A stretch of 41,294 nt of DNA from a virus. Its lineage: Duplodnaviria; Heunggongvirae; Uroviricota; Caudoviricetes. The notes beneath the pieces were generated by a model that saw only the letters and a list, made by a program, of their open reading frames with translations, was not told where the DNA came from and searched no databases. Made by a program: the position numbers and the translations under genes. This document shows positions 1-41,294 of the stretch, one piece after another. How positions within the stretch are numbered: position 1 is the first letter of the stretch; the number at the start of each line of letters is the position of its first letter. The DNA is taken from the IMG/VR virus record IMGVR_UViG_645951847_000024; one strand, written 5' to 3'.

Positions 1-3000
1 TTGCTCACCTTTACGGATTCGCGTCAGGGTACCGCTCGCATTTCAGCCCGCTTACAGCAGGATGCCGATAAAGCGACGTTGCGAGCTCTTTGTTACCAGG
101 AGCTGGCAAATATTACAGAGCCTTCAGCAAAACTCAGCCCGGCACACTGTGCACTGTTAGAGAAAGTTATTAGCCAGTTTTCTGTCCTCCCTTTAAAAAA
201 TTCCATCGACGCGCTGAAAAAAGCGATGGCTGCGAATGAGGAGCTTAGCCCGACGGACATTCAGGCACTTAAAATTATTGAGCCGATGGTGAGTTCCTTA
301 AGCACGGAGCATGCTGAAGCGATGCAAATACTTCAGGCTAACTCTGGCAATCAGCAGAAGAAAACCATGTCATGGCAAACGCTGTCTGAACAGCTGGTTG
401 GCAGTGTGGACCTTGCCGATAGAATGAGAGGCAGTTTTAAAGAATTGTCTGGGCTTGATCTTACTAAACAACAGTTTGCAGATTTTTGTTTATACAGCGA
501 GTTTGGTCGCCGCCCTAAAAATGCCTGGACCCTCGAAAGTCTGGGTCTGGTAGCCATTCACTATCCATTCATTGATAAAGTTACAACCTGCCCGCAGGAC
601 TGGAAGACATTATTACCCGATCCCGATAAGCAATTAGCGGAATGGCGTAATTTATTGAAGATTACTCTTGATTTCTTTATCCGTGAAAACAGTGCCGTTT
701 TTTACGAAAACGAGCAATACCCTCGCTGGATGGGGGCACGTTTCCCGGTAAAAATGCTCCAGGGGCCAGATAAAAAAAACAAAGGGCAGAAACGTGATCA
801 ACTTTGGCCACAAATACGCGATCGCCATTATAACCGGGTCATTAAGCTATTAATCGCAGTCTTTCCGGCAATACAACCTGAGCAGGCTCACTGGAAATCG
901 TTAGTTAACCACTTAATGATTGAGGTCTGGGATGCAATTCGACCCTGCTTACGTCAGTTTGAGTCGGGTTATCAGCTGGATATTAAACAACAAGCTGAAT
1001 TTTACAGTCCAAAGCAAGTGTGGCGTTGCCCCTATACTCGACGTGCGTTAGACGTCACGTTGCTGGGATACTCTCCGTATTTGCCGGGTAGCAAAGAAAT
1101 TGCACCTGAAAAAGCAGTGTTGATTGAAATGCCTGAGCTTCCTGTACGTCACTGGCGTTTGTCTGGTGGTGGAGAAATCGCCCGAGAAGAACGTCTGGAG
1201 TGGCTGGAAAGTAATGCGCTGATTCAACATGCCCGCGAGGAAGGATTATGGTCTACTCGCAGCGACCGACTGGCCCTGAAAGATAGCTGGTATCGTCTGG
1301 AGGAACACTCTGCGCAGAGAACGCCTGAGCAGAACCAGTTTAATGAAAAACAATTTAAGTCAGGCAAAGTTAATGTGCTGAACTGTTCCACGACCATGGA
1401 GATGGGGGTGGATATTGGTGGTATGAGTTTGGTGGCAATGAACAACGTTCCTCCAGCGCCGGCAAATTATTTGCAACGTGCAGGTCGCGCGGGGCGTCGT
1501 GGAGAGAGTGCATCTGCTGCCATTACGTTATGTAAAAACACGGCGCATGGAATGGAGGTATTCAAAGACCCCCTCTGGGCGTTCAACACTACTGCCAGTG
1601 CGCCACGGGTTCGTTTTGGGAGCAGTAGTATTGTTCAACGACATGTTAATGCCCTGGTTTTAGGTCTGTTTTTACGAGCTGAAGTTCCTGATGCGACAAA
1701 ACTGAGTTGCAAATGGTTCTTTGAAGGTGATGAGAGCCAGTGTCTTCGTTTTCTCCATTGGTTAAATCACCAGGCCGATCAGCTGGCGGATAAACTTAAA
1801 CGCCTTACTCAGGGAACCGTACTGATGTCATTGACGGCAACCCAGCTCTTGACCCGCACACAAGCAATGATGCAGCAGGTTGATATCCGCTGGAGAAGCC
1901 AACTTGCGATACTGTTGGAAAATATCGAAGCGTTGAAGGCGGATAACAGCGCGTGGGAAGAAACACCAGCAGGTAAAGCCATCGCTTATCAGCTTCGTGA
2001 TTATCGCGGTGCATATCTGTTTTCTAAACTCATTAGTGAAGCGTTCCTGCCGGGGCATGGTTTCCCGGTTGGCGTAGTCAATTTCAATTATCTGACGGCA
2101 GATGAGCTGGAAAAACGTCGCGCAATAAAAGCCACTCAGGCTGACCCTAATGAAGGGGGAGAAAGCTTTTCTCGTCGTATTGAAAAATTGCCCAGCCGTG
2201 ATTTGCCTACAGCATTACGCGAGTATGCGCCTGGTGCAGATGTGGTATTGGGCGGAAAAGTATATCGTTCCTCGGGCATTATGCTTGGCAAGGTGCTTGC
2301 CAGCGGGCAGGAGCTGTCAGGCGATCATCATATTCCGTGGTTCTGGCATTGCCGTAAATGTGGTGCGGGGGCAACCAGTACTACCCATCCTGTCGAATGT
2401 AGTCACTGCAAAGCGGATATACAGCAACTTGATGTGAAGCGTTATTTACAGCCTGTTGGTTTTGCGACAGATATTCGTTATCAGGCACATAATGATGTAT
2501 CCATGCCTGCACAACTTCCCTGGAAAGATCCACGTGTTCTTGTACCGTCTTCGGTGTGGGTTTCTTTACCCGATGCTGGGCTAGGACGTTACCGTTTTAG
2601 CCATAGTGGGGAATTGTTCCACTTCAGTGAAGGGGAATTTGGGCACGGCTACGCAATTTGCCTCTCATGTGGTCGGGCAGAATCTCAAACTCAACCCCAG
2701 CGTACCCCTGAAAATCTAAAGAACCCAGAGAGGGAAAATACGCATTACCTGTTGCGAGGGGGCAGTAACGATCGTCAGGGGAGCAATAAATTGTGCCACG
2801 GTCATGTGCATAAAGATCTGTGGTTGGGATATAGCAGTCGTACAGATATGGTTGAGCTGCAACTCAATGATGATAATGGCCTGTTGATCCGTGATGAGGT
2901 TGCCGCGCGTTCCCTTGCGGTCGCTTTGCGTGAAGGGTTAGCGCATAAATTGGGTATCGAAAATACTGAGCTGGGCGTGACGACGCAGCAAGCGCGCGAT

Positions 3001-3279
3001 ATCAATGGCTATACCGGATATTCCATCTTCATTTACGACAATAATGCGGGTGGTGCAGGTTATGCAGTGCAATTGATCGACCATTGGGCTGATGTCTTTA
3101 ATTACGCCAGAAAATTGCTCGATTGCAGTTGCGATAAATTCTGTCACCACTGCTTGCTCAGCTACGACAGTCAGCATTATGTCAACAGATTAGATCGTCA
3201 CCATGCATTAACCCTGCTTACCAATGTACGGTTGCAGCGACTTAACCTCGCGCCAGATATAGCGCGGCGATTTTTTTGA
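1..3279 (+). CDS. C-terminal part (5' end cut by window) of a large SF2 helicase with a Cys-rich DUF1998-like zinc-ribbon C-terminal domain; probably host-encoded
   Basis: Helicase C-domain motifs TMEMGVDIGG and QRAGRAGRRG in the translation; C-terminal Cys clusters (CRKCGAG...CSHC, CLSCG, CSCDKFCHHC). ORF starts at window position 1, so truncated. Family assignment from memory only. Confidence 0.6.
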   Translation: MLTFTDSRQGTARISARLQQDADKATLRALCYQELANITEPSAKLSPAHCALLEKVISQFSVLPLKNSIDALKKAMAANEELSPTDIQALKIIEPMVSSLSTEHAEAMQILQANSGNQQKKTMSWQTLSEQLVGSVDLADRMRGSFKELSGLDLTKQQFADFCLYSEFGRRPKNAWTLESLGLVAIHYPFIDKVTTCPQDWKTLLPDPDKQLAEWRNLLKITLDFFIRENSAVFYENEQYPRWMGARFPVKMLQGPDKKNKGQKRDQLWPQIRDRHYNRVIKLLIAVFPAIQPEQAHWKSLVNHLMIEVWDAIRPCLRQFESGYQLDIKQQAEFYSPKQVWRCPYTRRALDVTLLGYSPYLPGSKEIAPEKAVLIEMPELPVRHWRLSGGGEIAREERLEWLESNALIQHAREEGLWSTRSDRLALKDSWYRLEEHSAQRTPEQNQFNEKQFKSGKVNVLNCSTTMEMGVDIGGMSLVAMNNVPPAPANYLQRAGRAGRRGESASAAITLCKNTAHGMEVFKDPLWAFNTTASAPRVRFGSSSIVQRHVNALVLGLFLRAEVPDATKLSCKWFFEGDESQCLRFLHWLNHQADQLADKLKRLTQGTVLMSLTATQLLTRTQAMMQQVDIRWRSQLAILLENIEALKADNSAWEETPAGKAIAYQLRDYRGAYLFSKLISEAFLPGHGFPVGVVNFNYLTADELEKRRAIKATQADPNEGGESFSRRIEKLPSRDLPTALREYAPGADVVLGGKVYRSSGIMLGKVLASGQELSGDHHIPWFWHCRKCGAGATSTTHPVECSHCKADIQQLDVKRYLQPVGFATDIRYQAHNDVSMPAQLPWKDPRVLVPSSVWVSLPDAGLGRYRFSHSGELFHFSEGEFGHGYAICLSCGRAESQTQPQRTPENLKNPERENTHYLLRGGSNDRQGSNKLCHGHVHKDLWLGYSSRTDMVELQLNDDNGLLIRDEVAARSLAVALREGLAHKLGIENTELGVTTQQARDINGYTGYSIFIYDNNAGGAGYAVQLIDHWADVFNYARKLLDCSCDKFCHHCLLSYDSQHYVNRLDRHHALTLLTNVRLQRLNLAPDIARRFF

Positions 3280-3390
3280 TACCGATTTGCATTTCATTTG
3301 ATACCGCTGAAAAACGCCGATACGCAACTTATTTGATACTAAATCGGCGCTTTTCTTTTGAGTTTTAGAATGAGTTTTTAAGCGCTCATT
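3280..3390. mobile_element. Candidate prophage right-end region (transposase-binding repeats?); exact terminus not resolved
   Basis: Three TTTGATAC(C/T) motifs at about 3273, 3298 and 3343, and a 13-bp inverted repeat (GAAAAACGCCGAT / ATCGGCGCTTTTC, about 3309-3357) between the host stop codon and the mom stop. No match to the canonical Mu terminal sequence. Confidence 0.3.
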
Positions 3391-4123
3391 CACTCTCTTT
3401 CAAACCAGTTTTAACTGTTTGTGGTTTTGGGTAAGGCTGGACTTTGAATAGCTTTGTGTTGAGGCGTTTTCTGGCCCTCTTGTTCAGAAACCGGATGTAA
3501 CGAAACTGTCGGAACTTATGAACACTGGCTCTGTCAATATTAGCCCTCAGATGTTCACCTCGTTGTCCGCCTCGTTTAATGGCATTCCTGCAAATCTCGT
3601 GATACCACTCGCCATCAAGTTCATAGAATATTGATTCATGGCTGCCTACATAATCAAAATTGCTTGCCTGATACACGACACCAAGACAGCCACAACGCTC
3701 ATCTGCAAACGACTGAACCCACTGTACCTGCGGATAAAGCTGCCTGATTAGCTTGAGCGCGTAACTGATTGCCCTTGATTCGGAGTTTCTCGGCATACAG
3801 TCATGCAGCCATAGCCGGTTAAGCTCCATATATTCTCGGTTCTGCGTACCCGTTACGACGCGTGCACCACTGTTTGGGTTAAGGGCGTAACCCCATTGCA
3901 TTACGCCAACAAGTTCCCGTTCTGAAAATATGCCCAGATGAAGGTAGGAGTTATTTACGAAACGGTGGCTGTAATGTTTATTGACGATGACCAGTCTGGC
4001 CAGCCAGCAACTTATTGTCTCAACCCGCAACTCACGGGAGCCATAACCAACGATATTGTCGTTATAGCGAATAAGTTCAGGCGTGCTGATGATTCGGGAT
4101 GTGACTTGCTTTCTGTTCCCCAC
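3386..4123 (-). CDS. mom: Mom-like DNA modification protein (anti-restriction)
   Basis: Last gene before the prophage right end, directly downstream of and overlapping a clear Com homologue, as in Mu com-mom. Identity by synteny only; Mom sequence not recalled. Confidence 0.55.
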
Positions 4124-4277
4124 GACAGGATTTCCTTGTGTATGTGGGGTGCTCTGTGGCGCTCGGAGATGTGATTTGATTGAGGGTTTTACAGCGCGGA
4201 CATTTTACTTCCAGATAACTGAAACTGGCCCGTGCCAGTAGCTTATTGCAGTGTCGGCACCGTATGTTTCGATACAT
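4077..4277 (-). CDS. com: Com zinc-finger translational activator of mom
   Basis: [14 protein letters not shown]...EVKCPRCK...EHPT closely parallels Mu Com (IRCKNCNKLL...IRCPRCK...EHPT); overlaps mom start. Start taken at internal ATG (residue 16 of the 4077-4322 ORF). Confidence 0.7.
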
Positions 4278-4324
4278 GACCGCATAACCTCCTGCTTTGT
4301 TGTTGATGCCTTTCTCATGCAATC

Positions 4325-4341
4325 GATCGACAAAAACGATC
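4325..4341 (-). promoter_or_regulatory. Paired GATC (Dam) sites upstream of com-mom, candidate methylation-sensitive control region
   Basis: GATC at 4325-4328 and 4338-4341 within palindromic TCGATCGA / CGATCG, about 50-65 bp upstream of the proposed com start; Mu Pmom is controlled through clustered upstream GATC sites. Confidence 0.3.
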
Positions 4342-4688
4342 GATTCGATTTGTTTAATTGATACAACAAATAGATTGAAAAGTCATCAACAATGATTCAG
4401 GGAGGTGATTATTTACTTAAAGAAAACGAAGAGTTAGGTGGTGAAAACGATCATAAAATGATCATTTTATTGACTTTTTATACAGTGAAGGTAGGATCAC
4501 GCGTATATGTAGTATGTTTCAAATCAACAGGATACTACATAAAAGTGAAACCCAGCATAGCTGGAACTATGCTGGGTCAATCTGTAAAAACTTGCATCAA
4601 TGCTTTACTTCGAGCTCGTGGCGTATCCTATGATATTCCCCGGTCTCCTGTAAAGCAGAGATGCATAAAAAGGAGATCTTTATCATGG

Positions 4689-4856
4689 ATGAAAGAGCCT
4701 GTTTGCCCTGCCTGTAAGACTCCCTTACAGCTCATCTATCGCCGTTCTCGATCTCAAAATGGCAAGACATACAAACCCAAAAATGCTTCCTGTTTCAGGA
4801 TGCTGATATGTCCTGCCTGTTCTCCCAGGAGGGAAAATACACAAAACGTGCATTAA
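4689..4856 (+). CDS. Small 4-Cys zinc-ribbon protein (55 aa), function unknown
   Basis: MKEPVCPACKTPL...CFRMLICPACSP with CPxC...CPxC spacing; AAAAGGAG Shine-Dalgarno at 4669-4676 upstream of ATG 4689. The longer 4392-4856 ORF upstream looks non-coding. Confidence 0.3.
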   Translation: MKEPVCPACKTPLQLIYRRSRSQNGKTYKPKNASCFRMLICPACSPRRENTQNVH

Positions 4857-4894
4857 CAAACTCACCCGGCAGGGAAACCTGCCGGTCGGTATTG

Positions 4895-5140
4895 TTACAT
4901 CATAGTACCGTCAGTTCCGGGCTGAACCGGCTCTGGTTGCTCTACGGGTTGAGGATCATTTTCCGTGCTGTTTTCAGCCGGAGAACGGCCAACCATTCGG
5001 GCCAGCACTTCATCAACATATGCGTCGATTTGTGCCTCAAAATCCTTGCGAACCTGCGCCTTCAGCACGCGGTTCACTTCTTCAGAATAAAGTGCCTGTT
5101 TGACAAGCTCTTCAGTAACCGTGCCTTTAATCTCTGGCAT
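4895..5140 (-). CDS. Hypothetical acidic 81-aa protein with Pro/Glu-rich C-terminal tail
   Basis: Protein-like amphipathic N-terminal half; strong SD (AAAAGGAG) 8 nt upstream of the ATG on the minus strand. Confidence 0.5.
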   Translation of the reverse strand: MPEIKGTVTEELVKQALYSEEVNRVLKAQVRKDFEAQIDAYVDEVLARMVGRSPAENSTENDPQPVEQPEPVQPGTDGTMM

Positions 5141-5175
5141 GAATATTCTCCTTTTGCAGGTATATTGCCCCGTTA

Positions 5176-5358
5176 TCAGAGCGGGGTCGGGTCGTTTGGG
5201 GATGACGGTGCCTGTGCTGTTTTACTGAGTTTTTCAGCTGCCGCATCATCAATTTTACGGCGAATATAATTTCTGATGACCTTATAACCACCGCTCACCA
5301 GATATAACGCACTGACCACAGCGCAGAAATAAAGCAGCATTGTATGAACGAATGTCAT
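5176..5358 (-). CDS. Hypothetical small membrane protein (60 aa, single N-terminal TM helix)
   Basis: Hydrophobic stretch LLYFCAVVSALYLVSGG followed by a basic region; weak SD (AAGG) upstream. Confidence 0.45.
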   Translation of the reverse strand: MTFVHTMLLYFCAVVSALYLVSGGYKVIRNYIRRKIDDAAAEKLSKTAQAPSSPNDPTPL

Positions 5359-5426
5359 ATAAGCTTACCTTTGATATTGACTACATAATTCGTTATCGGG
5401 TAAAAACATCGAAGCGACTGATAACC

Positions 5427-5451
5427 ACTCCTTCGGGAGTATTTTTATTTT
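5427..5451 (+). terminator. Hairpin with UUCG loop followed by T-run (plus-strand terminator-like)
   Basis: ACTCC-TTCG-GGAGT at 5427-5440 followed by ATTTTTATTTT. Confidence 0.3.
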
Positions 5452-5469
5452 CCTTTATGGGTTAGGTAG

Positions 5470-5514
5470 CTCCCGCCAGCCATATCATGACCGGCGGGAT
5501 TTTTTTATTCTGTT
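5470..5514 (+). terminator. GC-rich hairpin followed by T7 run (plus-strand terminator-like), overlapping the esterase stop codon
   Basis: TCCCGCC (5471-5477) pairs with GGCGGGA (5493-5499), then TTTTTTTATT. On the minus strand the same hairpin is not followed by a T-run. Confidence 0.4.
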
Positions 5515-7544
5515 ACCGCTTTTTTCACTTCCACCACAATGCTGTCAATCAGCACCGGGTAAGTTGCATTTTTTGTGATATCCGTTACGCGGAGTTTGTC
5601 CACCGGGAAAGTTCCTACTGGTGACTGCGTCAGGGTAAACGCGGCACCATCCTGACCATCAATAACCGGAATAACCTGAAGGCTGTTATTTCCTGCAAAA
5701 CGGAAGGCCAGCGTATGCCATTCATTATCAAATGCACCAAAGGTTCCCAGTTTCTGGTTATTTGTTGCCACTTTTGCATTGTGGTACATCACATTCAGGT
5801 CTTTTGCGTCTGTCTGGATGTAGAACGATGCCAGCAGATTATTCCCTGCATCCCCTGTCAGGGTGACACCCTGCGGCAGAGAGGAAACCGGCCAGTAAAG
5901 CCCCATGACATACTGGTTTGCCACCAGGTCGCCAGGTACTTTAAAACGACAACTGATTAAACCACCATTTTTCAGCAGTTCAGCACCAGTACCGGCATCA
6001 TGATCCAGATACCAAGATGATTTACCTGTTTCCTTGGTCAGTTTCATTGCCTTACCACCTGTGCCTCCTGCATCACTGATAATTTCAGCTTTACCGCCAG
6101 CCGGCTCCCAGCCCTGGGCTTTCAGATTTCCTTCTGACTCACTGACACGATAAGACAGCAGTGTTGTGGTTACTGCTTCAGTTTCTGAAGGTGACGGCAC
6201 TGGTGCTTCAGTTTCAGAAGATGGAACATCGGCTTTTACTGTGGTTCGCCCCGCATGAGTCAGAACTGCCGTGGCCAGACGGTCGGAAATAATCCCACGA
6301 CGTGCCCATGAACTGAAATGGCTGGCCCGGTCCGCAGATGTCCAGGTGGCGGCACTGTTACGCCACGTTGAGCCGTAATAACCAATGGATTCAATATCCG
6401 GGTCTTCTGCCGGATTGTTGGTGGGTACATTCGCGTCATTTTCATCTGTCATTAATGGAACGAAATGAATGTTTTTATCTGTTTTGTTTTTGTAGCCGCC
6501 ATAGATTGCCTGGTATGCCGGTTCATTTTTCTGTTTCCAGAAATACGTGGTATCGCCACAAATCCACGGAACGCCAGCAGCACTGCCACCGGTACACTGT
6601 TCCGCCTGTTCAGCCAGGTCTGCGCGGAATTTTTCCACCATCGCCAGAAACAGCGCGGAATGCTCCGTCGGCTTCGCATCAATATCAAACTCGCCCTGCA
6701 TCCACACCACAGCAAGCAGGCGGTTTTTCGGGTTCTTCGCCAGTGCCGCTTTTGTCCGGCTGATTAAGTCCTTATACAGCGGCTTATCCACACCCCAGCG
6801 GGCTGAGTCCTCTGAAGCACCCGTGCTGTCACTGTACGTGCCGTCAGCACCCGCCGTGAATGCAGAACCACCACGGCAGCAGGGAACCAGCAGAATCCCC
6901 GCATCTGCCGGAATAAACGGCAGCAGTTTTTTGGCAATGTGAAGCCCCTGACCCACGGTGCCATATTGCCCTTTAGCCACATCCGCTTTCGGGTGATTTT
7001 TTCCACTCATATCCTGCACATCATGCAGACAGTGGTCGGCCAGAATGATGTCGTTATACTGACAGGCTTTACCTCCCGGCGTGACTGTACTGCGACGGGC
7101 TAACTGCATAATACGCGGTTCGGGGCGGTCATATGTCTCCGGCAGTGGCAGACCTTCACCGTAAGCCATACCGTTTGACTGACCAGCAAGAACCACCACG
7201 TAATACCAGGAAGGGGAGCTGGAAGCAGTTTCATTTCCTGACGGACGGGTATGTGTTTCAGCATTATCCCAGTCTGACGGTTCAGCAGTACCGGCAACAT
7301 CAGCACTTAACGGAATGACCGCACCAATACCCGCTCCGGTAATTTCCACACTCGGATCACCGGATACTGGCCTTACCCACAGGCAATCCCGTGTATTAAA
7401 ACTGATGAGACAGTCAGCAAATGTCATTCCTCCTTTTGTTTCGGCCGGAGGAAAGGGAGCCTCAAGAAATGCCGCTGTACCACCGGAAACTTTAACAGTA
7501 AAGTTTCCGGGCATTGATGATAGTTGAACCCATTTGGACGTCAT
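5505..7544 (-). CDS. Predicted sialate O-acetylesterase-like cargo protein (SGNH/SASA-type esterase with extra N- and C-terminal domains), NanS-p-like
   Basis: 679 aa; VVLAGQSNGMAYGEG resembles the GQSN catalytic-Ser block of sialic-acid-specific acetylesterases; sits between gin and com-mom, where Mu has no gene. Family from memory. Confidence 0.6.
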   Translation of the reverse strand: MTSKWVQLSSMPGNFTVKVSGGTAAFLEAPFPPAETKGGMTFADCLISFNTRDCLWVRPVSGDPSVEITGAGIGAVIPLSADVAGTAEPSDWDNAETHTRPSGNETASSSPSWYYVVVLAGQSNGMAYGEGLPLPETYDRPEPRIMQLARRSTVTPGGKACQYNDIILADHCLHDVQDMSGKNHPKADVAKGQYGTVGQGLHIAKKLLPFIPADAGILLVPCCRGGSAFTAGADGTYSDSTGASEDSARWGVDKPLYKDLISRTKAALAKNPKNRLLAVVWMQGEFDIDAKPTEHSALFLAMVEKFRADLAEQAEQCTGGSAAGVPWICGDTTYFWKQKNEPAYQAIYGGYKNKTDKNIHFVPLMTDENDANVPTNNPAEDPDIESIGYYGSTWRNSAATWTSADRASHFSSWARRGIISDRLATAVLTHAGRTTVKADVPSSETEAPVPSPSETEAVTTTLLSYRVSESEGNLKAQGWEPAGGKAEIISDAGGTGGKAMKLTKETGKSSWYLDHDAGTGAELLKNGGLISCRFKVPGDLVANQYVMGLYWPVSSLPQGVTLTGDAGNNLLASFYIQTDAKDLNVMYHNAKVATNNQKLGTFGAFDNEWHTLAFRFAGNNSLQVIPVIDGQDGAAFTLTQSPVGTFPVDKLRVTDITKNATYPVLIDSIVVEVKKAVTE

Positions 7545-7643
7545 AATAATCAGCCTGTTCCTGAATAAACTGAATTATCATATCCACAGACCGATAAACG
7601 CCATTTTGCGTTAATTCAGTAAAGGCCCAACAAAGGGAGCGTC

Positions 7644-8204
7644 TTATTTTTCCGAAACGCTCGCAGGATAATAACGATAAAGGGTTGAAAGGCCGATATC
7701 AAAAATAAGTGCCACCTGTCTTCGACTGACACCCCCGGCCAGTAAACGCCCGACCTGCTCGTATTGTTCCTGCGTGAGACGACGGGGTCTGCCGCCGGTT
7801 CGTCCCCTTTCACGGGCAGCTGCAAGACCAGCCCGTGTCCGTTCGACAATTAATTCACGCTCCATTTCTGCCAGCGCACCCATTATGTGAAAAAAGAAGC
7901 GCCCCATGGGGGTTGACGTATCAATGTTGTCAGTAAGACTACGAAAATTTATCCCCTGTTGCTGTAATTCATCTGTCAGCGCAACAAGGTGGCGCATACT
8001 GCGCCCCAGCCTGTCCAGTTTCCAGACCATCAGTGTGTCACCGGGTTTTAGTTTCTTCAGTGCCCGCTTCAGTCCCGGCCGCTGTGTCGTTTTACCACTC
8101 ATTTTATCTTCAAAAATCTGCTCACATCCTGCACATTCCAGCGCATTTCTTTGTAAACCTGTGTTCTGGTCATTTGTTGATACGCGTATATAGCCAATCA
8201 GCAT
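7644..8204 (-). CDS. gin: Serine DNA invertase (Gin/Hin/Pin/Cin family)
   Basis: MLIGYIRVSTNDQNTGLQRNALECAGCEQIFEDK...GRFFFHIMGALAEMERELI is near-identical in pattern to Mu Gin; catalytic Ser in RVSTNDQ; adjacent to an inverted tail-fibre segment. Confidence 0.93.
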   Translation of the reverse strand: MLIGYIRVSTNDQNTGLQRNALECAGCEQIFEDKMSGKTTQRPGLKRALKKLKPGDTLMVWKLDRLGRSMRHLVALTDELQQQGINFRSLTDNIDTSTPMGRFFFHIMGALAEMERELIVERTRAGLAAARERGRTGGRPRRLTQEQYEQVGRLLAGGVSRRQVALIFDIGLSTLYRYYPASVSEK

Positions 8205-8259
8205 GTATTTACCTTCCTTAAAAAGAGGTGGAAAGGCCTTTTAAAGCAGATATACGGCA

Positions 8260-8283
8260 TCCCTGAAACCTCGGTTTACGGGA
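8260..8283. other. gix/hix-like crossover site A (gin-proximal)
   Basis: TCCCTGAAACC-TC-GGTTTACGGGA: imperfect 11-2-11 palindrome of the AAACC-NN-GGTTT type used by Gin/Hin invertases. Confidence 0.5.
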
Positions 8284-8629
8284 TACTGTAAACAGGGCCG
8301 CGAATGCCCTGCCATCGAACGGAGCGGCTGTTGCAGCGAATAAACTCGCCACTCCAAGAAATATTAATGGTGTCCCATTTGACGGAACGCAGGATATAAA
8401 TATTACATCGGGGATGACGCAGTCTGTGGCTGACTCACGTTATGTTCAAAGCATTCGAAGAGGTTCAAGGTCAACGATTGGAATGCAATATAATATTTTT
8501 GAGGTTCCTGACGGATGCGTACTTACAGGGCTTGATGTCGCTGGTGATGGTAATGCAACGGTAACCGCATATTATCGACCTGTTCAGTTTCTGATAGATG
8601 GTTCGTGGAAAACAGCTTCCAGCGCATAA
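8273..8629 (+). CDS. Alternative tail-fibre C-terminal cassette (S'v), silent in this orientation
   Basis: Frame open from 8267; encodes GLRDTVNRAANALPSNGAAVAANKLATPRNINGVPFDGTQDINITSGMTQSVADSRYVQ, homologous to residues about 196-255 of the minus-strand tail fibre (GLRETVNKAADALPSGGTAVAANRLATPRNINGVPFDGTLDINITSGMTQSTADGRYVQ); both tips end YYRPVQ...W.T.SS. Confidence 0.6.
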   Translation, partial: GLRDTVNRAANALPSNGAAVAANKLATPRNINGVPFDGTQDINITSGMTQSVADSRYVQSIRRGSRSTIGMQYNIFEVPDGCVLTGLDVAGDGNATVTAYYRPVQFLIDGSWKTASSA

Positions 8630-8708
8630 AAGTGCAGTAGTTCAAAAAACAGATTATCTGAATAAATATATGATGATTTTGTCTTTTCAACAAAAACAAG
8701 GTGAAATA

Positions 8709-9230
8709 ATGGAGCTTATTAACGTAAAACGATATTACCCGGAACACAAACCCTATGGTGAGGATGTTCAGTATTTCCAGAGTGAGGACGGAAGGGATTT
8801 TTATGAATCTATCCCGCTTTTCACAAAGAAATACAAACTCTGTATTTCGCCTGTAACGGGTATTATCTGCTCTGTTGCTGAAGATGTCTCTGCTTTATAT
8901 CCGGCAGGTTTTACTGTTGTTGAAGTGGACGAACTGCCGGAAGGTGTGAATATTGACGGTAACTGGCAGTTTTCTGATGGCCTGATATCAAAGGTGCCGG
9001 TAAACTGGAAGACGGTTGCTGAAAAGCGCCGCTCATCGCTGCTCCAGGAAGCCAACGAAACTGTGGATGACTGGAAAACGGAATTAAAACTGGACATGAT
9101 TAGCGATGAAAATAAATTACAGCTGACGCGCTGGATGGCGTATATCCGACAGCTTAAAGAAATGCACTTTAATGATATTGCCAGTGAGGGGCATTACCAG
9201 GCGATTCCCTGGCCGGAAAAACCGGAATAA
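8709..9230 (+). CDS. Tail-fibre assembly (chaperone) protein, U'-like
   Basis: Follows S'v on the same strand; AAGGTGA SD before ATG 8709 (MELINVKRYYPEHK...); C-terminal ...IPWPEKPE resembles Tfa family ends. Family from memory. Confidence 0.65.
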   Translation: MELINVKRYYPEHKPYGEDVQYFQSEDGRDFYESIPLFTKKYKLCISPVTGIICSVAEDVSALYPAGFTVVEVDELPEGVNIDGNWQFSDGLISKVPVNWKTVAEKRRSSLLQEANETVDDWKTELKLDMISDENKLQLTRWMAYIRQLKEMHFNDIASEGHYQAIPWPEKPE

Positions 9231-9264
9231 TTCAGAGGGTGCATTCAGCACCCTTTTCTGTGGT

Positions 9265-10176
9265 TTACACTGAACTTACCGTTCTCCAGGCATTATTAAT
9301 ATAAATCTGAACCGGGCGATAATAGACCCCACCGATATTGTCCGCAGACCGGGAGCCGGTTTCCTGCACGTTAATTCCGGAAAGCATACAACCGGAAGGT
9401 GCGCTGTAATTCCATGACATTTCATTGCCTCCGGGTGAATGATAGCTCTGTGCTCCAAGCTGAACATTCTGTACATACCGGCCATCTGCGGTTGACTGCG
9501 TCATTCCTGACGTGATGTTGATATCCAGCGTTCCGTCAAAAGGAACACCATTAATATTTCTTGGGGTGGCGAGTCTGTTTGCTGCCACGGCGGTTCCACC
9601 CGATGGCAGGGCATCAGCAGCCTTATTTACCGTTTCCCGTAAACCAACGTTATCGATAAAAGCGCCTTTATCCGGAATGTCTGCGCCGTTCTGCTCCCTG
9701 CGCAGGTAACGGTTATCACCTTCGCTTTTGCTGTAAACATCCAGATTATTACGGGCGGTTCCCGCATTCTCCAGGTCGGCAAGGTTCTGATCCTTCGCCA
9801 GAGCATTAACGTCACCGGGACCAAGACTGTTTTTTGTGGCAAGCGCCCCAAGACCAAGATAACCACGGGCAAGACGCTGGGCTTCCGCACCGGCATCAGC
9901 AATTTCTTTCAGGTTGTTTTTCCGGGAAAAGGCATTCGCAGCGATAATGGCTTTAATGGACAGCGTAAGCTGGTTTAACTGCGCCTTATCCGGCTGAATA
10001 CTGGCTTCAGCCAGAATATTCAGCAGTTCGGCCTGGAGAATATTCAGCCAGTCCTGACCAATCCAGCTGATACCTTTTTGTCCGTCACCTTCGGTAAACC
10101 AGGTGGTGGTATTACTCTGCGCCGGTGCCAGCGCAGGCATATTCGCCACGCCGGAATTATTATCAACATGGAACAT
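9265..10176 (-). CDS. Tail fibre protein S (constant part joined to Sv tip in current orientation)
   Basis: Start taken at internal ATG (MFHVDNNSGVANMPALAPA) overlapping the upstream stop (TAATG); position after baseplate genes. Confidence 0.8.
   Translation of the reverse strand: MFHVDNNSGVANMPALAPAQSNTTTWFTEGDGQKGISWIGQDWLNILQAELLNILAEASIQPDKAQLNQLTLSIKAIIAANAFSRKNNLKEIADAGAEAQRLARGYLGLGALATKNSLGPGDVNALAKDQNLADLENAGTARNNLDVYSKSEGDNRYLRREQNGADIPDKGAFIDNVGLRETVNKAADALPSGGTAVAANRLATPRNINGVPFDGTLDINITSGMTQSTADGRYVQNVQLGAQSYHSPGGNEMSWNYSAPSGCMLSGINVQETGSRSADNIGGVYYRPVQIYINNAWRTVSSV
9635..9659. other. gix/hix-like crossover site B (inside tail-fibre gene S)
   Basis: TCCCGTAAACC-AA-CGTTATCGATA on plus; its inner arm is the exact reverse complement of the inner arm of site A (GGTTTACGGGA). 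S/S' homology begins exactly here. Confidence 0.5.
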
Positions 10177-10736
10177 TAAATATTCTCCTCTTCGTGACTG
10201 TTTGCATATACGTAAATAAACGTCTGCCATGCAGGCTTATAACGGTTCAGAATACATTCCAGCGCACCGCCTTCATAAATACGCAGCGGCGTGAGAATAT
10301 CATCCAGCACATTCATATTCCGGTAGCCGGTTTCACTGTTAATCGTGACAATACTGACCCACTGTGAATCCGGTGATGGCTGAATATCTATTTCATAACC
10401 AAACTCTGCCGCAAACCGGATATAAAATTCACGGTTAAGAGAGGGTTTCATCCGGTATTTATTCCCGGCATAACGCTGACGCTCCTGAATTGTTGCGCCG
10501 GTCATATCACATTCCGGTAACCCCAGATAACGCTCCCAGTCTTCCAGCAGCAGACGGGATGAATCAGGAAAACGTTCTGCCAGCATCTGGTTACCGGTCC
10601 AGGAAACACGCTCCGTGGAATGACTGAGGCCCAGGCACAAAGCCGCAAGAACGGATGACGGCCGCTTATCCCATGCCAGCCCGTCAGGCAGCAACTGCAA
10701 CAGGGCACGCTGATGCGGGGTCAGGGTTACAGCCAT
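10176..10736 (-). CDS. Baseplate/tail protein, Mu gp48-like
   Basis: Position between baseplate J-like gene and tail fibre; translationally coupled. Confidence 0.6.
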   Translation of the reverse strand: MAVTLTPHQRALLQLLPDGLAWDKRPSSVLAALCLGLSHSTERVSWTGNQMLAERFPDSSRLLLEDWERYLGLPECDMTGATIQERQRYAGNKYRMKPSLNREFYIRFAAEFGYEIDIQPSPDSQWVSIVTINSETGYRNMNVLDDILTPLRIYEGGALECILNRYKPAWQTFIYVYANSHEEENI

Positions 10737-11812
10737 GTGATTTCCCCCACGGTCAGCAACTCTGTATCTCCGGCCATCACGGACTTCAGCGGGCTGCGAA
10801 CTTCAAAATCCTCCAGTCCTTTCACCCCTGCAACAGCCCGCCAGAATGATGAAGGCAATACAAGTCCACCCGGCCGCGATTCGTTATAAAGCAGGTCCGT
10901 TAATGCCTGTTTTACGGCAGCCTGATTTTCCGGCGTTTTGGGTACAATCCTGATCTCAAACGCCACCGGCTTATTGGTCAGCTTAAACACGCTGATTGTC
11001 GGCCCAAGTGGCTGACCAACGGGCTGGCCCGTCGCCGGATCATCATGACTGCGGATATAATCCGCCACCCGCTTCACATCACCTTCTCCGGGGAAAATGT
11101 CAGGGTTATTATCCTGAACAAAAGTCACACCAACACTACCCGCCTCAGGCCATTCAGGCTTACACCATGCCCGCGTCACGCCCGGTACTTCCCGTGCCCA
11201 GCGTTCAAAATCATACTGTGTTCCCCCTGATGGCGGGTTCTGTACCCGGAATACCAGCCTGGACAGCAACTCCGGCACCGTTTCCACATCCGCACCACCG
11301 GTGAGTCCCGTGCCGGTGACCGTGGCTGTCTGGTTGATGCCCGCCTGTGGCGTGATAAAGGACAGGCGGGTTCCGGTCGGGGTATTTCCAGCGCGCCCCG
11401 CACTTTCCGCCTCCACATTAACATTCAGTGTTCCGGCTTTTCCGGTCGCAGAGCCGGTGATGCGGTACACAACACCATCGCTTCGCTGAAGGAGTACGCC
11501 TTCCGTGATCCCTGCATCCGTGGTCAGCATCAGTTGTACCGGTCCGTCAGCGCGGGAAGCCGGTTTACGGATGACACCCCAGAATGCGCAGTGTTTCAGG
11601 AGTTCGGCTTCATCAGCTTCTGTCGGAATTATCTGCCGGGAGATCCAGGCCAGATGTTCATGCTCCTGTGCTGACAGACCCGCCAGTGCATACGCAATGG
11701 CATTCAGGGTGGTTTCATTCACGCCCGGCTGCGAACCGGGCAGGCGCTGGCTGATATCCTGTTGTGTCTGTGTGATCAGTTGCGCCAGTGGTAAGGGCTG
11801 ATAAGGCATCAT
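10727..11812 (-). CDS. Baseplate J-like protein (Mu gp47-like)
   Basis: 361 aa, position and size in baseplate module. Confidence 0.7.
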   Translation of the reverse strand: MMPYQPLPLAQLITQTQQDISQRLPGSQPGVNETTLNAIAYALAGLSAQEHEHLAWISRQIIPTEADEAELLKHCAFWGVIRKPASRADGPVQLMLTTDAGITEGVLLQRSDGVVYRITGSATGKAGTLNVNVEAESAGRAGNTPTGTRLSFITPQAGINQTATVTGTGLTGGADVETVPELLSRLVFRVQNPPSGGTQYDFERWAREVPGVTRAWCKPEWPEAGSVGVTFVQDNNPDIFPGEGDVKRVADYIRSHDDPATGQPVGQPLGPTISVFKLTNKPVAFEIRIVPKTPENQAAVKQALTDLLYNESRPGGLVLPSSFWRAVAGVKGLEDFEVRSPLKSVMAGDTELLTVGEITWL

Positions 11813-12246
11813 TCCCCCTTCATATCAGCATAAAAAATCATCGGATGTCTGCTTCCGTCCGGCAGGGTGATTTTCACGGAAAGCGAAAGGCGAGCATGCC
11901 CCACACGCATGGCATGACATACCACGGATGTGGCAGCACCGCTTTTATGCAGCCACGCCAGCGCTTCATCAGCATAGGCCTGTGCACGGCTGACCACGGA
12001 GGACAGCGTCTTTTCACGGCTTAACAGCCAGAGACGGGAGCCAACGGGGCGCTCCCGGAAACTGTCTCCCCACCATCCCCGACGGTCACGGGTGCCGTCA
12101 GGGATTTCATCGGAATCCAGCGCCCGCCTGTCCGTAAACAGTGAAATAATGACCGCAGTCAGCAGGCTGTTATCCGTCAGAAGATCTGCGCCGTTCAGTT
12201 GCAGGGAACCGCAACCCTGATCCCAGACGACAGCAATATCAGCCAT
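11809..12246 (-). CDS. Baseplate protein, GP46/W-like
   Basis: Start at internal ATG (MADIAVVWDQGCG...) overlapping upstream stop; the longer ORF N-terminus lies inside the preceding gene. Confidence 0.6.
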   Translation of the reverse strand: MADIAVVWDQGCGSLQLNGADLLTDNSLLTAVIISLFTDRRALDSDEIPDGTRDRRGWWGDSFRERPVGSRLWLLSREKTLSSVVSRAQAYADEALAWLHKSGAATSVVCHAMRVGHARLSLSVKITLPDGSRHPMIFYADMKGE

Positions 12247-12853
12247 TCTCTGGTCCTCCCGTTTTGCTGCCTTCACCGTTATCGTGATGCACATGACCTG
12301 AATAGGTGATCCCGGCAATAACCGCTTCGGACATCGTGAACGTCCCCTGTGATCTTCCGGTGCCGTCAATGGACACATTGCCTTTGACATGCAGGTTCTT
12401 ATCCACTGTGACATTACCGGTAAAGTGAGCCTCCGGTGTATCCACCTGAACACCTTCATCGGCGTAAATCTCCAGCGTCTTACAGGTCACAATGATCCGG
12501 CCGTTCTTTGTCAGACGTATACGGTGCCCCTCATGGTGATACACGCCGGTATCTCCGGCGGTAAGTCCGGTCGGGCGACTGCGGCGGTCTTCCACCACAA
12601 GCACCACGGCCTGATCCCGTTGTCCGCCAGCACAGGCCAGAAAAACTTCCGCACCAGGCAGGGGGACGCTGATTTGCCCGTACTGCTGGGGGCGTTCAAC
12701 GTCATCAAAGGTTTCACCATCCATACCGGTGATTTGCACATTCTGGATTTTCAGCGTGTCCGTTGTGCCGGTCAGTACACCACGCCCGAACAGCAGACGA
12801 ACACCCCGCATCACGGGGGCCAGAAGGCGGCTGATGACTTCGTCATTCATCAT
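12239..12853 (-). CDS. Baseplate assembly/spike protein V-like (Mu gp45-like)
   Basis: 204 aa, position in baseplate module. Confidence 0.6.
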   Translation of the reverse strand: MMNDEVISRLLAPVMRGVRLLFGRGVLTGTTDTLKIQNVQITGMDGETFDDVERPQQYGQISVPLPGAEVFLACAGGQRDQAVVLVVEDRRSRPTGLTAGDTGVYHHEGHRIRLTKNGRIIVTCKTLEIYADEGVQVDTPEAHFTGNVTVDKNLHVKGNVSIDGTGRSQGTFTMSEAVIAGITYSGHVHHDNGEGSKTGGPENG

Positions 12854-13967
12854 TGAATTTAATCCCCTGTTTTTTCATCTGTGCCCGCACGAAGGCGTCC
12901 ACGTCACCCGCATTTCCGCTTCCGCTGTTTCCCGGCTCTGCCGGAACAATAAAGCCGTCACGGGGTGCCAGAATCAGACGGGTGGTTTCGCCGTGATTTG
13001 CATCCAGCGAAAACTCCACCTGACAGACAAGAAGATCACGCTCTTCCACTCCGGTGCGGGGAGCCGTGACAGCCGTCAGCAGGTTGATATCCCACAACTG
13101 GCCGTTCTCCCGAAACCAGTGCCGCACGGTGGCTGTCAGGCGCACAGAGCGGGCAACCGCCCGGCGCATTTCCCGGACAGCCCTCTGGCGTGCACCGTCT
13201 GCATCAACAGCATGATCCGCCAGCACAATTTTCGGTCTGTAACGGTGGATGGCACTGTCTGTCACCGTACCAACGGGTGCGGCCAGCGTTCCGGCTGTCA
13301 GTGCATCCCCGGCATGACCACCACCACGCCCGTGCCCCCGTACACGGTATTCACTGTGGCGCAGACGGTGATCCACGTTGTGATCCAAATCCAGCAGATT
13401 TTCGCCCAGCGTCAGCGTGTCGCCACGCTGACTGCCGGCCTGAGTGAAAACCAGTTCACCGGCGGCATTACTGGTTACCAGGACGCCTCTGTGTCTCGCG
13501 GCCCGTGTCAGCGCATCTGCCACGGTTTCTGAGTTTTCCAGTGTGAAGGTGGAAAAGGGCCGGGCTGCCGTTGCATCATTTACCTGCCAGCGCACCGTGA
13601 CCCCGAACGGAGCACACAAATCTGAAGCAATGTGCTCCAGCGTGCGGTTCCTCCACTGGCTGCCCGGATGAATGGCTGAACAGTCCACCAGGTCACCGGT
13701 TTTATCCCGTCCGCTGAGCGTGATCTGAAAACGCGTGGCGCTGATGCGCTGCCGGACCTGATCCAGCCAGCCAGTGATCACAGGCTGACCGTCAATGCGC
13801 AATTCCAGAGACTGACCGGCACGGACGGATGACGGAAGGCGTACACCGGGCATCATTACCCCCAGTTCAAAGGAGCCCGCCAGATGTTCAAGAGAGCGAC
13901 GAACACTCACCGTCAGCCAGCCGGAAAAAATCTCACCGCCCAGATACAGTTCAACCCTGCTGCTCAC
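12843..13967 (-). CDS. Baseplate hub / late control D-like tail protein (Mu P, gp44-like)
   Basis: 374 aa following the DNA circularisation protein gene, as in Mu. Confidence 0.65.
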   Translation of the reverse strand: MSSRVELYLGGEIFSGWLTVSVRRSLEHLAGSFELGVMMPGVRLPSSVRAGQSLELRIDGQPVITGWLDQVRQRISATRFQITLSGRDKTGDLVDCSAIHPGSQWRNRTLEHIASDLCAPFGVTVRWQVNDATAARPFSTFTLENSETVADALTRAARHRGVLVTSNAAGELVFTQAGSQRGDTLTLGENLLDLDHNVDHRLRHSEYRVRGHGRGGGHAGDALTAGTLAAPVGTVTDSAIHRYRPKIVLADHAVDADGARQRAVREMRRAVARSVRLTATVRHWFRENGQLWDINLLTAVTAPRTGVEERDLLVCQVEFSLDANHGETTRLILAPRDGFIVPAEPGNSGSGNAGDVDAFVRAQMKKQGIKFNDE

Positions 13968-15321
13968 TAATCACCTCCACTGAATGGCCTCCGGGAATGA
14001 ACAGCGGATCAACAATACCGTTACGGCGCACAAAACGTTGCCAGCCGGTACTGTTCCCGGTGGCACGGTACAGGGTCACCAGTGCAGGCTCGGTGGTACG
14101 TACAGTCACTACTGTTGCACCGGGTAGCTGAACTCCCCGTGTATTCAGATCCTCTGTCAGTGCCAGTCTGGCATCACGAAGCGTCAGCGCCGTGGCGGTA
14201 TACCCCTGCCCGGACAGTGTCATCACCTGCCGTTCGAGCGCTTCGCTTAAGTCACGGTTAATGCGCTGAAGATCAACTGAACTTTCCAGCCAGACAGGCC
14301 AGGTACGGTGGGCTGCGTCACTGTCCGGCAGGGTTTCCTGACTGAGAACCTGATCCAGCAGTTTTCCCACGGTCTGTGCCTGGGCCACCACGGCAGCACT
14401 CTGCATTACCGCCCGTATCAGACGAATATTCTTTTGTGCTGCCGGTGTCAGACCGATGAGAGTCTGCGGATTATCCTGCTCATCCAGCACGTAACGCAGG
14501 GAAGATAATGTCCTGTACAGTTGCGGCATTCCCTGAGAGAAGGCGGATGTCGTCCGGCCGATACTGCCACCGGGCCGGGTATTCAGGCCTCCTGAAGACA
14601 GTGACGGCAGCGATGGCAGGGTGATCAGGGCACTGAAAAGCCCCGCAAAAGATGAGGCCATGCGGGAAGGTGCTGTCAGTAATGCCGTGGCATTCCCTTT
14701 CAGCGCCGTGAACGTGGCAGTAAAGGCACTGATATCCTGTACAATCCCCATGCCGGAAACGGCATTTTCCAGGGCGGACACCTTATCGCTGATGGTTTCG
14801 GTCATTGCCTGGACATCGTGCATTCCGTCAGAAATCACCGTCCAGCCCGCTTCCAGGGTTTCAAAAACCTTCCCGAGCGCGGTGGTACTCTTCTGCTCCA
14901 GAATGGCGGCCGTGTCCTGTGTGACAGCAGGTGCGGTATCATCACTTACCGGCGTGACATTAATGGTGAACTCAACCACGCCCTGTTCAGCAGCGTTATA
15001 ACGACTTTCAAAGCTGTTTATCAGCACATTTAACGTGCCGTAATCCGGGTGAAGCAGCTCCCCGGCACCGGGAGCACGAAGGGCATCACGCAGACGATTT
15101 CGCTGTGTCTGAACATCATCCCCCATCACAAGTACACTGAACGTAAATTCAGCCAGTTTAGGTCCCAGATCGTCTGCACCACCGGTTTCCCGTAACGGAT
15201 ATTCCCGACGGACAATGTTTCGCCCGCCACGTTCGCGCTGCTCACGCCAGACGAGGAACGGCACACCACGGAACGCACCACGACCGTCACCAGAGGCCAT
15301 AATTCCCTCCGTTCCAGACAT
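13951..15321 (-). CDS. DNA circularisation protein-like tail protein (Mu gp43-like)
   Basis: 456 aa immediately downstream of and overlapping the tape measure gene. Confidence 0.65.
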   Translation of the reverse strand: MSGTEGIMASGDGRGAFRGVPFLVWREQRERGGRNIVRREYPLRETGGADDLGPKLAEFTFSVLVMGDDVQTQRNRLRDALRAPGAGELLHPDYGTLNVLINSFESRYNAAEQGVVEFTINVTPVSDDTAPAVTQDTAAILEQKSTTALGKVFETLEAGWTVISDGMHDVQAMTETISDKVSALENAVSGMGIVQDISAFTATFTALKGNATALLTAPSRMASSFAGLFSALITLPSLPSLSSGGLNTRPGGSIGRTTSAFSQGMPQLYRTLSSLRYVLDEQDNPQTLIGLTPAAQKNIRLIRAVMQSAAVVAQAQTVGKLLDQVLSQETLPDSDAAHRTWPVWLESSVDLQRINRDLSEALERQVMTLSGQGYTATALTLRDARLALTEDLNTRGVQLPGATVVTVRTTEPALVTLYRATGNSTGWQRFVRRNGIVDPLFIPGGHSVEVISEQQG

Positions 15322-17362
15322 TCACATCCAGTCCGTGACCGGACGTGTCATCAATATCAATACTGCGAGCCTGCCACCCTTCCGGGGCAACCAGCTCCAC
15401 ACGGGCAGAGGCTTTTTGTACCGCCTGTCCACTGCTTTCATCATCACTGCCCCGTAATTTCTGCCAGGCTTCAGTCAGCCATCCCCCCAGATAGTTACCG
15501 AGATAGCTGCCCACCGTAGAACCAATGGCAATCCCCACAGGTCCGGCTGCCGCCCCCAGCGCACCACCGGCAATACTGCCTGCAAGAGAGCCGACCGCTT
15601 CTCCCTTGTCTGTGGCACTGGCGCTGCCATCCAGCAGAACCGGGGCTGCCATCGCGCCAGCCCACAGGGCACCGCCACCCAGCCGGCCGGCCAGTCCACC
15701 GGCACTGCGGAAAAAGCCGGAGAAACGCCCCAGCCCCATGCGGCTACCGACAGACGAAAGTAACCCACCGGCGCGCCCCATCATGCGCCCCCAGAACCCT
15801 GCCCCACCAGAAGAGGGAGACGGTGGCACTGGGGACGGTGGCAGGGGAGGCGTGACCGGTCTTCCGCGCCCCGGTCCGCGTTTCCTGCGGCCCCGCCCCT
15901 GACGTCCGCCTGAGGAAGTATCGGTCGCGCCGGTGCCGGACAGTCCTCCTGTGGGCCAGTTTGTTACAAGTACTGGCTGAACGGCTGCCGGATTTACCCC
16001 GGTAAGAAAGTTTATAAAACGTTGCCCTCGTCCCTGAGATGTGCCTGGTGGTGTTCCGGCCGGAGGAGAGCGCCGGAAAGGTGAAGTCAGGAAGGCCGCC
16101 GCTGATAATCCGTATCCCAGCAATGCAGCACCCGGACGTATAATCCCCGTTCCGACAGCCCGCGCCATTTTCAGGGCACGGGTGGCGAGATACATGTACA
16201 GCAGGTATTTCGCGGCGGTCTGTGCCCCCTGACCAATGCGATCCAGCGCATCACCATAGCCCGCATCCCGCAGAGCCTGAAGCGTGTCGCGTACCTTTCT
16301 GATCGCCTGATAAAACCCTGTCACTGCATCACGGGCATACTCAAAGCCCTGGTTCATGGCTGATGCCGTGCTTTCCGCCAGGGAATGGTAACTGCCATCA
16401 GATTTGGCACTGTCAACCCATGAAAGAAATCCCCTGAGATTACCCTTCAGTTTTTCAAATGGCCCACTGTCCATCACATCCCGGGCAAACTGATCCCAGA
16501 CGTCACCCATCATGGCCGTCAGGCCACTCCAGGAATTCATTGCGTCCTTTTGTGCTCCCCTGGCCTGTTCCGCCAGCGTCTGAAATAACAGGCGAATACT
16601 GTCCGGCCCAAGCAGCCCTTTTTCACCAAGTTTTCTGACCACTTTCTGGTCCACACCCAGACGATCAGCCAGCACGCGGTAGGCATTAATGCCGTAGGTG
16701 GCAAGAATATTTGCATCCGCCGCCTGAATACTGCCTCTTGCATACATCTGTTTCAGTTGCAGGGATGCCCCCTGTGCATCGGACAGTGACCAGCCGCCCA
16801 CGGCACCCTGATCCTGAAGCATGGTGACAAAATTTCGGGCCTCCCTGTCACTCATACCAAAGCCCAGACTGGACGTATATTCCTGCATGACGCCAGCCAG
16901 CCCCCAGGTGGTTTCCTTCGCATTCTGTATTGCCCACCTGCGGACATCATCAGTTTTCGCCCGATCCCCTTTGTAAAGGGAGTTCAGGCGAATCATATAG
17001 GTTTCCATCTCCGCTGCCGGGCGAATAAATCCCCGGTTAAAGCCATATACAGCAGCACCACCGGCCAGCATTCCGTAAAGATTGCTGATCCGCCCGATGG
17101 TGCCGGTAATACTGCCCTGAAGACGGTCAAAATCAGAAGTGACATGGCGGATACTGCCCCGCACCCCGGCCAGCGTGCGCTGCATCCTGCTTCCGAGTAC
17201 ATCTGTTTCCTGCCCGGCACGGCGGGCAGCATTTCCCAGGCCACCCAGCCCCGCCTGGCCGGAGCGTGAGAATGCCCCCAGCTCCTGTGACCACTGGCGG
17301 GATTTGGCTGAGATATTGCCGAGCAAATCAACTATCAGAGATGCTCTGAGATTTCGGGCCAT
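15287..17362 (-). CDS. Tail tape measure protein
   Basis: 691 aa, helical N-terminal half, Gly/Pro/Arg-rich low-complexity centre, Gly-rich hydrophobic C-terminal segment; follows tube and chaperone genes. Confidence 0.8.
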   Translation of the reverse strand: MARNLRASLIVDLLGNISAKSRQWSQELGAFSRSGQAGLGGLGNAARRAGQETDVLGSRMQRTLAGVRGSIRHVTSDFDRLQGSITGTIGRISNLYGMLAGGAAVYGFNRGFIRPAAEMETYMIRLNSLYKGDRAKTDDVRRWAIQNAKETTWGLAGVMQEYTSSLGFGMSDREARNFVTMLQDQGAVGGWSLSDAQGASLQLKQMYARGSIQAADANILATYGINAYRVLADRLGVDQKVVRKLGEKGLLGPDSIRLLFQTLAEQARGAQKDAMNSWSGLTAMMGDVWDQFARDVMDSGPFEKLKGNLRGFLSWVDSAKSDGSYHSLAESTASAMNQGFEYARDAVTGFYQAIRKVRDTLQALRDAGYGDALDRIGQGAQTAAKYLLYMYLATRALKMARAVGTGIIRPGAALLGYGLSAAAFLTSPFRRSPPAGTPPGTSQGRGQRFINFLTGVNPAAVQPVLVTNWPTGGLSGTGATDTSSGGRQGRGRRKRGPGRGRPVTPPLPPSPVPPSPSSGGAGFWGRMMGRAGGLLSSVGSRMGLGRFSGFFRSAGGLAGRLGGGALWAGAMAAPVLLDGSASATDKGEAVGSLAGSIAGGALGAAAGPVGIAIGSTVGSYLGNYLGGWLTEAWQKLRGSDDESSGQAVQKASARVELVAPEGWQARSIDIDDTSGHGLDVNVWNGGNYGLW

Positions 17363-17488
17363 ACTTACTGCTTCGTTCTGATGATTTTTTCTGTCTGTCG
17401 GCAGTGCCGGTAAAGTTGCGACAGGGGGAGGTTAAGCGCCCATTCCGGACCGCTTTTTGTCACCATCCCCAGGATAATTGCCGCTTCT

Positions 17489-17983
17489 TCAATCTGATCC
17501 CGACACTGCGCCTGATCGCCCCCGGTCAGCTGCCAGCTTTCCGGCAAGCGCGGTATCCAGCAGGCTGACCGCTGCCATCAGGCGGGAGAGATCGCGCTCG
17601 CTTAACTGTCCAATCTGACGGGGTGACAACGGACCTTCAATGTCTCCCACTGCGGCAATCTGACGGCGCAGCAGTGCAACACCGCGTAACGACGGAGACG
17701 CTATCAGCATCGGGCCATTGTTTGTCTCCACCACGCGCTCGGCTTCTGCTTCTGCGTCAATACTGTCTTTCGCTGTCAGTTCCCGGAACGTGACACGATA
17801 TTCACGGGTCTCACCAAACGGCAGACCATCAAGCAGATCCACATATCCCTTTGCCAGTTGCTCTGTCAGCCCGGCAGTGCGTGGATCAGCCCCCTCAAGT
17901 GCTTCCCGGATTGCCTCCATCACGGCTGCCTCGGAAACTGCCGTTTTTTTCTTACGTGTGGTCATTTTATTTTTCCTGATCAC
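17489..17983 (-). CDS. Tail assembly chaperone-like protein (Mu gp41-like)
   Basis: Small gene between the tube and tape measure genes. Confidence 0.5.
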   Translation of the reverse strand: MIRKNKMTTRKKKTAVSEAAVMEAIREALEGADPRTAGLTEQLAKGYVDLLDGLPFGETREYRVTFRELTAKDSIDAEAEAERVVETNNGPMLIASPSLRGVALLRRQIAAVGDIEGPLSPRQIGQLSERDLSRLMAAVSLLDTALAGKLAADRGRSGAVSGSD

Positions 17984-18345
17984 TGAACACGGGTACTGGA
18001 GGCGCTGGCGAACTTCACGGAGATCTCCCCGCCACCGTCAAGCGAGGCCGGTTCACTGCTCCAGGCCTTCGTCATCATGTGGACTTCGCCGGTATCCGCC
18101 ACAAACTCGATAGTGACCGCAGTCCAGTTGTTGATTTCATCGGCGGCTGGTGAACCTTCTCCGCCTGCCGGAAATTTGCAGTCCAGCGTCGCTTCACGTG
18201 GTTTCTGGCGGTAACCATAGACTTTTGCGCCTTTCACCACTTCACGTTCAAAACCAGACGGAGAAAATGTAGCCCCCTCAAGCGTCTCGTATTCCTGACC
18301 GTTCACACGGATAGTGGCCGTACCCTGATACTGTTTTCCGCTCAT
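17980..18345 (-). CDS. Tail tube protein
   Basis: 121 aa directly after the sheath gene. Confidence 0.7.
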   Translation of the reverse strand: MSGKQYQGTATIRVNGQEYETLEGATFSPSGFEREVVKGAKVYGYRQKPREATLDCKFPAGGEGSPAADEINNWTAVTIEFVADTGEVHMMTKAWSSEPASLDGGGEISVKFASASSTRVQ

Positions 18346-18353
18346 GCCTTACC

Positions 18354-19856
18354 TCACAAAATGAAACGGATCTGTGCTGCCAGGAAGCGGAACTGGTTAA
18401 CCAGATCCGGCGTGCATAACACGTCAAGACGGTTTCGATCTGACGCATTACGCTCCACAAGCAGATTCTTTTTAAAGGTGTCCAGATTTTCGACCAGCCC
18501 GAGTTCCACCCACTCTTCACCCAGCGAAATTAACTGAAGCTTCATGATCTCCGGCGTCACGATATTCTGACCGGCACGAACGGGCGTCCCGTCATCAGCC
18601 AGTTTATGGCGCGGAAAACGTTGTGTGATAAAAGTACGCAGGGAATAACGCAGCCAGGAGAGGGTGTAGATGGTTTCCACATCCAGATAGCTGGGATCAC
18701 TTTCGCCGTACACGTTCTGGCGATACATGGTCACCTGACGTTCGATCTGAACCACATCACCGGCAGCCACACTGACCGTGGCAATCCCTCCCCACAGCAG
18801 ACTGTTACGCTCTTCACGCGTCAGACGATCGGCCGGAGCCGGGGCCATGCGTGACGGAAGCGCCAGCGTCTGAAGCGGACGCGCAGGATCTGCTCCCAGA
18901 GAGGGTGCACAGGTGGCACAGACCGCCGCTGCCCAGAGGTAATCCGGTTCAGGGGCTTTGGGAATGGATGTGCAGGTCGCCAGAAAATCATTGCGTTTTG
19001 CCCCGAATGCCTGCACCTCACCAAACGTGCCGGTATGTGCCAGCCACAGCACGCCGTCAGACATTTTGGCCGGTCCCCAGCGTTTCAGAAGCTCATCACT
19101 GATGATTTTCAGGTTTGCATCATCCTTATAGGGCATGACGACATAGTTGTACTGGCGATCGCCCATACCCGCCACGCTTCGGGTGATATCCGGGTTAGCC
19201 GCTTTTTGTTTCGGATAGGCTATAGCGACCTGTATTCCTTCCGGGGTTGCTTCCCCGTCGTGATAGTTCAGGCGCACATCATGAACGGAGCATTCACCGG
19301 TAAAGCGGGCGGTGATCCCCAGAGACCCTTTCAGACCTGCGCCATTATCACCACTTCCTGCACCAGAGGAGGCCGTGAAGGGCGCGTCAGGATCGGCATT
19401 GATCAGCGCGGCCAGCTCGTCGGTCAGTTCTTTGCCTTTCTTACCTTTTGGTGCCGGGAGTGTATAACGCCGCCCCCCCACGCAGGCATAAACAATCCCG
19501 TCACGGGTGACCGTTCCGGTCAGATTCATGGCCGCAGCCGTTGCCTGTCCGGTGCCGTTCCCCTGAGCAATGGCATACAGTTCAGCATCAGGATTGATGG
19601 CGATAAATTCCGCCACCATCAGGGCAATCATGGAGCCGCGCCCCCAGAGTTCTGTTGCCTGAGACGCACGGGTGATCCTGACCGGAACATCCAGAACACC
19701 GGCACCGTCCACGGCATTCTCTTTCATTCTCGCCTGACCAAACAGCAGCACACACTGACGCTGTGCCGGAGTGCCGGTGACAGCCATGGAGTTATTAAAC
19801 TCAACCTCAATCAGCGGTATACGGCGGTCATTACCGATCCCGTCAAAATTAATCAT
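18354..19856 (-). CDS. Contractile tail sheath protein
   Basis: 500 aa; position and size match Mu L. Confidence 0.8.
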   Translation of the reverse strand: MINFDGIGNDRRIPLIEVEFNNSMAVTGTPAQRQCVLLFGQARMKENAVDGAGVLDVPVRITRASQATELWGRGSMIALMVAEFIAINPDAELYAIAQGNGTGQATAAAMNLTGTVTRDGIVYACVGGRRYTLPAPKGKKGKELTDELAALINADPDAPFTASSGAGSGDNGAGLKGSLGITARFTGECSVHDVRLNYHDGEATPEGIQVAIAYPKQKAANPDITRSVAGMGDRQYNYVVMPYKDDANLKIISDELLKRWGPAKMSDGVLWLAHTGTFGEVQAFGAKRNDFLATCTSIPKAPEPDYLWAAAVCATCAPSLGADPARPLQTLALPSRMAPAPADRLTREERNSLLWGGIATVSVAAGDVVQIERQVTMYRQNVYGESDPSYLDVETIYTLSWLRYSLRTFITQRFPRHKLADDGTPVRAGQNIVTPEIMKLQLISLGEEWVELGLVENLDTFKKNLLVERNASDRNRLDVLCTPDLVNQFRFLAAQIRFIL

Positions 19857-20098
19857 TGCGGTTTCTCCTTATCGGATGCCGGTTGGGCGACCGGTTTTTC
19901 TGTCGCAGTCGTTGCATCCGCAGATACAGCCGGAGCCTCTTCAGCGGCTTTTTCAGCCTGAATGACATCGCCGTCATCAAGACGCCGACACCAGAACGGC
20001 GTAAAGGGCTTTTCCTCCCCCTCCTGTGCCAGCGGGCGCATTGTGTCGGGATCACGAATCAGGCGTCCCGGCGCGGGTTTGATAAAGATGGTTTTCAT
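19853..20098 (-). CDS. Small head-tail joining region protein (Mu gp38-like)
   Basis: 81 aa, Ala/Glu-rich C-terminal tail; position. Confidence 0.45.
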   Translation of the reverse strand: MKTIFIKPAPGRLIRDPDTMRPLAQEGEEKPFTPFWCRRLDDGDVIQAEKAAEEAPAVSADATTATEKPVAQPASDKEKPQ

Positions 20099-20659
20099 TT
20101 ACAGTTCCTCCGGCGGTTCGACCGCCGTTGTCGTGTTCCCCGGCAAATCAATATGTGCCTCAAACGGCGGCGTACCGGGCGGCTCCACAAAGGTTTCGTA
20201 ATGACGCAGGAAGTCGTCCAGCGAGCTGGTATCGGTCAGCGGTGCGATCATTTCCTCGCAGGAGAAATAAAGCGCATACATCACCGCACCACTGTCCGCC
20301 TGGGTTTCGGTGTAACCGTTGACCGCCTTTTCAAAGTAAAGCGGTGAGGTTTTTTCTGTTCTGAAGCCGTTAAGCACGGCAATCAGCCGGGCCACAATCT
20401 GATACAGTCCGGGACGGCTGGCCTCACGCCCGTTGAGCATGTCGCCGATGACGTAGAACACCCAGTGACTGACCAGGCGACCACGGGTACGGCCTTCACC
20501 GGCACCCAGCCAGGCAACGTAGATCGCCGGGGCGTTAATCAGCATGGTGCGCAGTACGCTGTCGCTCCAGTCGCCGGGATGCGTGTCAACAGACACCAGT
20601 TCATTCCCGAAATACTCACGGATACGGGCGATGTATGCCTGTTCGGTTTCCGTAATCAT
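20099..20659 (-). CDS. Mu gp37-like protein
   Basis: 186 aa; synteny. Confidence 0.55.
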   Translation of the reverse strand: MITETEQAYIARIREYFGNELVSVDTHPGDWSDSVLRTMLINAPAIYVAWLGAGEGRTRGRLVSHWVFYVIGDMLNGREASRPGLYQIVARLIAVLNGFRTEKTSPLYFEKAVNGYTETQADSGAVMYALYFSCEEMIAPLTDTSSLDDFLRHYETFVEPPGTPPFEAHIDLPGNTTTAVEPPEEL

Positions 20660-21075
20660 ATGAAGCCCTTCTGGTTGCGCCCGAATACCGCTGCATCAGA
20701 CTGAACCTGTGGTAAATCCCCGGATTCAGGGGCCGCACCGTTCGTATCCACACCGACCGGCACATTGCCGTTCATGACATCTTTCAGCCAGGCCAGCGCT
20801 TCACGGTAACGGTCACGCGCCTGATCGGAGGCTCGCTGATCGCACAGGTAATAAAAGGCAATCGCGCAACAGTGCTGAACAAGAACGGCCGGAATAACCT
20901 CCAGCGGCAACGTGTAACGGGCGGACAGATAGCTGTCGATAAGGGCTGACGCATCTGTCAGCGCCCGGTTCAGCTTGCGCGTGTCCGGCTCATCCGAACG
21001 GGGCACAGCCAGTAACGGCCTGAGCAAATCCTCGCGGTAACGCGCCCGCATATCGGTTTCAGTGGCGTAATTCAT
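20656..21075 (-). CDS. Mu gp36-like protein
   Basis: 139 aa; synteny. Confidence 0.55.
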   Translation of the reverse strand: MNYATETDMRARYREDLLRPLLAVPRSDEPDTRKLNRALTDASALIDSYLSARYTLPLEVIPAVLVQHCCAIAFYYLCDQRASDQARDRYREALAWLKDVMNGNVPVGVDTNGAAPESGDLPQVQSDAAVFGRNQKGFI

Positions 21076-21482
21076 GCACGGGCCTGTTCCGCTTTGTTAC
21101 CGGTCTTTTTCCGGGGAGCATCCTGTCCGGCTTCGGCTTCGGCTTCGGCTTCGGCTTCGGCTTCGGCTTCGGCTTCGGCTTCGGCTTCGGCTTCGGCTTC
21201 GGCTAAATCTGTACCGGCCACTGCATGAACCACACCCGCCACGCTCCCCGCATCATCAGCAGACGTCTGTAGTATTCGCACAGTGAGGCATGGCTCCTCC
21301 TCCAGTCGGGCAAGCTGCTCCGGGGTGACCTCAACCTGCTGACGTCCACGCGTGAACAGGAACCCCGCACGACGAAACGCCGAACGACTGCAACGCACTT
21401 CTGCCAGCACCGTGACAGAATTGTCACCACTGACCTGAAGACCTGAATCATCTGTTGCTGCCACAGTGTGATGTTCATTCAT
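21072..21482 (-). CDS. Small head-module protein (Mu gp35-like) with an internal (Glu-Ala)12 tract
   Basis: 136 aa after the major capsid gene; C-terminal tract AEAEAE... encoded by the hexanucleotide repeat. Confidence 0.55.
   Translation of the reverse strand: MNEHHTVAATDDSGLQVSGDNSVTVLAEVRCSRSAFRRAGFLFTRGRQQVEVTPEQLARLEEEPCLTVRILQTSADDAGSVAGVVHAVAGTDLAEAEAEAEAEAEAEAEAEAEAEAEAGQDAPRKKTGNKAEQARA
21131..21202. repeat. Perfect tandem hexanucleotide repeat (CTTCGG)12 on plus = (CCGAAG)12 on minus, in frame
   Basis: Twelve identical 6-bp units read directly from 21131 to 21202. Confidence 0.95.
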
Positions 21483-21525
21483 ATTTGCCCTCCGCAGGGG
21501 CCGGGCCGTAAGCCCGGCTCACCGT

Positions 21526-22473
21526 TTACAGATAATCCGCGACAACCAGCTCCAGCTTACCCTTCATCTCGTTAGAGACGGTTGCGTTTCCGTCTGCGAA
21601 CAGTTCACGCTCCAGCAGCTGCACCGCCTGTTTTTCCAGCGAGGTGGGGACAACAATATGGGTGGGTTTAATGCCGAGTTTGCGGCCACCGTCAGCGGTA
21701 AATTCGCGCATGGCTGACCAGCCGTGCCACAGTGCATCCAGCGTCAGCGGTGACTGCATCATGTAGGCCATCTGCCAGAAGCCGTAGCCCACATTGCGAC
21801 GGGCGGATGCACCAAACACAAATTCGTTATCGGTGAATGCGCGACCTTCATCGACTTTGGTCTGGGCAACCAGTTCAGCCTTACGGCGATCCTGATAAAT
21901 CAGCGGTTTTACCGCGCGGGAGCAGTCAAGCAGATACCAGGCCGGACCGCTGTAATCAGCCTGTGCGCCGACAGAGCCGGTTTTTGCCACAAACATATTG
22001 CTGACCATCTGCGCATCCCCGGAGCCATCCACTTTGGGGTAAACCGGATGTTCGGTATCAAAGAAGTTCTGACCGTCATAGCAGGCCGCACTGATCCCGT
22101 CACGCAGGGCAGCAAAGACCAGCTCATCCGGTTGTACCGCCGCAGCGCGCCCCATCTCCTGGAACAACGGGGAATAAATACCGAGGTTGTCGTCTTCGAA
22201 GTCATCGCGGCTAATGGCGACAGTGCCTTCAAAAGTTTTGTTCACGATGGCATAGCCATAGGCTTTCATCTTCTCGATGACGCGGGAGCCGATCCACTCA
22301 CGGAACTGCGGGAACTGCCCCAGCCAGCCGTAGGTGTTGGATTTCGATGTGGAGGGCACGGTCATCGCAATTTTTTTATACTGCGACGGGGCCATGGACA
22401 TCCCGGCCTGAAAATCAGAACGGTAGCCCGTCATCAGGGCTGTGATCATCGCCGGTGTAATCGGGGTAGGCAT
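21526..22473 (-). CDS. Major head (capsid) protein, Mu T-like
   Basis: 315 aa following the protease/scaffold gene; size and position match Mu T. Confidence 0.8.
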   Translation of the reverse strand: MPTPITPAMITALMTGYRSDFQAGMSMAPSQYKKIAMTVPSTSKSNTYGWLGQFPQFREWIGSRVIEKMKAYGYAIVNKTFEGTVAISRDDFEDDNLGIYSPLFQEMGRAAAVQPDELVFAALRDGISAACYDGQNFFDTEHPVYPKVDGSGDAQMVSNMFVAKTGSVGAQADYSGPAWYLLDCSRAVKPLIYQDRRKAELVAQTKVDEGRAFTDNEFVFGASARRNVGYGFWQMAYMMQSPLTLDALWHGWSAMREFTADGGRKLGIKPTHIVVPTSLEKQAVQLLERELFADGNATVSNEMKGKLELVVADYL

Positions 22474-23597
22474 TATTGCATTTCCTCTTTCATTTTCAGG
22501 AACTCGGCTTCGGTTTTACCCAGCAGTTTGGCGGCCGCGATATCTTCAGCCGACAGCGCAGCGGTGGCAGTCTTTTTATCCGGCACGGTCACGGTGTCGG
22601 TCTGAAGAGAGGTCAGGGCCGCAACCGGCTGGCGGGCGTCAAGCTGTGCAGAAAGTGCCGCAACGCCAATCTGCCCGCCCAGTTGTTCCAGATAGCCGCG
22701 TTCGCTTTTGAAGATGCGCCCTTCGGATTCAGCCTTGTCCAGCACCTGCTCCAGCGTGGTGCTGCCGTGCTGCGCCGACAGCGCAACGTATTCGGTACGC
22801 AGGGCGTTATACGTTTCAACGGGCACGTATTTCGTCAGATCAATAATGCCGCCAGCCGGTGTGCCTTTTGCGGTTTCCAGCTCTGCCGACAGACTGGCGA
22901 CCTGTGTTTTCAGGTTGTCGTGTGCATCCGCACGGGTTTTGATCCCGGTGAGGGCAGACAGCGCCGCCGTGCCCAGCTCCGGCGTAAATTCGTCACCGTC
23001 AGCCACGGTCAGACCGAGCGCCGTCAGCAACTGGCGTAATTGCTCATTCATGGAGGTATCCTTTAAAGGAGGGTTTAAGGCGTTATAAAGGTCATCCGCC
23101 GACAGCGCGGCGACAGGATTCATGCCGGTCAGACCGGGGTCACCGGTAATAGCCAGCATCCGAAGTTCGACAGGTTCGCCGGTGTTCTCGTCATAGCCAA
23201 TCACCGGTGAAAACCAGGGGAATTCGTTATTACGCAGATGTTCAAGGGCCGGAGGGTTCCACTTCGGGCGCACCTCGAAGCCACGCTCTTCACTGAAGCG
23301 AAAATTCTCCGGTGAGGCCATCACAAAACCGGCAGCCGGTGCCTGATGCCCCTTAATCAGGGTCTGGTGGTTGTAGTCAATTTTCACCGGCTGATTGAGC
23401 GCCACAACCCGGGATACCATGCGCTCAACGGTCGCACGGTTAATCAGCCAGCCCTCGGCCGGTTTTTCCGGGCGACCGTCACGGGCCTTTACCCGACCGG
23501 CTGGCATGATCTGACACCAGTCACCGTCCCCGTCTGCGGACAGGCTGATGGCATTCAGAATGGCATAAGCAAGTTTGGGCGTGTTTTTCGTCTTCAT
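22473..23597 (-). CDS. Head protease/scaffold protein, Mu I-like
   Basis: 374 aa, Ala-rich helical C-terminal half; synteny. Confidence 0.75.
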   Translation of the reverse strand: MKTKNTPKLAYAILNAISLSADGDGDWCQIMPAGRVKARDGRPEKPAEGWLINRATVERMVSRVVALNQPVKIDYNHQTLIKGHQAPAAGFVMASPENFRFSEERGFEVRPKWNPPALEHLRNNEFPWFSPVIGYDENTGEPVELRMLAITGDPGLTGMNPVAALSADDLYNALNPPLKDTSMNEQLRQLLTALGLTVADGDEFTPELGTAALSALTGIKTRADAHDNLKTQVASLSAELETAKGTPAGGIIDLTKYVPVETYNALRTEYVALSAQHGSTTLEQVLDKAESEGRIFKSERGYLEQLGGQIGVAALSAQLDARQPVAALTSLQTDTVTVPDKKTATAALSAEDIAAAKLLGKTEAEFLKMKEEMQ

Positions 23598-23773
23598 TCC
23601 GGCAGCATAAGCCGGGAATTTTCAGGGCGGGTTTTGCGGGATTTCAGGAAGTGCTTCCAGGGGAAAAATACAAAGGCGCTTCACGCAGATTTTAAAGCCC
23701 GTTAAATACAGGTTAGAAAATCACGACACGCGCCTGAAGGGGGTAAGGTAATGCATTTGCATACCTTAAACAA

Positions 23774-24247
23774 TTAAGGCGTTTCTGTGGCCTTTTTAAA
23801 GCGTTTTCTGATTTCGTCCATGATCTCCTGCTCTGCCACCTGATCAAAGCCCATATACGGGCGTGCGCCAATGGCCGCCGGTCCCGGTGGCATACCAGGC
23901 AGGCCACCCCACTGATGAATGGCCGCATAAGGCTCATTTGATCCAATCAGCGCCCAGGTATCGCCATAATCCGTGGTCAGGCGTCGGGCCAGATCGCCGT
24001 TCAGCGTCAGGATTTTGCCGGGCATGTATCCCTTACGGGTACGCCACTTGCGGTAAGGATCTGACCAGTCATGCCAGCGTTCGCCGTCCGGCTCTTTTTC
24101 CTGTTCAAACGCCATTTCTGACGATGACAGAAGACTCGCCGCCACACTGCGGGCCAGGTCTTTCCCTCCACCCACAAACTGAAGCCGGGCAAAGACCCGC
24201 TGGAGACGCGTAACGTCAACAACGACAGCGGCATCAATGGATGACAT
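23774..24247 (-). CDS. Virion morphogenesis protein, Mu G-like
   Basis: 157 aa between the F-like and I-like genes. Confidence 0.65.
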   Translation of the reverse strand: MSSIDAAVVVDVTRLQRVFARLQFVGGGKDLARSVAASLLSSSEMAFEQEKEPDGERWHDWSDPYRKWRTRKGYMPGKILTLNGDLARRLTTDYGDTWALIGSNEPYAAIHQWGGLPGMPPGPAAIGARPYMGFDQVAEQEIMDEIRKRFKKATETP

Positions 24248-24368
24248 ATTGCCTCCGCATAAAGGATGAATATAAAATAAACAGGCGGTCAGTGTACGCT
24301 TAACTGGTAAAGTCGGTGCCTGCCTCCGGGTGGATCATGTATGCGGGTTCAACCCCCGCCACTGACCG

Positions 24369-25700
24369 TTAATCAATATCTCCTTCCAGTACCTCAAGCA
24401 TTCCACCCCGGATATCCGATTTCAGCTTATCCATATTGATAACCCGGTAAGCATTCACAATCACATCCAGTTTATCCGGCTGACGCTTCAGGCTGTACGG
24501 CGCATTAACGGCAATCTGCACACTGCTATCCTTACTTTCCACGATATACATCAGATTGTTGTGGCGTTTGTCCCACAGCACCGCTTTTGGCTTTGCCAGC
24601 ATTGCCGGTAATCGACCGAAATCCTCCGGCGTCAGGGCGATACCGTCATTCTGATGTTTCATGCTGTCCGCATGGAGCACATTTTTACCGCTCATCGCCA
24701 GCAGGCGGGCCGGTGGCGTTCCCGTCCGGCTTTCCACCGCCTGCGCAATGCTTTCGGTCATAAAGCCCAGCGTGCGGATATCGTTACCGCCTCGCCGGGT
24801 TTTCATGATGTTTTTTGCCCAGATGCGGAACGCCAGCTGCCGCTCCGGGCTGTTGTTCATCTCCTGCACTACCATTTCCCGCAGCGCCGGGCTTTTCACC
24901 TCGATCAGTTTACGGATCAACGCCTGGTCTGTGCCGAACGCCGCCGAGCCGGGGTTATATGACCAGCCCACATCCGGTGTCATGGTTCTGGTGCCATCTG
25001 AATATGTGGTCACCGGCATTTCTCTGACTTCTCCGGTCTGCTTATCCACGCCAGCCTCAACATTGCGGGTGGAAAGATGATCCTGACCGGATGAAACGGA
25101 TAACCCCATTGCATCCAGACGGGTCTGAGACAATGGCCGGACACGGCAGCGGCAGTTCCAGCCATTGGGTGGGTAGTGTGTATTCCAGAACGGATCGTCA
25201 TAGCGGAATACCTGCCCGTTAAGGGCGGAATGCGCCGGGCGGGTGCGGCTGTCCATCACCGCCACATACTGCCAGAACGGATGCGTGTCCGTGTTGTTCA
25301 TCATCTGCGTGTAACGCCCGGCATTGTAAGCCACGCGGGTGTTCACGTTGTAAATCAGCGCCAGACGGCGGGGACTGCCCAGTTGCACTTCTTCTGCGTT
25401 ACCGGCGCTGTCCACCACAATCTGCTTTCCCCACCATCCCAGCTTTTGCAGGCGGGGTGTCAGTGTGCGGATAAATGCTTTCTGTGAAATCCCCTCATCA
25501 ACAGCACGCTGCACTTCCGCCTGTAGTGTGGTCAGTACGTCCAGGCGTGCCACTTTTGCCGCCGTGAATGAACGGGCATGAACATCCGCGTCTGTTTCGA
25601 ACCAGTTCCAGCTGATATGCGCCCCTTTGGCGCGGAAGTATGCCACCGCCTCTTTTGAGGGAAGCGTGGCGGCATAACCTAAATCAATCCCCTGTGCCAT
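24369..25700 (-). CDS. Head morphogenesis protein, Mu F (gp30)-like
   Basis: 443 aa directly downstream of and overlapping the portal gene. Confidence 0.75.
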   Translation of the reverse strand: MAQGIDLGYAATLPSKEAVAYFRAKGAHISWNWFETDADVHARSFTAAKVARLDVLTTLQAEVQRAVDEGISQKAFIRTLTPRLQKLGWWGKQIVVDSAGNAEEVQLGSPRRLALIYNVNTRVAYNAGRYTQMMNNTDTHPFWQYVAVMDSRTRPAHSALNGQVFRYDDPFWNTHYPPNGWNCRCRVRPLSQTRLDAMGLSVSSGQDHLSTRNVEAGVDKQTGEVREMPVTTYSDGTRTMTPDVGWSYNPGSAAFGTDQALIRKLIEVKSPALREMVVQEMNNSPERQLAFRIWAKNIMKTRRGGNDIRTLGFMTESIAQAVESRTGTPPARLLAMSGKNVLHADSMKHQNDGIALTPEDFGRLPAMLAKPKAVLWDKRHNNLMYIVESKDSSVQIAVNAPYSLKRQPDKLDVIVNAYRVINMDKLKSDIRGGMLEVLEGDID

Positions 25701-27282
25701 CCAGCATCCCCTTCATTTCCGCAGCAAACATGGCATCACTGAGCAGCGTCATCAGGCGGGAATCATCCATTTCACGGTAAAGGGCAGGCAGGTCTGCCAG
25801 TGCCTCCGCCAGCCCCCGCGTTCTGATGGCTTCAATGACCGGCTCCAGTACCGGGTCGATGGCCTCCTGTAACCGGCGGGCAGGCACCGCATCCCCCATG
25901 TCGTCCAGTTCATCTCGGGGGCTGCTCTTCGCTTCCGGCAGTCTGGCAGCCAGCGCTGTCTGCTCTGTCTTCTCCTGTTTTTCCGGTGGCATCTCTTTGT
26001 CTGTCTGAGCAGGTTCATTGCCACTCTGACGGACACGGAAGATGGCTTCACCGGGGGCAGGCTGTGGAATACCGGTCTGCTCCCGCACCCAGGGATCAGG
26101 AATATCCATCCCCGTACTGAGCTGCATCACCGCACTGGTGATTTTGGTGATATCCCCCGGCTCTTTTGTCTGGAAACAGATACGCGGCAGGCGACGGATA
26201 TCAATGGCGTGGGCGGTGTTCAGGGCATACAGCGGATACACCAGATCGCGGTTCAGCGTGGCGGCCAGCTGACGTAAATCAGAATCCCTGATTTCCCGGC
26301 GCACCTCGTTATGCACTTCACCCAGCGAACGTGCGCCCTTGTCTCCGGCTTCCGTGGTCAGCGTGCCGCCGAGGATAGCTTTGGAGATGGAACGCTCCCC
26401 CCACGAAATCATGGTTTCAAACGGATCGGCCTGACCGTTCGCTGCCGCCTGAAACTCCAGCGACATCCCGGCCGGGATGATCCCGCCTGTACGTCGCCCG
26501 ATATCCATCACCGCCCGCATCAGGGCGCTTTTCTGCTCCGGTGTTGCCCCGGACGGGTATTTACCGACCTTCATCGGCAGGCCGTACACCTCCAGAAATT
26601 CAGCCAGATCGCGCACGGAATAGTTTTTGAAAATGAACGGCCAGATAAGCGTTCTGACAAGCCCCGTCGCACCACCGTAGCCAGTGCGTGAACGCGACTG
26701 ATGCACTATCCAGCCAAAGGGCTGAAACGCCACCCCGGCATGGCTGCCGTCACGCAGCCGCAGTTCGCTCAAATCATCCGGGTTAAGGCAGAAATGCCCG
26801 CTGTCACGCCAGCGGATGGCGCGGATGATGTGCATTTTACCGAGCATCCCGTGCTCAATCTCCATGCAGGAATAGCCTTTCAGGATGGCATCGGTGGCAT
26901 CAAACAGCATGGCATCAAACCAGTCGGCGGAATGCAGGTATTCGTCGAGCATTTCCGCGTCCTTTTTCTCATTCGCGCTGGCGTTCGGGGGCGGCTCAAT
27001 ACTCCAGGGCACCCCCTGAATGGCAAGACGTCGCTTGCCCAGCTCTGCAAAAAGATGGGTATCCTTTTCTTCAATGTCAGCGGCCAGATCGGACTGGGCA
27101 ATCAGATCGCCACGTTCAGCCCCGCGAAGGCACTGTGCCGCCCGGTTCGGGGTGATACCCGAGGCCGGATGTTCAATATAACGGCTGGCAATCTGCGGAA
27201 TATCCAGCACGGCACTCTGCATCTCCGGGTCAAAGGAGAAAGGTTTTCCGTCAAGATCAATTATGCGTCCCACTACCAGCAC
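25684..27282 (-). CDS. Portal protein (Mu gp29-like)
   Basis: 532 aa overlapping the end of the large terminase gene. Confidence 0.8.
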   Translation of the reverse strand: MLVVGRIIDLDGKPFSFDPEMQSAVLDIPQIASRYIEHPASGITPNRAAQCLRGAERGDLIAQSDLAADIEEKDTHLFAELGKRRLAIQGVPWSIEPPPNASANEKKDAEMLDEYLHSADWFDAMLFDATDAILKGYSCMEIEHGMLGKMHIIRAIRWRDSGHFCLNPDDLSELRLRDGSHAGVAFQPFGWIVHQSRSRTGYGGATGLVRTLIWPFIFKNYSVRDLAEFLEVYGLPMKVGKYPSGATPEQKSALMRAVMDIGRRTGGIIPAGMSLEFQAAANGQADPFETMISWGERSISKAILGGTLTTEAGDKGARSLGEVHNEVRREIRDSDLRQLAATLNRDLVYPLYALNTAHAIDIRRLPRICFQTKEPGDITKITSAVMQLSTGMDIPDPWVREQTGIPQPAPGEAIFRVRQSGNEPAQTDKEMPPEKQEKTEQTALAARLPEAKSSPRDELDDMGDAVPARRLQEAIDPVLEPVIEAIRTRGLAEALADLPALYREMDDSRLMTLLSDAMFAAEMKGMLDGTGD

Positions 27283-28937
27283 CCCCGATCAAATTCATGA
27301 TATGCCTCATCGTCATCACGATAACCGCCCTCCATGGCCCGCGACCGCTCCGGCAGCGCCTGGCAGGCTGATTCATCCAGGATAAAGCCCTCCATGTATG
27401 ACGCCCGGTTTGCCATACAGAGCGCCACGGCAAAATCACCATGGCGGCGGGCGTTCACAGCTGTTGCGTTCTGGTCCTTCGTACGCCCCTTGTCGATTTG
27501 CGGGATACCGTTCACCACCTTCACATGGCGCAAATCATCAAGCGTGGTCTGATGGCGGGCGACGAGGATATTCTGATCCTCAAACTCGGCCTTCAGTTTT
27601 GGCATCCACTCGCCGTACCACTTCGGCGATAACATCACGCAGTCGATGATGTCCGGGCCAAAGGCCAGCAGCGCGGCTTCGGCCAGATAGCCGCCGTTAC
27701 CGGTGGCGTCGAACGCCGCACCGACCAGCGCCGGAACGCGGGTCAGGATGTACATCATCACCTGCTCCTGCTGGGCATACGGCAGGTTGCGCAGCTCCAC
27801 GCGAAACACCTCGCGTTTTGCCAGGGATTCAGTGATTTCCAGCAGCACAAAGCAGGAGAGGTCACCGGTGCGGGCAAAGTCTTCCCCGAAGCTGAAGCGG
27901 GAACGGGGATTTAACGCCTCTAAAAGCGGTTTTAAATGTTCTTCACACCAGGTTAAAACCTCCGATTCACGCAGCCATGCGGCACGGCTGATGAAGTCGT
28001 CCGGGGCTTCAAACGTCAGAATCGGGATGTCGCGGATCATCGCCATTTCAATAAGCGCGTGAGGAATATAGGCACCGCCGGATTTTTTCGGGATACAGCC
28101 GTATTCCTCGTCGGCATCCTCACGGGTCGGGGCGTTTTTGTAGAGATCATCACGCCACTTCTGCTCGCTTTCCGGTGACCATTCGCGGCCGGTGACATAA
28201 CAGATACGACGGTACAGCCCGTCCGCAATGGCATCATCCAGGGTTATGCGGTGGACACTGTAATCCTTGCGTCCCTCGCGGGCTTCCTGAATGTACTGAT
28301 TAAACAGATTATCGACGCCGTTATGCGTGGAGATAATACGCACGCGCGCGCCCCACATGGTGAGCGCCATTGCCGCCTTGAGAAGCTCATCCAGTGACTC
28401 GTGGAACGCGGCTTCATCAATCACCACATCCCCCTGAAGGCCGCGCAGGTTTGACGGACGGGAAGACAGTGCCTGAATTTTGAATCCACTGTTCGGAAAG
28501 CGGATCATGTAGGTCAGAATTTCTTCTTTTTTATCCCGATCCCAGAAGGTCTGCTCATACACATCAGCATCGGCCAGCTGGTTAAAGGCACGGGAGAACA
28601 GTGCGCAGGCAGAAATATATTCCAGCGCCATCTCCTGCTTTGACCCCACATAAAACACATTACGGCCACCACGACGCTTAGGCTTTGCGGCGGTAATGAC
28701 GTTACGCCCGGCTTCCGCCCAGGTAAGCCCGGTGCGGCGGGATTTTTCCGCGATGCAGACCTCACTTTCATCCTCAAACCAGCGGGCCTGATAATCCAGA
28801 AACACCGGCATATCACCGGGCAAATCAAGGCTGTCCGGCACATCCACGCCCAGCAGGGCTTTTTCACCGGCCAGATCAATTTTGCGGGTGGAGACGGTAT
28901 TCGTCAGTAAGGGGGAGAGTTCTTCGGCGTTATTCAT
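27273..28937 (-). CDS. Terminase large subunit (Mu gp28-like)
   Basis: 554 aa; position after the small-terminase-like gene and before portal. Confidence 0.8.
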   Translation of the reverse strand: MNNAEELSPLLTNTVSTRKIDLAGEKALLGVDVPDSLDLPGDMPVFLDYQARWFEDESEVCIAEKSRRTGLTWAEAGRNVITAAKPKRRGGRNVFYVGSKQEMALEYISACALFSRAFNQLADADVYEQTFWDRDKKEEILTYMIRFPNSGFKIQALSSRPSNLRGLQGDVVIDEAAFHESLDELLKAAMALTMWGARVRIISTHNGVDNLFNQYIQEAREGRKDYSVHRITLDDAIADGLYRRICYVTGREWSPESEQKWRDDLYKNAPTREDADEEYGCIPKKSGGAYIPHALIEMAMIRDIPILTFEAPDDFISRAAWLRESEVLTWCEEHLKPLLEALNPRSRFSFGEDFARTGDLSCFVLLEITESLAKREVFRVELRNLPYAQQEQVMMYILTRVPALVGAAFDATGNGGYLAEAALLAFGPDIIDCVMLSPKWYGEWMPKLKAEFEDQNILVARHQTTLDDLRHVKVVNGIPQIDKGRTKDQNATAVNARRHGDFAVALCMANRASYMEGFILDESACQALPERSRAMEGGYRDDDEAYHEFDRGCW

Positions 28938-29518
28938 CAGGCTTTACCCAACAGAATTCCCTTAATACGGGACTCAAGCTGTTCACTCATCCCGTCCACG
29001 CCGCGCAGCTCGTCGGTAACCGCGTTTGCCATCTCTTCAGCAAATGCAGCCCGGATTTCTTTTTCACGTTTAATGCTGCGCTCGGCGGCACTTTCCGCAC
29101 GCTGTGCTGACAGGAGGATGTCCTTAATAAGACGCATATCCACGTCGCTGTCACTGTTCAGGGATTCGGTCGCGGCACGCAGACGGCGGTACATCAGGGC
29201 GCGGGACATCTCCAGAATCAGTGCCGTGGTTTCACCGGTCGGCTTGTCCCCCAGTTCGGCCATCATGGCTTTTGTCTGCTCGCGTAAATCACGCAGGTTA
29301 CGGGCAATCAGCTCATTACGGGAGGCTTCCCGGCTGATGGCCGCCGGTGAAAGCTGCTGCTCTTCCGGCAGGCCTGCCTCGCGGATCAGACGGTTGATTT
29401 CCTCGCGGATCTGGACCTGCGTCAGACGTTTTTCACGCAGCATTTCCAGCAGTGGCTTACGGATGCTGTCGGGGAGCAAATCCACCTTGCGCACGCGGCC
29501 ACGCGTCGGCTTGTCCAT
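28937..29518 (-). CDS. Terminase small subunit-like protein (Mu gp27-like)
   Basis: 193 aa helical, basic; immediately upstream of the large terminase gene. Confidence 0.6.
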   Translation of the reverse strand: MDKPTRGRVRKVDLLPDSIRKPLLEMLREKRLTQVQIREEINRLIREAGLPEEQQLSPAAISREASRNELIARNLRDLREQTKAMMAELGDKPTGETTALILEMSRALMYRRLRAATESLNSDSDVDMRLIKDILLSAQRAESAAERSIKREKEIRAAFAEEMANAVTDELRGVDGMSEQLESRIKGILLGKA

Positions 29519-29520
29519 CG

Positions 29521-29811
29521 CTACCCCCTTGCGCGTGGTTTCTTCACACCCGGAACGGTGGCGCGGCCTTCCGCCACATCCTGACCCCGGCCGGTCAGTT
29601 CAGCGATGAAATAACCATTAACGAGCGTGCGCTTACGCACCAGCCCCTGCTCGGCAAGCCAGGCAATATGAGTATGAACGGTGTCGCGGGACACGCGGTG
29701 ACCGTAATCATCCAGACAGTCCTGGAGCACGGATTCACCCAGTTCGCCGTTGTAATCCGCCAGCGACCGCAGAATGACAAGACGCTGATCTTCAGTAATG
29801 AAATCACTCAT
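29521..29811 (-). CDS. Small winged-helix-like protein (Mu gp26-like)
   Basis: 96 aa; position before the small terminase gene. Confidence 0.45.
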   Translation of the reverse strand: MSDFITEDQRLVILRSLADYNGELGESVLQDCLDDYGHRVSRDTVHTHIAWLAEQGLVRKRTLVNGYFIAELTGRGQDVAEGRATVPGVKKPRARG

Positions 29812-30116
29812 TGTGTTTTTTTCCTTACCGCCTGCTCCAGCAGCAGTTCGTTCTGATAGGAGACAGAGCGGAGCGTGGCGTTCGTGGTTTTCAGTTCACC
29901 CCGCAGGGTCACGATTTCCACATTCAGACGGTTGACCTCGGCTTCTGTCGGCAGTGACGACAGGCGGGTTTCCACCTTCTCAACGCGGTCGGAGAGTTTT
30001 TCAAAGGCCTCGCGGGGGACAAACGTTTTGCGCATCAGCGCCATGAATATCCCGCCAGCGGTTGCCGTCGCCGAAAGGATCGGCACAACATAATCTTTAA
30101 CGATGCTGACCCACAT
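29808..30116 (-). CDS. Membrane protein with N-terminal TM helix and coiled coil (possible gp25/releasin-like lysis accessory)
   Basis: VVPILSATATAGGIFMALM hydrophobic segment then heptad-like region; lies in the lysis cassette. Confidence 0.4.
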   Translation of the reverse strand: MWVSIVKDYVVPILSATATAGGIFMALMRKTFVPREAFEKLSDRVEKVETRLSSLPTEAEVNRLNVEIVTLRGELKTTNATLRSVSYQNELLLEQAVRKKTQ

Positions 30117-30324
30117 GACGGGCCTCCATGATGTTCTGGCAGTTCACACAACGGATGGCATCCGGCACAGCAACAAGACGTGCGGCGGGGATCTCTCCGC
30201 CACAGTCCGCGCAGACACGTCTGCCCGGAGCATCCATTGCCCGGCGCTTACGTGTCAGCCGGTTACAAAGGGCGCGTTCTGATCCCCGCTCCATCACAGC
30301 CTGAGCACGATCTGAATCATCCAT
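30097..30324 (-). CDS. TraR/DksA-type C4 zinc-finger protein
   Basis: CADCGGEIPAARL...IRCVNCQ pattern; start taken at internal ATG (MDDSDRAQ). Confidence 0.55.
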   Translation of the reverse strand: MDDSDRAQAVMERGSERALCNRLTRKRRAMDAPGRRVCADCGGEIPAARLVAVPDAIRCVNCQNIMEARHVGQHR

Positions 30325-30334
30325 ACCTTTTTCC

Positions 30335-30661
30335 TTACTTCGTCTTTCCTGCCGGAACAGCAGGCGTTCCGGCCATATCAGTAAATTCATGTTGTCGCCG
30401 CGCCTCCAGACGACGAATACTGGCCTTGTCCACGTTGCAGTTCTTGATCACCGCCAGCAGTTGCAGGTTGTAAGTGACCGATGCCCCAAACGTGAACGGC
30501 TCCGGCGCAGGAGGGACCAGGCAGTCAGCCAGCCATTCAGCGGGGATCGGCACCGGCTTCACAGGCACGTATTTCACAGACGGCCCGGCGCACCCGATCA
30601 GCCACATCATCAGGAACAGGGGCAGAGGCCGCAGGCACTGCCTCCAGCGACCGGCGGACAA
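30335..30661 (-). CDS. Outer-membrane spanin (o-spanin lipoprotein), start uncertain
   Basis: Lipobox LIGC preceded by hydrophobic PLPLFLMMW and basic RWRQ; candidate TTG start at 30661; Pro-rich mature part. Nested out of frame in the i-spanin gene. Confidence 0.45.
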   Translation of the reverse strand: MSAGRWRQCLRPLPLFLMMWLIGCAGPSVKYVPVKPVPIPAEWLADCLVPPAPEPFTFGASVTYNLQLLAVIKNCNVDKASIRRLEARRQHEFTDMAGTPAVPAGKTK

Positions 30662-30935
30662 CGCTCTGCTGCCCCTCGCTGTGCTGAATGTTCTGTTGTT
30701 TTTCATTCGTGGCCGCCTCACTGATTTGTGAAATGAGTTGCAGGGTGTGCTGCTGATTTGCCAGCACCTGACGCGCCTCATCCCGCTCACGCACAAGCAC
30801 CTGATTATTGTCTTCAAGGCGCTGCGTCTTCTGGTGCATTCCCCATATAGCGGCAACCAGTACAGCGATAATCCCCAGCGCCGCCATGCACGCCCCGGCA
30901 ATCAGGGCCGGTAAGGCATTATTCACCGCAGCCAC
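30537..30935 (-). CDS. Inner-membrane spanin (i-spanin), start uncertain (GTG 30935 or ATG 30887)
   Basis: N-terminal TM segment ALPALIAGACMAALGIIAVLVAAIWGM followed by a Gln/Glu-rich coiled-coil region; directly after the endolysin gene. Confidence 0.5.
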   Translation of the reverse strand: MAAVNNALPALIAGACMAALGIIAVLVAAIWGMHQKTQRLEDNNQVLVRERDEARQVLANQQHTLQLISQISEAATNEKQQNIQHSEGQQSVVRRSLEAVPAASAPVPDDVADRVRRAVCEIRACEAGADPR

Positions 30936-30999
30936 AGGACACCCCGTAACAGCAGTACCGCACACAGCAGCGCTATCATGAGCGGTCGCCAGAAGCGGT

Positions 31000-31500
31000 T
31001 CAGACTTTCGGCAAGTCGTAGCGACATAACCATTCATCCGCCGAACGGCGGGCCTCAAGGCCGGGGAGTTTCACCCCCTTTGAATAAATCCAGCGGATAT
31101 ACTGCTTACAGGACGCGGGCATCTGCCCGGCATTGATCAGGCGCAGAAGCGTGGAGTTGCGAAAGTTCGTTTCACCGGCCCAGAAGATCCACGAAGCCAG
31201 CGCCACCGTCTGACCACGGGTAAGCGGCACCTGAACACGCCGATCAATGGCCGCAAAGGCCCATTTCATGTCCTTTTCCAGTAGTTCCAGGCATTCTTCA
31301 TCTGTCAGGGTCATACCCGGTTTCACATCCGGGCCGGTATGGCCGTAACAGATGGTGGGTGTACCGGTGGGATCGATATACGTGGAGTTTTCTTTCCCTT
31401 CCCAGTAACCGGTGTAATGCGTGGCAATCGTGAACGTCCCGGCACCGGCCAGAACAAGGGCAATCAGCTTTTTACGCAGTGGTGCGGGGAGTTTTGGCAT
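31000..31500 (-). CDS. lys: Endolysin, T4-lysozyme-like (GH24) with N-terminal signal-anchor-release (SAR) domain
   Basis: Catalytic-triad context YWEGKENSTYIDPTGTPTICYGHT; N-terminal hydrophobic KKLIALVLAGAGTFTIA. Confidence 0.85.
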   Translation of the reverse strand: MPKLPAPLRKKLIALVLAGAGTFTIATHYTGYWEGKENSTYIDPTGTPTICYGHTGPDVKPGMTLTDEECLELLEKDMKWAFAAIDRRVQVPLTRGQTVALASWIFWAGETNFRNSTLLRLINAGQMPASCKQYIRWIYSKGVKLPGLEARRSADEWLCRYDLPKV

Positions 31501-31571
31501 TGTTACGCTGTCTCATGATGTTCTCTGAGTCAGCGTAACGGTGAAGGAGAGGCGGCAGGCTTTGCGGAATA

Positions 31572-31997
31572 TCAGAAAAGTGGCGGTTGCGTTCTTACCA
31601 GATGCAGACGGCGCTGTTCGCGTATGACGGTATAAATCTGGGTTTCTGACATCCGGTAATGGCGGCGAAGGGATTCAATTTTCTCGCCCCGGTCCCAGCG
31701 CGAAAATATCTCATTGTTTCGCAGCTCGGCAAAGAGAGATTCCCCGACCGGCAGGTAATAACCCCGTCCGCCCATATAGGCGGCCTGAGCCGCAGCCACC
31801 TTGCGTGCCAGTTTACCGGCCAGTACCGGCTCAATCCCCTGACGCTGAAGTTCTGCGCCGGTGACTTCAACCAGTTCTGACAGGGTCCGCGGCCAGTTCT
31901 TTTTGAGAACATCATCAGGGATGTCATCAAGGCGGTCGATAAGGGCGTGCAGTTGCTCACTGTCACCACCAAACATGCTCATCTGAGTTTCTGCCAT
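31572..31997 (-). CDS. Mor/C-family transcriptional activator (middle or late gene activator)
   Basis: C-terminal HTH region ...SLRRHYRMSETQIYTVIREQRRL parallels Mu Mor (...TRYGVTFNTVYKAIRRMRRL); only one family member in the window. Confidence 0.75.
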   Translation of the reverse strand: MAETQMSMFGGDSEQLHALIDRLDDIPDDVLKKNWPRTLSELVEVTGAELQRQGIEPVLAGKLARKVAAAQAAYMGGRGYYLPVGESLFAELRNNEIFSRWDRGEKIESLRRHYRMSETQIYTVIREQRRLHLVRTQPPLF

Positions 31998-32027
31998 ATC
32001 AGCCTCCGGTTCTCGCGTTCCCGGTAA

Positions 32028-32062
32028 GTTTAAAATAAAAATCCCGCGTTGTGGCGGGATTT
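32028..32062 (-). terminator. Rho-independent terminator between gemA-like and mor/C-like genes
   Basis: Minus-strand AAATCCCGC-CACAAC-GCGGGATTT (9-bp stem) followed by TTATTTTAAA. Confidence 0.5.
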
Positions 32063-32066
32063 GGAG

Positions 32067-32576
32067 TTAACGGGGAAGTGATTTTTCATACTGCCTGCAA
32101 ACGGCGTCATACCCCATCAGCGTGCGTTCGGGCATTCCCATCGCGGCCAGCATTTTGCGGCGGTGCCATCGCTTGAGACGCTCCAGCACATCTGAGGCCA
32201 GGGCGGGGTGTTGCTCCAGCCACTGCCAGTTTGCCACACCTTCGCCGCCGTTCTGCGCGGCCGTCTGCGATTTCACCCAGCGGTTAAGGGCGGTTTCCGC
32301 ACCATCGGTGATAAAGCCCTGCCGGTGCATCACCTTCCAGATGGCGCGAATTTTGGCGGTCACCGTACCCGGTTTTAAGGCCCGGTTAACCGGGTTCTGA
32401 CGCACTTTAAAACCGCGTTTTTTGAAAACATCCAGCACGCGGGATAACTCATCCGGTGACATATCCCGGCAGCTGGTTTTGCCGGTAGCTGCCAGCAGCG
32501 CGGATGTATAAGTCTCATCATCCAGGGCAAGCTCGCGCTTTGCCACATGAATGGCGGATATCAGTTTTCCTCTCAT
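32067..32576 (-). CDS. GemA-like early regulatory protein (Mu gp16-like)
   Basis: 169 aa, position immediately upstream of mor/C; family from memory. Confidence 0.55.
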   Translation of the reverse strand: MRGKLISAIHVAKRELALDDETYTSALLAATGKTSCRDMSPDELSRVLDVFKKRGFKVRQNPVNRALKPGTVTAKIRAIWKVMHRQGFITDGAETALNRWVKSQTAAQNGGEGVANWQWLEQHPALASDVLERLKRWHRRKMLAAMGMPERTLMGYDAVCRQYEKSLPR

Positions 32577-32869
32577 ACCGTATTTACCTTTTTACGGACA
32601 TGGAAAGCCTTTTCTGCCTCATCCCACCGGGCATGGTGTGTTGGCGGAATAATCATTATGTGCCAGCCATCTCTGCTTGTTATTCGGCAGAAAAATTCAC
32701 CGTTATATAACACAATGGCCTGCTGAATGAGCGCATCAGCCGCCCGTTCAACCGGATGTCTTTTATCAAAAAAGCAGATGATTTTTCGACATAACCACCG
32801 GGTAATAACAAATGCGCCGAAAAAGGATGTGATATATAAGCACCAGAACAACAGAGAACTATTGTCCAT
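32573..32869 (-). CDS. Hypothetical small membrane protein (early region)
   Basis: N-terminal TM segment LLFWCLYITSFFGAFVITRWL; AT-rich gene. Confidence 0.4.
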   Translation of the reverse strand: MDNSSLLFWCLYITSFFGAFVITRWLCRKIICFFDKRHPVERAADALIQQAIVLYNGEFFCRITSRDGWHIMIIPPTHHARWDEAEKAFHVRKKVNTV

Positions 32870-33056
32870 TATCTTTCTCCTTATTCACTCTTCTGCGGCA
32901 TTCGGCACAGTCATCAGGGCTTTCAAATGTATCCGGCTCGCGATTATGAGCCAGATATAACCACCGTCCACATATACTGATATTTTCGCCTGTTTTAAAA
33001 AAATGATGCTTCCTGGCCATTAGTGGCCGCGCCCATCCAGCGGGTAGACTATTCAT
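32859..33056 (-). CDS. Hypothetical small Cys-containing protein (early region)
   Basis: 65 aa with ICG...CAEC; AT-rich. Confidence 0.35.
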   Translation of the reverse strand: MNSLPAGWARPLMARKHHFFKTGENISICGRWLYLAHNREPDTFESPDDCAECRRRVNKEKDNGQ

Positions 33057-33384
33057 TTGCTTTATCCTCCATGCTGGACAGAATCATATGTATTAATGTC
33101 GGGCGTGGAGATATACGCATTTCATTAAGCGTCTGAAGGGCAGCAACAGCTGCCTGTTTATCGGTGCCTTTGGCAATTTCAGCAAGAGAATGCACAATCC
33201 ATAATGGGCTTAACGCTACGGCTGAATGCAGAATCATGTCATCCATAATAATTTCTGGCATATCCCGTTTGTCACATTCTTTATCCATAAAAGAAACGAT
33301 TTTTTCTGCATCTTCCGGTTTCATGCCTCCGGCGATGAGAATTTTACGATATTCATAAGACGATCTTAATTCAATACTCATCAT
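33049..33384 (-). CDS. Hypothetical protein (early region)
   Basis: 111 aa, protein-like composition; AT-rich. Confidence 0.4.
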   Translation of the reverse strand: MMSIELRSSYEYRKILIAGGMKPEDAEKIVSFMDKECDKRDMPEIIMDDMILHSAVALSPLWIVHSLAEIAKGTDKQAAVAALQTLNEMRISPRPTLIHMILSSMEDKANE

Positions 33385-33396
33385 TCACCTGCCTGT

Positions 33397-33789
33397 TTAA
33401 TCAGTTTCCAGTGCTTTGCTACGGGCAACAGCCTCACACTCAAAAAATACCGACTCCGGCACACGCTCCTTTAATTCACGAACAAGAAAATCATTAACGA
33501 GTTCATGACGTCTTATATTTCTTTCCTTTTCCTCCTGGCGCAATACAGCAAGGCGGTATTCAACAGTCCGGCGTTGTTTCTGAAAGACAGCCAGTGCTTT
33601 TCTGGCAGAGTTACGCAATGTATCATCGCCACAGGGTTCGTATTCAAGCTGAAATTTAATCTCTTCAATGGTTTCTTTTATTTTTGCCAGCAAGCTAAGA
33701 CAGTCGCTGATTGTCTTCAGTTTTTCATTATCAATATAACTTCTCACGCATTCACCTCCCGTCATTCCGGTAAAGCTGAAATATGGCAC
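33397..33789 (-). CDS. Hypothetical coiled-coil protein (early region)
   Basis: 130 aa, Glu/Lys/Arg-rich helical; start uncertain. Confidence 0.4.
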   Translation of the reverse strand: MPYFSFTGMTGGECVRSYIDNEKLKTISDCLSLLAKIKETIEEIKFQLEYEPCGDDTLRNSARKALAVFQKQRRTVEYRLAVLRQEEKERNIRRHELVNDFLVRELKERVPESVFFECEAVARSKALETD

Positions 33790-34073
33790 CAGTGCGTCAC
33801 CTGTCCGTCCTCATCTTCAAGGCAGGCTCCGGTTTCTTCATCAATAAAAAAGCCTTCATACCCCATATGGCCGATGCGCAGTTCCTGTTGGTCACCATAC
33901 TGAACAATCAGCACGACAGCCTCCATATCAGGCGGGAAAGCATCATTCAGTGAATGCCAGGGATAACCGCGCAAATCCCCGAAATAAACACCGGTCAGCG
34001 TTCCGCCACAGACCGGCATTCCGACGGCACACACAAGGGGTTCATCTGATTCAACAAATAATGTCGTTATCAT
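33762..34073 (-). CDS. Hypothetical acidic protein (early region)
   Basis: 103 aa; overlaps neighbours by a few bp, consistent with an operon. Confidence 0.4.
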   Translation of the reverse strand: MITTLFVESDEPLVCAVGMPVCGGTLTGVYFGDLRGYPWHSLNDAFPPDMEAVVLIVQYGDQQELRIGHMGYEGFFIDEETGACLEDEDGQVTHWCHISALPE

Positions 34074-34621
34074 GGCATTAATTCCCGTAATACAACATCT
34101 TCGGCAGTCCGACGACGGTGATAAATAAAACTCACCGTGCCCTCGGATAATTCAAATTTCTCGCCGATTTCCCTAAAGGTAAGACGCCGTGGTGATTCAG
34201 CATCCCGTAATTCACGAATAAGACGAACATCATCGTCAGGTATGCGGGTGAAGGGCAGCAACTCTCCGTATTTTTTCATGCTTACGCCAATATATCGCGC
34301 CCGATTGTGGACAGAATCCCGGTCTCGCCCCAGATATTCTCCTATTTGCTTACCGGTCATTGTTCTGGCATTTTTTCGGATAAATTTATCTTCATCAGGT
34401 TTAAATCTGAGGCGTTTGCATTTGAGCAACTCCGGGTAAGTACCGCGTAATAAAACAATCCGGTTATGTACACCCCAGAAACTTCTTTTTATCCTGACAG
34501 CAATATCCTTAACCGGGGTGGATGGATAAAGCGCAATCAGCAGCGCATCTTCTTCAGGTGTCCATGCGCGAACATGAGCGGGTGCACGGCCTTTTCTCCC
34601 CATGGGTTGTAATATCATCAT
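34070..34621 (-). CDS. Hypothetical DNA-binding protein with three HTH-like repeats
   Basis: Three HTH-like segments (VKDIAVRIKRSFWGVHNRIVLL, MTGKQIGEYLGRDRDSVHNRARYIGV, LTFREIGEKFELSEGTVSFIYHRRR). Confidence 0.45.
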   Translation of the reverse strand: MMILQPMGRKGRAPAHVRAWTPEEDALLIALYPSTPVKDIAVRIKRSFWGVHNRIVLLRGTYPELLKCKRLRFKPDEDKFIRKNARTMTGKQIGEYLGRDRDSVHNRARYIGVSMKKYGELLPFTRIPDDDVRLIRELRDAESPRRLTFREIGEKFELSEGTVSFIYHRRRTAEDVVLRELMP

Positions 34622-34624
34622 GCA

Positions 34625-35140
34625 TCACCCCCTGACTCGCTTTTCAGCAGCATAAAACTCATCAGACAGAATTTCGGTCATTTTCTGATTTGCGGGTTTT
34701 ACGCCGCACTCAAGGTAAATCACATCGTCAACGCAGAACCACTTCACAGGGCCAAACATGATTGCCGAGAAATCAATACCCAGCCAGAACAACAGTGCAT
34801 CGGTTCTGGCATACGTGACGGGCGAATATTCACGCCACAGACTGTTAAGTTCGTCAGAGGCAACGCGCAGGGCTTTGGGAATACGTGATGTGCGCGGTGT
34901 GCAGCTCCAGCCATTCGACGCAGTCGGTTTTCGCCATAAGTCGCGATGAAAAGGATATTTGTCATCCATAAAGCGCAGCCCTTTAAAACAAAAGCCACTG
35001 ATACCGGATACAAATACCGACCGGCACGCAACATTCAGCACGGCCTCAAGGCGTTTTGCCTCATCCTTAACTTTCTGGCAGTCCTGCTGATATTTTTGCC
35101 ACGCGGCCAGCGCGGAAGGGTTTGATGTTTTAAAGAACAT
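34625..35140 (-). CDS. Hypothetical protein (early region)
   Basis: 171 aa; tightly packed with neighbours. Confidence 0.45.
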   Translation of the reverse strand: MFFKTSNPSALAAWQKYQQDCQKVKDEAKRLEAVLNVACRSVFVSGISGFCFKGLRFMDDKYPFHRDLWRKPTASNGWSCTPRTSRIPKALRVASDELNSLWREYSPVTYARTDALLFWLGIDFSAIMFGPVKWFCVDDVIYLECGVKPANQKMTEILSDEFYAAEKRVRG

Positions 35141-35673
35141 TACGCCACCTCCGCAGATATCCCGGCAGGCGCGGCCGTCCGGTCAACAATCAGGTAACGC
35201 AGAACGCGCGAGGTGATATTCCAGCCGCTTAAACCGCAGATAATGACACCCAGGCGTATGTCGATATACGCCATCACAAACTGGGGCACGCCTTCTTTCA
35301 TGGCCTGCTCATCAACTTCAGCCACCACATAAACGGTTTCACAGGTCAGAACGCCCTGAGCAAATTCCCACGCCATTGACGGAATATCATGCCCCTCAAT
35401 CCACGGCAGGGATTTTCTGAAGCTGCACCACTGAACATCATCAGCCGCACCTTCCTGGCTGCATTTGCGACGAACCGGCTGCACCGGGCGGGGACGCGGA
35501 ATATCATAAAAACCGTTACATTCCGTCAGCACCCCGGCATCGACCGCATCACGCAGAAAATAAACCATCGAGGATGGCGGCATATTCATTTTTTCAGCCA
35601 GAATGCCGCAGGTCAGACGCCCGTAAATACTCAGCCAGTTTTTAACCCCTTCAAGCACTTTTGCACCAATCAT
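35140..35673 (-). CDS. Hypothetical protein with N-terminal winged-helix-like segment (early region)
   Basis: 177 aa; MVYFLRDAVDAGVL-type helix near N-terminus. Confidence 0.45.
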   Translation of the reverse strand: MIGAKVLEGVKNWLSIYGRLTCGILAEKMNMPPSSMVYFLRDAVDAGVLTECNGFYDIPRPRPVQPVRRKCSQEGAADDVQWCSFRKSLPWIEGHDIPSMAWEFAQGVLTCETVYVVAEVDEQAMKEGVPQFVMAYIDIRLGVIICGLSGWNITSRVLRYLIVDRTAAPAGISAEVA

Positions 35674-35676
35674 GAA

Positions 35677-36219
35677 TTATTCCTCCGTCAGCGCCACATA
35701 TTCAGAATGTTTAATCTCCTGGCATTCTTCAGGAATACCCCCTTTTATTTCCCTGCCATAAGCGCCTACTTTAAACACCACGCACAGGGCATCACGGGAG
35801 AGCGACGGGGTCCACCAGGAGTCCATGTTAAACATGGAGGGGATTCTCATTACCCCCAGCTTTTCACAGAGCCAGACAAGGAAATCAGGACGCTTTCTTA
35901 ACTCGCGTTCAGCGGCTTCAATCATTGCGGCAATCGCCGGTCCTTCAGGGCATGACTCATCAGGTCTGGCAATAAAGCACGGTCCGTCCCCGATAAAAGC
36001 CACATCATCGCGCTTACGCCAGCCCGCAGGCAGAGCACCAGAAAAATAAAACTCACTGATTACGTCCATGGCAAACGGCTTTAAGCGCAATCCGGCAGCG
36101 CCTGTATTTTTCAGTAATGCCCGAAGAATACTGTTGCGTAGCGGTAAAACAGTCTGTTGATATTTGGTGAAATATTTATTTGTCTGCACACGGTCTAATT
36201 TGAAATAAAAATATGCCAT
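35677..36219 (-). CDS. Hypothetical protein (early region, downstream of gam)
   Basis: 180 aa. Confidence 0.45.
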   Translation of the reverse strand: MAYFYFKLDRVQTNKYFTKYQQTVLPLRNSILRALLKNTGAAGLRLKPFAMDVISEFYFSGALPAGWRKRDDVAFIGDGPCFIARPDESCPEGPAIAAMIEAAERELRKRPDFLVWLCEKLGVMRIPSMFNMDSWWTPSLSRDALCVVFKVGAYGREIKGGIPEECQEIKHSEYVALTEE

Positions 36220-36316
36220 ATATCCTGTTCCTTATTTTCAGTTTACAGGCGCAGGCAGTCCCCTGACGCGAGCGCCATACTTAAAACGATGTGATATTTA
36301 AAGATTTAATGCGGTG

Positions 36317-36847
36317 TTATTTATTCAGTCCGGCGTCCTGTTCAAAAGGCTCGACATAAAAACTTTCAGCGCCTTTATTCACCTTAATACCGGCAATGCC
36401 TTTCACTGCATCCGGCTCCGCTAGGACCGCTTCCTTGTTCACTTCCTCTTTCGTGCGGATGAATCGCTCAAGCCCCATACGGCGCAGCATTTCAATCACA
36501 CCTTCCACATCACGGCTGACGCTGCATGATGGATTTCCCAGCCGCCATGACACTGTTCCGGTGGTCAGATTGGCTGTTTTGGTTTTGCCGCCGTTCGTCA
36601 GCTCATCGCGGTTGGTTTTGCACCAGTCCTGAATCCCCTTAAAAAGCACTTTGATTTCTTTTTTAAGGTTTTCAATCTGCGGCGTATAACGGGCGGTGAT
36701 TTCTGCCACTTCATCATTCATCGCCGTTTCCAGCCGTAGCGCCTCTCGCTGAATATCGCCCAGGGTACGGATATCGCGGCTGACTTCTTCGCGGGTCTGC
36801 GGTGCAGCCTCGGCTGCGGCCTTTAATTTTGTAACACGTTTAGCCAT
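36317..36847 (-). CDS. gam: Gam, host-nuclease (RecBCD) inhibitor, Mu Gam-like DNA end-binding protein
   Basis: 176 aa; position and size as Mu Gam; recognised from memory of the family. Confidence 0.8.
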   Translation of the reverse strand: MAKRVTKLKAAAEAAPQTREEVSRDIRTLGDIQREALRLETAMNDEVAEITARYTPQIENLKKEIKVLFKGIQDWCKTNRDELTNGGKTKTANLTTGTVSWRLGNPSCSVSRDVEGVIEMLRRMGLERFIRTKEEVNKEAVLAEPDAVKGIAGIKVNKGAESFYVEPFEQDAGLNK

Positions 36848-36858
36848 TTTGTTTTTCC

Positions 36859-37152
36859 TTATTGCAGTGTGCCTGATGCTTTATGCACGCGGTGGCGTTT
36901 AATGATGGCATCCGCCCCAAAAGCCTGTACAGATGCCTGAAATTCCGCTGAGAGAAACTGAATAATTTCAGGACTGTGATACTGGAGAATACTTGCATAA
37001 ACGCCACAGAGTGACGTCGGCCTGTTATTCGTATCACGTTCTGTTTTTACATCCACACCAATCTTTTCATGCACTTCAACACAGTCATTGCCTGCCGGTT
37101 TTTCGTCATGCGAAACATGCTTAAATTCAAAAATAACGCGTACTTTGCTCAT
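36859..37152 (-). CDS. Hypothetical protein, tandem paralogue 2 (MSKVRVIFEFKHV...)
   Basis: Start at internal ATG; N-terminus shares MSKV-R-IFE-K with the upstream gene. Confidence 0.45.
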   Translation of the reverse strand: MSKVRVIFEFKHVSHDEKPAGNDCVEVHEKIGVDVKTERDTNNRPTSLCGVYASILQYHSPEIIQFLSAEFQASVQAFGADAIIKRHRVHKASGTLQ

Positions 37153-37156
37153 GGAA

Positions 37157-37429
37157 TTACCCCTGCTGATTAAATTCATTACCTTTAATAACCCCGGAAC
37201 GCATGCTCATATCTTTCATGAGCGCACTGGCTTTCATTGCCACAAGTTCAGCAAAGTCTCTGCTTTCCGCGAGCATAACCACCCCAAAAATCATGGCGGG
37301 TCCATCACCTTTCTGCTTTATCCCGGTTGAACGTATGTCCAGACTTACCCCCATGCGCACTGTTCCATCAGCGTTTTTATGGATAACGTGCTCCTTGTAT
37401 TCGAAAATAATGCGTACGACTTTACTCAT
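37157..37429 (-). CDS. Hypothetical protein, tandem paralogue 1 (MSKVVRIIFEYKEHV...)
   Basis: 90 aa; N-terminal 13 residues nearly identical to the downstream gene, remainder divergent. Confidence 0.45.
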   Translation of the reverse strand: MSKVVRIIFEYKEHVIHKNADGTVRMGVSLDIRSTGIKQKGDGPAMIFGVVMLAESRDFAELVAMKASALMKDMSMRSGVIKGNEFNQQG

Positions 37430-37707
37430 CCTCTGGTCCTCGTTCTGTTTGGATAACTGACCCGGCGTCTGACCTCACGGCAGAACCGAATCATGGCATT
37501 AAAGGCTTCTTCCTCCGTCACCGCTTCCGGTATCCCCGGAACCAGTAACTGCTCCTGTTCATCACGTCCATGACGCGCCATAACCTCAATCACATGCCGT
37601 ACCGTGGCAGGCTTTCCGGCAACTATCGGCAATGCACCTTCCGGCAGGACGTAACCAAACTCAATAAGACCACTCGACCACGCCCATGCAATGAGATTTT
37701 TTTTCAC
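37426..37707 (-). CDS. Hypothetical protein (early region)
   Basis: 93 aa. Confidence 0.4.
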   Translation of the reverse strand: MKKNLIAWAWSSGLIEFGYVLPEGALPIVAGKPATVRHVIEVMARHGRDEQEQLLVPGIPEAVTEEEAFNAMIRFCREVRRRVSYPNRTRTRG

Positions 37708-37708
37708 C

Positions 37709-37975
37709 TCACACCTCCCAGTAAACCGTGCAGCCGCTGATGCGGGTGGCCTTCACACGGCGGCGCAGGCCGTTGGTCTGTATGGTGATTTCAATTTCAC
37801 CGGTTCCCTGCACGTTGCCTACCGGCGGCGTGGTTTTCAGTGCAAAACGTTGCGGATAGCGCTTACTGCGTTCCAGTACCGCACCGGCAAGTTCGGTCAG
37901 ACGGCGCGCGCTGTTCAGGGAGTCGAATAAATTCATTTTGTTACCGCAGGATTGCATATTCATATAACACCTCAT
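37709..37975 (-). CDS. Hypothetical protein (early region)
   Basis: 88 aa; start uncertain. Confidence 0.4.
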   Translation of the reverse strand: MRCYMNMQSCGNKMNLFDSLNSARRLTELAGAVLERSKRYPQRFALKTTPPVGNVQGTGEIEITIQTNGLRRRVKATRISGCTVYWEV

Positions 37976-38203
37976 TTAGCTGACTTGTTTCGCACCAACA
38001 GAACGGCATATTCCGCTGTAAACGTCTGTCGCACCTTCGCGATCAAGTCCGGCAGATATCACCATTCGTGTGCGGTCATTAAATTCAAAAAGTAAATCGC
38101 CACATTCTTTATTTTCGGCCAGTGAAATCACCTTCACGTTATCGAAATTAACCAGGTAAAAGCGTCCGTAAATATCAGGAATATTAAATACCGCCATAAT
38201 CAC
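37976..38203 (-). CDS. Small protein immediately after B; Kil-like by position and size only
   Basis: 75 aa directly downstream of the B gene, where Mu encodes the 74-aa Kil; no sequence recall to confirm. Confidence 0.35.
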   Translation of the reverse strand: MIMAVFNIPDIYGRFYLVNFDNVKVISLAENKECGDLLFEFNDRTRMVISAGLDREGATDVYSGICRSVGAKQVS

Positions 38204-39132
38204 ACCTGTGAGAGTAATTCAGGGTTGGTATAAACCTCTTTAAAGGCCGCATTAATATGTTTTTCTGTCAGCGCCGCGCCTTCACCGCTGGCGGTGAGCC
38301 ACGCCTGGTTAAGCGTATGTGTCAGAACGCGTAACGCTCCCGGCTTTTCAGCGATAGCCTGCATGACGGCCAGCTCGGCCTCACCACTGATCCCCCACGC
38401 CCTGGCAATGGCCAGCACATCCGCCTTTTTGGCCTTGCGAAGTTGTTTTGTACGGGCAAGACGGCTGAACAGGCGCGATAAATCATCAAAGGCGCGGCGT
38501 CCACCTTTAAACAATCCGCGCGGGTTACCAATAAGCACCATCCCGATCCCCGTGGCGTCCTGAATTGCCCGGAGTTGCTCCAGACCGTCAATACCCAGAT
38601 GATCCGCCTCATCCACAATCACCAGTCCACGCGTTCCCATCAGGCGACGGCGGATGGCGCGGGATAATGCCCCTTTGTTCGCGCGGGTGTAATCAATCCC
38701 CAGCGCATCGGCCAGCTCCAGCAGACACTCCGTGACGCTGGAGTGCGCGGGTGACAGGGTGATCATCCAGGTGTTTGGTTGCTCCTGGCAGTAATTACGG
38801 GCAGTGGCCGTTTTACCCACACCCGGTACGCCCACAATAACGTTAATACAGCCCATCAGACGAACCGCCTGAAACAGTGCGCGCAGCTCCTGGACTGTCT
38901 GCGTTTCCACAAACTGCGGCGGTTCCGGCAGTGCGCTTTGTTTATTCCAGTTTTCATACCAGGAACGCAGGGAAGCAGCCACAGCGGCGTTATCGCCTTT
39001 ATATTTCCCCTTGCGGAAAGCCGATAATGTGCCGTCGGAAATTCCCGCCTCTCTGGCGATGGCATACTGCGTCAGTACGCCGCCATCAATAAGTTCATCA
39101 ATGGTCTTGATTACATCGTTAATATCAGTCAT
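38200..39132 (-). CDS. B: Transposition ATPase B (MuB-like AAA+ target DNA activator)
   Basis: 310 aa; N-terminal HTH (VLTQYAIAREAGISDGTLS), Walker A GVPGVGKT, Walker B LVIVDEADHL; follows the transposase gene. Confidence 0.9.
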   Translation of the reverse strand: MTDINDVIKTIDELIDGGVLTQYAIAREAGISDGTLSAFRKGKYKGDNAAVAASLRSWYENWNKQSALPEPPQFVETQTVQELRALFQAVRLMGCINVIVGVPGVGKTATARNYCQEQPNTWMITLSPAHSSVTECLLELADALGIDYTRANKGALSRAIRRRLMGTRGLVIVDEADHLGIDGLEQLRAIQDATGIGMVLIGNPRGLFKGGRRAFDDLSRLFSRLARTKQLRKAKKADVLAIARAWGISGEAELAVMQAIAEKPGALRVLTHTLNQAWLTASGEGAALTEKHINAAFKEVYTNPELLSQV

Positions 39133-39203
39133 ATTATTAACCTCTCATTTGATACCTTGTTTAATCAAATAACCTGAGTCGCCGCTCGGGTTATTTTTTT
39201 ATT

Positions 39204-41294
39204 TCAGGCCAGCGGGTCATTTTCTTTTAATTTCGCTTCCAGCAACTGCAATCCCCGCTGGAAATTACGCTCGTATTCTTCATCAGGTTCATCGTCAGCG
39301 ACCGGTTGCTGAACGGTCACCGTATTACCCACAGGGCGGTATATGTTTTCCAGCCAGGGCTCCTGCGGCTTGTGCTCCAGCACGTTGACAACCTCATCCT
39401 CGGCATCACGGATTTTTTCCTCTGCGCGTTTACGCATGCCTTTAAGGCGTTGCTGCTGTTTGTAGTATTCCGCGCTGACCGGGAAGGCTTCGCGTTTATT
39501 GCCGTCCCATACCGCCTCGCAAATCACGCTGCCATCCAGGCGACGTACGGTAATTCGTTCGGCATCATGAATGTCATAGCTGATAAGCACCTTACGGCCA
39601 TGCTCGTCACGCAGCTCGGGCGCGTAGTAAATATTATTCAGCCAGCGTATTTCACAGCGTCTTACAGGGCGTTCCACCATCGGCCGGAACATATCCCGCA
39701 GCTCAACATCGGACAGCCATTCAATTTCCGTGTCCTCTTCCGCCAGGCGTTTTTTTCTGAACTCCGCCGGGCTGTAATGCTTGCCGTTCGGCTTCACCGG
39801 TAATTCATCGTGCGGCCGGTTGTTGTACCACTCAACACCGTCACGAATGGCATCAATCAGTTCAGACCAGGACGGTAAATCACGCATCGCTGACTGCTGC
39901 CGGGCGTTCAGCCGTTTGCCCTGTTGCAGGGCAGTAAATGCCGAGCGTAAATCGCGGTTGGTTTTGCGTAACGTCTCGCGATCTGCACCTTTCCCGAAAT
40001 AGGTGCGGTATTTACGGGCTATGCGCATCGGTAATGTGCGGTTAAGCCGTTCGATAATGCCTCGTCCCTGCGGATTACCGGCAATCCCGGTCGGGTGATT
40101 AATCCCCAGTCGCGGCAGTATCCCCACAACCTCCTTATCCAGGATGTCGGCGGTTTCCCCGGAGCCGTTATCCGAGTAATACAGAAACGGTTTGCCGTGA
40201 TGGCGAATGCCGTGCTGTATGGCACCGGCTACGGCGAAAACATTTTCAGCCAGGTCAAGGCTCCAGCCCACCACAAAGCGCGTGCCACCGTCGATAACAA
40301 AGGTCACTTCCGGTGCAAATGGCCGACCGTGAACCGGGTGTGCGCATTTCAGCTTCATGCCGTGACCGTCACCAATCCAGACATAATTCACCGGCATTCT
40401 GGACCAGTCGCGGCGCGTGAATCCCTCAAGCTGGCGGTATTCACTGCCGGTCACCCGGCCTTTTTGTTTCACCACTTCCGGCAGTTTCTTCATTGCGCGG
40501 CGAATGGTGTCATAAGACGGCATGATATCGAGCATATAAGGCTCATCAGCGTGCCGGTGCTGCCATTCAGCGACAAAATCCTCGTAAGCCTCGGTCATTG
40601 GTCGGCCGTTTGACTGGCGATACTGCGCCAGAAATTCGGGCAGCCAGTTAATATCTTCGGCTTTTATTTCCTGGCGCTTACCCGGTGCCAGTAAAAGCAG
40701 GCGTTCAGCGGCGTTCTGCGCCTTGTTAAAGGCCGCAATCCAGCGTTTCAGCGTGATTTCACTTAACGCGCGGCTGTTTCCCTTTTTGGCGTTCGCCGTC
40801 TCAACCATTGCCACAATGCGCTCGTCCAGCTGCGAACGTGCCAGGTTGTCAACGATAAACCGGATAGCCTTCGCACAGCTGAAACCAGGTTGTTGCGCGA
40901 CTTTCAGAACTTCGCTGACGATCGCGATTCGTGCATCAGCCACCTGGCGCTGGTTTTCAGTCAGGGCATTAAGGCGTTCGACCATCAGTTGTGGTGATCC
41001 GCGATATGCCTCCACCGCATCAACCACGGCAGGCGAGCGTCTGGCCTTTGTCACCACTGGAGCCGGTGATTCATCGACTTTTTGAGTCATCAGTTGCAGG
41101 GCGTAGCGTTCACGTAATGCCTGCTGCGTCACTTCAGGTAAACAGTCGATGCTGTATTCAGTTGCTTTAGAGCCTGAGCGACGACGGGAACAACAGCTTT
41201 TCCCTTGTACGTAACGTTGTAATGCCTGGCGAATACCTTTTGTTGTAGCAGGCATTCCGGGCGCGCCAATCAGTTCTTTTGCAATGACATACAT
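39204..41294 (-). CDS. A: DDE transposase A (MuA-like); start at or near window end
   Basis: 696 aa upstream of B; large multi-domain protein of the size and position of Mu A. Confidence 0.85.
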   Translation of the reverse strand: MYVIAKELIGAPGMPATTKGIRQALQRYVQGKSCCSRRRSGSKATEYSIDCLPEVTQQALRERYALQLMTQKVDESPAPVVTKARRSPAVVDAVEAYRGSPQLMVERLNALTENQRQVADARIAIVSEVLKVAQQPGFSCAKAIRFIVDNLARSQLDERIVAMVETANAKKGNSRALSEITLKRWIAAFNKAQNAAERLLLLAPGKRQEIKAEDINWLPEFLAQYRQSNGRPMTEAYEDFVAEWQHRHADEPYMLDIMPSYDTIRRAMKKLPEVVKQKGRVTGSEYRQLEGFTRRDWSRMPVNYVWIGDGHGMKLKCAHPVHGRPFAPEVTFVIDGGTRFVVGWSLDLAENVFAVAGAIQHGIRHHGKPFLYYSDNGSGETADILDKEVVGILPRLGINHPTGIAGNPQGRGIIERLNRTLPMRIARKYRTYFGKGADRETLRKTNRDLRSAFTALQQGKRLNARQQSAMRDLPSWSELIDAIRDGVEWYNNRPHDELPVKPNGKHYSPAEFRKKRLAEEDTEIEWLSDVELRDMFRPMVERPVRRCEIRWLNNIYYAPELRDEHGRKVLISYDIHDAERITVRRLDGSVICEAVWDGNKREAFPVSAEYYKQQQRLKGMRKRAEEKIRDAEDEVVNVLEHKPQEPWLENIYRPVGNTVTVQQPVADDEPDEEYERNFQRGLQLLEAKLKENDPLA

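Follow-up and report, generated by a model that had tools for sequence, protein, structure and literature searches.

The window, by which we mean the whole 41,294-nucleotide stretch of DNA analyzed here, begins inside a large helicase reading frame and continues into a prophage, and the locus raises the question of what this gene is and what the phage has made of it. The frame is open on the plus strand from base 1 to base 3279 (1092 codons). Compared with druE of Escherichia coli O157:H7 PV15-279, the window showed 0 mismatches in 3257 nt, starting at codon 640, and the visible 1085 codons of druE were free of any further sequence change. BLASTP against the O157:H7 DruE gave 1084 identical residues in 1086, the two differences being the first codon, which the tool read as Met, and the junction codon. 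A profile search of the fragment matched the PADLOC DruE type III model (PDLC00037, DruE3) with 1156 bits and E = 0 over profile positions 638 to 1684 of 2055, and the DruE1, DruE2, and DruE4 models scored much lower. All 1085 residues were likewise covered by the sequence of PDB 9tu7 (2538 bits), the solved cryo-EM structure of O157:H7 DruE, deposited under the title "DEAD/DEAH box helicase." In NCBIfam, no family-level housekeeping helicase assignment was obtained, the best score being 59 bits against a cutoff of 874. These matches bear out the original prediction of a defense helicase of the DruE or MrfA kind, and the ORF is assigned from them to druE, the gene for the large 3′-to-5′ SF2 DNA helicase, YprA/MrfA-like, that type III-A Druantia pairs with DruH in a two-gene system (druH-druE). 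The 5′ end of druE lies outside the window, upstream of base 1. The host portion carries the following features.

1 to 3257, plus strand: piece from within druE, the helicase gene of type III-A Druantia, spanning codons 640 to 1724 and the first two bases of codon 1725
121 to 357, plus strand: four-helix dimerization subdomain (PD/DD, DruE P680-Q758), inside the Cap/DBD within RecA2, transferred coordinates
1288 to 1503, plus strand: C-terminal half of RecA2 with motifs V and VI (Pfam Helicase_C, aa 430-501, E = 8e-13)
2917 to 3156, plus strand: MZB (DUF1998) zinc-binding domain (Pfam PF09369, aa 973-1052, E = 1.9e-12)

SF2 motifs V and VI behind a long insertion, and a Cys-rich zinc domain at the C terminus, had been proposed for this gene, and each was found. 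Motif V (STTMEMGVDIG, aa 463-473, nt 1387-1419) and motif VI (QRAGRAGRRG, aa 492-501, nt 1474-1503) follow the start of RecA2 (LLTFTDSRQ, aa 1-9) after about 430 residues, both this start and the spacing being read by eye from the translation. The zinc domain is Pfam MZB, formerly DUF1998, with the Cys cluster CSC...CHHC at aa 1042-1051; window residues 1042, 1044, 1048, and 1051 are C1681, C1683, C1687, and C1690 of DruE, which were reported to be essential for defense in EDL933 (bioRxiv 10.64898/2026.05.13.724758). Coordinates of the dimerization subdomain were taken from the published EcDruE numbering (bioRxiv 10.64898/2026.05.12.722862), which was checked through TGSGKT at 117, DEAH at 251, and H1415, H1574, and H1576. 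RecA1, with TGSGKT and DEAH, lies upstream of the window and was seen in the identical O157:H7 gene only. MrfA/YprA of Bacillus subtilis (PDB 6znp, 6znq, and 6zns) has a core in common with DruE, namely, RecA2 motifs V and VI and the MZB/DUF1998 zinc module; however, it is a 751-aa DNA-repair helicase without the ~770-aa insertions, DruH, or the PLD domains, and it matched window aa 441-561 only (E = 1e-10).

In genomes with an identical druE, DruH lies directly upstream (PADLOC DruH3, 2552 bits), Zorya II (zorA2, zorB2, and zorE) lies further upstream, and ARMADA-type genes lie downstream of druE. This locus was described as O-island 172, with druH and Zorya II upstream and ARMADA II downstream (bioRxiv 10.1101/2025.09.22.677730), and nucleotide identity assigns the fragment to this defense island of an E. 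coli O157:H7-like strain. The expectation that the rest of the locus lies upstream of the window held for druH and Zorya II, judged by the identical-druE genomes, but not for the 3′ fifth of druE and ARMADA II, which are expected beyond the prophage. In the genome from which the window derives, druH would sit at least ~1.9 kb upstream of base 1.

The prophage had been thought to abut the 3′ end of the helicase gene, but the insertion is inside druE: identity ends at window position 3257, whereas intact druE of E. coli O157:H7 is 2104 codons long (L001:10084-16398). By megablast, identity to 520 E. coli genomes breaks off near 3260, the phage right terminus begins at exactly 3258, and the insertion point is codon 1725. 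The third base of this codon comes from the phage and changes E to D; IARRFF and a TGA stop follow, the stop (3277 to 3279) being phage DNA. The hybrid ORF thus encodes DruE 1-1724 plus DIARRFF (a protein of ~196 kDa, roughly estimated), ending seven codons after residue 1724, and both C-terminal PLD-like domains are absent from it. About 1137 nt of druE, codons 1726 to 2104 (379 amino acids), is missing from the window. The insertion codon is in the linker just past MZB and just ahead of the two PLD-like domains. Two such domains after MZB are a criterion for subtype III-A, and they are lacking here because the prophage insertion cut druE; the loss of PLD1 and PLD2 from this III-A protein is therefore secondary. 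A weak terminator-like hairpin spans the junction (3248 to 3267).

The PLD assignment of the missing region comes from published structures, in which DruE residues 1726-2104 correspond to PDB 9tu7 1730-2108. A Pfam search of full-length DruE returned no PLD family at E up to 0.01, a PDB sequence search with the missing 379 residues matched DruE itself only, and the H.K....D motif is absent from the whole DruE protein. The DRY triplet that was mutated in PaDruE falls at E. coli residues 1947-1949, within the missing region. Over codons 640 to 1724, the window is nucleotide identical to druE of O157:H7 EDL933, ATCC 8739, and ECOR19 (PDB 9tu7 to 9tuc), and it shares with DruE of this type the dimerization subdomain, RecA2, eWH, OB/Zn, and MZB. 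In contrast to these proteins, its product stops at 1724 plus 7 phage residues, without PLD1/PLD2 (~1726-2104), and in contrast to the EDL933-type locus, ~39 kb of prophage stands between the druE fragment and the rest of the island.

From the junction onward, the window contains the following phage features.

3258 to 3279, plus strand: phage-derived tail of the hybrid ORF, delimited by comparison with the uninterrupted gene and with this prophage at three further insertion sites
3258 to 41294, running off the window, most genes on the minus strand: Sp18/Phi804-3-like Mu-type transposable prophage, 100% identical to E. coli prophages
3258 to 3355, no strand: right (mom-side) terminus, common to insertions elsewhere
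3386 to 4123, minus strand: mom, Mom-like DNA modification protein, convergent with druE (PHROG 1384, E = 1e-83)
38200 to 39132, minus strand: MuB-like transposition ATPase (PHROG 296, E = 8e-110)
39204 to 41294, minus strand: MuA-like transposase (PHROG 310, E = 1e-212)

The presence of a prophage after the helicase gene was confirmed by the PHROGs matches to Mom, a Gin-type invertase, tail and head genes, MuB, and MuA; others were to tape measure, sheath, major head, portal, and terminase proteins. The gene layout is Mu-like (PHROGs 310, 296, 1384, and 125), the MuA (DDE) transposase and MuB ATPase being placed toward the left end and mom/com and the invertible tail-fiber segment toward the right, and RefSeq names for the identical genes include "protein mom" (for mom itself), Com, recombinase, and tail fiber. 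The prophage is 100% identical to copies that occupy various positions in strains of O157:H7 and of other E. coli. It is of the kind of Sp18 (Sakai) and Phi804-3 (FRIK804), Mu-like prophages of O157:H7, and identical copies occur in many O157:H7 genomes. Prophages of this type sit at strain-specific sites, with sorM and Stx prophages among the loci that they interrupt (PMC7430833), and Sp18 was predicted to be intact (PMC2669165). Unlike those copies, the prophage here lies in druE, an insertion not found in the collections searched.

The right terminus TATAGCGCGGCGATTTTTTTGATACC also borders the prophage in strains 2014C-3011, RM13322, and 113, where the insertion sites differ and comprise a terB-like gene, a lambdoid prophage, and a position near folK. 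One terminus is thus joined to four different flanks, druE included, and prophage positions differ among genomes; an identical terminus at differing flanks points to transposition rather than site-specific integration. Three direct repeats ending in TTTGATAC (3267 to 3282, 3289 to 3304, and 3324 to 3339) lie in this terminus and are likely transposase-binding sites, by analogy with R1 to R3 of phage Mu. A hairpin (3309 to 3321 with 3343 to 3355) lies downstream of mom. The terminal bases are TA... on the right and ...CA on the left, compared with 5′-TG...CA-3′ and a 5-bp duplication for the Mu type; the flanks of two other insertions, the only ones that gave both flanks, share just 4 bp (TGCG and GAAT). 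From the distance in strain 2014C-3011, the left end is expected ~1.27 kb past 41294. A Mu-type phage of the Sp18/Phi804-3 kind transposed into codon 1725 of druE, and druE codons 1725 to 2104 and the ARMADA II genes are expected to be displaced by ~39 kb to the far side of the prophage, outside the window. The far junction is expected to comprise the left terminus (...CACCTGGTTACA / ...GGTTACA), a duplication of 4 to 5 bp, for instance, CAGA or (C)CAGA, and, after it, ATATCAGTACTTCGG.... The host/phage junction had 0 occurrences in 5426 complete E. coli genomes and, by exact-match scans, in IMG/VR, GTDB representative genomes, and JGI metagenomes, and the druE::prophage allele is new in these collections. 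We regard it as almost certain that the gene is druE and, jointly, that a Mu-like prophage is inserted in it.

Visible residues 640 to 1724 would keep the dimerization subdomain, the second half of RecA2, eWH, OB/Zn, and MZB, and the whole helicase core would remain if the unseen 5′ 639 codons, with RecA1 and dZBD, are intact. Since these helicase-core domains are kept, the truncated DruE would most likely be a still-active helicase supporting DruH-dependent defense against at least some phages, with the chance that defense is retained put at about even. Engineered DruE of EDL933 comprising residues 1-1723, one residue short of the natural cut, retained single-stranded DNA (ssDNA) binding, ATP hydrolysis, and DNA unwinding and restored Bas26 defense in an EDL933 druE deletion mutant (bioRxiv 10.64898/2026.05.13.724758). 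Deletion of both PLD domains of EcDruE was also reported to leave defense intact (bioRxiv 10.64898/2026.05.12.722862). The two constructs, reported as helicase active and/or defense proficient, represent the same protein cut within one residue, but they were plasmid borne and assayed mostly with one phage, whereas the truncation in the window is natural, chromosomal, and phage made, with the DIARRFF tail and a 3′ untranslated region of phage DNA. Among the best 150 clusters of relatives, 13 with a complete N terminus stop where the alignment has reached DruE 1705-1722, and another 4 stop just past the first PLD domain, which indicates that PLD-less architectures arise in nature. Druantia III-B and other PLD-less DruE relatives likewise end just past MZB; however, they are ~36 to 41% identical and evolved without PLD domains, whereas the window protein is a III-A protein truncated secondarily. 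What would be lost is the PLD contribution, which has been proposed to be nuclease activity, assembly into higher-order complexes, or a synergistic action with Zorya II or ARMADA II. The 7-residue foreign tail, altered mRNA stability, or the junction hairpin could lower expression, and other defects could lie outside the window, in the first 639 codons of druE, in druH, or in the promoter. We lean slightly toward the overall explanation that a Mu-type phage inserted in druE, that the helicase core and defense would be retained, and that the PLD contribution would be gone.

A serious though less probable explanation is insertional knockout, in which the PLD nuclease is needed to destroy phage DNA, the druE remnant is a pseudogene, and Druantia III immunity is lost, as is any synergistic effect involving Zorya II or ARMADA II. 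In two preprints, DruE is presented as a helicase-nuclease dependent on its PLD pocket (10.64898/2026.05.13.724313 and PMC13192584). In the former, the PaDruE substitutions D1740A, D1917A, and R1918A abolished defense, and D1740A also abolished ssDNA degradation in vitro; PaDruE, however, is a distant orthologue and was assayed against T2. In the latter, ECOR19 DruE cleaved DNA and the pocket mutant R1258A lost stand-alone defense, from which its authors concluded that DNA cleavage is required. R1258 is window aa 619, in the retained part, and thus this mutant has no direct word on the loss of the PLD domains. Retention of both PLD regions by 127 of the best 150 clusters argues that these regions are under selection. 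druE is also disrupted in other natural strains, by IS3-family insertions in CEC13002 and C325 and in a truncated 1136-aa allele (P0002), which indicates that loss of the gene is tolerated. Against knockout, two independent groups removed both PLD domains from the E. coli protein, one of them cutting at 1723, and found defense intact, and natural relatives without PLD domains exist.

It is unlikely, on our estimate, that the position of the insertion is nonrandom, either because the lysogen survived through a cut that preserved a working PLD-less DruE, a III-A to III-B-like conversion under selection, or because selection favored loss of the PLD domains as such. In the latter case, full-length Druantia III would attack the intermediates of Mu-type replicative transposition, which are forked and contain ssDNA, and the phage would have disarmed or retuned a defense system through its insertion there. 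Each component, namely, Druantia III, O-island 172, and the Mu-like prophage, has been described, and the locus is no new kind of system. Its value is the allele, a natural chromosomal DruE whose truncation point differs by one residue from that of engineered 1-1723. Four 2026 preprints conflict over the PLD domains of DruE, taken either for an essential nuclease or for dispensable, and the allele is a natural test case for their role, including the proposed synergy between systems, because the cut lies one residue from that of 1-1723 and related genomes have Zorya II and ARMADA II flanking druE.

Very improbable is an assembly chimera, with the druE/prophage join an artifact of a repeated prophage. 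The junction was absent from the collections searched and some genomes carry several copies of Mu-like prophages; however, a join by repeat collapse is expected inside the repeat and not at its terminal base beside unique host DNA, and the break coincides exactly with the outermost base of the phage terminus, just like the real insertions at three other sites, on which grounds the chimera was rejected. Equally improbable is the housekeeping role implied by "motility-regulating DEAH-box RNA helicase," a newer name given to the identical gene in some RefSeq records. In EDL933 lacking druE, fliC transcript levels and motility were unchanged (10.64898/2026.05.13.724758), deletion and complementation studies show phage defense (10.64898/2026.05.13.724758 and 10.1101/2025.09.22.677730), the gene lies in a defense island, and NCBIfam housekeeping models scored far under their cutoffs; on the deletion data, the island location, and these scores, this role was rejected. 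A phage-supplied stop codon makes the truncated defense gene appear complete, which calls for caution in annotation. The least probable reading, a complete helicase gene with the prophage merely in the adjoining intergenic region, draws on that in-frame stop at 3277 to 3279, shortly ahead of recognizable phage genes, but is already refuted by intact-gene length and phage-terminus alignment, since the intact gene of 519 E. coli genomes has 379 further codons, the PADLOC profile was matched to 1684 of 2055 only, and the last 22 nt of the ORF, stop included, is the conserved phage terminus.

On the plus strand, frame 1 stays open from the first base of the window until a TGA at 3277–3279 (1092 codons), and no second long ORF overlaps 1–3279 in the window. 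The original prediction described this gene as a helicase with SF2 motifs V and VI, a long insertion, and a Cys-rich zinc domain. All of these proved real: the beginning of RecA2, read from the sequence as LLTFTDSRQ, lies at the window start, about 430 residues from motif V, which accounts for the long insertion, and the remaining features fall within Pfam matches.

Amino acids 430–501, plus strand: Pfam Helicase_C (E = 8e-13)
Amino acids 463–473, plus strand: SF2 motif V (STTMEMGVDIG), within the Helicase_C match
Amino acids 492–501, plus strand: SF2 motif VI (QRAGRAGRRG), within the Helicase_C match
Amino acids 973–1052, plus strand: Cys-rich Pfam MZB, formerly DUF1998 (E = 1.9e-12)

Against the PADLOC models, the fragment scored 1156 bits (E = 0) with DruE type III over profile positions 638–1684 of 2055, and far lower with DruE1, DruE2, and DruE4. 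A housekeeping helicase family was not indicated, as NCBIfam models reached at most 59 bits on the fragment, with cutoffs of several hundred. Megablast of 5426 complete E. coli genomes returned 100% identical sequence in many O157:H7 strains, and window bases 1–3257 showed 0 nucleotide differences from the intact druE of strain PV15-279 (6315 nt, 2104 codons), in which the window starts at codon 640. Full-length O157:H7 DruE carries TGSGKT at residue 117, DEAH at 251, and histidines at 1415, 1574, and 1576, the same residue numbering as EcDruE, whose cryo-EM structures have been described (bioRxiv 10.64898/2026.05.12.722862); a PDB sequence search found the DruE sequence of the fragment in 9tu7–9tuc. 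Upstream of intact druE lies druH (PADLOC DruH3, 2552 bits), preceded by zorA2, zorB2, zorE, and a phosphorothioated DNA-specific restriction endonuclease; on the downstream side come a DrmD-like helicase, a large methyltransferase, and a second YprA-like helicase. This locus is the Zorya II/Druantia III/ARMADA II island carried by EHEC O-island 172, which has been analyzed by deletion in EDL933 (bioRxiv 10.1101/2025.09.22.677730) and also examined in ATCC 8739 (PMC12458937). Altogether, the model score, the identity to O157:H7 druE, and the defense-island locus support the predicted DruE-like helicase as the Druantia defense helicase DruE.

The prophage had been thought to abut the 3′ end of this gene. 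Instead, the match to intact druE stops at window base 3257, the phage terminus TATAGCGCGGCGATTTTTTTGATACC starts at 3258, and the final 379 codons of druE are absent from the window. The first phage base converts codon 1725 from GAA (Glu) to GAT (Asp), and six phage codons (IARRFF) follow before a phage TGA closes the frame. The TATAGCGCGGCGATTTTTTTGATACC terminus, with an identical first base, also marks the edge of this prophage in three other genomes, where three different flanks adjoin it.

Strain 2014C-3011: terB-like gene
Strain RM13322: lambdoid prophage head gene
Strain 113: intergenic, near fimbrial genes, with folK past the other end of the prophage

Prophages 100% identical to the window element occupy many different sites in E. 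coli, both in O157:H7 and in other strains; these are Mu-like phages of the Sp18/Phi804-3 type, whose insertion sites are strain specific and among which Sp18 is predicted to be an intact phage (PMC2669165; PMC7430833). Copies inside Stx prophages exist as such among deposited sequences. Thus, the end of druE similarity, the known phage terminus that follows it, and the varied sites of identical prophages place the Mu-like prophage within druE. An assembly chimera is an unlikely source of the junction, as the break coincides exactly with the phage terminus. No match to the junction was found in the 5426 complete E. coli genomes, IMG/VR, GTDB representative genomes, or JGI metagenomes, so the allele is private to the source strain. 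Judging from strain 2014C-3011, the left end of the phage should lie about 1.27 kb past the last window base, with the rest of druE and then ARMADA II expected after it. A terminator-like hairpin spans the junction on the plus strand (window 3248–3279), with TCGCGC from the host, CAGATATA, and GCGCGG from the phage, then CGATTTTTTT, and ends just short of the stop codon contributed by the phage. Transcription termination at this hairpin would leave the truncated druE mRNAs with no stop codon. The hairpin has a weak stem and may be fortuitous.

G+C content is 46–50% in the helicase gene and 55–60% in the core of the following element. The prophage encodes Mom, Com, a Gin-type invertase, tail fibers, tape measure, sheath, major head, portal, and terminase proteins, together with a MuB-like ATPase and a MuA-like transposase. 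Its right terminus contains three direct repeats, each ending TTTGATAC and spaced by 22 and 35 nt, which resemble the R1–R3 transposase-binding sites of phage Mu and are putative sites of this kind. The right terminus starts with TA (window 3258; comparison loci L002:1498, L005:1498, L006:3799, and L008 on the minus strand), whereas that of Mu starts with TG, and the left end terminates in TTACA. The flanks of two further insertions have just 4 bp in common (TGCG and GAAT), in contrast to the canonical 5-bp Mu duplication. One cargo gene is absent from Mu itself.

Window 5505–7544, minus strand: 679-aa DUF6645 protein, between com/mom and the gin invertase

This gene shares 78–81% DNA identity with genes that Stx-converting phages carry under the annotation yjhS-like 9-O-acetyl-N-acetylneuraminic acid deacetylase or carbohydrate-binding protein.

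The Druantia III system and the Mu-like phage are both already known and well characterized; what is new here is only that a phage has naturally truncated druE at the MZB/PLD boundary. The missing residues 1726–2104 have no Pfam match, and DruE itself is their only match in the PDB by sequence. Structures in four preprints agree in showing two PLD-like domains here, C-terminal to MZB (bioRxiv 10.64898/2026.05.12.722862; PMC13192584; 10.64898/2026.05.13.724313; 10.64898/2026.05.13.724758), and thus the prophage cut in the linker between the last helicase-core domain and an accessory C-terminal module. Within the window, residues 640–1724 keep the second half of RecA2, eWH, OB/Zn, and MZB, including C1681, C1683, C1687, and C1690, which are reported to be essential (bioRxiv 10.64898/2026.05.13.724758), as well as one further element.

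Window amino acids 41–119, plus strand: dimerization subdomain (P680–Q758)

RecA1 and the other N-terminal domains would be encoded by the 639 codons that precede window base 1.

Whether the PLD domains matter is disputed in the current literature, on which this truncation bears. The natural allele mirrors an engineered DruE 1–1723 of EDL933, which binds ssDNA, hydrolyzes ATP, unwinds DNA, and restored Bas26 defense to a druE deletion mutant, while constructs truncated further, or mutated at the MZB cysteines, failed (a Wahl/Antelmann/Beisel-type study, bioRxiv 10.64898/2026.05.13.724758). Likewise, removal of the second or both PLD-like domains, which lack the HxK(x)4D motif, left EcDruE defense unaffected (10.64898/2026.05.12.722862); our pattern scan of full-length DruE found no H.K....D. 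Since both studies that removed the PLD domains used this same protein, we favor, with about an even chance of its being right, retained helicase activity and at least partial defense. The 150 best relatives from 1.84 billion cluster representatives were compared to full-length DruE by BLASTP. Alignments reached both PLD regions in 127 clusters; among those with a complete N terminus, 4 stop just past the first PLD region (aligned ~1863–1876) and 13 at positions aligned to DruE 1705–1722. These 13 naturally lack the PLD domains and terminate at the site of the prophage cut, which counts in favor of retained function.

A serious rival, to which we give tentative credence, is that the truncation yields a nonfunctional null allele. 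In Pseudomonas aeruginosa PaDruE, the PLD-pocket mutations D1740A, D1917A, and R1918A abolish defense, and D1740A abolishes ssDNA degradation (Jinek-group preprint, 10.64898/2026.05.13.724313); a DRY triplet, the sequence counterpart of the mutated residues, lies at 1947–1949 in the missing E. coli segment. ECOR19 DruE has been called a helicase-nuclease with one inactive and one active PLD domain, and its authors conclude that stand-alone defense requires DNA cleavage (PMC13192584). However, the mutant behind that conclusion, R1258A, affects the retained part (window amino acid 619) and thus would not directly measure PLD-domain loss. Those Druantia III papers that were text-searched for Mu-type or temperate phages made no mention of them; an action of Druantia III on Mu-type replicative transposition is putative and speculative.

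Other disruptions of druE occur among the 541 of 5426 complete E. coli genomes that carry it, including IS3-family (IS1203-like) insertions in CEC13002 and C325. P0002, a truncated 1136-aa DruE allele from the protein collection, is 99% identical to about residue 1129 and then has the foreign tail VIRLEINDRG. In cattle O157:H7 MB9-1, SS TX 313-1, F1 E4, 139, 134, 141, and OkiPb01687, the druE match is 6314 rather than 6315 nt, which points to a 1-nt indel, and perhaps a frameshift, in a gene identical elsewhere. druE was also found at 17 places on E. coli plasmids of 65–100 kb, with ~98% identity and some copies truncated; thus, the Druantia III module is mobile beyond O-island 172. Newer PGAP/RefSeq annotation names DruE a "motility-regulating DEAH-box RNA helicase," which may be misleading, since deletion of druE in EDL933 gave neither a motility nor a fliC phenotype (2026 preprint, 10.64898/2026.05.13.724758).

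Follow-up and report, generated by a model that had tools for sequence, protein, structure and literature searches.

The 41,294-nt stretch of DNA analyzed here (the window) carries, beside a sialate O-acetylesterase gene, two hairpins with T-runs oriented for the strand opposite to the surrounding genes. A preliminary description of this DNA offered three readings of the arrangement: convergent transcription, an antisense or small RNA, and a type I toxin-antitoxin-like arrangement. The question raised by the locus is what these two hairpins belong to.

Prophage context and the two small genes

The window is a Mu-like prophage, in which gin, com, mom, and the Mu transposase are present, and it is near-identical to Sp18 of E. 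coli O157:H7 Sakai. Region 4300-5700 is 99.9% identical to many STEC genomes, and the sole difference from Sakai Sp18 within 5340-5520 lies at position 5363, outside the RNA described below. A distant-mode DNA search of 4860-5520 against a phage collection matched two Mu-like inserts only. The features surrounding the hairpins are as follows.

4077-4322: com, on the other side of the small genes from the esterase
4866..4885, no strand assigned: GC hairpin of 8 bp, flanked by the stops of DUF826 and of the plus-strand ORF 4392-4856
4895..5140, minus strand: DUF826 gene, 81-aa acidic protein (Pfam PF05696, E 2.8e-15; phrog_311; ECs4995)
5176..5358, minus strand: DUF1378 gene, 60 aa (Pfam PF07125, E 1.2e-38; phrog_494; ECs4994)
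5505..7544, minus strand: NanS-p-like sialate O-acetylesterase gene, with SASA and DUF6645 domains (ECs4993 of Sakai Sp18)
5505-5507, minus strand: esterase stop codon, sharing bases with the U-tract of the sRNA terminator

The two small minus-strand genes were present where the preliminary description had placed them, between the esterase and com, and with the ribosome-binding sites it had noted (AAGG and AAGGAG). The homology search that it had proposed for both peptides gave Pfam matches of 131.5 bits for DUF1378 and 56.7 bits for DUF826, against a gathering cut-off of 25. The DUF1378 peptide has a single hydrophobic helix at the N-terminus, followed by a basic/polar tail. Among the matches listed for DUF826, the relatives had no assigned function, and those with a source name all came from E. 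coli or Shigella; NCBIfam gave a name to none of four proteins. Both DUF1378 and DUF826 are genuine genes, of families that are known but still uncharacterised, and they probably form one operon with the esterase gene. The hairpin at 4866-4885 was terminator-like in both directions (-17.8 and -17.1 kcal/mol), with a poor T-run on the plus strand.

A probable plus-strand sRNA gene in the esterase-DUF1378 spacer

Both of the plus-strand hairpin and T-run motifs pointed out earlier were recovered, at 5427-5451 and 5471-5506. The statement that no plus-strand coding gene is evident there agreed with the analysis: no conserved ORF spans the two hairpins on that strand. The plus-strand mini-ORFs 5340-5465 and 5487-5624 were rejected as genes because the spacer differs in length and sequence between relatives. 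Both hairpins are very likely parts of one Hfq-binding sRNA gene, as its internal stem-loop and its terminator, with the following features.

5377..5406, plus strand: predicted sigma-70 promoter (-35 TTGACT at 5377-5382, 18-bp spacer, -10 TAAAAA at 5401-5406)
5413..5506, plus strand: predicted sRNA of ~94 nt, listed in Sakai as candidate EcOnc37, running antisense between the esterase and DUF1378 cistrons, with ends taken from the promoter and terminator
5427..5440, plus strand: stem-loop 1 (ACTCC-TTCG-GGAGT), a 5-bp stem with a C(UUCG)G tetraloop
5441..5451, plus strand: U-rich tract 3' of stem-loop 1, ATTTTTATTTT
5450..5466, plus strand: conserved single-stranded block UUCCUUUAUGGGUUAGG, within the EcOnc37 Hfq peak
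5471..5506, plus strand: stem-loop 2 and U7, an intrinsic terminator (stem 5471-5499 with a CCCGCC/GGCGGG core; U7 at 5500-5506)

For EcOnc37 we thus infer a gene model that comprises promoter, ends, and structure. The promoter motif TTGACT-N18-TAAAAA occurred once in the window, against 0.02 occurrences expected, although its -10 element matches the consensus at only four of six positions and a generic promoter scan made no call at 5377-5406. The predicted start lies near 5413 and the predicted 3' end near 5500-5507; on the minus strand of Sakai NC_002695.2 these correspond to ~5,077,569 and ~5,077,476-5,077,482. Rfam searches at both gathering and E-value thresholds gave no relevant match.

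Stem-loop 1 (-6.6 kcal/mol, z -2.7) was found on the plus strand by a terminator scan. Together with the adjacent U-rich tract, it likely serves as an internal 5' hairpin and Hfq-binding tract, and possibly as a weak early terminator. The Mu-type variants L009 and L010 keep this stem-loop through paired or re-registering substitutions, and the lambdoid variants hold an analogous small hairpin and U-tract. Across aligned Mu-type, P2-type, and lambdoid sequences, 5450-5466 was the most conserved unpaired segment, and this block is a candidate seed or Hfq contact region. Stem-loop 2 had a folding energy of -14.7 kcal/mol (z -3.2) on the plus strand, versus -23.2 kcal/mol (z -5.7) on the gene-sense strand, where its 13-bp stem is uninterrupted; the terminator scan missed it on the plus strand because the stem is interrupted there. 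Across variants, the CCGCC/GGCGG core of the terminator stem was invariant, and two flanking pairs were changed on both sides. The folding z-score of the whole plus-strand RNA was -1.8, modest against shuffled sequences, and that of the sense-strand spacer was -4.1. Within 3300-8300, 13 terminator-like sites were counted, against 4.9 +/- 2.3 in shuffles. The sRNA is laid out as a short leader, a UUCG-capped stem-loop, a single-stranded U/A-rich linker of ~30 nt with the conserved UUAUGGGUUAGG, and a terminator, which is the standard layout of an Hfq-dependent base-pairing sRNA.

In the mechanism we propose, host RNA polymerase would initiate at the sigma-70 promoter 5377-5406, which lies on the strand opposite to DUF1378 and ~20 bp ahead of its start codon, and would transcribe ~94 nt heading away from DUF1378. 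Termination would occur at the GC hairpin and U7, whose U-tract shares bases with the esterase stop codon. The precise 5' end and the seed region of the RNA are those predicted from this model. The gene is part of a mobile esterase-DUF1378(-DUF826) cassette, here within a Mu-like prophage, and in the lysogen its product may act in trans, with mRNAs or sRNAs of the host or a prophage as targets.

Hfq binding of EcOnc37 in Sakai

Hfq binding of an antisense RNA at the identical Sakai sequence has been published from crosslinking (PMC4104026). In the Hfq-CRAC analysis of Tree et al. (2014), the ECs4993...ECs4994 spacer ranked 57th among Hfq-bound intergenic regions, with reads of 15921:0, 5032:0, 11303:1, 91585:187, and 2303:0 (PMC4104026). 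The populated read column corresponds to the Sakai minus strand, antisense to the genes, as we checked with AsxR, the tRNA-tufB spacer, and EcOnc33. The sRNA candidate EcOnc37 was listed in Sp18 on the minus strand, in five of five datasets, at 5077340-5077410 in old Sakai coordinates (PMC4104026, Table S2). It maps to 5444-5514 of the window with an old-to-new offset of ~+128, which was derived from AsxR and EcOnc33 (1.27 and 1.56 Mb) and carried over to 5.08 Mb by extrapolation; the strand-specific read counts of the spacer are independent of this offset. The EcOnc37 row of Table S2 has no northern entry, the published basis of this candidate being the Hfq crosslinking peak (PMC4104026), and no further paper within the literature searched mentioned EcOnc37. 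The 'Rho Term' column of that table, with an 'x' for EcOnc37, was ambiguous and was set aside. The published candidate and the window RNA share the same locus, the same strand, and the same sequence across the RNA; the published entry consists of the crosslinking peak alone, whereas our gene model adds an inferred promoter, ends, and structure. The peak of EcOnc52 (Sp4) had the same geometry as that of EcOnc37 relative to its own esterase stop codon.

Conservation of promoter and terminator across esterase 3' flanks

Conservation was assessed on 28 distinct esterase-DUF1378 spacers drawn from 80 IMG/VR loci. A run of seven to eight A residues and a GC hairpin, read as a U7-8 tract on the antisense strand, directly followed the esterase stop in all 28 spacers. 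An antisense TTGAC[AT]-N17/18-TA[AG]AAA motif stood at a fixed position in 26 of them and was one base off in the remaining two. The RNAs predicted across these variants ranged from 74 to 97 nt. When the same promoter-terminator rule was applied to two published sRNAs of EPEC, it predicted 84 nt for PasA and 77 nt for PasC, versus published lengths of 85 and 79 nt. Every esterase 3' flank examined contained a promoter, a 5' hairpin, a U-rich linker, and a terminator set against the esterase stop, the flanks with the northern-validated EcOnc33, PasA, and PasC among them, and the cassette with the same spacer was found also in a P2-like prophage.

A nhmmer profile of the lambdoid DUF1378-linked variants had a single match in the window, at 5437-5504 on the plus strand (E 0.0098). 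By blastn, PasA, PasC, and EcOnc33 matched the terminator only or nothing. A covariance model of mixed variants, built on a MAFFT alignment with three consensus pairs in which the PasA/PasC stems were misregistered, gave the window an E-value of 2.4. Scans of genome contigs with a DUF1378 alignment and with the esterase C-terminus yielded no confirmed loci. Copies of the element occurred at a median of one place per genome (maximum four), always in the esterase-DUF1378 context. This distribution does not fit a dispersed repeat of the REP/BIME type, and the suspicion that the hairpins might be a conserved repeat-element family was not borne out.

Comparison with known prophage sRNAs

EcOnc33 of Sakai Sp6 resembles the window RNA in its antisense position in the spacer between nanS-p (ECs1527) and DUF1378 (ECs1528), with a promoter of the form TTGACA-N18-TAAAAA and, beside the esterase stop, a terminator (GCCGCCGG/CCGGCGGC) with U7. 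It measures ~71 nt by northern blot, and its spacer ranked 16th among Hfq-bound regions (PMC4104026). However, its 5' and central sequence is unrelated to that of the window RNA, its terminator loop is longer, and its host phage is lambdoid.

Northern blots validated PasC (79 nt) and PasA (85 nt) of EPEC E2348/69 as discrete sRNAs (Pearl Mizrahi et al. 2021, PMC8550237). Both depend on Hfq, and RIL-seq recovered many trans partners for them (PMC8550237); they are also treated in a 2026 preprint by Zhu, Shabalina & Storz, and their EHEC homologues are EcOnc51/52. They are convergent to, and lie directly 3' of, a SASA esterase gene, with the 3' end of PasC 2 nt from the stop codon, and share with the window RNA a TTGAC-type N18 promoter and the order of 5' hairpin, U-rich linker, and GC terminator. 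In contrast to the window RNA, they have a holin or an IS element downstream and no DUF1378 or DUF826, and their terminator stem is GCCAGCG instead of CCCGCC. The RNA bodies have no detectable similarity, and a blastn survey like that of Zhu et al. would therefore miss the Mu-type RNA. Any homology of the window RNA to PasA/PasC beyond the terminator and promoter is putative.

AsxR, AgvB, and EcOnc03 are likewise short, Hfq-bound, prophage-encoded RNAs that are convergent to a late or moron unit near an esterase, but they lie upstream of the esterase, measure 51-60 nt, and have in common a specific 3' region of 42 nt. Nothing of this region, as published for AsxR/AgvB, was found in the window spacer. 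The window RNA differs from this anti-sRNA class in its position and in the absent 3' region, and it had no Rfam match. HnrS (EcOnc10-12) is a distinct sRNA, ~5 kb away in lambdoid phages. The window RNA shares these traits with the convergent esterase-flank sRNA class: an antisense position with the terminator at the stop codon; at the motif level, a promoter 75-100 nt upstream of the terminator; and in vivo Hfq binding, known from published CRAC results for the same sequence in Sakai.

Alternative explanations

The toxin-antitoxin reading of the preliminary description has a concrete form here, in which the sRNA mainly pairs in cis with the transcript of esterase and DUF1378, 55-148 nt ahead of the DUF1378 start. 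Such pairing would induce cleavage or occlude a standby site for ribosomes, silencing a harmful membrane peptide in lysogens, and in lambdoid phages it would keep the downstream holin silent as well. In the tisB/istR-1 and zor/orz (zorO/orzO) systems, the antitoxin sRNA gene starts a short way ahead of the peptide gene and points away from it. The window RNA has a like arrangement: its gene, too, diverges from that of a 60-aa membrane peptide with one helix, beginning just 5' of it, and its full length is complementary to the untranslated region ahead of the peptide ORF. Among the IMG/VR loci, all 80 whose esterase is of the DUF6645 type had the RNA module together with DUF1378. The complementarity to the DUF1378 mRNA holds only if the stretch 55-148 nt upstream of the ATG belongs to that mRNA, which is probable, since no sense promoter was predicted in the spacer. 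However, the pairing of RNA and peptide is not constant: PasA, PasC, EcOnc52, and another module of EPEC PP2 are placed and built alike, next to an esterase that lacks a downstream DUF1378 (modules of EPEC PP2 and PP5 and Sakai Sp4). The window RNA overlaps neither the ribosome-binding site nor the ORF of DUF1378, and, in contrast to the peptides of those two systems, DUF1378 shares an operon with larger genes; its toxicity was not reported in the literature searched. Hfq dependence and many trans partners are not typical of type I antitoxins, and both are features of the validated relatives PasA and PasC (PMC8550237). We therefore regard a mainly cis-acting or type I toxin-antitoxin-like function as quite unlikely, and this part of the earlier description gained no support. 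Because the RNA is perfectly complementary to an esterase-DUF1378 read-through mRNA, a cis effect may nevertheless coexist with action in trans. A broader proposal, that the sRNA, beyond any action in trans, is the cis control element of a self-contained cassette (esterase - sRNA - DUF1378 +/- DUF826) moving between lambdoid, Mu-like, and P2-like phages, is also unlikely. If it were true, pairing would uncouple esterase expression during lysogeny from that of the downstream DUF1378 (and, in lambdoid phages, the holin), and the sRNA would be an antitoxin-like brake, sponged off by the flood of late mRNA upon induction.

Two further readings were weighed. The hairpins could be insulating terminators only, which stop plus-strand read-through from the ORF 4392-4856 or from the host flank and shield the esterase from antisense transcription, the Hfq signal then being the U-rich 3' end of a long transcript. 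This would suit the plus-strand ORF ending at 4856 with only the poor plus-strand T-run of the 4866-4885 hairpin after it, a tandem pair typical of a backstop, and a candidate known from a crosslinking peak without mapped ends. Yet lambdoid and P2-like relatives without the plus-strand ORF still keep the hairpin, U-tract, and promoter motif, the latter motif is found once in the window, and EcOnc33, PasA, and PasC are discrete RNAs of 71-85 nt with 5' ends that match the conserved promoter; we consider this explanation very improbable. For the reading of plain convergent transcription from a coding gene, there is no need, given the conserved promoter ~20 nt upstream of the first hairpin. Alternatively, the strong hairpin 3' of the esterase stop might work on the mRNA, by stabilising its 3' end or by serving as a site of processing; the antisense RNA would then be incidental. 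The Mu-type stem, unbroken on the sense strand and broken on the plus strand, and the z-score of the sense-strand spacer would fit such an element. The conserved asymmetry, in contrast, consists of a run of 7-8 A residues that precedes the hairpin on the sense strand and can be understood only as a U-tract of the opposite strand; moreover, variants L003 and L013 (and L009 in hairpin 1) have wobble pairs favouring the antisense strand, and the Hfq reads are antisense-specific. It is hard to credit this as the explanation of the locus, although a sense-strand element is compatible with the sRNA and does not exclude it. Among the readings first offered, it was the antisense or small RNA that was supported, by the match of the spacer to Sakai Sp18, the antisense CRAC reads, EcOnc37 at 5444-5514, and the northern-validated equivalents.

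Biological significance

The sRNA locus is real but largely known, consisting of the already catalogued, uncharacterised EcOnc37 and two known DUF families. The gain is incremental, i.e., an improved annotation and a testable candidate, and no new type of system. Prophage sRNAs of EHEC and EPEC (AsxR, AgvB, StxS, HnrS, and the Pas RNAs) rewire host regulation and virulence, and most of the catalogued prophage sRNA candidates are still unstudied. EcOnc37 now gains a concrete gene model with a predicted promoter, ends, structure, and candidate seed, for an RNA of the Mu type whose divergence puts it beyond the BLAST surveys available to date. Across several phage types, the region directly 3' of the NanS-p esterase gene emerges as a conserved sRNA slot, in which the promoter and terminator are retained and the RNA body is swapped.

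Gene setting of the esterase-DUF1378 spacer

The window holds a nearly complete Mu-like prophage in minus strand orientation, in which the genes for an esterase, a DUF1378 protein and a DUF826 protein form a three-gene insert with gin on one side and com on the other. This insert is the counterpart of ECs4993-ECs4995 in prophage Sp18 of E. coli O157:H7 Sakai, and positions 4300-5700 showed 99.9% identity with many STEC chromosomes.

Features of the prophage and of the spacer
3386-4123, mom
4077-4322, com
4895-5140, DUF826 protein, 81 aa
5176-5358, DUF1378 protein, 60 aa
5377-5406, predicted promoter motif TTGACT-N18-TAAAAA, the sole match on either strand of the window (0.02 expected)
5427-5440, plus strand, hairpin 1, ACTCC-TTCG-GGAGT, then ATTTTTATTTT; -6.6 kcal/mol
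5471-5499, plus strand, hairpin 2, then seven T at 5500-5506; -14.7 kcal/mol
5505-7544, esterase, 679 aa, SASA and DUF6645 domains; stop codon at 5505-5507, on the strand opposite to the hairpin 2 T-run
7644-8204, Gin-type invertase
39204-41294, Mu transposase

A helicase ORF with Helicase_C and MrfA Zn-binding domains (1-3279), cut off at the window start, adjoins the mom end of the prophage (~3380). This insertion site differs from those in Sakai (sorM) and in strain PA20 (a PilZ-domain pseudogene beside bcsB), as expected because a Mu-like phage transposes. The plus strand ORF at 4392-4856 is annotated as a 154-aa, ECs4996-like protein (phrog_26524); a 55-aa CxxC...CxxC zinc-ribbon ORF at 4689-4856, with AGGAG upstream, offers an alternative model, and the annotation may therefore be wrong. 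Inside the longer ORF, a 13-bp hairpin and the T-rich run after it are terminator-like on the minus strand (4549-4578), and an 8-bp GC hairpin with a GAAA loop (4866-4885), lying between the convergent stops of this ORF and DUF826, is terminator-like in both directions.

A predicted promoter and two hairpins define a probable antisense small RNA

Both small ORFs and both hairpins of the preliminary description were confirmed at their positions, and the ORFs belong to known DUF families. The orientation that it had given, opposite to the genes, also held: both hairpins are terminator-shaped on the plus strand only, while on the gene-sense strand an A run precedes the stem. From the promoter motif, transcription would begin near 5413 and yield an RNA of 94 nt. 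Hairpin 2 is best read as its intrinsic terminator, and the final two T of the hairpin 2 T-run belong to the esterase stop codon on the other strand. Hairpin 1 would form the 5' stem-loop, with a U-tract behind it, and may also end part of the transcripts early, giving an RNA of ~38 nt. In the spacer comparison, hairpin 1 was kept in the Mu-type variants: in L009, C5426U plus A5441G created an extra U.G pair on the plus strand only, and in L010, two substitutions re-registered it as a 6-bp stem. The only difference from Sakai Sp18 within 5340-5520 lies outside the RNA, at 5363 (G in the window, C in Sakai and most other genomes), between the DUF1378 Shine-Dalgarno sequence and ATG.

In the Mu-type variant of the window, hairpin 2 in the gene-sense RNA has 13 uninterrupted bp, including two G.U pairs (-23.2 versus -14.7 kcal/mol on the small RNA strand, where A.C mismatches break it). 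This hints that hairpin 2 may have a second use on the mRNA, although wobble asymmetries in other spacer variants point against sense-strand use.

The spacer RNA corresponds to EcOnc37

In the Hfq-RNA crosslinking study of Sakai by Tree et al. 2014 (PMC4104026), the ECs4993...ECs4994 spacer ranks 57th among the bound intergenic regions (Table S1B), with reads from a single strand. The strand meaning of the populated read column was worked out from three loci of known orientation: this column dominates the spacer of AsxR (minus strand) and holds the reads of EcOnc33 (minus strand), whereas the plus strand tRNA operon ahead of tufB has its reads in the opposite column. By this assignment, the reads of the ECs4993...ECs4994 spacer come from the strand antisense to the genes, the window plus strand. 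Table S2 of the same study lists EcOnc37 in Sp18, on the minus strand, in 5/5 datasets, at 5077340-5077410. These coordinates belong to an older Sakai record, and a shift to NC_002695.2 was applied. The offset was ~+128 at AsxR and at EcOnc33 (via its located northern probe) and ~0 at EcOnc52 (1.18 Mb); the older record is 128 bp shorter in total. With the +128 offset, EcOnc37 falls at window 5444-5514, covering the U-rich linker, hairpin 2 and its U-tract. Since this Hfq peak lies downstream of hairpin 1, read-through of hairpin 1 clearly occurs.

These data bore out a small RNA, one of the options previously raised for the hairpins. The hairpin observation stands. The RNA itself is on record as the candidate EcOnc37, of a prophage small RNA type that is already recognised, and no later mention of EcOnc37 was found in the literature searched.

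Validated RNAs occupy the equivalent position

EcOnc33, ~71 nt by northern, occupies the Sp6 spacer between nanS-p and DUF1378 on the antisense strand; its promoter is TTGACA-N18-TAAAAA, and its terminator lies at the esterase stop. In EPEC E2348/69, PasC (79 nt) has its end 2 nt past the esterase stop, and PasA (85 nt) is located one module farther on; both are Hfq-dependent with many RIL-seq partners. Our promoter rule matched their published lengths within 1-2 nt. The esterase-PasA/C-holin arrangement was called widespread in the preprint of Zhu, Shabalina and Storz. In prophage PP2 of this strain (L086 2764-3050), two tandem antisense modules follow the esterase, PasA and a second promoter-plus-terminator module, which resembles Sakai EcOnc52. 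Because the latter abuts the stop codon, where the minor 236-nt PasA form ends, that form represents read-through.

BLAST found nothing in PasA, PasC or EcOnc33 that resembles the body of the window RNA, and the covariance model of the mixed family was not good enough to discriminate. As judged from sequence, the esterase-flank RNAs could be either divergent homologues or different bodies on a common promoter-terminator scaffold. Their conserved 3' and variable 5' ends resemble the pattern described for AsxR and AgvB by Tree et al. (PMC4104026).

Conservation of the spacer and alternative explanations

The esterase (nanS-p)-DUF1378-DUF826 trio is a well-known stx-to-holin block of Stx and other lambdoid phages. 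From 80 IMG/VR loci, gathered via the esterase C-terminus, we obtained 28 distinct esterase-DUF1378 spacers of 133-151 nt. All 28 carried A7-8 and a GC hairpin on CCGCC/GGCGG (loop of 11 to ~45 nt) directly after the esterase stop codon, as well as a small hairpin at the 5' end and a U-rich linker ahead of the terminator, with predicted RNAs of 74-97 nt. Antisense TTGAC[AT]-N17/18-TA[AG]AAA lay at a constant distance from the start of DUF1378 in 26, the remaining two being one base off. Five pairs of the terminator stem were invariant and two flanking pairs varied on both sides (AU/GC/CG). A profile built from lambdoid variants only had one match in the 41-kb window, at 5437-5504(+) (E 0.0098). 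The most conserved unpaired block, UUCCUU(U/A)AUGGGUU.GG (window 5450-5466), was found in the Mu-type, the P2-type and one lambdoid relative. A dispersed repeat family was excluded, with a median of one copy per genome.

The geometry would not be absurd for a type I toxin-antitoxin system, with a small membrane peptide as putative toxin and a divergent small RNA complementary to the untranslated region upstream of it. Against this, Sakai Sp4 and EPEC PP2 and PP5 carry the RNA module without DUF1378, those relatives that have been validated are Hfq small RNAs with many trans partners, and DUF1378 lies in an operon. Reading the hairpins as backstops that terminate transcription from the convergent ORF 4392-4856 does not explain the conservation, as the promoter and U-tract are conserved even in phages without that ORF.

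Small genes and mobility of the cassette

The DUF1378 protein has a single hydrophobic helix (~residues 3-22) followed by a basic stretch, KVIRNYIRRK. The DUF826 protein is acidic, and its retrieved relatives with a source name were all from E. coli or Shigella. Family and protein database matches gave no known function for either. Both accompany the esterase into phages without an adjacent holin, in Mu-like and P2-like contexts, which suggests that they are part of the esterase cassette and not of the lysis module.

The cassette is also present in a P2-like prophage, where its spacer is recognisably related. There the cassette lies between lysC and tail genes, without DUF826 (L090 2351-4555, E. 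coli JNEC-KY174; also L089). The esterase, antisense small RNA spacer and DUF1378 thus occur together in three unrelated backbones, lambdoid, Mu-like (window 5176-7544) and P2-like, and the cassette therefore behaves as a mobile moron unit.

Follow-up and report, generated by a model that had tools for sequence, protein, structure and literature searches.

NanS-type esterases of E. coli and its phages

The closest described relatives of the gene analyzed here are nanS on the E. coli chromosome and the nanS-p genes of lambdoid phages, among them the Stx phages. NanS (YjhS), a 9-O-acetyl-N-acetylneuraminate esterase of the nan regulon, measures about 326 aa and has one domain only, the catalytic one of SGNH type II; its catalysis relies on a Ser19/His301 dyad without an Asp residue (PMC9063846). 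NanS-p proteins, such as those of 933W (L0105/z1466) and phi24B (vb_24B_21/gp84), carry an N-terminal DUF1737 domain that binds the capsid, and their genes are located between stx, or the late promoter region, and the holin/lysis gene S. These enzymes remove O-acetyl groups from Neu5,9Ac2 and from mucin glycans, and all alleles tested in EDL933 and O104:H4 are active esterases (reviewed in PMC8065619). The block IV motif of NanS-p reads RSSH or RASH, and genes for DUF1378 and DUF826 follow nanS-p frequently, although not universally (PMC10462455). In phi24B, gp84 is reported to decorate the capsid through DUF1737, an anchor that sits on the capsid rather than the tail and from which the enzyme is released by cleavage (bioRxiv 10.64898/2026.04.10.717836).

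A homologous gene in a Mu-like prophage

The window, that is, the whole 41,294-nucleotide stretch of viral DNA analyzed here (IMG/VR record IMGVR_UViG_645951847_000024), contains a genuine single minus-strand ORF that begins with ATG and encodes 679 aa (ORF listing; Table 1), as proposed in a first-pass annotation made from the sequence alone. The product contains VVLAGQSNGMAYGEG, with GQSN at aa 121–124, and is 100% identical in amino acid sequence to ECs_4993, which E. coli O157:H7 Sakai carries in its Mu-like prophage Sp18 under the label "hypothetical protein". Our literature search found no mention of ECs4993. The phrog_143 profile covers aa 62–677 (1027 bits), and searches of NCBIfam and PADLOC with the protein gave no match. 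Because its sequence cluster holds more than 1000 database proteins, and because its catalytic and C-terminal domains show dN/dS values of 0.09–0.22, indicative of purifying selection, the ORF is not a product of chance. Sp18 has already been sequenced, and the esterase represents a variant within an established enzyme family.

Table 1. Features of the esterase locus, in window coordinates.
Feature	Position	Strand	Basis or remark
gin invertase, upstream neighbor, Mu backbone	7644..8204	-	Pfam Resolvase + HTH_7
5′ intergenic region, gin to esterase	7545..7643	-	-10-like TATGAT; no clear terminator after gin
Esterase gene	5505..7544	-	Stop codon 5505-5507; = Sakai ECs_4993
N-terminal domain, aa 1-80	7305..7544	-	Predicted all-beta, Mu-lineage-specific, not DUF1737
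Linker 1, aa 81-112	7209..7304	-	Predicted disordered, Ser/Thr/Pro-rich; pLDDT <50
SASA / SGNH type II catalytic domain, aa 113-435	6240..7208	-	PDB 3PT5 match; dN/dS 0.09-0.12
Linker 2, aa 436-458	6171..6239	-	Alignment A1
C-terminal lectin-like jelly-roll domain (DUF6645), aa 459-679	5508..6170	-	6YP6, PF20350; putative carbohydrate-binding module
DUF1378 gene, 60 aa, hydrophobic N-terminus	5176..5358	-	PF07125, E 1.2e-38
DUF826 gene, 81 aa, second small companion of esterase	4895..5140	-	PF05696
orf154, CxxC...CxxC motifs	4392..4856	+	phrog_26524, E 2.5e-52
com, downstream neighbor, Mu backbone	4077-4322	-	Pfam Zn_ribbon_Com
mom, downstream neighbor, Mu backbone	3386-4123	-	Pfam PF25680

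The remainder of the window constitutes a Mu-like prophage encoding MuA, MuB, a Mu portal, a gpT head protein, a sheath, and a tape measure. A contractile tail, gin, com, mom, and variable insertion sites mark it as a transposable myovirus, in line with the Mu-like transposable phage named in the first-pass annotation. The right end of the prophage lies at about position 3257, since the right end of Sp18 is 99.94% identical down to that point. Pfam typing of the neighbors placed the esterase gene between gin and com–mom, again as annotated, and Mu has no gene at this place: its gin ends at 35673 and its com starts at 35768. Mu and the window share gin, com, and mom in equal order and orientation, and Mu architecture extends throughout the prophage. 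However, where 95 bp separate gin from com in Mu, about 3.4 kb with the esterase, DUF1378, DUF826, and orf154 genes is intercalated here. The two small genes stand in the order also seen after nanS-p in 933W and Stx2_14040; the DUF1378 gene is 53% identical to its counterpart in those two phages, and the DUF826 gene is 38–47% identical to its Stx-phage counterparts. By comparison, orf154, although absent from Mu, occurs in other Mu-like loci.

The stretch separating the esterase gene from gin contains blocks conserved between the two Mu-like lineages of E. coli, also at loci without gin (alignment A3); Stx phages do not share it upstream of nanS-p. A sigma-70 scan upstream of the esterase gene yielded no convincing promoter and fewer promoter-like sites than shuffled sequence did. 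We infer that the region may nevertheless hold a promoter.

Catalytic and C-terminal domains

The first-pass annotation had suggested a SASA/SGNH-type esterase core akin to the NanS-p proteins of Stx phages, and proposed an HMM search for the SASA family. In that search, PF03629 matched aa 116–312 with an E value of 6.5e-12, which passes the curated Pfam cut-off. Likewise, the NanS structure (PDB 3PT5) aligns to aa 104–428 (E 1.9e-118, 325 aligned residues). Ser123 of the GQSN motif (codon 7176–7178) occupies the position of NanS Ser19, and His409 of an RASH motif (codon 6318–6320) that of NanS His301. The Ser-His-Asp arrangement that had been named as the mark of such an enzyme is wrong for this family and is inapplicable here, because NanS itself operates without the Asp. 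Note that a full-length AF2 model computed from a 14-sequence alignment had a mean pLDDT of 55, which is too poor for conclusions about active-site geometry.

The C-terminal part contains DUF6645 (PF20350, aa 524–642, E 2.4e-69) and is matched by the structure of the NanS-p C-terminal domain (PDB 6YP6, E 1e-111). All four binding-site aromatics of NanS-p (residues as given in PMC10462455) are kept, as Y545, Y550, Y575, and F646. NanS lacks both this lectin-like domain and an N-terminal one. The suggested kinship with NanS-p was confirmed by 74–81% amino acid identity across 340 phage records, with the SASA and DUF6645 parts of the lambdoid proteins 74–84% identical to those of the window esterase and sharing its catalytic motifs and binding-site aromatics.

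From these matches, the product is likely a sialate O-acetylesterase of the NanS-p type, and by analogy with the NanS-p alleles it would almost certainly be active as such. Judging from the biochemistry of the family, it would take 9-O-acetyl groups off Neu5,9Ac2, whether as the free sugar or in mucin glycans, and the de-O-acetylated sugar would then become usable by sialidases and the Nan pathway. Like NanS-p, the protein has no signal peptide: a search for a hydrophobic signal sequence found none. Therefore, the enzyme would reach its substrate only at phage-driven cell lysis or on the particle.

A Mu-type N-terminal domain in place of DUF1737

The comparison with NanS-p holds for the catalytic and C-terminal parts but not for the N-terminus, a difference that the first-pass annotation had overlooked. 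A Pfam search of aa 1–80 returned no match, DUF1737 (PF08410) included, and identity to the N-termini of the 933W and Stx2_14040 proteins is only 16–18%. Whereas the DUF1737 fold consists of a helix and three strands, the unrelated domain of about 80 aa found here is predicted to be all-beta, with six strands in an AF2 model whose pLDDT is 82–90 over aa 10–70. It is 59–60% identical in a second Mu-like lineage, and two distant lineages show 25–35% identity; W5, G21, G22, P33, and W56 are invariant across the lineages compared, and dN of the domain is 0.28–0.30 with synonymous sites saturated. Of 40 scanned loci with a Mu-type N-terminus, all those with upstream sequence still present had gin, tail-fiber, or baseplate genes of Mu-like type, and none of the 40 carried DUF1737. 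With the domain alone as query, a word-indexed protein search recovered only fragments of the same protein, and an exhaustive comparison with 1.84 billion representatives gave four matches, of which P0127 alone is a distant relative. Nothing was found in species-representative genomes or JGI metagenomes.

Given that DUF1737 is reported to anchor the phi24B enzyme, it is possible, though doubtful, that the beta domain replaces DUF1737 as an adaptor through which the exchangeable enzyme is tied to a partner specific to the phage type, be it the Mu-type virion or something else. We hold it to be rather unlikely that the domain is specifically a Mu-type virion anchor and that NanS-p-type esterases are exchangeable decorations attached through family-specific adaptors, as opposed to mere lysogen-benefit morons. 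Counting against an anchor, we saw no co-variation of the N-terminal variant with gpT, the major head protein: N-termini of lineage 2 (59% identical) occur on phages whose gpT is 97–98% identical to that of the window, and the window-type N-terminus is also found beside a gpT that is only 91% identical. None of the cultured Mu-like phages in the phage collection that we searched carries the esterase gene. Nevertheless, the domain swap is a natural experiment on the claim that the N-terminus of NanS-p anchors it to the capsid. If the Mu-type domain binds particles too, the esterases would be modular virion decorations through which virions could bind or de-O-acetylate sialoglycans of mucus.

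Distribution and origin of the esterase module

DNA coding for the N-terminal part of the esterase is present in 205 of the 5,426 complete E. coli genomes. Because the prophage occupies differing chromosomal sites among strains and reaches four copies per genome, we conclude that it transposes. Further Mu-like lineages also carry the esterase: in lineage 2 the protein is 66% identical to that of the window, another (L129) was found in addition, and in a far more diverged one (L013) the baseplate proteins are 24–38% and the N-terminal domain 29% identical to those of the window. In every Mu-like lineage the gene directly follows the tail-fiber, assembly, and gin genes. The earlier view of the gene as unusual cargo is not supported, given that it is ECs_4993 of the long-known Sp18. 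Its occurrence at the same place in several lineages, together with its frequency among the genomes, identifies it as an old, conserved part of this phage group and not as a stray moron. The esterase–DUF1378–DUF826 module, which in Stx phages is located between stx and the lysis genes, is thus a long-standing right-end component of enterobacterial Mu-like prophages of the Sp18 type.

One could instead suppose that a single Mu-like prophage recently captured the module from a lambdoid, Stx-type phage and that the N-terminus is a meaningless fusion. In favor of this, the catalytic and C-terminal parts of the Sp18-type esterase are 77–84% identical to lambdoid alleles compared with 69–74% to Mu lineage 2, hybrid loci show recombination between Mu-type and lambdoid copies, and Stx phages possess DUF1378 and DUF826 partners as well. 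However, no Stx phage exceeds 77–81% identity at the DNA level, the match is confined to positions 5516–7206, with dS at about 1.1, and the 5′ region is common to the Mu-like lineages but not to Stx phages. Moreover, the N-terminal domain is conserved under selection in four Mu-like lineages, including the one with the diverged baseplate. The idea of recent capture is largely refuted by these observations, and we consider it highly improbable. Rather, sequence comparison indicates that the catalytic and C-terminal parts have been exchanged with lambdoid alleles, whereas the N-terminus is related only to Mu lineages. (One candidate hybrid, P0068, with a DUF1737 N-terminus and an Sp18-type remainder, was set aside; only 608 bp separate it from the end of its contig, and it may be an assembly chimera.) That the gene is a decaying, functionless copy left in a prophage that has ceased to propagate is extremely improbable: its annotation as a hypothetical protein and the failure of mitomycin C to induce Sp18 (PMC2669165) would fit such a relic, but the 679-aa ORF is intact with all catalytic motifs, dN/dS is about 0.1, Sp18 is predicted to be intact, and the varied insertion sites and multiple copies speak for transposition.

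Position behind the tail-fiber genes also invites the proposal that the enzyme is borne on the particle and de-O-acetylates O-antigen, capsule, or another bacterial surface polysaccharide, not host mucin, thereby aiding adsorption. Acetylated surface polysaccharide as a substrate had been a speculation of the first-pass annotation, and nothing in our results supports it. A role of this kind has been raised for NanS-p (PMC8065619), NanS-p is physically bound to phi24B particles (bioRxiv 10.64898/2026.04.10.717836), and tail-fiber genes are likewise followed by an esterase of SASA and DUF6645 domains at L131, a locus of a non-Mu myovirus. Against it stand the close match to the sialate-specific NanS, the binding-module aromatics, which are those of NanS-p, the action of NanS-p on Neu5,9Ac2 and mucin glycans, and the capsid rather than tail location of the phi24B anchor, from which the enzyme is cleaved off. 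In addition, our Pfam search of the esterase found no tail-spike-like trimerization domain or baseplate-attachment domain. We therefore judge an adsorption role to be quite unlikely and favor sialic acids as the substrate.

Gene dosage and recombination

With several nanS-p copies acting together, EHEC strains can grow on the O-acetylated sialic acids of mucus. An Sp18-type copy on a transposable prophage, of which a genome can hold as many as four, could add to this gene dosage. Surveys that rely on DUF1737 or on the stx/lysis context would miss it, because it has neither. In addition, the catalytic region common to Mu-like and lambdoid prophages is a substrate for recombination and may drive chromosomal rearrangements.

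Interdomain linkers

Linker 1 is little conserved among Mu-type sequences. It contains SSP at aa 109–111, which we considered as a cleavage site like that proposed for phi24B; this was rejected, since SSP is not conserved in the other Mu-type lineages and is therefore uninformative. Linker 2 is ten residues shorter in a common 669-aa allele (alignment A1).

A NanS-p-type esterase gene between gin and com

From about position 3257 to its right edge, the window is occupied by a Mu-like prophage in minus-strand orientation. Its backbone includes genes for the MuA transposase (cut by the window edge), MuB, a Mu-type portal, and the major head protein gpT, and its tail genes encode the tail sheath, tape measure protein, and baseplate, followed by the tail fibres. 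The order is then gin, the esterase gene, DUF1378, DUF826, an ORF on the opposite strand (orf154), and com and mom. The ORF listing confirmed the gene exactly as called in the first-pass annotation, including the motif quoted there, within which GQSN occupies aa 121–124. In phage Mu, in contrast, a gene-free gap of 95 bp lies between gin and com, and therefore the annotation was correct that the esterase sits where Mu has none. The orf154 product belongs to a family without assigned function and carries two CxxC pairs with weak zinc-ribbon matches; many Mu-like loci keep its gene at this position, flanked by DUF826 and com, but phage Mu lacks it.

Coordinates of the esterase locus and the adjoining tail-fibre segment in the window
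Feature	Position	Strand	Remarks
com and mom	3386–4322	−	after orf154
orf154	4392–4856	+	154 aa; phrog_26524
DUF826	4895–5140	−	after DUF1378
DUF1378	5176–5358	−	directly after esterase gene
Two hairpins with T-runs	5427–5450 and 5470–5504	+	between DUF1378 and esterase 3′ end
Esterase ORF	5505–7544	−	679 aa, ATG start
Linker 2	6171–6239	−	repetitive Ser/Pro/Glu; joins catalytic to lectin-like domain
gin	7644–8204	−	between tail-fibre genes and esterase
Alternative fibre C-terminus	8414–8629	+	71 aa; precedes assembly gene
Tail-fibre-assembly gene	8598–9230	+	single copy; convergent with S
Tail-fibre gene S	9265–10230	−	convergent with assembly gene

No clear terminator was found 3′ of gin in the gin–esterase interval. 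The 99-bp region upstream of the esterase gene contains blocks conserved between both E. coli lineages of Mu-like prophages (the Sp18 type, to which the window belongs, and lineage 2), also at loci lacking gin. Esterase transcripts may arise by read-through from gin or from a dedicated promoter. The plus-strand hairpins would terminate orf154-derived transcripts running antisense to the esterase operon.

Pfam places SASA at aa 116–312 and DUF6645 at aa 524–642, and aa 62–677 match phrog_143 (1027 bits). Among solved structures, aa 104–428 match NanS/YjhS (3PT5, E 1.9e-118) and aa 459–674 match the NanS-p C-terminal domain (6YP6, E 1e-111). The SGNH type II esterase NanS uses a Ser19/His301 dyad without a catalytic Asp (PMC9063846); in the window protein, Ser123 and His409 align with this dyad. 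For the phi24B C-terminal domain, four aromatic residues have been put forward as carbohydrate-binding (PMC10462455), and all four are kept here as Y545, Y550, Y575, and F646. By tblastn, the esterase matches 348 phage records, nearly all Stx or other lambdoid phages, at 74–81% identity from aa 65 or 100 to about aa 678. These identities and the structure matches support the predicted esterase function and the relation to NanS-p. No hydrophobic signal sequence is present at the N-terminus. In a widespread 669-aa allele (e.g. protein P0008, about 1000 contigs), 10 residues (SETEAPVPSP) are missing from linker 2.

Every NanS-p allele tested from EDL933 and O104:H4 has Neu5,9Ac2 esterase activity, and NanS-p alleles also de-O-acetylate mucin glycans (reviewed in PMC8065619); we strongly infer that the window allele acts likewise. 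Action on bacterial surface polysaccharide is improbable: its discussion in PMC8065619 and the adjoining tail-fibre genes are compatible with it, but the close likeness to sialate-specific NanS and the conservation of the binding module speak against it. Its motifs are intact and dN/dS is near 0.1, which excludes that the gene is a dead relic.

An old component of Sp18-type prophages

The window protein shows 100% identity to ECs_4993, a "hypothetical protein" in the E. coli O157:H7 Sakai annotation of prophage Sp18 ("Mu-like phage"); elsewhere RefSeq uses "sialate O-acetylesterase" or "DUF6645 domain-containing protein". The identical sequence occurs on about 1000 contigs, and among 5,426 complete E. 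coli genomes, 205 carry DNA encoding the N-terminal domain, at up to four copies each. The chromosomal insertion site varies between strains, and therefore the prophage transposes. In the literature searched, which did not include Rangel 2016 and Saile 2016, ECs4993 is unmentioned and NanS-p is nowhere tied to Mu-like phages.

A recent moron taken from an Stx phage could be envisaged, given that Stx2_14040 carries esterase, DUF1378, and DUF826 downstream of stx in the order seen in the window, as does 933W, though with different gene calls. Identity to these counterparts is 74–80% for the esterase, 53% for DUF1378, and 38–47% for DUF826. Similarity at the DNA level, however, is just 77–81% to any Stx phage, restricted to window positions 5516–7206, and synonymous divergence is about 1.1, which contradicts a recent capture. 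Conservation across Mu-like lineages likewise contradicts it. In lineage 2, from E. coli and Shigella, tail-fibre genes (with or without gin) are followed by an esterase 66% identical overall, DUF1378, DUF826, and com–mom or a C5 methylase. A far more distant prophage (L013; baseplate proteins 24–38% and gin 67% identical to those of the window) has gin, two small ORFs, and the esterase gene, and in the further L129 lineage an esterase of 784 aa, sharing all three domains, is encoded immediately 3′ of tail-fibre and assembly genes. The gene is therefore a common, old component of Sp18-type Mu-like prophages, sequenced and partly annotated before, and for this reason the earlier description as unusual cargo holds only in part.

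In some Mu-like relatives (L005–L007, 11792–12844; L129, 13785–14837), a gene for a C5 cytosine DNA methyltransferase stands in place of mom at the right end, a different anti-restriction solution in that position. In L131 (IMGVR_UViG_2925820202_000001, 8368–12578), a myovirus prophage with visible tail genes of non-Mu type (DUF2612, Collar tail fibre), the order is Macro-domain protein, DUF4376 assembly protein, esterase, DUF1353. The N-terminus of this 705-aa esterase (SASA and DUF6645) is short, at about 40 aa, and is a third N-terminal architecture for such enzymes.

A Mu-specific N-terminal domain

Two features of NanS-p are missing from the window protein, namely the lambdoid context and, by Pfam, the N-terminal DUF1737 domain. 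Its aa 1–80 share just 16–18% identity with the N-termini of the 933W and Stx2_14040 proteins. The AlphaFold2 model has an independent, all-beta domain (block-mean pLDDT 82–90 over aa 10–70, falling at either end) and a disordered linker at aa 80–112, whereas DUF1737 folds as a helix and three strands. Identity of this domain is 59–60% in lineage 2 and 25–35% in L013 and L129, with W5, G21, G22, P33, and W56 invariant in the compared Mu-like lineages. Between window and lineage 2, dN is 0.28–0.30 with synonymous sites saturated, indicating purifying selection. Among 40 scanned loci with the Mu-type N-terminus, none has DUF1737, and gin, tail-fibre, or baseplate genes of Mu-like type were found wherever upstream sequence remained.

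In the Sp18 type, the catalytic and C-terminal parts share 77–84% identity with lambdoid alleles versus 69–74% with lineage 2, and inside lineage 2 the N-terminus is 98–100% identical while the remainder ranges from 80% to 94%. These patterns indicate that a phage type keeps its N-terminus and that recombination swaps the enzyme part. In two IMG/VR loci (L026 and L031), a Mu-like upstream region, gin, and Mu-type N-terminus lead into a holin and endolysin of the 933W type, and one locus (L012, GCA_012426925.1) has a DUF1737 N-terminus followed by an Sp18-type remainder, DUF1378, DUF826, orf154, com, and mom. Such hybrids suggest recombination between Mu-like and lambdoid phages across the common esterase gene in both directions, or assembly chimeras.

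In phi24B, a DUF1737 hexamer of the NanS-p protein gp84 attaches to the T=9 capsid at its central hexons, after which cleavage removes the enzyme part (bioRxiv 10.64898/2026.04.10.717836). By analogy, the Mu-specific domain may act as an adaptor to the Mu-type particle. We hold this role to be rather doubtful because gpT and N-terminal variant do not co-vary, and because none of the cultured Mu-like phages in the phage collection carries the esterase gene. Lineage-2 N-termini were found with gpT 97–98% identical to that of the window, and one window-type N-terminus with gpT 91% identical. In favour of the adaptor role, proteins docking onto a phage particle typically combine a constant N-terminus with a payload that varies. 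The natural domain swap makes the virion-anchoring proposal for NanS-p N-termini testable in a second phage family.

Prophage junction and tail-fibre segment

The invertible tail-fibre segment (8414–10230) differs from that of Mu, and no assembly gene follows S in the present orientation. At its right end, the prophage is flanked by druE, the Druantia type III helicase gene (1–3279, plus strand; PADLOC PDLC00037, 1156 bits), with the junction at about 3257–3260. The insertion lies 1137 bp before the end of druE, which is an intact 6315-bp gene in other O157 genomes; about 379 codons are lost, and the ORF continues 22 nt into the Mu end. Thus, a transposable phage has disrupted an anti-phage defence gene.

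Follow-up and report, generated by a model that had tools for sequence, protein, structure and literature searches.

Does the 1.4-kb block that lies beside a Gin-type invertase gene in this prophage invert, exchanging one tail-fibre tip for another, and can the copy at hand still do so? The window analysed here (the whole stretch of 41,294 nucleotides) belongs to the Sp18-type Mu-like prophages found in Shiga-toxin E. coli (STEC), and the initial annotation had proposed in it a miniature Gin-type invertible tail-fibre switch. An "invertible host-specificity region" has been mentioned for Sp18 (PMC2669165), and the switch itself is textbook biology, documented for that prophage. The inversion switch of Sp18-type prophages is thus real but previously documented, and its novelty is low. 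We consider it likely, if well short of certain, that the segment is the equivalent of the Mu G segment in this prophage type and inverts at its cores through a Gin-family invertase, the copy in the window being probably locked.

The setting is that of a Mu-type late region, where baseplate genes precede the switch and com/mom follow it. A Phage_Mu_Gp48 gene (10176-10736, Pfam) adjoins the start of the fibre gene, and the Mu baseplate set (J/gp47, GP46, V and DNA circularization genes) lies upstream according to the RefSeq annotation of identical DNA. On the other side, a Mom Pfam match is found at 3386-4123, and RefSeq annotates a Com-family gene in two sibling prophages at the place equivalent to window positions 4077-4277. 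Sp18 of E. coli O157:H7 Sakai (ECs_4989-4992) belongs to the same element family; gene order and products are alike and the 61-nt right junction is identical. The two prophages differ in their chromosomal insertion sites, the window prophage being integrated inside a DEAD/DEAH helicase gene, and in their crossover cores, which match in Sakai (left TT, right AA), whereas the window has left TC and right AA.

The invertase gene (7644-8204, minus strand) is intact and encodes a Gin-type serine DNA invertase of 186 aa, which confirms that a Gin gene sits beside the block. The protein carries the Pfam domains Resolvase (1.4e-51) and HTH_7 (1.7e-14), matches the PDB Gin structure 3UJ3 (E=2.3e-91) and is identical to Mu Gin at 136 of 186 residues (73%). 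The catalytic Ser9 lies within YIRVSTNDQ, the catalytic domain being N-terminal and the HTH C-terminal. The Sakai Sp18 counterpart ECs_4992 is annotated as 'DNA-invertase', and the same protein as in the window (WP_000904930.1) occurs in genomes that have flipped. A Q..RL motif and a basic KRALKK stretch are specific to Fis-dependent invertases, and contact with Fis and the enhancer involves equivalents of Hin Q151, R154 and L155 and basic residues of helix B (PMC3798978). Alignment with Gin indicates that EQVGRLL and RPGLKRALKKL are conserved, and the residues equivalent to the Fis/enhancer-contacting ones are retained. The window switch would be expected to depend on Fis and an enhancer. A Fis-motif scan of the invertase 5' region revealed no convincing pair of sites such as make up a recombinational enhancer; a loose scan with this degenerate motif put a candidate pair at positions 29 and 78 of the gene, in Mu gin as well as in the window invertase. 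Conservation of synonymous sites over invertase codons 1-40 (21/33, vs 45/98 elsewhere; p=0.11) was not decisive.

Two 26-bp crossover sites delimit the segment, each with a 2-bp core between half-sites of 12 bp and inverted relative to the other. The invertase-proximal site (8259-8284; ATCCCTGAAACC TC GGTTTACGGGAT) has its TC core at 8271-8272 and aligns ungapped with Mu gixR, while the distal site inside the fibre gene (9634-9659; TTCCCGTAAACC AA CGTTATCGATAA) has its AA core at 9646-9647 and aligns base for base with Mu gixL. Both sites fit the 26-bp invertase crossover consensus (Sandmeier, quoted in PMC4134206), and the gix-like sites predicted to flank the block are therefore present, within 1 nt of their initial placement. 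Core to core, the segment measures 1375 bp. Searching the window with the pattern TAAACCNNSGTTT at up to one mismatch gave 7 matches against 1.0 expected, the best three being the two crossover sites; apart from this pair beside the invertase, nothing matches the pattern well. Additional sites that would make the locus a multi-inversion shufflon were considered and rejected: the one-mismatch matches at 5958, 23065, 31633 and 32408 are without flanking half-site features.

The fibre ORF (9265-10176, minus strand) encodes 303 aa (WP_000469162.1 in RefSeq). It is composed of a constant N-terminal part, Sc (176 codons, 9649-10176, minus strand), assigned by homology to Mu S, and the expressed variable C-terminus, Sv (127 codons plus stop, 9265-9648, minus strand). 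Over residues 1-198 the fibre shares 46.5% identity with the Mu S N-terminus, and the Sv tip resembles the C-terminal ends of P2-like fibres (48% identity). At the other end of the segment lies the silent alternative C-terminus, S'v (119 codons plus stop, 8267-8629, plus strand), which translates as NLGLRDTVNRAANALPS...WKTASSA*, lacks a start codon at the crossover site and is 57% identical to the Sv tip (73/129 columns). In the same orientation as S'v and downstream of it, the tail-fibre assembly (chaperone) gene tfa (8709-9230, plus strand; Pfam Caudo_TAP, 1.9e-18) shows 28% and 33% identity with Mu U and a P2-like tfa, respectively. It is the only Caudo_TAP gene in the segment, and the Sv tip has no chaperone gene of its own. 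Sv and tfa are convergent, their ends 34 nt apart, and a consensus terminator scan identified between them a hairpin (9234-9256, plus strand) of a 9-pair stem followed by a T-run, which may act as a terminator.

The homology between the fibre and S'v was said to begin at the two sites, and an imperfect inverted repeat of 182 nt (left arm 8267-8448, partner arm 9470-9651) does begin there. Its arms are 78% complementary, with longest perfect runs of 20, 14, 13, 11 and 11 nt, and it is by far the largest repeat within 7000-11500. In the alleles of 2012C-4502 and Z869a the repeat arms are mosaic, suggesting gene conversion. Inversion of the segment in silico yields an uninterrupted fibre, ...GAFIDNVGLRDTVNRAANALPS...TASSA*, in which 127 residues are replaced in frame by 119; this agrees with the exchange of the last ~125 residues that had been anticipated. 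All ORFs of the segment are intact and in frame in either orientation, and flipped genomes do contain S'v fused in frame to the constant part (e.g. WP_032213164.1 in FORC_044).

In the Gin family, invertase dimers bind the two inverted 26-bp sites and make a cut staggered by 2 nt in the central dinucleotide of each, after which one half-site pair is rotated by 180 degrees and religated; here this would leave the 1375-bp segment inverted. Because the crossover falls within the fibre gene, the 176-residue Sc would be joined either to the 127-residue Sv, as in the window, or to the 119-residue S'v. Only S'v is followed by the sole assembly-chaperone gene of the segment, and, since there is one such gene and not two, only the flipped orientation is predicted to co-transcribe the chaperone with the fibre. 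Inversion would presumably change the host range.

In Mu-type G segments, as in the window, a constant fibre N-terminus continues in frame into one or the other of two alternative C-termini. The crossover sites of Mu and the window are homologous and their positions agree, falling after about 170-176 codons of the fibre gene and, at the left core, 68 nt upstream of the invertase start; the Gp48, Gp47 and com/mom context is also common to both. The window segment is nevertheless not a scaled-down Mu G, because it has one assembly gene instead of two (U and U' in Mu, where each tip is followed by its own chaperone gene). As initially described, it is much shorter than Mu G (1375 vs 3059 bp), and its variable tips comprise 119-127 residues as compared to about 320-335. 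Further, the inverted repeat is 182 nt long and imperfect, against the 34 bp cited for Mu and SfMu; from the invertase to com there are four additional genes, one of them coding for a SASA/DUF6645 protein of 679 aa; and mismatched cores set the window copy apart. The label 'miniature' holds in relation to Mu G but is not distinctive, as segments of 1.27-3.4 kb, two of them below 1.6 kb, adjoin Gin-like invertases in other Enterobacterales.

Evidence that the switch operates comes from public E. coli genomes. At a coverage of at least 80% of a 2.9-kb query, the window orientation was found in 182 E. coli records and the in-silico inverted construct in 23 complete E. coli genomes, four O157-type genomes being only one core base apart from that construct. 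In 11 of 13 flipped copies, the first base flanking the core keeps its original state and the first informative base within (8284/9634) has switched, which places the exchange within 8271-8283, an interval of 11-13 nt around the core; in the remaining two, the repeat arms are too similar there to place it. The presence of both orientations together with this mapping indicates that the switch of the Sp18-type family inverts in nature, with exchange at the gix cores. RecA-dependent homologous recombination over the 182-nt repeat could in principle have produced the same polymorphism without the invertase, given that such a repeat exists and that mosaic arms occur. However, the repeat is merely 78% identical with a longest perfect run of 20 nt, and the exchange interval is not that longest run but coincides with the centre of the Mu gix-homologous sites. 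The crossover mapping speaks against this route as the cause of the inversions, and we reject it as extremely improbable.

Whether a given copy can flip is expected to depend on its cores. In Hin/hix and Cin/cix, the cut, staggered by 2 nt, falls in a central dinucleotide whose overhangs have to pair once rotation is complete, and in Hin one core base change of this kind blocks ligation of the inverted product (PMC4817059). SfMu with a 1-bp change beside the core gave lysates that were alike in host range (PMC4406740). Invertase systems are characterized by identical cores, whereas the AA at 9646-9647 of the window reads TT in the inverted register and does not match the left TC. Since the overhangs of TC and TT cannot pair after a single 180-degree exchange, the window copy is probably locked, or strongly impaired and very slow, in the Sc-Sv orientation. 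The proposal of an invertible switch accordingly stands for the family, in which sibling prophages occur in both orientations with exchange at the cores, but probably not for the window itself.

The distribution of core alleles is consistent with this reading. Matched cores occur among siblings as TC/GA (PA20, TX 265-1) and TT/AA (Sakai), and without exception the 13 flipped copies are matched too (11 TC/GA, 2 TT/AA). At position 9646, PA20 and 11 of these 13 carry G; the other two have A there, combined with a left TT, and this A leaves the fibre residue unchanged (GTC to GTT, Val). This A is not a mutation private to the window, as AA right cores are found in 89 records, including Sakai; its pairing with a left TC is the unusual part. 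The TC/AA combination is carried by the window, 06_3235, 93_0495 and the strain-117 series, all uninverted, and roughly 22 uninverted records appear to have it. A TTC insertion, giving a 3-nt core (TTC/AA), is present in 40 records across O26, O103, O145 and O157, SS TX 313-1 being an example of this core state, and we know of no described counterpart for such a natural 3-nt core allele. Among the genomes sampled, mismatched or 3-nt cores occur in the window orientation only. A rough Fisher test of orientation against core matching on estimated counts gave p of about 0.002, the genomes being clonal and non-independent, and the left/right pairings were partly inferred from exact-match counts and 24 fetched E. 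coli loci out of ~200 genomes. Matched-core copies are also mostly uninverted (about 94 vs 13 flipped), so the absence of flipped mismatched copies is weak evidence.

That the window switch is fully active, flipping at normal frequency into two host-range variants because the invertase tolerates the core difference or invertases of other prophages work in trans, appears rather unlikely. The invertase is intact and identical to that of flipped genomes, and both half-site pairs are otherwise good. By strand polarity, a TC x TT exchange followed by one round of replication would yield flipped TC/GA and TT/AA copies, and both exist; these are, however, more simply explained as inverted forms of matched TC/GA and TT/AA copies, which also exist uninverted. 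P1 Cin reportedly recombines sites with differing cores at low frequency with 'localized conversion' (Iida and Hiestand-Nauer, 1986), and if so, a lock in the window copy need not be absolute. Against such tolerance stand the ligation failure of Hin across one mismatched core base (PMC4817059) and the count of 0/13 mismatched flipped copies vs roughly 22 apparently mismatched uninverted ones. A different view is that a larger Mu-like G segment has decayed to the present remnant, losing one chaperone gene, and that what is left is of no use to the phage and persists in orientations that are neutral relics. The single tfa and the many copies with core defects (the TTC insertions and TC/AA) would fit this, and related P2-like fibre tips are followed by tfa. 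It is nonetheless improbable, as every ORF is intact and in frame in both orientations, the single-tfa layout recurs with matched cores in an unrelated Enterobacter soli prophage, nearly identical O157 prophages show recent inversions, and Sp18 DNA is efficiently packaged in Sakai (PMC2669165).

Returning to the favoured reading of a functional Gin-type switch with a probably locked window copy, we tentatively raise a further idea, which is doubtful as yet: the core may serve as a natural on/off latch. Matched cores would flip, TC/AA or TTC/AA would freeze the phage in the chaperone-less Sc-Sv state, and the matched states would be linked through a mismatched intermediate by Cin-like 'localized conversion'. 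The occurrence of matched TC/GA and TT/AA states and the lack of flipped mismatched ones among Sp18-type copies fit the Hin/Cin core rule.

Comparable switches are known from other E. coli prophages. In the e14 P segment with PinE and in EC958 Phi1, Phi2 and Phi4, as in the window, alternative fibre C-termini are fused by a short segment next to a small serine invertase, and the 26-bp crossover sites of pin-type switches likewise have TT or TC cores. The e14 and EC958 elements differ in being lambdoid or P2-like, with other fibres, and the EC958 segments (2.07-3.1 kb) have mirrored pairs of fibre-tip and minor-fibre genes. Both orientations of pin-type switches are found together in cultures (PMC4272514; PMC4134206). 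Phase variation has also been reported for the 'Mu prophage' of EPEC E2348/69, in a paper whose text and supplements contain no segment coordinates (PMC4272514).

Tail-fibre inversion switches determine which bacteria a temperate phage can infect. For a Mu-like transposing phage of STEC lineages, the switch bears on the spread of the phage and of anything mobilised with it. The additions made here are modest: inversion has recurred among public STEC genomes, the ability of any one copy to go on flipping should depend on its polymorphic core, and the single chaperone gene makes the orientations unequal. For annotation, fused fibres and S'v fragments, at present labelled 'hypothetical' or 'partial', can be named, and core-state data can aid the choice of strains for in vivo tests of the core-identity rule. 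If the core does act as a latch, public genomes represent a population-scale natural experiment on that rule for serine invertases, and selection may favour a locked host range in STEC.

Many Shiga-toxin-producing E. coli genomes carry Mu-like prophages in which the 2.9-kb switch region is 100% identical, and its 61-nt right junction also occurs unchanged in prophage Sp18 of O157:H7 Sakai, where a DNA-invertase (ECs_4992), a tail-fibre fragment, a tail-fibre assembly protein and a tail fibre are annotated. The surrounding genes are of Mu type, with Mu Gp48 assigned by Pfam and Gp47/J, Gp46, V and a DNA-circularization protein annotated by RefSeq on identical DNA. Further, a Mom-family gene (Pfam) lies on the other side of the switch, and two sibling prophages have an annotated Com-family gene at the corresponding place. 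Asadulghani et al. (PMC2669165) described an invertible host-specificity region in an Sp18-type prophage, so the switch was already recognised, at least in silico. The element is this described region of Sp18-type Mu-like prophages, and its novelty is low.

The left crossover site (8259-8284), a near-palindromic 26-bp sequence (ATCCCTGAAACC TC GGTTTACGGGAT), lies 68 nt upstream of the invertase start, and the right site (TTCCCGTAAACC AA CGTTATCGATAA; 9634-9659) lies in inverted orientation within the tail-fibre gene (9265-10176, minus strand). An imperfect inverted repeat of 182 nt (8267-8448 and 9470-9651, 78% complementary), the sole large repeat in the neighbourhood, runs inward from both sites. 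Scanning the window yielded no further good crossover sites, so the switch has two states rather than being a shufflon. The silent alternative tip, S'v, is a plus-strand frame of 119 codons without its own start (NLGLRDTVNRAANALPS...WKTASSA, then stop) that opens in the left repeat arm and shares 57% identity with the C-terminal 127 residues of the expressed fibre. Computed inversion between the cores fuses it in frame to the first 176 fibre codons. The coordinates in the initial annotation, the homology starting at the sites and the swap of about 125 residues are thus borne out; an effect of this swap on host range may be expected.

The invertase, a 186-aa ORF (7644-8204, minus strand; Pfam Resolvase and HTH_7), matches the crystal-structure sequence of Mu Gin (E=2e-91) and is identical to Mu Gin at 136 of 186 residues. 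In the alignment it retains Q..RL in the DNA-binding domain and the basic helix-B stretch, reported to be specific to Fis/enhancer-dependent invertases (PMC3798978), and the switch is presumably Fis dependent. A search for the enhancer's two Fis sites gave no confident assignment; the degenerate motif scan found a candidate pair at gene positions 29 and 78, common to Mu gin and the window's gene, and synonymous-site conservation was higher in codons 1-40 than in the rest of the gene, though not significantly (p=0.11). Reverse-complemented, the window aligns with Mu without gaps over gixR and onward into gin as far as nt 260, with the same 68-nt core-to-start spacing. At the distal site the alignment is to gixL (Mu TTATCCAAAACC TC GGTTTACAGGAA, window TTATCGATAACG TT GGTTTACGGGAA), and residues 1-198 of the fibre share 46.5% identity with the Mu S N-terminus.

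The core-to-core segment is 1375 bp, compared with 3059 bp in Mu, so the reported shortness relative to the G segment stands, but 'miniature' singles out nothing special. Among Gin-like invertases (66-76% identical) in other Enterobacterales, site pairs are spaced 1266 bp apart in Enterobacter soli, 1530 bp in Kluyvera, about 2.0 kb in Morganella and Pluralibacter, and 3.4 kb in Erwinia; in E. coli prophages, the published switches measure 2.07-3.1 kb (PMC4134206). Wherever both sites of these other-Enterobacterales pairs are well matched, the cores are TT/AA (left/right), that is, matched. In many draft genomes of other Enterobacterales the contig breaks off upstream of the Gin-like invertase gene, at a distance of about 70-190 nt (fetched loci L020, L021, L023-L025, L027, L028, L031, L036 and L039). 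This is the exact start of the invertible segment and fits assemblies broken by both orientations coexisting.

Between the invertase and com/mom, a 679-aa ORF (5505-7544, minus strand) carries a SASA/SGNH sialate-O-acetylesterase-type domain and a C-terminal DUF6645; Mu lacks a counterpart at that position, and the product may serve as a second tail protein for binding or modifying the receptor. Between com and this ORF lie, first, a 154-aa ORF without a Pfam match (4392-4856, plus strand) and then DUF826 and DUF1378 genes (4895-5140 and about 5176-5358, both minus strand), none of which belongs to the Mu late region. The prophage end near 3260 cuts into a large DEAD/DEAH-box helicase gene (1-3279, plus strand) in its 3' part. 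The gene encodes a MrfA Zn-binding (MZB) domain and is present unbroken in hundreds of E. coli genomes. The prophage/helicase junction is absent from every complete genome in the collection and therefore represents a distinct transposition site. The chromosomal site of the same prophage differs between strains; it adjoins bcsB in PA20 (L001), beside a truncated PilZ-domain (bcsA-like) pseudogene, and lies in the tail region of another prophage in 06_3235 (L019). Several genomes match at 2-9 places, which would allow invertases to act in trans.

Among 5,426 complete E. coli genomes, the 2.9-kb query was covered to 80% or more by 182 records in the window's orientation and by 23 when inverted in silico. 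Four O157-type genomes equal the inverted construct save one core base. In 11 of 13 fetched flipped copies, the base outside the core (8270/9648) is unswitched and the first discriminating inner base (8284/9634) is switched, which confines the exchange to 8271-8283. RecA-type recombination across the repeat is argued against, because this interval offers 11-13 identical bases and the longest identical run lies elsewhere (20 nt at 8354); the mapping argues for site-specific exchange at the core. RefSeq annotates in flipped genomes a protein fusing Sc, the constant fibre part, to S'v, and a now-silent fragment of Sv, the tip expressed in the window. Together with the crossover mapping, this shows natural inversion for the prophage family. 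The flipped allele of 2012C-4502 (L004) and Z869a (L008) carries one additional A in its outer left half-site (CTGAAAACC). Next to each of the two sites, its repeat arms are identical over about 30 nt, which is suggestive of gene conversion between them.

The window's cores, TC on the left and AA on the right (TT in inverted register), differ by one base; in the fibre, base 9646 is synonymous (GTT or GTC, both Val). Counting exact matches over E. coli genomes with the window's orientation gave left cores of TC in 89 records, TT in 27 and TTC, a 1-nt insertion, in 40; the right core was AA in 89 and one base off in about 77, being GA wherever sequence was fetched. Pairings of uninverted copies, taken mostly from fetched loci and otherwise from exact matches, include matched TT/AA (Sakai, 7-15 45A, 98E11, 20151001), matched TC/GA (PA20, TX 265-1, UTAK-14), mismatched TC/AA (window, 06_3235, 93_0495, strain 117) and TTC/AA with a 3-nt core (SS TX 313-1). 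The cores match in each of the 13 flipped copies (TC/GA in 11, TT/AA in two). On estimated counts (uninverted about 94 matched and 62 unmatched, flipped 13 and 0), a Fisher test gave p of about 0.002, which is only suggestive of a tie between core matching and flipping, given non-independent genomes and pairings that were in part inferred. In Hin, one mismatched core base blocks ligation of the inverted product (PMC4817059), and for SfMu a 1-bp difference next to the core was proposed to explain an unchanged host range (PMC4406740). Taken with the differing cores and the matched flipped copies, these precedents make it probable that the switch of the window's copy is locked in the Sc-Sv orientation or flips very seldom.

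Flipped TC/GA and flipped TT/AA are both found among E. coli genomes. From the 3'-overhang geometry, a TC x TT exchange would leave heteroduplex cores, and one replication would then yield flipped TC/GA and flipped TT/AA, each matched; the same outcome was reportedly termed 'localized conversion' for P1 Cin by Iida and Hiestand-Nauer in 1986. Such conversion and simple inversion of the matched uninverted states explain both products equally well, and the data do not discriminate between them. The TTC core (AAACC TTC GGTTT; example in fetched locus L011, 2501-2562), with AA on the right, occurs in O157:H7, O26, O103 and O145:H28, and all copies with orientation checked are in the window's orientation. 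Its 3-nt spacer should abolish exchange, and it might derive from mis-repair of a heteroduplex core.

The segment has a single gene for an assembly chaperone (8709-9230, plus strand; Caudo_TAP), which shares 28% identity with Mu U and 33% with a P2-like tfa. This gene follows the silent cassette and is convergent with the expressed tip; the 34 nt between them contain a terminator-like hairpin (9234-9256). The late transcript would thus encode Sc-Sv without a chaperone in the window's orientation, and Sc-S'v with the chaperone only when flipped. Fibre residues 197-303 resemble the extreme C-termini of P2-like fibres (48%), and a P2-like phage has a tfa directly behind a tip of this kind. The asymmetry between the two orientations is real. 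The Enterobacter segment shares the single-chaperone layout; that of Kluyvera fits two tips and two chaperones within 1.5 kb. The Gin-type switch proposed initially is right in kind, but that proposal overlooked the unmatched cores and the chaperone present in only one orientation. To the described switch, the natural polymorphism of the core adds a minor point that can be tested.

What the first reader, a model, noticed from the sequence alone, without database searches (positions are those of the whole stretch)
8260..9659. Crossover-site core dinucleotides differ (TC vs TT): switch may be frozen
With the shared arm GGTTTACGGGA on the right, site A reads ...AAACC-TC-GGTTTACGGGA and site B (minus strand) reads ...TAACG-TT-GGTTTACGGGA. 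Serine invertases need identical 2-bp cores; a mismatch normally blocks productive inversion. The outer arm of site B is also degenerate. Together with the missing second tfa this suggests a decaying or locked switch.
Basis: partly seen in the sequence, partly recalled or inferred. Interest (0 to 1): 0.55.

Follow-up and report, generated by a model that had tools for sequence, protein, structure and literature searches.

The report
Latched phage tail-fibre inversion switch
This is the ordinary Gin-type DNA-inversion switch that swaps the tail-fibre tip of a Mu-like prophage of Shiga-toxin E. coli, caught with a one-base mismatch between its two crossover sites that probably holds it in one orientation but does not show decay.

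Summary
Site A (8259-8284) reads ATCCCTGAAACC-TC-GGTTTACGGGAT. Site B (9634-9659, minus strand) reads TTATCGATAACG-TT-GGTTTACGGGAA. They are the only two such sites in the window and flank a 1373-bp tail-fibre cassette next to an intact invertase 75% identical to Mu Gin.

The window is an Sp18-type Mu-like prophage. "Decaying" is not supported. The site B outer arm and the single tfa are conserved in all relatives read. The same invertase protein sits in copies that have flipped.

Among near-identical copies in complete E. coli genomes, the second core base is polymorphic at both sites. Site A carries TC, TT or a 3-nt TTC; site B carries TC or TT. All nine inverted copies have matched cores: seven TC/TC and two TT/TT. 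These are the two products expected when an exchange between TC and TT sites is replicated. One lysogen lineage with TC/TC cores occurs in both orientations and is otherwise identical over 14.5 kb. Mismatched and TTC copies occur only in the window's orientation.

Best reading: a working switch held by a core mismatch, a state that resolves itself on a rare inversion. The inversion rate of this allele was not measured.

The parts
7644..8204 (-). DNA invertase gene, 186 aa (Gin/Hin/Cin/Pin-type small serine recombinase)
   Evidence: Pfam Resolvase 1.4e-51 and HTH_7 1.7e-14. Best solved relative is Mu Gin (3UJ3/4M6F), E 2e-91, colinear over residues 1-182, 75% identity. Annotated as DNA-invertase ECs_4992 in Sakai Sp18.
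8085..8204 (-). Presumed recombinational enhancer (Fis sites) inside the first ~40 codons of the invertase gene; inferred only
   Evidence: This is where the enhancer lies in gin, hin and cin (established knowledge). Nucleotide identity to Mu gin is 82% in codons 1-20, with 76% third-position identity, higher than in most of the gene. No Fis-site test was done.
8259..8284 (+). Crossover site A (invertase side), ATCCCTGAAACC-TC-GGTTTACGGGAT; core 8271-8272 = TC
   Evidence: The half-sites match each other at 10 of 12 positions. In other copies this core is TT (24 records) or TTC (36 records).
8273..9645 (.). Invertible segment, 1373 bp
   Evidence: A synthetic flip of exactly this segment matches 23 complete E. 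coli genomes full-length, 7 of them at >=99%. The junctions were read.
8267..8629 (+). Silent alternative fibre tip (120 codons, in frame through the core), used after inversion
   Evidence: Open frame NLGLRDTVNR...WKTASSA*. In inverted genomes it is fused to the constant part and followed by tfa.
8709..9230 (+). Tail fibre assembly protein (tfa), 173 aa. It is co-oriented with the silent tip, so it lies downstream of the fibre gene only after inversion.
   Evidence: Pfam Caudo_TAP 1.9e-18. It is the single tfa in all 15 related cassettes.
9265..9645 (-). Variable tip of the fibre gene in the present orientation
   Evidence: Translation NVGLRETVNK...WRTVSSV*. It is part of the annotated 303-aa tail fibre protein WP_000469162.1.
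9634..9659 (-). Crossover site B (inside the fibre gene), TTATCGATAACG-TT-GGTTTACGGGAA; core 9646-9647 (AA on +, TT on -)
   Evidence: In other copies the core is TC (75 records exact) or TT (89 records exact). TC and TT both give Val (GTC/GTT), so the fibre protein is unchanged (reading frame).
9648..10176 (-). Constant N-terminal part of the tail fibre gene
   Evidence: ORF 9265-10176. It is shared by both orientations.

Best explanation
This is a functional Gin-type host-range switch of an active Sp18-type Mu-like phage. In this copy a one-base difference between the two crossover cores latches it. The mechanism below is inferred from homology to Gin/Hin. Invertase dimers bind the two 26-bp sites. 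With the enhancer in the start of the invertase gene they form the synaptic complex. They cut both sites at the central dinucleotide, leaving 2-nt 3' overhangs, and rotate 180 degrees. Here the TC overhang of site A would face the AA overhang from site B, giving a C.A mismatch. The TT overhang of site B would face GA, giving a T.G mismatch. Re-joining in the inverted configuration is therefore strongly disfavoured, and the complex reseals in the parental orientation. The prophage thus stays with the 9265-9645 tip fused to the fibre gene. Rarely the mismatched ends are joined. Replication of that heteroduplex gives one daughter with TC at both sites and one with TT at both sites. Both are inverted and both have matched cores, so they can switch freely again. 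The mismatch is therefore a transient, self-resolving state in a phage population that carries both TC and TT cores. It is not a step in gene decay.
For: Shown:
1. The anatomy is that of a Gin system: an intact invertase 75% identical to Gin, two gix-like sites, and two in-frame fibre tips plus a tfa.
2. The phage is mobile. The prophage end at about window 3259 abuts a different host sequence in each of the nine copies compared, the window included. Sp18 is described as predicted intact with an invertible host-specificity region (PMC2669165).
3. The family norm is matched TC/TC. Of 25 site pairs from IMG/VR and metagenomes, 23 are TC/TC, 2 are TT/TT and none is mismatched. T is therefore the derived base.
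4. In complete E. coli genomes the second core base varies at both sites in copies that are otherwise identical over 2.6-4 kb. In these stretches the variable positions among near-identical copies are 7636, 8272, 9646, 10171 and 10491. In an 18-kb alignment the core states cut across backbone clades. Sakai (TT/TT) and O111:H8 99.1145 (TT/TC) are sisters. One consensus backbone carries TC/TT, TC/TC and TT/TT.
5. The neighbouring arm differences stay linked to their flanks. The base at -1 stays with the outer arm and the base at +12 moves with the inner arm. This places exchange between -1 and +12, an interval that contains the central dinucleotide.
6. All nine inverted copies with both Sp18-type junctions have matched cores: TC/TC x7 and TT/TT x2. 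These are the two segregants predicted.
7. Matched cores flip. FORC_044 (inverted) and AR-0428 and NCCP 15739 (window orientation) share one insertion site. They show 0 differences in 14.5 kb after flipping.
8. Mismatched copies are all in the window orientation. They are TC/TT in 06_3235, strains 113 and 143 and F1273, with 21 clonal strains sharing strain 113's insertion site (113 and 143 read; for the rest TC/TT is inferred from hit lists or not checked), and TT/TC in strain 150 and 99.1145.
From the literature: a single core base-pair change in one hix site prevents ligation in the inverted orientation (PMC4817059). Localized conversion at cix cores is the subject of Iida & Hiestand-Nauer 1986/1987 (cited in PMC4134206). 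What those two papers found is from my own knowledge; I could not read them.
Against: No inversion rate was measured, because assemblies give only one consensus per culture. An inverted copy with mismatched cores is not expected under the model, since inversion resolves the mismatch. Its absence therefore cannot show that the latch holds. Matched-core copies are also mostly in the window orientation: about 9 inverted against several dozen. So orientation bias exists without any mismatch. It may reflect selection at infection or a generally slow switch. The simple model does not by itself give TT/TC in the window orientation. That state needs partial mismatch repair, homologous recombination between TC/TC and TT/TT phages, or a second mutation. 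Such recombination could also create TC/TT copies from matched parents. In that case only one historical conversion event is strictly required. Record counts are not phylogenetically independent. This invertase might tolerate a G.T / A.C mismatch better than Hin does.
Confidence: 0.6

Rival explanations
1. Decaying or dead switch. The cassette has lost a tfa, one arm has degenerated and the cores no longer match, so the element is on its way to a fixed fibre gene.
For: The cores differ. There is only one tfa. 182 records are in the window orientation against 23 inverted. A further allele with a 3-nt spacer (TTC) at site A is found in 36 records, all in the window orientation. It looks like a true lock.
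Against: The single tfa and the TTATCGATAACG arm are conserved across relatives whose Tfa is only 61% identical. Arm symmetry equals that of Mu gix. The invertase, both tips and the tfa are intact, and the invertase is the same protein (WP_000904930.1) and tip and tfa sequences are identical to those in copies that have inverted. The phage is transposing to new sites.
Confidence: 0.1
2. The mismatch is functionally irrelevant. This invertase joins G.T / A.C mismatched overhangs well enough that the switch flips at near-normal rate, and core states simply churn.
For: All four TC/TT combinations exist in otherwise near-identical phages. That pattern is easiest to produce if exchange across mismatches is frequent.
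Against: For Hin, one core base-pair change prevents ligation in the inverted orientation (PMC4817059). The 21 clonal isolates sharing strain 113's insertion site lie in the window orientation; the members seen in other hit lists fit TC/TT. No inverted copy has mismatched cores.
Confidence: 0.15
3. The core polymorphism has nothing to do with strand exchange. C>T point mutations arose independently at the two sites and were shuffled by homologous recombination between phages. Alternatively it is an assembly artefact.
For: The phage backbones are mosaic, with some incompatible SNP patterns and recombination tracts. Recombination with a crossover inside the 1.37-kb segment would produce mismatched combinations.
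Against: Of the handful of variable positions in 2.6-4 kb, two are the homologous core bases of the two sites. Changes are confined to the core, while differences 1 nt and 12 nt away stay linked to their arms. That is too short a tract for RecA-type conversion between 78%-identical repeats. The same states recur in genomes from many laboratories, including Sanger-sequenced Sakai.
Confidence: 0.12

Closest known systems
Phage Mu G segment / Gin
   Same: Mu-like phage. The invertase is 75% identical to Gin. The sites match gix at 19-21 of 26 positions, and the usual family core is TC as in Mu. The invertase gene sits next to one site, and the segment fuses alternative C-termini to a constant fibre N-terminus.
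   Different: The segment is 1.37 kb against 3 kb. It has one tfa instead of two (U and U'). The fibre tips are unrelated in size. In this copy the two cores differ, whereas Mu's are identical. A nanS-p-like esterase module lies between the invertase and com/mom.
Phage P1 C segment / Cin: inversion at sites with unequal central dinucleotides ('localized conversion', Iida & Hiestand-Nauer 1986, 1987)
   Same: Same enzyme family and the same 12+2+12 site plan. In the wild population here, inverted copies carry either one or the other parental dinucleotide at both sites. That is the outcome those titles describe.
   Different: Those were laboratory selections with quasi-sites. Here it is a natural polymorphism seen across genomes, with no rates. 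I could not read the two papers. They are known to me from memory and from the reference list of PMC4134206.
Hin / hix substrates with one mutated core (pRJ862)
   Same: One base-pair difference between the two cores. The expected behaviour is cleavage, rotation and resealing only in the parental orientation (PMC4817059).
   Different: Hin controls flagellin promoters and not a fibre gene. The effect has not been measured for this enzyme or this particular T/C difference.
Shigella phage SfMu G segment
   Same: A natural Mu-like phage with a 1-bp change in one of the two inverted repeats next to the central bases. Its authors suggest reduced or abolished G inversion because induced and lytic lysates had the same host range (PMC4406740).
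   Different: In SfMu the change is beside the core and not in it. No population data or converted derivatives were reported there.
E. coli EC958 prophage Phi1/Phi2/Phi4 tail-fibre switches
   Same: 26-bp sites ending in GGTTTAC.AGAA-type arms, with TC or TT cores matched within each prophage. Both orientations are present in one culture (PMC4134206).
   Different: Those are 2-3 kb segments described as mirror-image fibre and minor-fibre gene sets in other prophages, with no core mismatch.

Membership tests
Gin/Hin/Cin/Pin DNA-invertase switch | Small serine recombinase with an N-terminal catalytic domain (active-site Ser near residue 9-10) and a C-terminal HTH | tested here: met
   Resolvase 1.4e-51 and HTH_7 1.7e-14. 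Gin 3UJ3/4M6F at E 2e-91, with RVSTNDQ aligned. 75% identity to Gin.
Gin/Hin/Cin/Pin DNA-invertase switch | Two 26-bp crossover sites (12-bp imperfect inverted half-sites around a 2-bp core) in inverted orientation flanking the segment | tested here: met
   Sites at 8259-8284 and 9634-9659. They match Mu gix at 19 and 21 of 26 positions. They are the only two in the window.
Gin/Hin/Cin/Pin DNA-invertase switch | Identical central dinucleotide at the two sites | tested here: not met
   TC against TT in this window. The feature is met in 25 of 25 related pairs outside complete genomes and in all inverted copies. The locus belongs to the family, but this allele lacks the feature needed for efficient inversion.
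Gin/Hin/Cin/Pin DNA-invertase switch | Fis-dependent recombinational enhancer in cis, inside the 5' part of the invertase gene | tested here: inconclusive
   The 5' 60 nt of the gene are 82% identical to Mu gin, with raised third-position identity. No Fis-site model was applied and protein-coding constraint is not excluded.
Gin/Hin/Cin/Pin DNA-invertase switch | The segment actually inverts | tested here: met
   Met for the same cassette with matched cores. 23 genomes carry the flipped form. One insertion lineage has both orientations with 0 other differences in 14.5 kb. For the TC/TT allele of this window it is not testable with assemblies.
Phage host-range cassette (Mu G / P1 C type) | Alternative fibre C-termini fused in frame at the crossover site, each followed by its own tail-fibre assembly gene | tested here: not met
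   Two in-frame tips are present. There is only one tfa, co-oriented with the tip that is silent here. The one-tfa design is shared by all 15 two-site relatives. This is therefore a conserved variant of the plan and not a loss.

The most novel reading that the evidence does not exclude
The crossover dinucleotide may itself act as an evolvable second-order control. In wild Sp18-type phages of Shiga-toxin E. coli the switch would move between three states. Free states have matched cores (TC/TC or TT/TT). Latched states have mismatched cores (TC/TT or TT/TC) and heal themselves through a rare inversion followed by replication. Permanently locked states carry a 3-nt TTC spacer, which may be a scar of failed exchange. 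If so, a sizeable share of prophages is held in the E. coli-infective fibre orientation.
Probability: 0.35. Interest if true: 0.55.

Novelty: new member of a known kind. Interest (0 to 1): 0.4.

Why it matters
The switch itself is textbook biology. The new element is a natural record of what laboratory work on Cin, Gin and Hin predicts. In circulating phages of a major pathogen group, the two bases where the strands are exchanged are the most variable positions of the locus. The pattern of alleles and orientations fits heteroduplex formation and segregation at the core. Practically, the fibre type, and so the host range, of particles released by a given STEC lysogen may depend on a single base in each site. 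Annotation pipelines also mislabel the silent tip and the flipped fibre as 'hypothetical' or 'incomplete'. The data give a cheap experimental system: natural isogenic prophages that differ only in core state.

Tried and rejected
1. Alternative placement of the core. I looked for a register in which both sites share a dinucleotide. The arms align without gaps, and natural recombinants keep the -1 base with the outer arm and swap the +12 base with the inner arm. The polymorphic base follows neither arm. No other register is supported.
2. Extra crossover sites, as in a multi-inversion Min-like system. None was found in the window.
3. A lineage test for the window's own insertion. The host/prophage junction (window 2950-3550) is in none of 5,426 complete genomes, so sister lysogens could not be compared.
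4. A four-junction query to find sister lysogens of inverted or mismatched copies. It succeeded for the matched TC/TC lineage. It gave only clonal TC/TT isolates for strain 113 and no sisters for 06_3235 or Z1323MEC0002.
5. A genome-contig scan with the site pattern gave only chance hits in Calothrix and a Pseudonocardiaceae MAG.
6. A full joint census of core states was not possible. The genome search returns at most 60 rows and no alignments. I report marginal counts and sequence-verified examples only.
7. Johnson's review of DNA invertases could not be retrieved under the PMC identifier I tried, which I gave from memory.
8. The enhancer was compared only by nucleotide identity with Mu gin. 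This is inconclusive.
Full report
WHAT IS THERE

The window carries most of a Mu-like prophage of the Sp18 type. The region 7600-10200 is 100% identical to many Shiga-toxin E. coli chromosomes. In O157:H7 Sakai the same sequence is annotated as 'prophage Sp18, Mu-like phage' with a DNA-invertase, two tail fibre genes and a tail fibre assembly gene.

On the minus strand the order is as follows:
- baseplate genes
- a 303-aa tail fibre gene (9265-10176)
- the antisense of a tfa (8709-9230, Caudo_TAP) and of a second fibre tip (8267-8629)
- a 186-aa invertase (7644-8204; Resolvase + HTH_7)

The invertase aligns over residues 1-182 with Mu Gin (3UJ3/4M6F, E 2e-91) and is 75% identical to it, with the RVSTNDQ motif conserved.

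THE OBSERVATION

It is correct to the base.
- Site A is 8259-8284, ATCCCTGAAACC-TC-GGTTTACGGGAT.
- Site B is 9634-9659, and on the minus strand reads TTATCGATAACG-TT-GGTTTACGGGAA.

These are the only two such sites in the window. They match Mu gix (TTATCCAAAACC-TC-GGTTTACAGGAA) at 19 and 21 of 26 positions. They head a 182-nt, 78% inverted repeat that encodes the shared start of the two fibre tips. The crossover lies inside a Val codon of the fibre gene. TC and TT give GTC and GTT, so the protein is the same either way.

THE TWO SUPPORTING ARGUMENTS FOR DECAY DO NOT HOLD

The outer arm of site B matches its inner arm at 7 of 12 positions, exactly as in functional Mu gix. That arm is conserved, with at most one or two base changes, in every relative read.

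The single tfa is a family design. Fifteen two-site cassettes from IMG/VR fall in three size classes (1315, 1373 and 1423 bp), with Tfa 61-100% identical to this one. All have one tfa and two tips. The Mu G segment has two tfa genes.

DOES THE CASSETTE INVERT?

I built the flipped version of 7600-10200 and searched 5,426 complete E. coli genomes. The window orientation is full-length in 182 records. The flipped form is full-length in 23, seven of them at >=99% identity.

The invertase protein is the same accession (WP_000904930.1) in both sets.

The strongest case is one lysogen lineage. FORC_044 (flipped), AR-0428 and NCCP 15739 (window orientation) have the prophage at the same base of the same host gene. 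After flipping the segment they show no difference in 14.5 kb of host flank plus prophage. All three have TC at both sites. So the enzyme and the sites work when the cores match.

THE CORE IS THE VARIABLE SPOT OF THE LOCUS

Reading the sites in fetched genomes gives these states, written as (site A, site B):
- Window orientation, TC/TT: the window, 06_3235, strains 113 and 143, F1273 (by sequence); 93_0495 inferred from a perfect 2,601-nt match.
- Window orientation, TT/TT: Sakai, 2013C-3250.
- Window orientation, TT/TC: strain 150, O111:H8 99.1145.
- Window orientation, TC/TC: FDAARGOS_293, AR-0428, NCCP 15739.
- Window orientation, TTC/TT: F1273, second copy.
- Window orientation, TTC/TC: FRIK2455.
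- Flipped, TC/TC: FORC_044, 2-6-2, 07_3636.
- Flipped, TT/TT: Z1323MEC0002, 2014C-3050.

Junction queries give marginal counts per record. In the window orientation, site A is TTC in 36 records, TT in 24 and TC in roughly 65-70. Site B is TT in 89 and TC in 75.

Flipped copies with both Sp18-type junctions are TC/TC in seven genomes and TT/TT in two. None is mismatched and none has TTC.

Outside this collection, 25 site pairs from IMG/VR and metagenomes are TC/TC (23) or TT/TT (2). TC is therefore the ancestral core, as in Mu. T is derived within the Sp18 subgroup.

Near-identical copies differ over 2.6-4 kb only at 7636, 8272, 9646, 10171 and 10491. Positions 8272 and 9646 are the second core bases of the two sites.

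In an 18-kb alignment of nine copies, the core states cut across the backbone. Sakai and 99.1145 share private SNPs but differ at 9646. One consensus backbone occurs as TC/TT, TC/TC and flipped TT/TT.

The base next to the core on the outer side (C at A, G at B) always stays with the outer arm. The first inner-arm difference, 12 nt in, always moves with the segment. The polymorphic base follows neither arm. Exchange therefore falls between -1 and +12, an interval that contains the central dinucleotide.

HOW THIS FITS THE KNOWN MECHANISM

Serine invertases cut both strands at the central dinucleotide, leave 2-nt 3' overhangs, rotate 180 degrees and re-join. [quoted passage not shown]

I worked through the strands for TC at A and TT at B; this is inference. 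After exchange the chromosome's plus strand carries TC-type information at both new sites, and the minus strand carries TT-type at both. Replication of a rare joined product therefore gives one TC/TC daughter and one TT/TT daughter. Both are flipped and both are now matched. This is the 'localized conversion' of Iida and Hiestand-Nauer (1986, 1987). They are cited in PMC4134206; their content is from my own knowledge.

The wild data agree with this. Flipped copies are only TC/TC or TT/TT. The derived T has reached both sites. Mismatched copies are confined to the unflipped orientation.

WHAT REMAINS OPEN

The absence of flipped mismatched copies follows from the model itself, so it is not a measure of the latch.

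Matched copies are also mostly unflipped. This prophage sits at a different chromosomal site in each of the nine copies compared, the window included. These are therefore independent insertions of a mobile phage. I infer, by analogy with Mu, that the bias may reflect the fibre needed to infect E. coli plus slow switching afterwards.

TT/TC in the unflipped orientation is not produced by the simple scheme. It needs partial mismatch repair, homologous recombination between TC/TC and TT/TT phages, or another mutation. The same recombination could also produce TC/TT copies such as this window from matched parents.

The 21 clonal cattle isolates sharing one insertion lie in the window orientation and, where checked, are TC/TT. 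This fits a stable latch, but the time depth is unknown.

The TTC allele is new to me. A 3-nt spacer should disable the site (inference). It is never seen flipped, but I cannot say how it arose.

COMPARISON AND NOVELTY

The locus is a member of the Gin/Hin/Cin/Pin family by enzyme, sites, gene content and demonstrated inversion. The one defining feature that this copy fails is identical cores.

Sp18's invertible region was already noted (PMC2669165). A natural Mu-like phage with a repeat mutation next to the core and no apparent G inversion has been described (SfMu, PMC4406740).

What is new is modest: the population-level footprint of exchange at the core, and the frequency of latched and probably locked alleles in STEC prophages.

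VERDICT

- Observation: confirmed.
- 'Frozen': plausible for this allele but unmeasured.
- 'Decaying': not supported.

Noticed in passing
window 8271-8272; L067 2525-2550 (F1273, second copy); L105 1823-1850 (FRIK2455): A third allele of site A has a 3-nt spacer, ATCCCTGAAACC-TTC-GGTTTACGGGAT. It is exact in 36 complete-genome records and always in the window orientation. It pairs with TT (e.g. F1273, E2865, PV0838) or TC (FRIK2455) at site B. It is probably a permanently locked switch. Its origin is unexplained and may be a scar of failed exchange.
   Followed up: partly
window ~3259 (prophage end TATAGCGCGGCGATTTTTTTGATACC...): The prophage abuts a different host sequence in each of the nine copies compared, the window included. 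Examples: sorM in Sakai, inside a P2-like and a lambdoid prophage, next to a fimbrial operon, frv, folA, comR and ynjB. In the window it interrupts a DEAD/DEAH-box helicase gene, which is part of SpLE6 in Sakai. That junction occurs in none of 5,426 complete genomes. The phage is actively transposing.
   Followed up: yes
window 4895-7544 (-): A DUF826 - DUF1378 - 679-aa SASA/DUF6645 esterase module lies between com/mom and the invertase. The same gene trio sits in the late region of a lambdoid prophage in 2013C-3250 (L062 6291-8830). From memory it resembles the nanS-p sialate O-acetylesterase module of Stx phages. It appears to be a lambdoid cargo module transplanted into a Mu-like phage.
   Followed up: no
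window 21128-21204: A perfect hexanucleotide tandem repeat, CGGCTT x 12.8, lies inside the HI1506-related protein gene. Copy number differs between otherwise near-identical prophage copies, and the annotated products range over about 118-140 aa.
   Followed up: partly
window 8709-9230 and relatives L010-L049: The cassette has one tfa for two fibre tips. In the orientation of this window the expressed tip has no tfa downstream. The design is conserved in all 15 related cassettes. Either this tip folds without a chaperone or the tfa is supplied in another way.
   Followed up: partly
F1273 (L057 and L067); SMN197SH3: Some genomes carry two copies of the prophage with different switch states. F1273 has TC/TT at 1.79 Mb and TTC/TT at 4.23 Mb. 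SMN197SH3 has one copy in each orientation, both TC/TC. Co-resident copies offer a route for recombination between core alleles.
   Followed up: no
window ~8218-8403 (-); loci L052, L067: RefSeq annotates a 61-aa 'hypothetical protein' (WP_071526725.1) across site A on the minus strand. It is called frameshifted in TTC-allele genomes. In flipped genomes the fibre is labelled 'hypothetical protein' and the silent tip 'incomplete phage tail protein'. These are likely annotation artefacts of the switch.
   Followed up: no

What the first reader, a model, noticed from the sequence alone, without database searches (positions are those of the whole stretch)
8709..9645. Only one tail-fibre assembly gene in the invertible segment; the expressed tip has no co-oriented chaperone
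In Mu and P1 each variable tip has its own downstream assembly gene (U, U'). Here the expressed minus-strand tip ends at 9265 and the next gene is the convergent plus-strand tfa-like gene (8709-9230) belonging to the silent cassette. Either the current tip folds without a chaperone, the single Tfa serves both, or the segment has lost one gene.
Basis: seen in the sequence. Interest (0 to 1): 0.55.

Follow-up and report, generated by a model that had tools for sequence, protein, structure and literature searches.

The report
One chaperone gene, two tail-fibre tips
The invertible tail-fibre switch of this Mu-like E. coli prophage carries two alternative fibre tips but only one assembly-chaperone gene; this layout is conserved and under selection in a whole group of related prophages, so how the tip currently expressed gets its chaperone is an open, testable question.

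Summary
The window is the Sp18-type Mu-like prophage of Shiga-toxin-producing E. coli.

**Layout**
- A Gin-like invertase (7644-8204, minus strand) and two 26-bp gix-like sites (8259-8284, 9634-9659) flank a 1.4-kb segment.
- The segment holds tip A (expressed, ends at 9265), one tfa gene (8709-9230, plus strand) and silent tip B (8273-8629, plus strand).
- No second tfa exists anywhere in the 41 kb.

**Not a recent loss**
- The one-tfa layout recurs in diverged relatives (Tfa 61-100% identical).
- It is found in both orientations.
- Tips and tfa are under purifying selection.

**An unexpected asymmetry**
- The tip convergent with tfa is always A-class (44 of 44 loci). The co-oriented tip varies among four types (B, C, D, E).
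- In 36 non-invertible phage loci this same Tfa family lies directly downstream of an A-class tip.
- So the "silent cassette's" chaperone belongs to the Tfa family that elsewhere partners A-class tips like the expressed one.

**Most likely reading (about 0.45):** one broad-specificity Tfa serves whichever tip is expressed. That requires tfa transcription independent of the fibre operon in the present orientation, which I could not show.

**Also noted:** the two crossover cores differ in this copy (AA versus GA), so the segment is probably locked in this state.

The parts
9265..10176 (-). Tail-fibre gene S in its present form (303 aa): constant N-terminal part plus tip A
   Evidence: ORF. RefSeq annotates a 912-nt 'tail fiber protein'. 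PDB 5YVQ_A, Mu tail fibre S, E=4e-49, with residues 1-198 and the C-terminal tip both aligned. PHROG 1833 tail fiber.
9634..9659 (+). S-proximal gix-like crossover site, TTCCCGTAAACC-AA-CGTTATCGATAA (core AA)
   Evidence: Mu gix is TTCCTGTAAACC-GA-GGTTTTGGATAA. The core base at 9646 is the only difference from other O157 copies.
9265..9645 (-). Variable tip A (126 aa), currently fused to S and expressed; A-class tip with the motif ...SGINVQETGSRSADNIGGVYYRPVQIYINNAWRTVSSV
   Evidence: dN/dS is 0.04-0.14 between lineages. It is 69% identical to the Rac-SA53 tail1 tip and 61% to SfMu_52.
9234..9256 (.). GC-rich hairpin between the two convergent stop codons. It is followed by a T-run on the plus strand, making it a terminator for tfa. 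On the minus strand the tail is only moderately U-rich.
   Evidence: terminator-like on the plus strand; the hairpin folds on both strands, z about -3.2.
8709..9230 (+). The only tail-fibre assembly (Tfa) gene of the prophage, 173 aa, convergent with the expressed S gene
   Evidence: Pfam PF02413 1.9e-18. PHROG 136 1e-57. 5YVQ_B 2e-15. It is the only hit of the Tfa HMM in the window.
8273..8629 (+). Silent alternative tip B (118 aa, no start codon of its own); joins S after inversion and is then followed by tfa 79 nt downstream
   Evidence: 57% identical to tip A over 126 aa. Genomes in the flipped state carry an intact S-B fusion followed by tfa.
8259..8284 (-). Invertase-proximal gix-like site; on the minus strand it reads ATCCCGTAAACC-GA-GGTTTCAGGGAT (core GA)
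8267..8448 (.). Left arm of the 182-nt inverted repeat (partner 9470-9651, 78% complementary); encodes the shared first ~58 residues of both tips
   Evidence: (repeat I1).
9470..9651 (.). Right arm of the inverted repeat
7644..8204 (-). Gin-family serine DNA invertase (186 aa)
   Evidence: Pfam Resolvase 1.4e-51 and HTH_7 1.7e-14. 136/186 residues identical to Mu Gin. One of the two Fis-consensus sites of the Mu enhancer is kept in the 5' coding region.

Best explanation
This is the G-segment-like host-range switch of an Sp18-type Mu-like prophage, built with a single tail-fibre assembly gene placed between two alternative fibre tips.

**Shown**
- A Gin-like invertase and two gix-like sites flip a 1.4-kb segment, so that S ends either in tip A (as here) or in tip B.
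- Both states occur in natural genomes.
- The one-tfa layout is conserved and selected across a clade.
- Tfa variants and tips are recombined freely with one another.

**Inferred**
- The single Tfa is a broad-specificity chaperone that serves whichever tip is expressed.
- In the flipped state it is simply co-transcribed behind S-B and terminated at the 9234-9256 hairpin.
- In the present state it must be transcribed on the plus strand independently of the late fibre operon, from a weak or phage-activated promoter inside or to the left of the segment. The hairpin between the convergent genes would limit collision with late transcription. That promoter has not been identified.

**This copy**
- The two crossover cores differ (AA versus GA). 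By what is known of Hin and Gin (my own recollection, not checked in the paper library), this should strongly impair inversion and hold the copy in the A state.
For: 1. **One tfa only.**
2. **Both orientations in complete E. coli genomes.** The window state is in 182 genomes and the flipped state in 23, several at about 100% identity.
3. **The same one-tfa layout in diverged lineages.** Tfa is 61-72% identical and the invertase 72-100% identical, again in both orientations (L010-L015; IMG/VR loci).
4. **Purifying selection.** Tip A has dN/dS of 0.04-0.14 with dS up to more than 1; tfa has 0.07-0.33.
5. **Combinatorial shuffling.**
   - Tip B occurs with Tfa variants N0C0 and N0C1.
   - Tip C occurs with N0C0 (98% identical to the window Tfa) and with N3C1 (64%).
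   - Tip A occurs with four Tfa variants.
   - There is therefore no strict tip-Tfa pairing within the clade.
6. **This Tfa family works with A-class tips elsewhere.** In 36 non-invertible loci it sits 17-34 nt downstream of an A-class tip.
7. **Precedent in Mu for a tip-binding domain that does not track the tip.**
   - The N-domains of U and U' are 72% identical although their tips are 39% identical.
   - Mu U is 91% identical to SfMu_51 although the partner tips are only 55% identical.
8. **An invertase-less 'frozen' lineage (L027-L032, L036).**
   - It also occurs in 7 complete genomes, whose strain names suggest at least 4 backgrounds.
   - S(A-class) and tfa are permanently convergent, yet tfa is intact in all copies, in four sequence variants.
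9. **Most natural lysogens are in the A state.** If, as I recall for Mu, the prophage keeps the orientation of the infecting particle, this is what infectious A-type particles would produce (inference).
Against: - No convincing sigma-70 promoter lies upstream of tfa in the window. There are only 8-of-12 matches at -63 and -162 from the ATG, no better than chance in AT-rich DNA.
- The tip-tfa intergenic region is not conserved between cassette types.
- No Mu C-box-like TTAT-N6-ATAA motif is present, though that motif was recalled from memory.
- The convergent tip is always A-class (44 of 44). A pure generalist model does not predict this; it would have to be put down to shared ancestry or to a special Tfa-A relationship.
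- Strong late transcription converging on tfa could suppress a weak promoter.
- The orientation counts are inflated by clonal O157:H7 genomes.
Confidence: 0.45

Rival explanations
1. Tip A is made without Tfa in this state. A-class tips would be the one tip class able to fold, perhaps less efficiently, without a co-expressed chaperone, and the single Tfa would serve only the co-oriented tips (B, C, D, E). The chaperone-less position of the cassette would then tolerate only A-class tips.
For: - It explains the asymmetry directly. The convergent position is A-class in 44 of 44 loci, while the co-transcribed position holds four unrelated tip types.
- No promoter for tfa was found in the A state.
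- tfa is positioned and terminated as a downstream gene of the X tip: a 79-nt gap, then a hairpin plus T-run after it.
Against: - In all 36 non-invertible loci with an A-class tip, a tfa of this very family follows within 17-34 nt. A-class tips therefore normally come with this chaperone.
- Mu fibre production requires TfaMu, as summarised in PMC8174754. I also recall P2 gpG being essential for gpH fibres.
- The frozen lineage has only an A-class tip and still keeps tfa intact.
Confidence: 0.22
2. The A state is a chaperone-less, poorly infective or non-infective state. Either the switch works as an ON/OFF phase variation of fibre assembly, or the cassette is a tolerated remnant of a classical two-tfa segment that lost the tfa behind tip A.
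For: - Classical relatives have two tfa genes: Mu, SfMu, and L095/L079 within the same Tfa family.
- No co-oriented chaperone and no detectable promoter.
- The Sakai prophage analysis scored Sp18 host specificity as '(+) atypical' (PMC2669165).
Against: - Tip A is under strong purifying selection.
- The A state is the majority state in natural lysogens, 182 versus 23 genomes.
- The layout is old enough to have diversified into several lineages.
- The lineage that lost the invertase is frozen in the A state and still occurs in several strains.
- These Mu-like prophages sit at strain-specific sites, and even inside Stx phages, so they are mobile (PMC7430833).
Confidence: 0.13
3. Tfa for tip A is supplied in trans by another resident prophage. 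STEC genomes carry many lambdoid and P2-like prophages with tfa genes of the same family.
For: Homologues of this Tfa at 53-59% identity, paired with A-class tips, are common in other E. coli prophage types.
Against: - Those genes are not expected to be expressed during Mu-type lytic growth.
- A phage depending on a chance co-resident could not spread.
- The layout occurs in many different strain backgrounds.
Confidence: 0.04

Closest known systems
Invertible G segment of phage Mu (Sc-[Sv U | U' S'v]-gin); likewise SfMu, and by recollection D108 and the P1 C segment
   Same: - Same phage type and same position: after gp47/gp48 and before com/mom.
- The S N-terminal domain is homologous (5YVQ_A, E=4e-49).
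- The invertase is 73% identical to Gin.
- There are 26-bp gix-like sites, one inside S.
- The inverted repeats encode the start of both tips.
- Two alternative C-terminal tips are of the P2-H/Mu-S type.
   Different: - One tfa instead of two, so one of the two states has no co-transcribed chaperone.
- The segment is 1.4 kb rather than about 3 kb, and the tips are short (about 120 aa).
- A 679-aa DUF6645/SASA esterase-domain gene lies between the invertase and com/mom.
Non-invertible tip+Tfa modules: Rac-SA53 tail1/tail2, and Mu-like prophages such as L016-L018
   Same: - Their A-class tips are 62-72% identical to tip A.
- The Tfa is 53-57% identical overall and 72% in the N-terminal, tip-binding domain.
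   Different: There the tfa is 17-26 nt downstream of, and co-oriented with, the A-class tip, and no invertase is present. Here the same two partners face each other tail to tail.
TfaMu (Mu gpU) with the fibre tip, PDB 5YVQ (North et al. 2019, as summarised in PMC9608196, PMC7882524 and PMC8174754)
   Same: Same protein family and two-domain organisation. The expected roles follow from it: the N-domain binds the fibre tip, the C-domain drives trimerisation, and the protein stays on the virion.
   Different: Only 32% identical to Mu U. Whether it binds tip A, tip B or both is untested.
Hin/Gin/Cin crossover-site core rule
   Same: The relatives have identical 2-bp cores at both sites, GA/GA or AA/AA.
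   Different: This window has AA at one site and GA at the other. From my recollection of the Hin and Gin literature, such a pair blocks productive inversion in vitro.

Membership tests
Gin/Hin/Cin/Pin-type invertible tail-fibre segment (Mu G segment kind) | Adjacent serine recombinase of the DNA-invertase subfamily (resolvase catalytic domain plus C-terminal HTH) | tested here: met
   Pfam Resolvase 1.4e-51 and HTH_7 1.7e-14. 136/186 residues identical to Mu Gin, with the YIRVST serine motif present.
Gin/Hin/Cin/Pin-type invertible tail-fibre segment (Mu G segment kind) | Two 26-bp crossover sites in inverted orientation, one inside the fibre gene, at the outer ends of longer inverted repeats | tested here: met
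   Sites at 8259-8284 and 9634-9659 share the inner half-site [A/T]TCCCGTAAACC. The Mu gix site is shown for comparison.
Gin/Hin/Cin/Pin-type invertible tail-fibre segment (Mu G segment kind) | Identical 2-bp core (overlap) in the two sites | tested here: not met
   The window has AA (9646-9647) versus GA (the minus-strand reading of 8271-8272). Otherwise identical copies have GA/GA or AA/AA. The feature is therefore met by the family but not by this copy.
Gin/Hin/Cin/Pin-type invertible tail-fibre segment (Mu G segment kind) | Both orientations actually occur | tested here: met
   182 complete E. coli genomes carry the window orientation. 23 carry the in-silico flipped orientation, several at about 100% identity. 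Both states also occur in lineages L010-L015 and in the IMG/VR loci.
Gin/Hin/Cin/Pin-type invertible tail-fibre segment (Mu G segment kind) | Fis-dependent recombinational enhancer in the 5' part of the invertase gene | tested here: inconclusive
   One Fis-consensus site (nt 71-85 of the gene) is conserved with Mu gin. The other (nt 34-48) no longer fits the consensus. Function is not testable here.
Gin/Hin/Cin/Pin-type invertible tail-fibre segment (Mu G segment kind) | Each alternative tip is followed by its own co-oriented assembly gene (S-U and S'-U') | tested here: not met
   There is one Caudo_TAP gene in the segment and in the whole window, and no conserved antisense ORF.
Tail-fibre assembly proteins (Pfam Caudo_TAP; TfaMu-like) | Sequence membership above the curated threshold | tested here: met
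   PF02413 scores 67.3 bits against a cut-off of 22.1. PHROG 136 1e-57.
Tail-fibre assembly proteins (Pfam Caudo_TAP; TfaMu-like) | Two-domain organisation homologous to Mu gpU | tested here: met
   phmmer aligns residues 17-147 to 5YVQ_B residues 23-158, E=2.3e-15. The N and C halves recombine independently in relatives.
Tail-fibre assembly proteins (Pfam Caudo_TAP; TfaMu-like) | Encoded immediately downstream of, and co-transcribed with, the fibre gene it serves | tested here: inconclusive
   Met with respect to silent tip B (79 nt downstream, same strand). Not met with respect to the expressed tip A (opposite strand).
Tail-fibre assembly proteins (Pfam Caudo_TAP; TfaMu-like) | Required for trimerisation of the fibre tip and remains bound to it | not testable with these tools
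   This needs co-expression or virion proteomics. The structure tool takes single chains only.

The most novel reading that the evidence does not exclude
The switch changes two things at once: which tip is made, and whether a chaperone is made with it. In the state seen here, an A-class P2/Mu-type tip would be assembled, and would infect, without its Tfa. The prophage would then produce 'capped' (Tfa-bearing) and 'uncapped' fibres in the two states. A-class tips would be held at the chaperone-less position because they alone can do without it. The hairpin terminates well only in the tfa direction. Expression of the invertase and the downstream esterase-domain gene from late transcripts could therefore also depend on orientation.
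Probability: 0.2. Interest if true: 0.65.

Novelty: new variant of a known kind. Interest (0 to 1): 0.45.

Why it matters
Tail-fibre assembly proteins are generally treated as cognate partners that must be moved together with a tip when phage or tailocin host range is re-engineered.

A natural, conserved cassette in which one Tfa sits between two exchangeable tips, and is found with at least five tip types, says one of two things:
- this Tfa family is a general-purpose chaperone, which would make it a useful part for engineering; or
- one tip class needs no chaperone at all.

Both can be tested directly with existing STEC strains. Natural variants supply the controls: copies probably locked in the A state (AA/GA cores), freely inverting copies (GA/GA or AA/AA), and an invertase-less lineage.

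It also corrects the routine reading of such loci, namely that a tfa belongs to the tip it follows.

Tried and rejected
1. **Hidden co-oriented chaperone.** Rejected.
   - A family HMM against all window ORFs finds only 8709-9230.
   - The minus-strand ORFs under tfa have no Pfam match and are not kept open in relatives.
2. **A structured RNA in the segment.** An Rfam E-value scan of 7500-10300 gave only a chance-level snoRNA hit at 0.44.
3. **A sigma-70 promoter for tfa.**
   - The tool's scan finds none upstream of tfa.
   - A relaxed scan gives only 8-of-12 matches, different in each cassette type.
   - Alignments of the tip-tfa spacer and of the invertase-gix spacer show no conserved promoter-like block.
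4. **A Mu C-protein box.** The motif TTAT-N6-ATAA, recalled from memory, has no match in the window. Inspecting the late intergenic regions gave nothing usable, so the idea was dropped.
5. **A third crossover site that would let tfa flip alone.**
   - Only two credible gix-like sites are found.
   - The tfa is co-oriented with the variable tip and convergent with the A-class tip in all 44 loci.
6. **Relatives outside E. coli.** A scan of one genome per species found none with the Tfa as query.
7. **Strict tip-Tfa cognate pairing judged from N-domain similarity.** I first read the Rac-SA53 result as showing that Tfa is specific for tip A. I softened this after seeing that Mu U and U' have 72%-identical N-domains for tips only 39% identical.
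8. **Literature.** I found no description of the one-tfa layout. The only remarks are that Sp18 has an invertible host-specificity region 'distinct from Mu', scored 'atypical'.
Full report
**1. Is the observation right?** Yes.

- On the minus strand the late operon runs through the baseplate genes gp47 (11812-10727) and gp48 (10736-10176) into the tail-fibre gene S (10176-9265, 303 aa). The ORF lister starts S at 10230, but the ATG at 10176 abuts the gp48 stop and matches the RefSeq annotation of identical copies.
- Thirty-four nucleotides beyond the S stop, on the opposite strand, ends a 173-aa gene (8709-9230). It is a tail-fibre assembly protein by three measures:
  - Pfam Caudo_TAP 1.9e-18;
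  - PHROG 136 1e-57;
  - Mu gpU in PDB 5YVQ_B, 2e-15.
- Seventy-nine nucleotides upstream of it, on the same strand, lies a start-less alternative S C-terminus (8273-8629).
- Inverted repeats of 182 nt (8267-8448 and 9470-9651, 78% complementary) end in 26-bp gix-like sites (8259-8284 and 9634-9659).
- A Resolvase+HTH_7 invertase, 73% identical to Mu Gin, lies next door at 7644-8204.
- A Tfa-family HMM finds no second tfa among all 388 ORFs of the window.
- The ORFs antisense to tfa have no family match and are not conserved as open frames.

**2. What the window is.**

- The 2.7-kb region is 100% identical to many O157:H7 and other STEC chromosomes, with mom and com to its left. The literature search for the O157 Mu-like prophage returned papers on Sp18 of O157 Sakai, and I take this window to be an Sp18-type prophage.
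- Asadulghani et al. 2009 (PMC2669165) judged Sp18 intact and efficiently packaged. [quoted passage not shown]
- I found no paper that describes the single tfa.

**3. Does the segment invert?** In the population, yes.

- The window orientation (tip A expressed) covers at least 80% of the query in 182 of 5426 complete E. coli genomes.
- An in-silico flipped version does so in 23 genomes, several at about 100% identity. In those, an intact S-B fusion is followed by tfa.
- Copies that are otherwise identical over 2701 nt differ only at the first base of the 2-bp crossover core:
  - FDAARGOS_293 has GA at both sites;
  - 2013C-3250 has AA at both sites;
  - the window, and only two genomes identical to it, has AA at the S-proximal site and GA at the invertase-proximal site.
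- Short junction queries suggest the two pure alleles are about equally common: 89 exact matches each for the AA S-proximal junction and for the GA invertase-proximal junction.
- By my recollection of Hin and Gin (not checked in the paper library), unequal cores prevent productive inversion, so this copy is probably held in the A state.
- The pattern also fits what a rare mismatched exchange would give after replication, namely one GA/GA and one AA/AA daughter. This is an inference.

**4. Is the single tfa a recent loss?** No.

- Homologues of the Tfa at 72% and 68% identity sit in the same layout in other Mu-like prophages, in both orientations (L010-L015).
- Thirty-one of 80 IMG/VR loci found with the Tfa have this layout too.
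- Across lineages, the last 68 codons of tip A have dN/dS of 0.04-0.14 in pairs with dS of 0.46 or more (dS up to more than 1). The tfa has 0.07-0.33.
- One lineage (L027-L032, L036; also seven complete genomes, whose strain names suggest at least four backgrounds) shares a single deletion. It removed most of the invertase, the gix site and nearly all of the second tip.
  - S with an A-class tip and tfa are there permanently tail to tail.
  - The tfa is nevertheless intact in all copies, in four sequence variants.

**5.

- I clustered tips and Tfa halves over the 95 of the collected loci that carry a full-length Tfa.
- The tip convergent with tfa is A-class in all 44 loci of the clade where that sequence is available. 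Its motif is ...SGI.VQ[ED].G...ADN[IV][GA]GVYYRP.Q...N.AW.T..S[VI].
- The co-oriented tip is one of four mutually dissimilar types (30-45% identical to one another):
  - B;
  - C (62% identical to the Mu S tip);
  - D;
  - E.
- In 36 non-invertible loci this Tfa family lies 17-34 nt downstream of, and co-oriented with, an A-class tip. These include Rac-SA53, other Mu-like prophages and other IMG/VR phage contigs with fibre genes of 270-680 codons. The Tfa N-domain there is 72% identical to the window's.
- The closest B-like tip among deposited phage genomes (Hafnia phage yong1, 60% identical) and the C-like Mu S tip are served by Tfa proteins whose N-domains are only 34-37% identical to this one.
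- By association, then, the lone tfa is of the family that elsewhere partners A-class tips, the class of the expressed tip it faces.
- Pairing within the clade is nevertheless loose:
  - tip B occurs with two Tfa variants;
  - tip C occurs with Tfa proteins 98% and 64% identical to the window's;
  - tip A occurs with four variants.
- Mu itself shows that the tip-binding domain need not track the tip. The N-domains of U and U' are 72% identical for tips 39% identical. Mu U is 91% identical to SfMu_51 while their partner tips are 55% identical.

**6. The unsolved step.**

- According to work summarised in PMC8174754, PMC7882524 and PMC9608196:
  - TfaMu must be co-expressed for Mu fibre production;
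  - it binds the tip through its N-domain;
  - it stays on the virion.
- In the present state tfa is antisense to the late operon, so it would need its own plus-strand transcription.
- I found no convincing promoter. There are only 8-of-12 sigma-70 matches, no conserved block in the spacers, and no TTAT-N6-ATAA motif.
- The frozen lineage has a better match, ATGATA-N17-TATAAT, 152 nt upstream of tfa.
- The hairpin at 9234-9256 folds on both strands. It carries a good T-run only in the tfa direction. It may limit convergent read-through, but that is not shown.

**7. Explanations.**

- **Shared chaperone, about 0.45.** I rank highest a single broad-specificity Tfa expressed in both states. It fits:
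  - the conservation and selection of the layout;
  - the shuffling of tips and Tfa variants;
  - the A-class/Tfa modules elsewhere;
  - the frozen lineage;
  - the predominance of the A state among natural lysogens.

  Its weaknesses are the missing promoter and the unexplained rule that the convergent tip is always A-class.
- **A-class tips need no co-expressed Tfa, about 0.22.** This explains the rule neatly. It conflicts with every free-standing A-class tip carrying this tfa directly behind it.
- **A fibre-defective A state, about 0.13.** This conflicts with the selection on tip A, its frequency in genomes, and the survival of the A-frozen lineage.
- **Trans-complementation by other prophages, about 0.04.** Unlikely for a phage that spreads between strains.

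**8. Comparison and novelty.**

- The locus works like, and is a relative of, the Mu G segment. Its invertase family, site structure, position and fibre domains all match.
- It fails one defining feature of that family (a tfa behind each tip). This copy also fails another (equal cores).
- It is best called a new variant of a known kind, in a very well-known genome.
- Interest is moderate. The layout is real, conserved and mechanistically puzzling, and natural locked and unlocked variants make it directly testable. It does not point to a new kind of system.

Noticed in passing
window 9646 and 8272 (first core base of the two gix-like sites): - Among otherwise identical copies of 7600-10300, the only polymorphisms are at the crossover core. 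Copies are GA/GA, AA/AA or, rarely and as here, mixed AA/GA.
- The two pure alleles are about equally common: 89 exact matches for each junction.
- The mixed state should impair inversion. It is the expected intermediate for converting one allele into the other through a mismatched exchange.
   Followed up: partly
L027-L032, L036 (for example L027 3697-4000); also E. coli CI5, M1/M3/M18, JE86-ST02/05 and S1-CAM-01-A: - This lineage of the same Mu-like phage shares one deletion that removed most of the invertase, one gix site and nearly all of the second tip.
- S with an A-class tip and tfa are left permanently convergent.
- The tfa stays intact, and a promoter-like ATGATA-N17-TATAAT lies 152 nt upstream of it.
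   Followed up: partly
window 5505-7544 (-): - A 679-aa protein with a SASA carbohydrate-esterase domain and a C-terminal DUF6645 domain lies between the invertase and com/mom. Mu has no gene at that position.
- It is conserved throughout the one-tfa clade.
- Non-invertible relatives (L016-L018) instead carry a second tail-fibre gene plus a DUF4376 chaperone at that place.
- It might be a tail-associated deacetylase or a lysogenic-conversion enzyme.
   Followed up: partly
window 9234-9256: - The inter-gene hairpin is a good intrinsic terminator only on the plus strand, in the tfa direction.
- After inversion it would stop late transcripts before the invertase and the esterase-domain gene.
- In the present state late transcripts may read through into them, so their late expression could depend on orientation.
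   Followed up: no
window 8218-8403 (-) and 9512-9709 (+): Two mirror-image ORFs run antisense to the inverted-repeat arms. The left one is annotated in RefSeq as a hypothetical protein (WP_071526725). Their similarity simply reflects the repeat, and they are very probably not genes.
   Followed up: no
LC727881.1 and LC727895.1 (L007): A 94%-identical copy of this Mu-like phage lies inserted inside Stx2c- and Stx1a-converting phage genomes. It carries a tip A variant 82% identical to the window's and a Tfa 98% identical. This shows both the mobility of the element and that tips are exchanged without tfa.
   Followed up: partly
window 1-3279 (+): A very long open frame (at least 1092 aa) runs off the left end of the window, outside the prophage (mom ends at 3386). 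It is presumably a host gene flanking the insertion and was not examined.
   Followed up: no

Follow-up and report, generated by a model that had tools for sequence, protein, structure and literature searches.

We found that a perfect hexanucleotide repeat in a small gene of a Mu-like prophage is the MLVA locus EHC-5, an identity based on the EHC-5 primers as reproduced in PMC10062581, published later by the group that described the locus. The reading that we consider very probable is that this tract is a hypermutable VNTR, in which slippage alters the length of a disordered, length-tolerant segment of a gp35-like protein and that length drifts in a near-neutral manner. The window, meaning the whole stretch of DNA that was analysed, is 41,294 nucleotides long, and the features that carry the argument are listed here with the evidence for each.

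21128..21204, minus strand: perfect hexanucleotide VNTR (TRF, direct reading, codon listing)
21072..21482, minus strand: 136-aa ORF for a Mu gp35 / HI1506-related protein (Pfam, phrog_3622, PDB 2OUT, tblastn, AF2)
20656..21075, minus strand: downstream gene for a Mu gp36-type head-tail adaptor (Pfam Phage_Mu_Gp36, 3.5e-35)
21526..22473, minus strand: upstream gene for the Mu-like major head subunit gpT (Pfam Mu-like_gpT, 6.6e-119)
21089..21111, plus strand: EHC-5 reverse primer site CCGCTTTGTTACCGGTCTTTTTC (0 mismatches, unique in the window)
21253..21275, minus strand: EHC-5 forward primer site ATACTACAGACGTCTGCTGATGA (0 mismatches, unique in the window)

The array at 21128..21204 was reported by TRF with a period of 6, 12.8 copies, 100% matches and a score of 154, compared with a score of 44 for the runner-up array in the 41-kb window. 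Read directly, the interval 21131..21202 is exactly (CTTCGG)12 on the plus strand and hence (CCGAAG)12 on the minus strand. The original prediction had given CCGAAG as the unit, which is exact as sequence in that interval and is a rotation of the unit in which the codons are read: the coding register is (GAA GCC)12 at 21129..21200 on the minus strand. It encodes (Glu-Ala)12, residues 95-118 of the 136-aa ORF, and one extra GCC codon (Ala94) stands before it. A probe of three units gave 10 overlapping matches, against 0 expected from 100 dinucleotide-preserving shuffles. The earlier claim of a perfect, in-frame, twelve-copy microsatellite encoding (Glu-Ala)12 is thus borne out by TRF, the sequence itself, the codon listing and the shuffles, which confirm that the period-6 array is real, in frame, Glu-Ala-coding and far beyond chance.

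We also considered a plus-strand ORF at 21074..21286, which would yield an (Arg-Leu)n product. We rejected it, since it lies antisense to a gene with Pfam support and since, in the homologues found, the tract is always read as Glu-Ala. One E. coli homologue (P0071) has a tract region that reads ...TKPKPKPDEG... and is back in the normal frame before RKKTGNK; here the DNA repeat is read as Lys-Pro through a frameshift that is compensated later, which could reflect a real variant or a sequencing error.

The primer sequences of EHC-5, taken from the S5 Table of PMC10062581, match the window in convergent orientation and define a 187-bp amplicon (21089..21275) that contains the tract. As given in PMC10062581, the scheme to which EHC-5 belongs is the Japanese O157/O26/O111 MLVA, described by Izumiya et al. 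in 2010 (Microbiol Immunol 54:569) and extended in 2020. Table 2 of that 2023 MLVA paper lists EHC-5 as missing from most O157 clades and as very variable where it is present; the Chiba O157 isolates show EHC-5 alleles of 2 to 14, and, depending on the clade, 31-100% of strains lack it (PMC10062581). Our own counts show the same two properties. Copy number varies from 1 to 20 units (published alleles, 2-14), and many strains lack the locus, which we found in 228 of the 5426 complete E. coli genomes (published absence, 31-100% per Chiba O157 clade). Such frequent absence is expected for a VNTR carried on a mobile prophage. Primers of EHC-1, -2, -6, EH157-12, EH26-7 and EH111-8, -11 and -14 (for some of these loci, one primer) were without a match in the window. 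A literature search on MLVA or VNTR with O157, Mu-like or Sp18 found nothing useful for the locus. We conclude that the length polymorphism of this tract was already known and exploited as EHC-5, and is not new. Comparison of its copy number between strains has effectively been routine practice for more than 10 years, and its practical value is already in place, as EHC-5 is used to subtype EHEC in outbreak surveillance.

A 521-bp region around the tract occurs in those 228 genomes at up to 4 places per genome. Among the matches listed, from 229 matching records, the shortest matched span is 461 bp and the longest 569 bp, and the spans form two classes modulo 6, which amounts to whole-unit changes on two backbones. 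What separates the two backbones is a 9-bp variant in the C-terminal tail. Strain 48 (deer; NZ_CP166879.1) and other records have 2-4 places for this region. The unit counts given here were obtained by reading the tracts directly in fetched loci with identical or near-identical backbones.

L009: 1 unit
L010: 2 units
L003: 4 units
Window: 12 units
L004 (strain 121): 13 units
L005 (strain 119): 14 units
L007: 17 units, EV-EA-EV followed by (EA)14
L008: 17 units, GA followed by (EA)16
L002: 18 units
L001: 20 units

All of these alleles translate to an intact ORF. L004 and L005, which come from near-clonal cattle isolates, were compared across 40.5 kb: they have 0 mismatches, and their only difference is one 6-bp gap, located in the tract. 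The window, L004 and L005 carry 12, 13 and 14 units, yet show 0 mismatches across 6.4 kb of flanks, and L001 and L002 differ by two units (20 and 18) with 0 mismatches. On the evidence of these alignments, the tract evolves much more rapidly than the sequence around it. Cluster representatives of the protein have 1-8 units with occasional EV, ES, ET and GA variants. Length polymorphism without frameshift had been predicted, together with a comparison of copy number across related prophages as the way to check it; that comparison was run and found alleles from 1 to 20 units between identical flanks, with the ORF open in every one. Several database proteins (P0052, P0061, P0062 and P0069) are labelled 'partial' and end at or inside the tract, P0052 standing for 82 member sequences. 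Short-read assemblies evidently often break at the tract, which would be expected where one genome holds several prophage copies that differ in tract length.

The window from 3258 to 41294 is 99.976% identical to the complete Mu-like prophage of E. coli strain 121, which spans mom/com to transposase; the two differ by 3 mismatches and one 6-bp gap. Close relatives of the window prophage are annotated 'Bacteriophage Mu-like phage' and lie within Stx-converting phages. We conclude that the repeat-bearing ORF is carried by a transposable Mu-like prophage of Shiga-toxin-producing E. coli. Gene order in the window is that of Mu (AF083977), in which the position of the repeat-bearing ORF is occupied by gene 35. 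On the minus strand, a Mu-type protease/scaffold gene I lies further upstream, beyond gpT, and the gp36-type adaptor is followed by a gp37-type terminator, a DUF2635 protein and the tail sheath (all by Pfam). The ATG of the gp36-type gene overlaps the stop codon of the repeat-bearing ORF (ATGA). The gene had been assigned to the head module, which stands as a statement about position, between gpT and gp36; gp35 itself has not been located in the Mu virion (PMC11915804).

Several further observations concern the prophage and its surroundings. A plus-strand ORF of 1092 aa at 1..3279, which has Helicase_C and MrfA Zn-binding (MZB) domains, extends about 20 bp past the start of the Mu-like homology (junction near 3258), so the prophage apparently lies within or at the 3' end of a helicase-like gene of the host. 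In strain 121 the insertion site is a different one, the prophage there being flanked by a fimbrial operon. RefSeq annotates a 'tRNA-OTHER' at 6335..6415 of L001 and 6323..6403 of L002 (about 24290..24370 of the window), in the spacer that separates the virion-morphogenesis gene of this prophage from its head-morphogenesis gene, and ARAGORN called no tRNA in the whole window. A promoter and terminator scan around the repeat-bearing gene found neither. The 43-bp spacer between gpT and the gp35-like gene contains, at about 21490..21520 on the minus strand, a hairpin rich in GC, GCCGGGC-UUAC-GGCCCGGC, which is part of a longer stem (RNA MFE -23.6 kcal/mol, z = -2.1); the terminator scan did not call it because it has no U-tract. 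Mu has a terminator predicted by TransTermHP after gene T, at the position equal to that of this hairpin. Because of the hairpin, the neck genes may be expressed less strongly than the capsid gene.

By its sequence relationships, we identify the repeat-bearing protein as a homologue of Mu gp35 and HI1506. Its FluMu_N domain (Pfam PF17891) scores 35 bits over residues 36-72 against a gathering score of 25.8 bits, and Mu gp35 itself scores 40.8 bits. The ORF also matches phrog_3622, matches PDB 2OUT by sequence and by fold, and matches Mu gene 35 in tblastn; RefSeq names the protein 'HI1506-related protein'. Its gene lies between gpT and gp36, as gene 35 does in Mu AF083977. Mu gp35, HI1506 (PDB 2OUT) and most distant homologues share a two-domain layout. 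In Mu gp35, likewise 136 aa long, a short linker (...SAETLAEAGGLDVLGVGD) connects the N-domain to a C-terminal domain of about 50 aa. In the window protein and its E. coli relatives, the columns of the alignment that hold this second folded domain are empty: after ...TDLA the window protein continues with (EA)n and then an 18-aa basic tail, GQDAPRKKTGNKAEQARA. The window protein is therefore a truncated or variant member of the family that has the N-domain only. At the position of (EA)n, Mu gp35 has 'TLAEAGG', so that the tract falls on the LAEAG of the interdomain linker, which suggests that it expanded from a linker motif.

A deep homologue search returned 17 representatives only, indicating a small family and accounting for the shallow alignment used in structure prediction. 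In a minority of the distant homologues (P0086, P0091 and P0098), long low-complexity tails of Ala, Lys, Glu and Asp take the place of the C-domain. Replacement of the C-domain by a low-complexity tail seems, from these comparisons, to recur in the FluMu_N family. P0096, another distant FluMu_N homologue, has the N-domain followed by a low-complexity or coiled-coil-like tail and no HI1506-type C-domain. Literature searches found no function for HI1506 and, for FluMu gp35, mentions in genome annotation only. The gp35 of JBD30 was set aside as not relevant: it is an unrelated anti-CRISPR, and the minor capsid protein of that phage is gp39, which has a Soc-like fold.

The AF2 model has pLDDT of about 90 for residues 23-75, the approximate extent of the folded FluMu_N domain, which form a beta-hairpin, a helix and a strand. 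No structure was predicted past residue 78: pLDDT stays below 50 for residues 79-136, which are devoid of secondary structure. Taking low pLDDT as a proxy for disorder, with an alignment of 18 sequences, the segment at residues 79-136, which holds (EA)12, is predicted to be disordered, and the (EA)n stretch could form a helix in context. The tract had been proposed to act as a flexible spacer. The AF2 prediction is consistent with the flexibility; as a spacer it does not join two folded domains, as only the 18-aa basic tail follows it. When the model was compared with the PDB, 2OUT was the sole meaningful match, none of the matches was a virion component, and we found no virion structure that contains a FluMu_N protein. 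The N-domain model also bears a weak structural resemblance to YqbF of B. subtilis (PDB 2HJQ), with an E-value of 1.9, a probability of 0.69 and an rmsd of 1.7 A across 43 columns, which is too weak to use; YqbF is also a small prophage-encoded protein. A capsid decoration or cement protein would sit on the surface of the capsid, between capsomers at the three-fold or quasi-three-fold axes. In the 2025 cryo-EM study of Mu, gp35 was not found or resolved in the virion, and the Mu capsid is reported to lack cement proteins (PMC11915804).

These results fit a simple series of steps. Slipped-strand mispairing during replication would add or remove whole GAA-GCC units. With a 6-bp unit, every allele keeps the reading frame and the ATGA overlap with the adaptor gene, since in-frame changes leave the junction between the gp35-like stop codon and the gp36 start intact. 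The layout places (Glu-Ala)n between the folded FluMu_N domain and the 18-residue basic C-terminal tail, at the linker position of Mu gp35/HI1506, in a segment predicted to be disordered, and the protein tolerates 1 to 20 units in prophages that are otherwise identical. From this tolerance of many lengths, we infer that tract length drifts almost neutrally and would be useful only as a strain marker. We ruled out hairpin-driven instability: as a single strand, the tract has no stable fold and forms less structure than its shuffled controls (z = +3.3), so that simple slippage suffices and a hairpin is not needed.

We weighed the hypothesis that tract length is instead adaptive. Here the length of the acidic (EA)n stretch would set how far the basic tail reaches from the FluMu_N domain, for example to packaged DNA or the connector, and different lengths would be selected in different hosts or conditions, making the tract an evolvability locus for the phage. 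The tract does stand at the interdomain-linker position of a conserved head/neck-module protein, and the long Ala/Glu/Lys/Asp tails borne independently by distant homologues may mean that this architecture is selected. The prophage is also apparently mobile: its insertion sites vary, some copies lie inside Stx phages, and a single genome can hold it at up to 4 places. Identical backbones, however, carry anything from 1 to 20 units and show no length preference within lineages, and the one-unit difference between near-clonal isolates is what drift would be expected to produce; moreover, gp35 does not show up in the Mu virion map (PMC11915804). We therefore regard a length-dependent reach of the tail as unlikely. 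That (Glu-Ala)n length tunes a gp35-like accessory protein of the head or neck, as a heritable and rapidly adjustable setting for virion assembly or stability, we hold to be quite improbable. If tract length did affect phage fitness, this would be a rare case of a tunable protein in a structural module, although our results give no indication of such an effect.

A second alternative is that the tract acts at the level of nucleic acid, where its length would alter mRNA structure or ribosome transit ahead of the gp36 start, which is translationally coupled, and would thereby adjust how much adaptor is made. A distance of 54 nt separates the end of the tract from the gp36 ATG downstream, this ATG overlaps the stop codon of gp35, and the hairpin in the gpT/gp35-like spacer, together with the terminator predicted there in Mu, may hint at regulation downstream of gpT. 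Against this, GAA and GCC are common E. coli codons, the coupling junction is preserved in all alleles, and the tract is, as noted above, less structured than its shuffles; we consider an effect of this kind highly improbable. Finally, although many proteins from draft genomes are labelled 'partial' and break off inside the tract, where assemblers struggle, an assembler or sequencing error behind the copy number or the repeat itself is scarcely credible, given that more than 200 complete genomes, produced in many laboratories, carry the tract as clean whole-unit alleles and that it is routinely sized by PCR fragment analysis as EHC-5. None of the three alternatives gained positive support.

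With near-neutral slippage as the preferred reading, what is new here is context. EHC-5 travels on a Mu-like prophage that is transposable, where it codes for a Glu-Ala stretch of variable length in the tail, predicted to be disordered, of a Mu gp35 homologue that has no C-terminal domain. Carriage on such a prophage explains why some strains give null alleles and why one genome may hold several copies. Several copies could yield multiple or ambiguous fragment sizes, and if copies within one genome differ in tract length, this matters for MLVA fragment calling.

Comparison with known systems places the tract as follows. At the DNA level, there is no difference between EHC-5 and the window tract. 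PMC10062581 uses EHC-5 as a size marker and is silent on the gene and protein, which are linked here to a Mu gp35-like protein and its linker. Mu gp35 and HI1506 resemble the window protein in their N-terminal domain and in gene position between gpT and gp36, and they keep the folded C-terminal domain of about 50 aa in place of which the window protein has only (EA)n and its basic tail. Like bacterial contingency loci, the tract is a hypermutable simple repeat within a gene that changes by slippage. Contingency loci, however, toggle expression through frameshifts or promoter spacing, whereas the 6-bp unit here stays in frame and only length changes; as alleles of 1-20 units all give intact proteins, we rejected a phase-variable contingency locus. 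The loci O157-3, -9, -17, -19, -25 and -37 have 6-bp units and mutate by slippage. They belong to the same MLVA scheme as EHC-5 and have many alleles each (allele tables of PMC10062581). Most of them are found in nearly all O157 strains (PMC10062581), whereas the window locus rides a Mu-like prophage and is missing in most strains.
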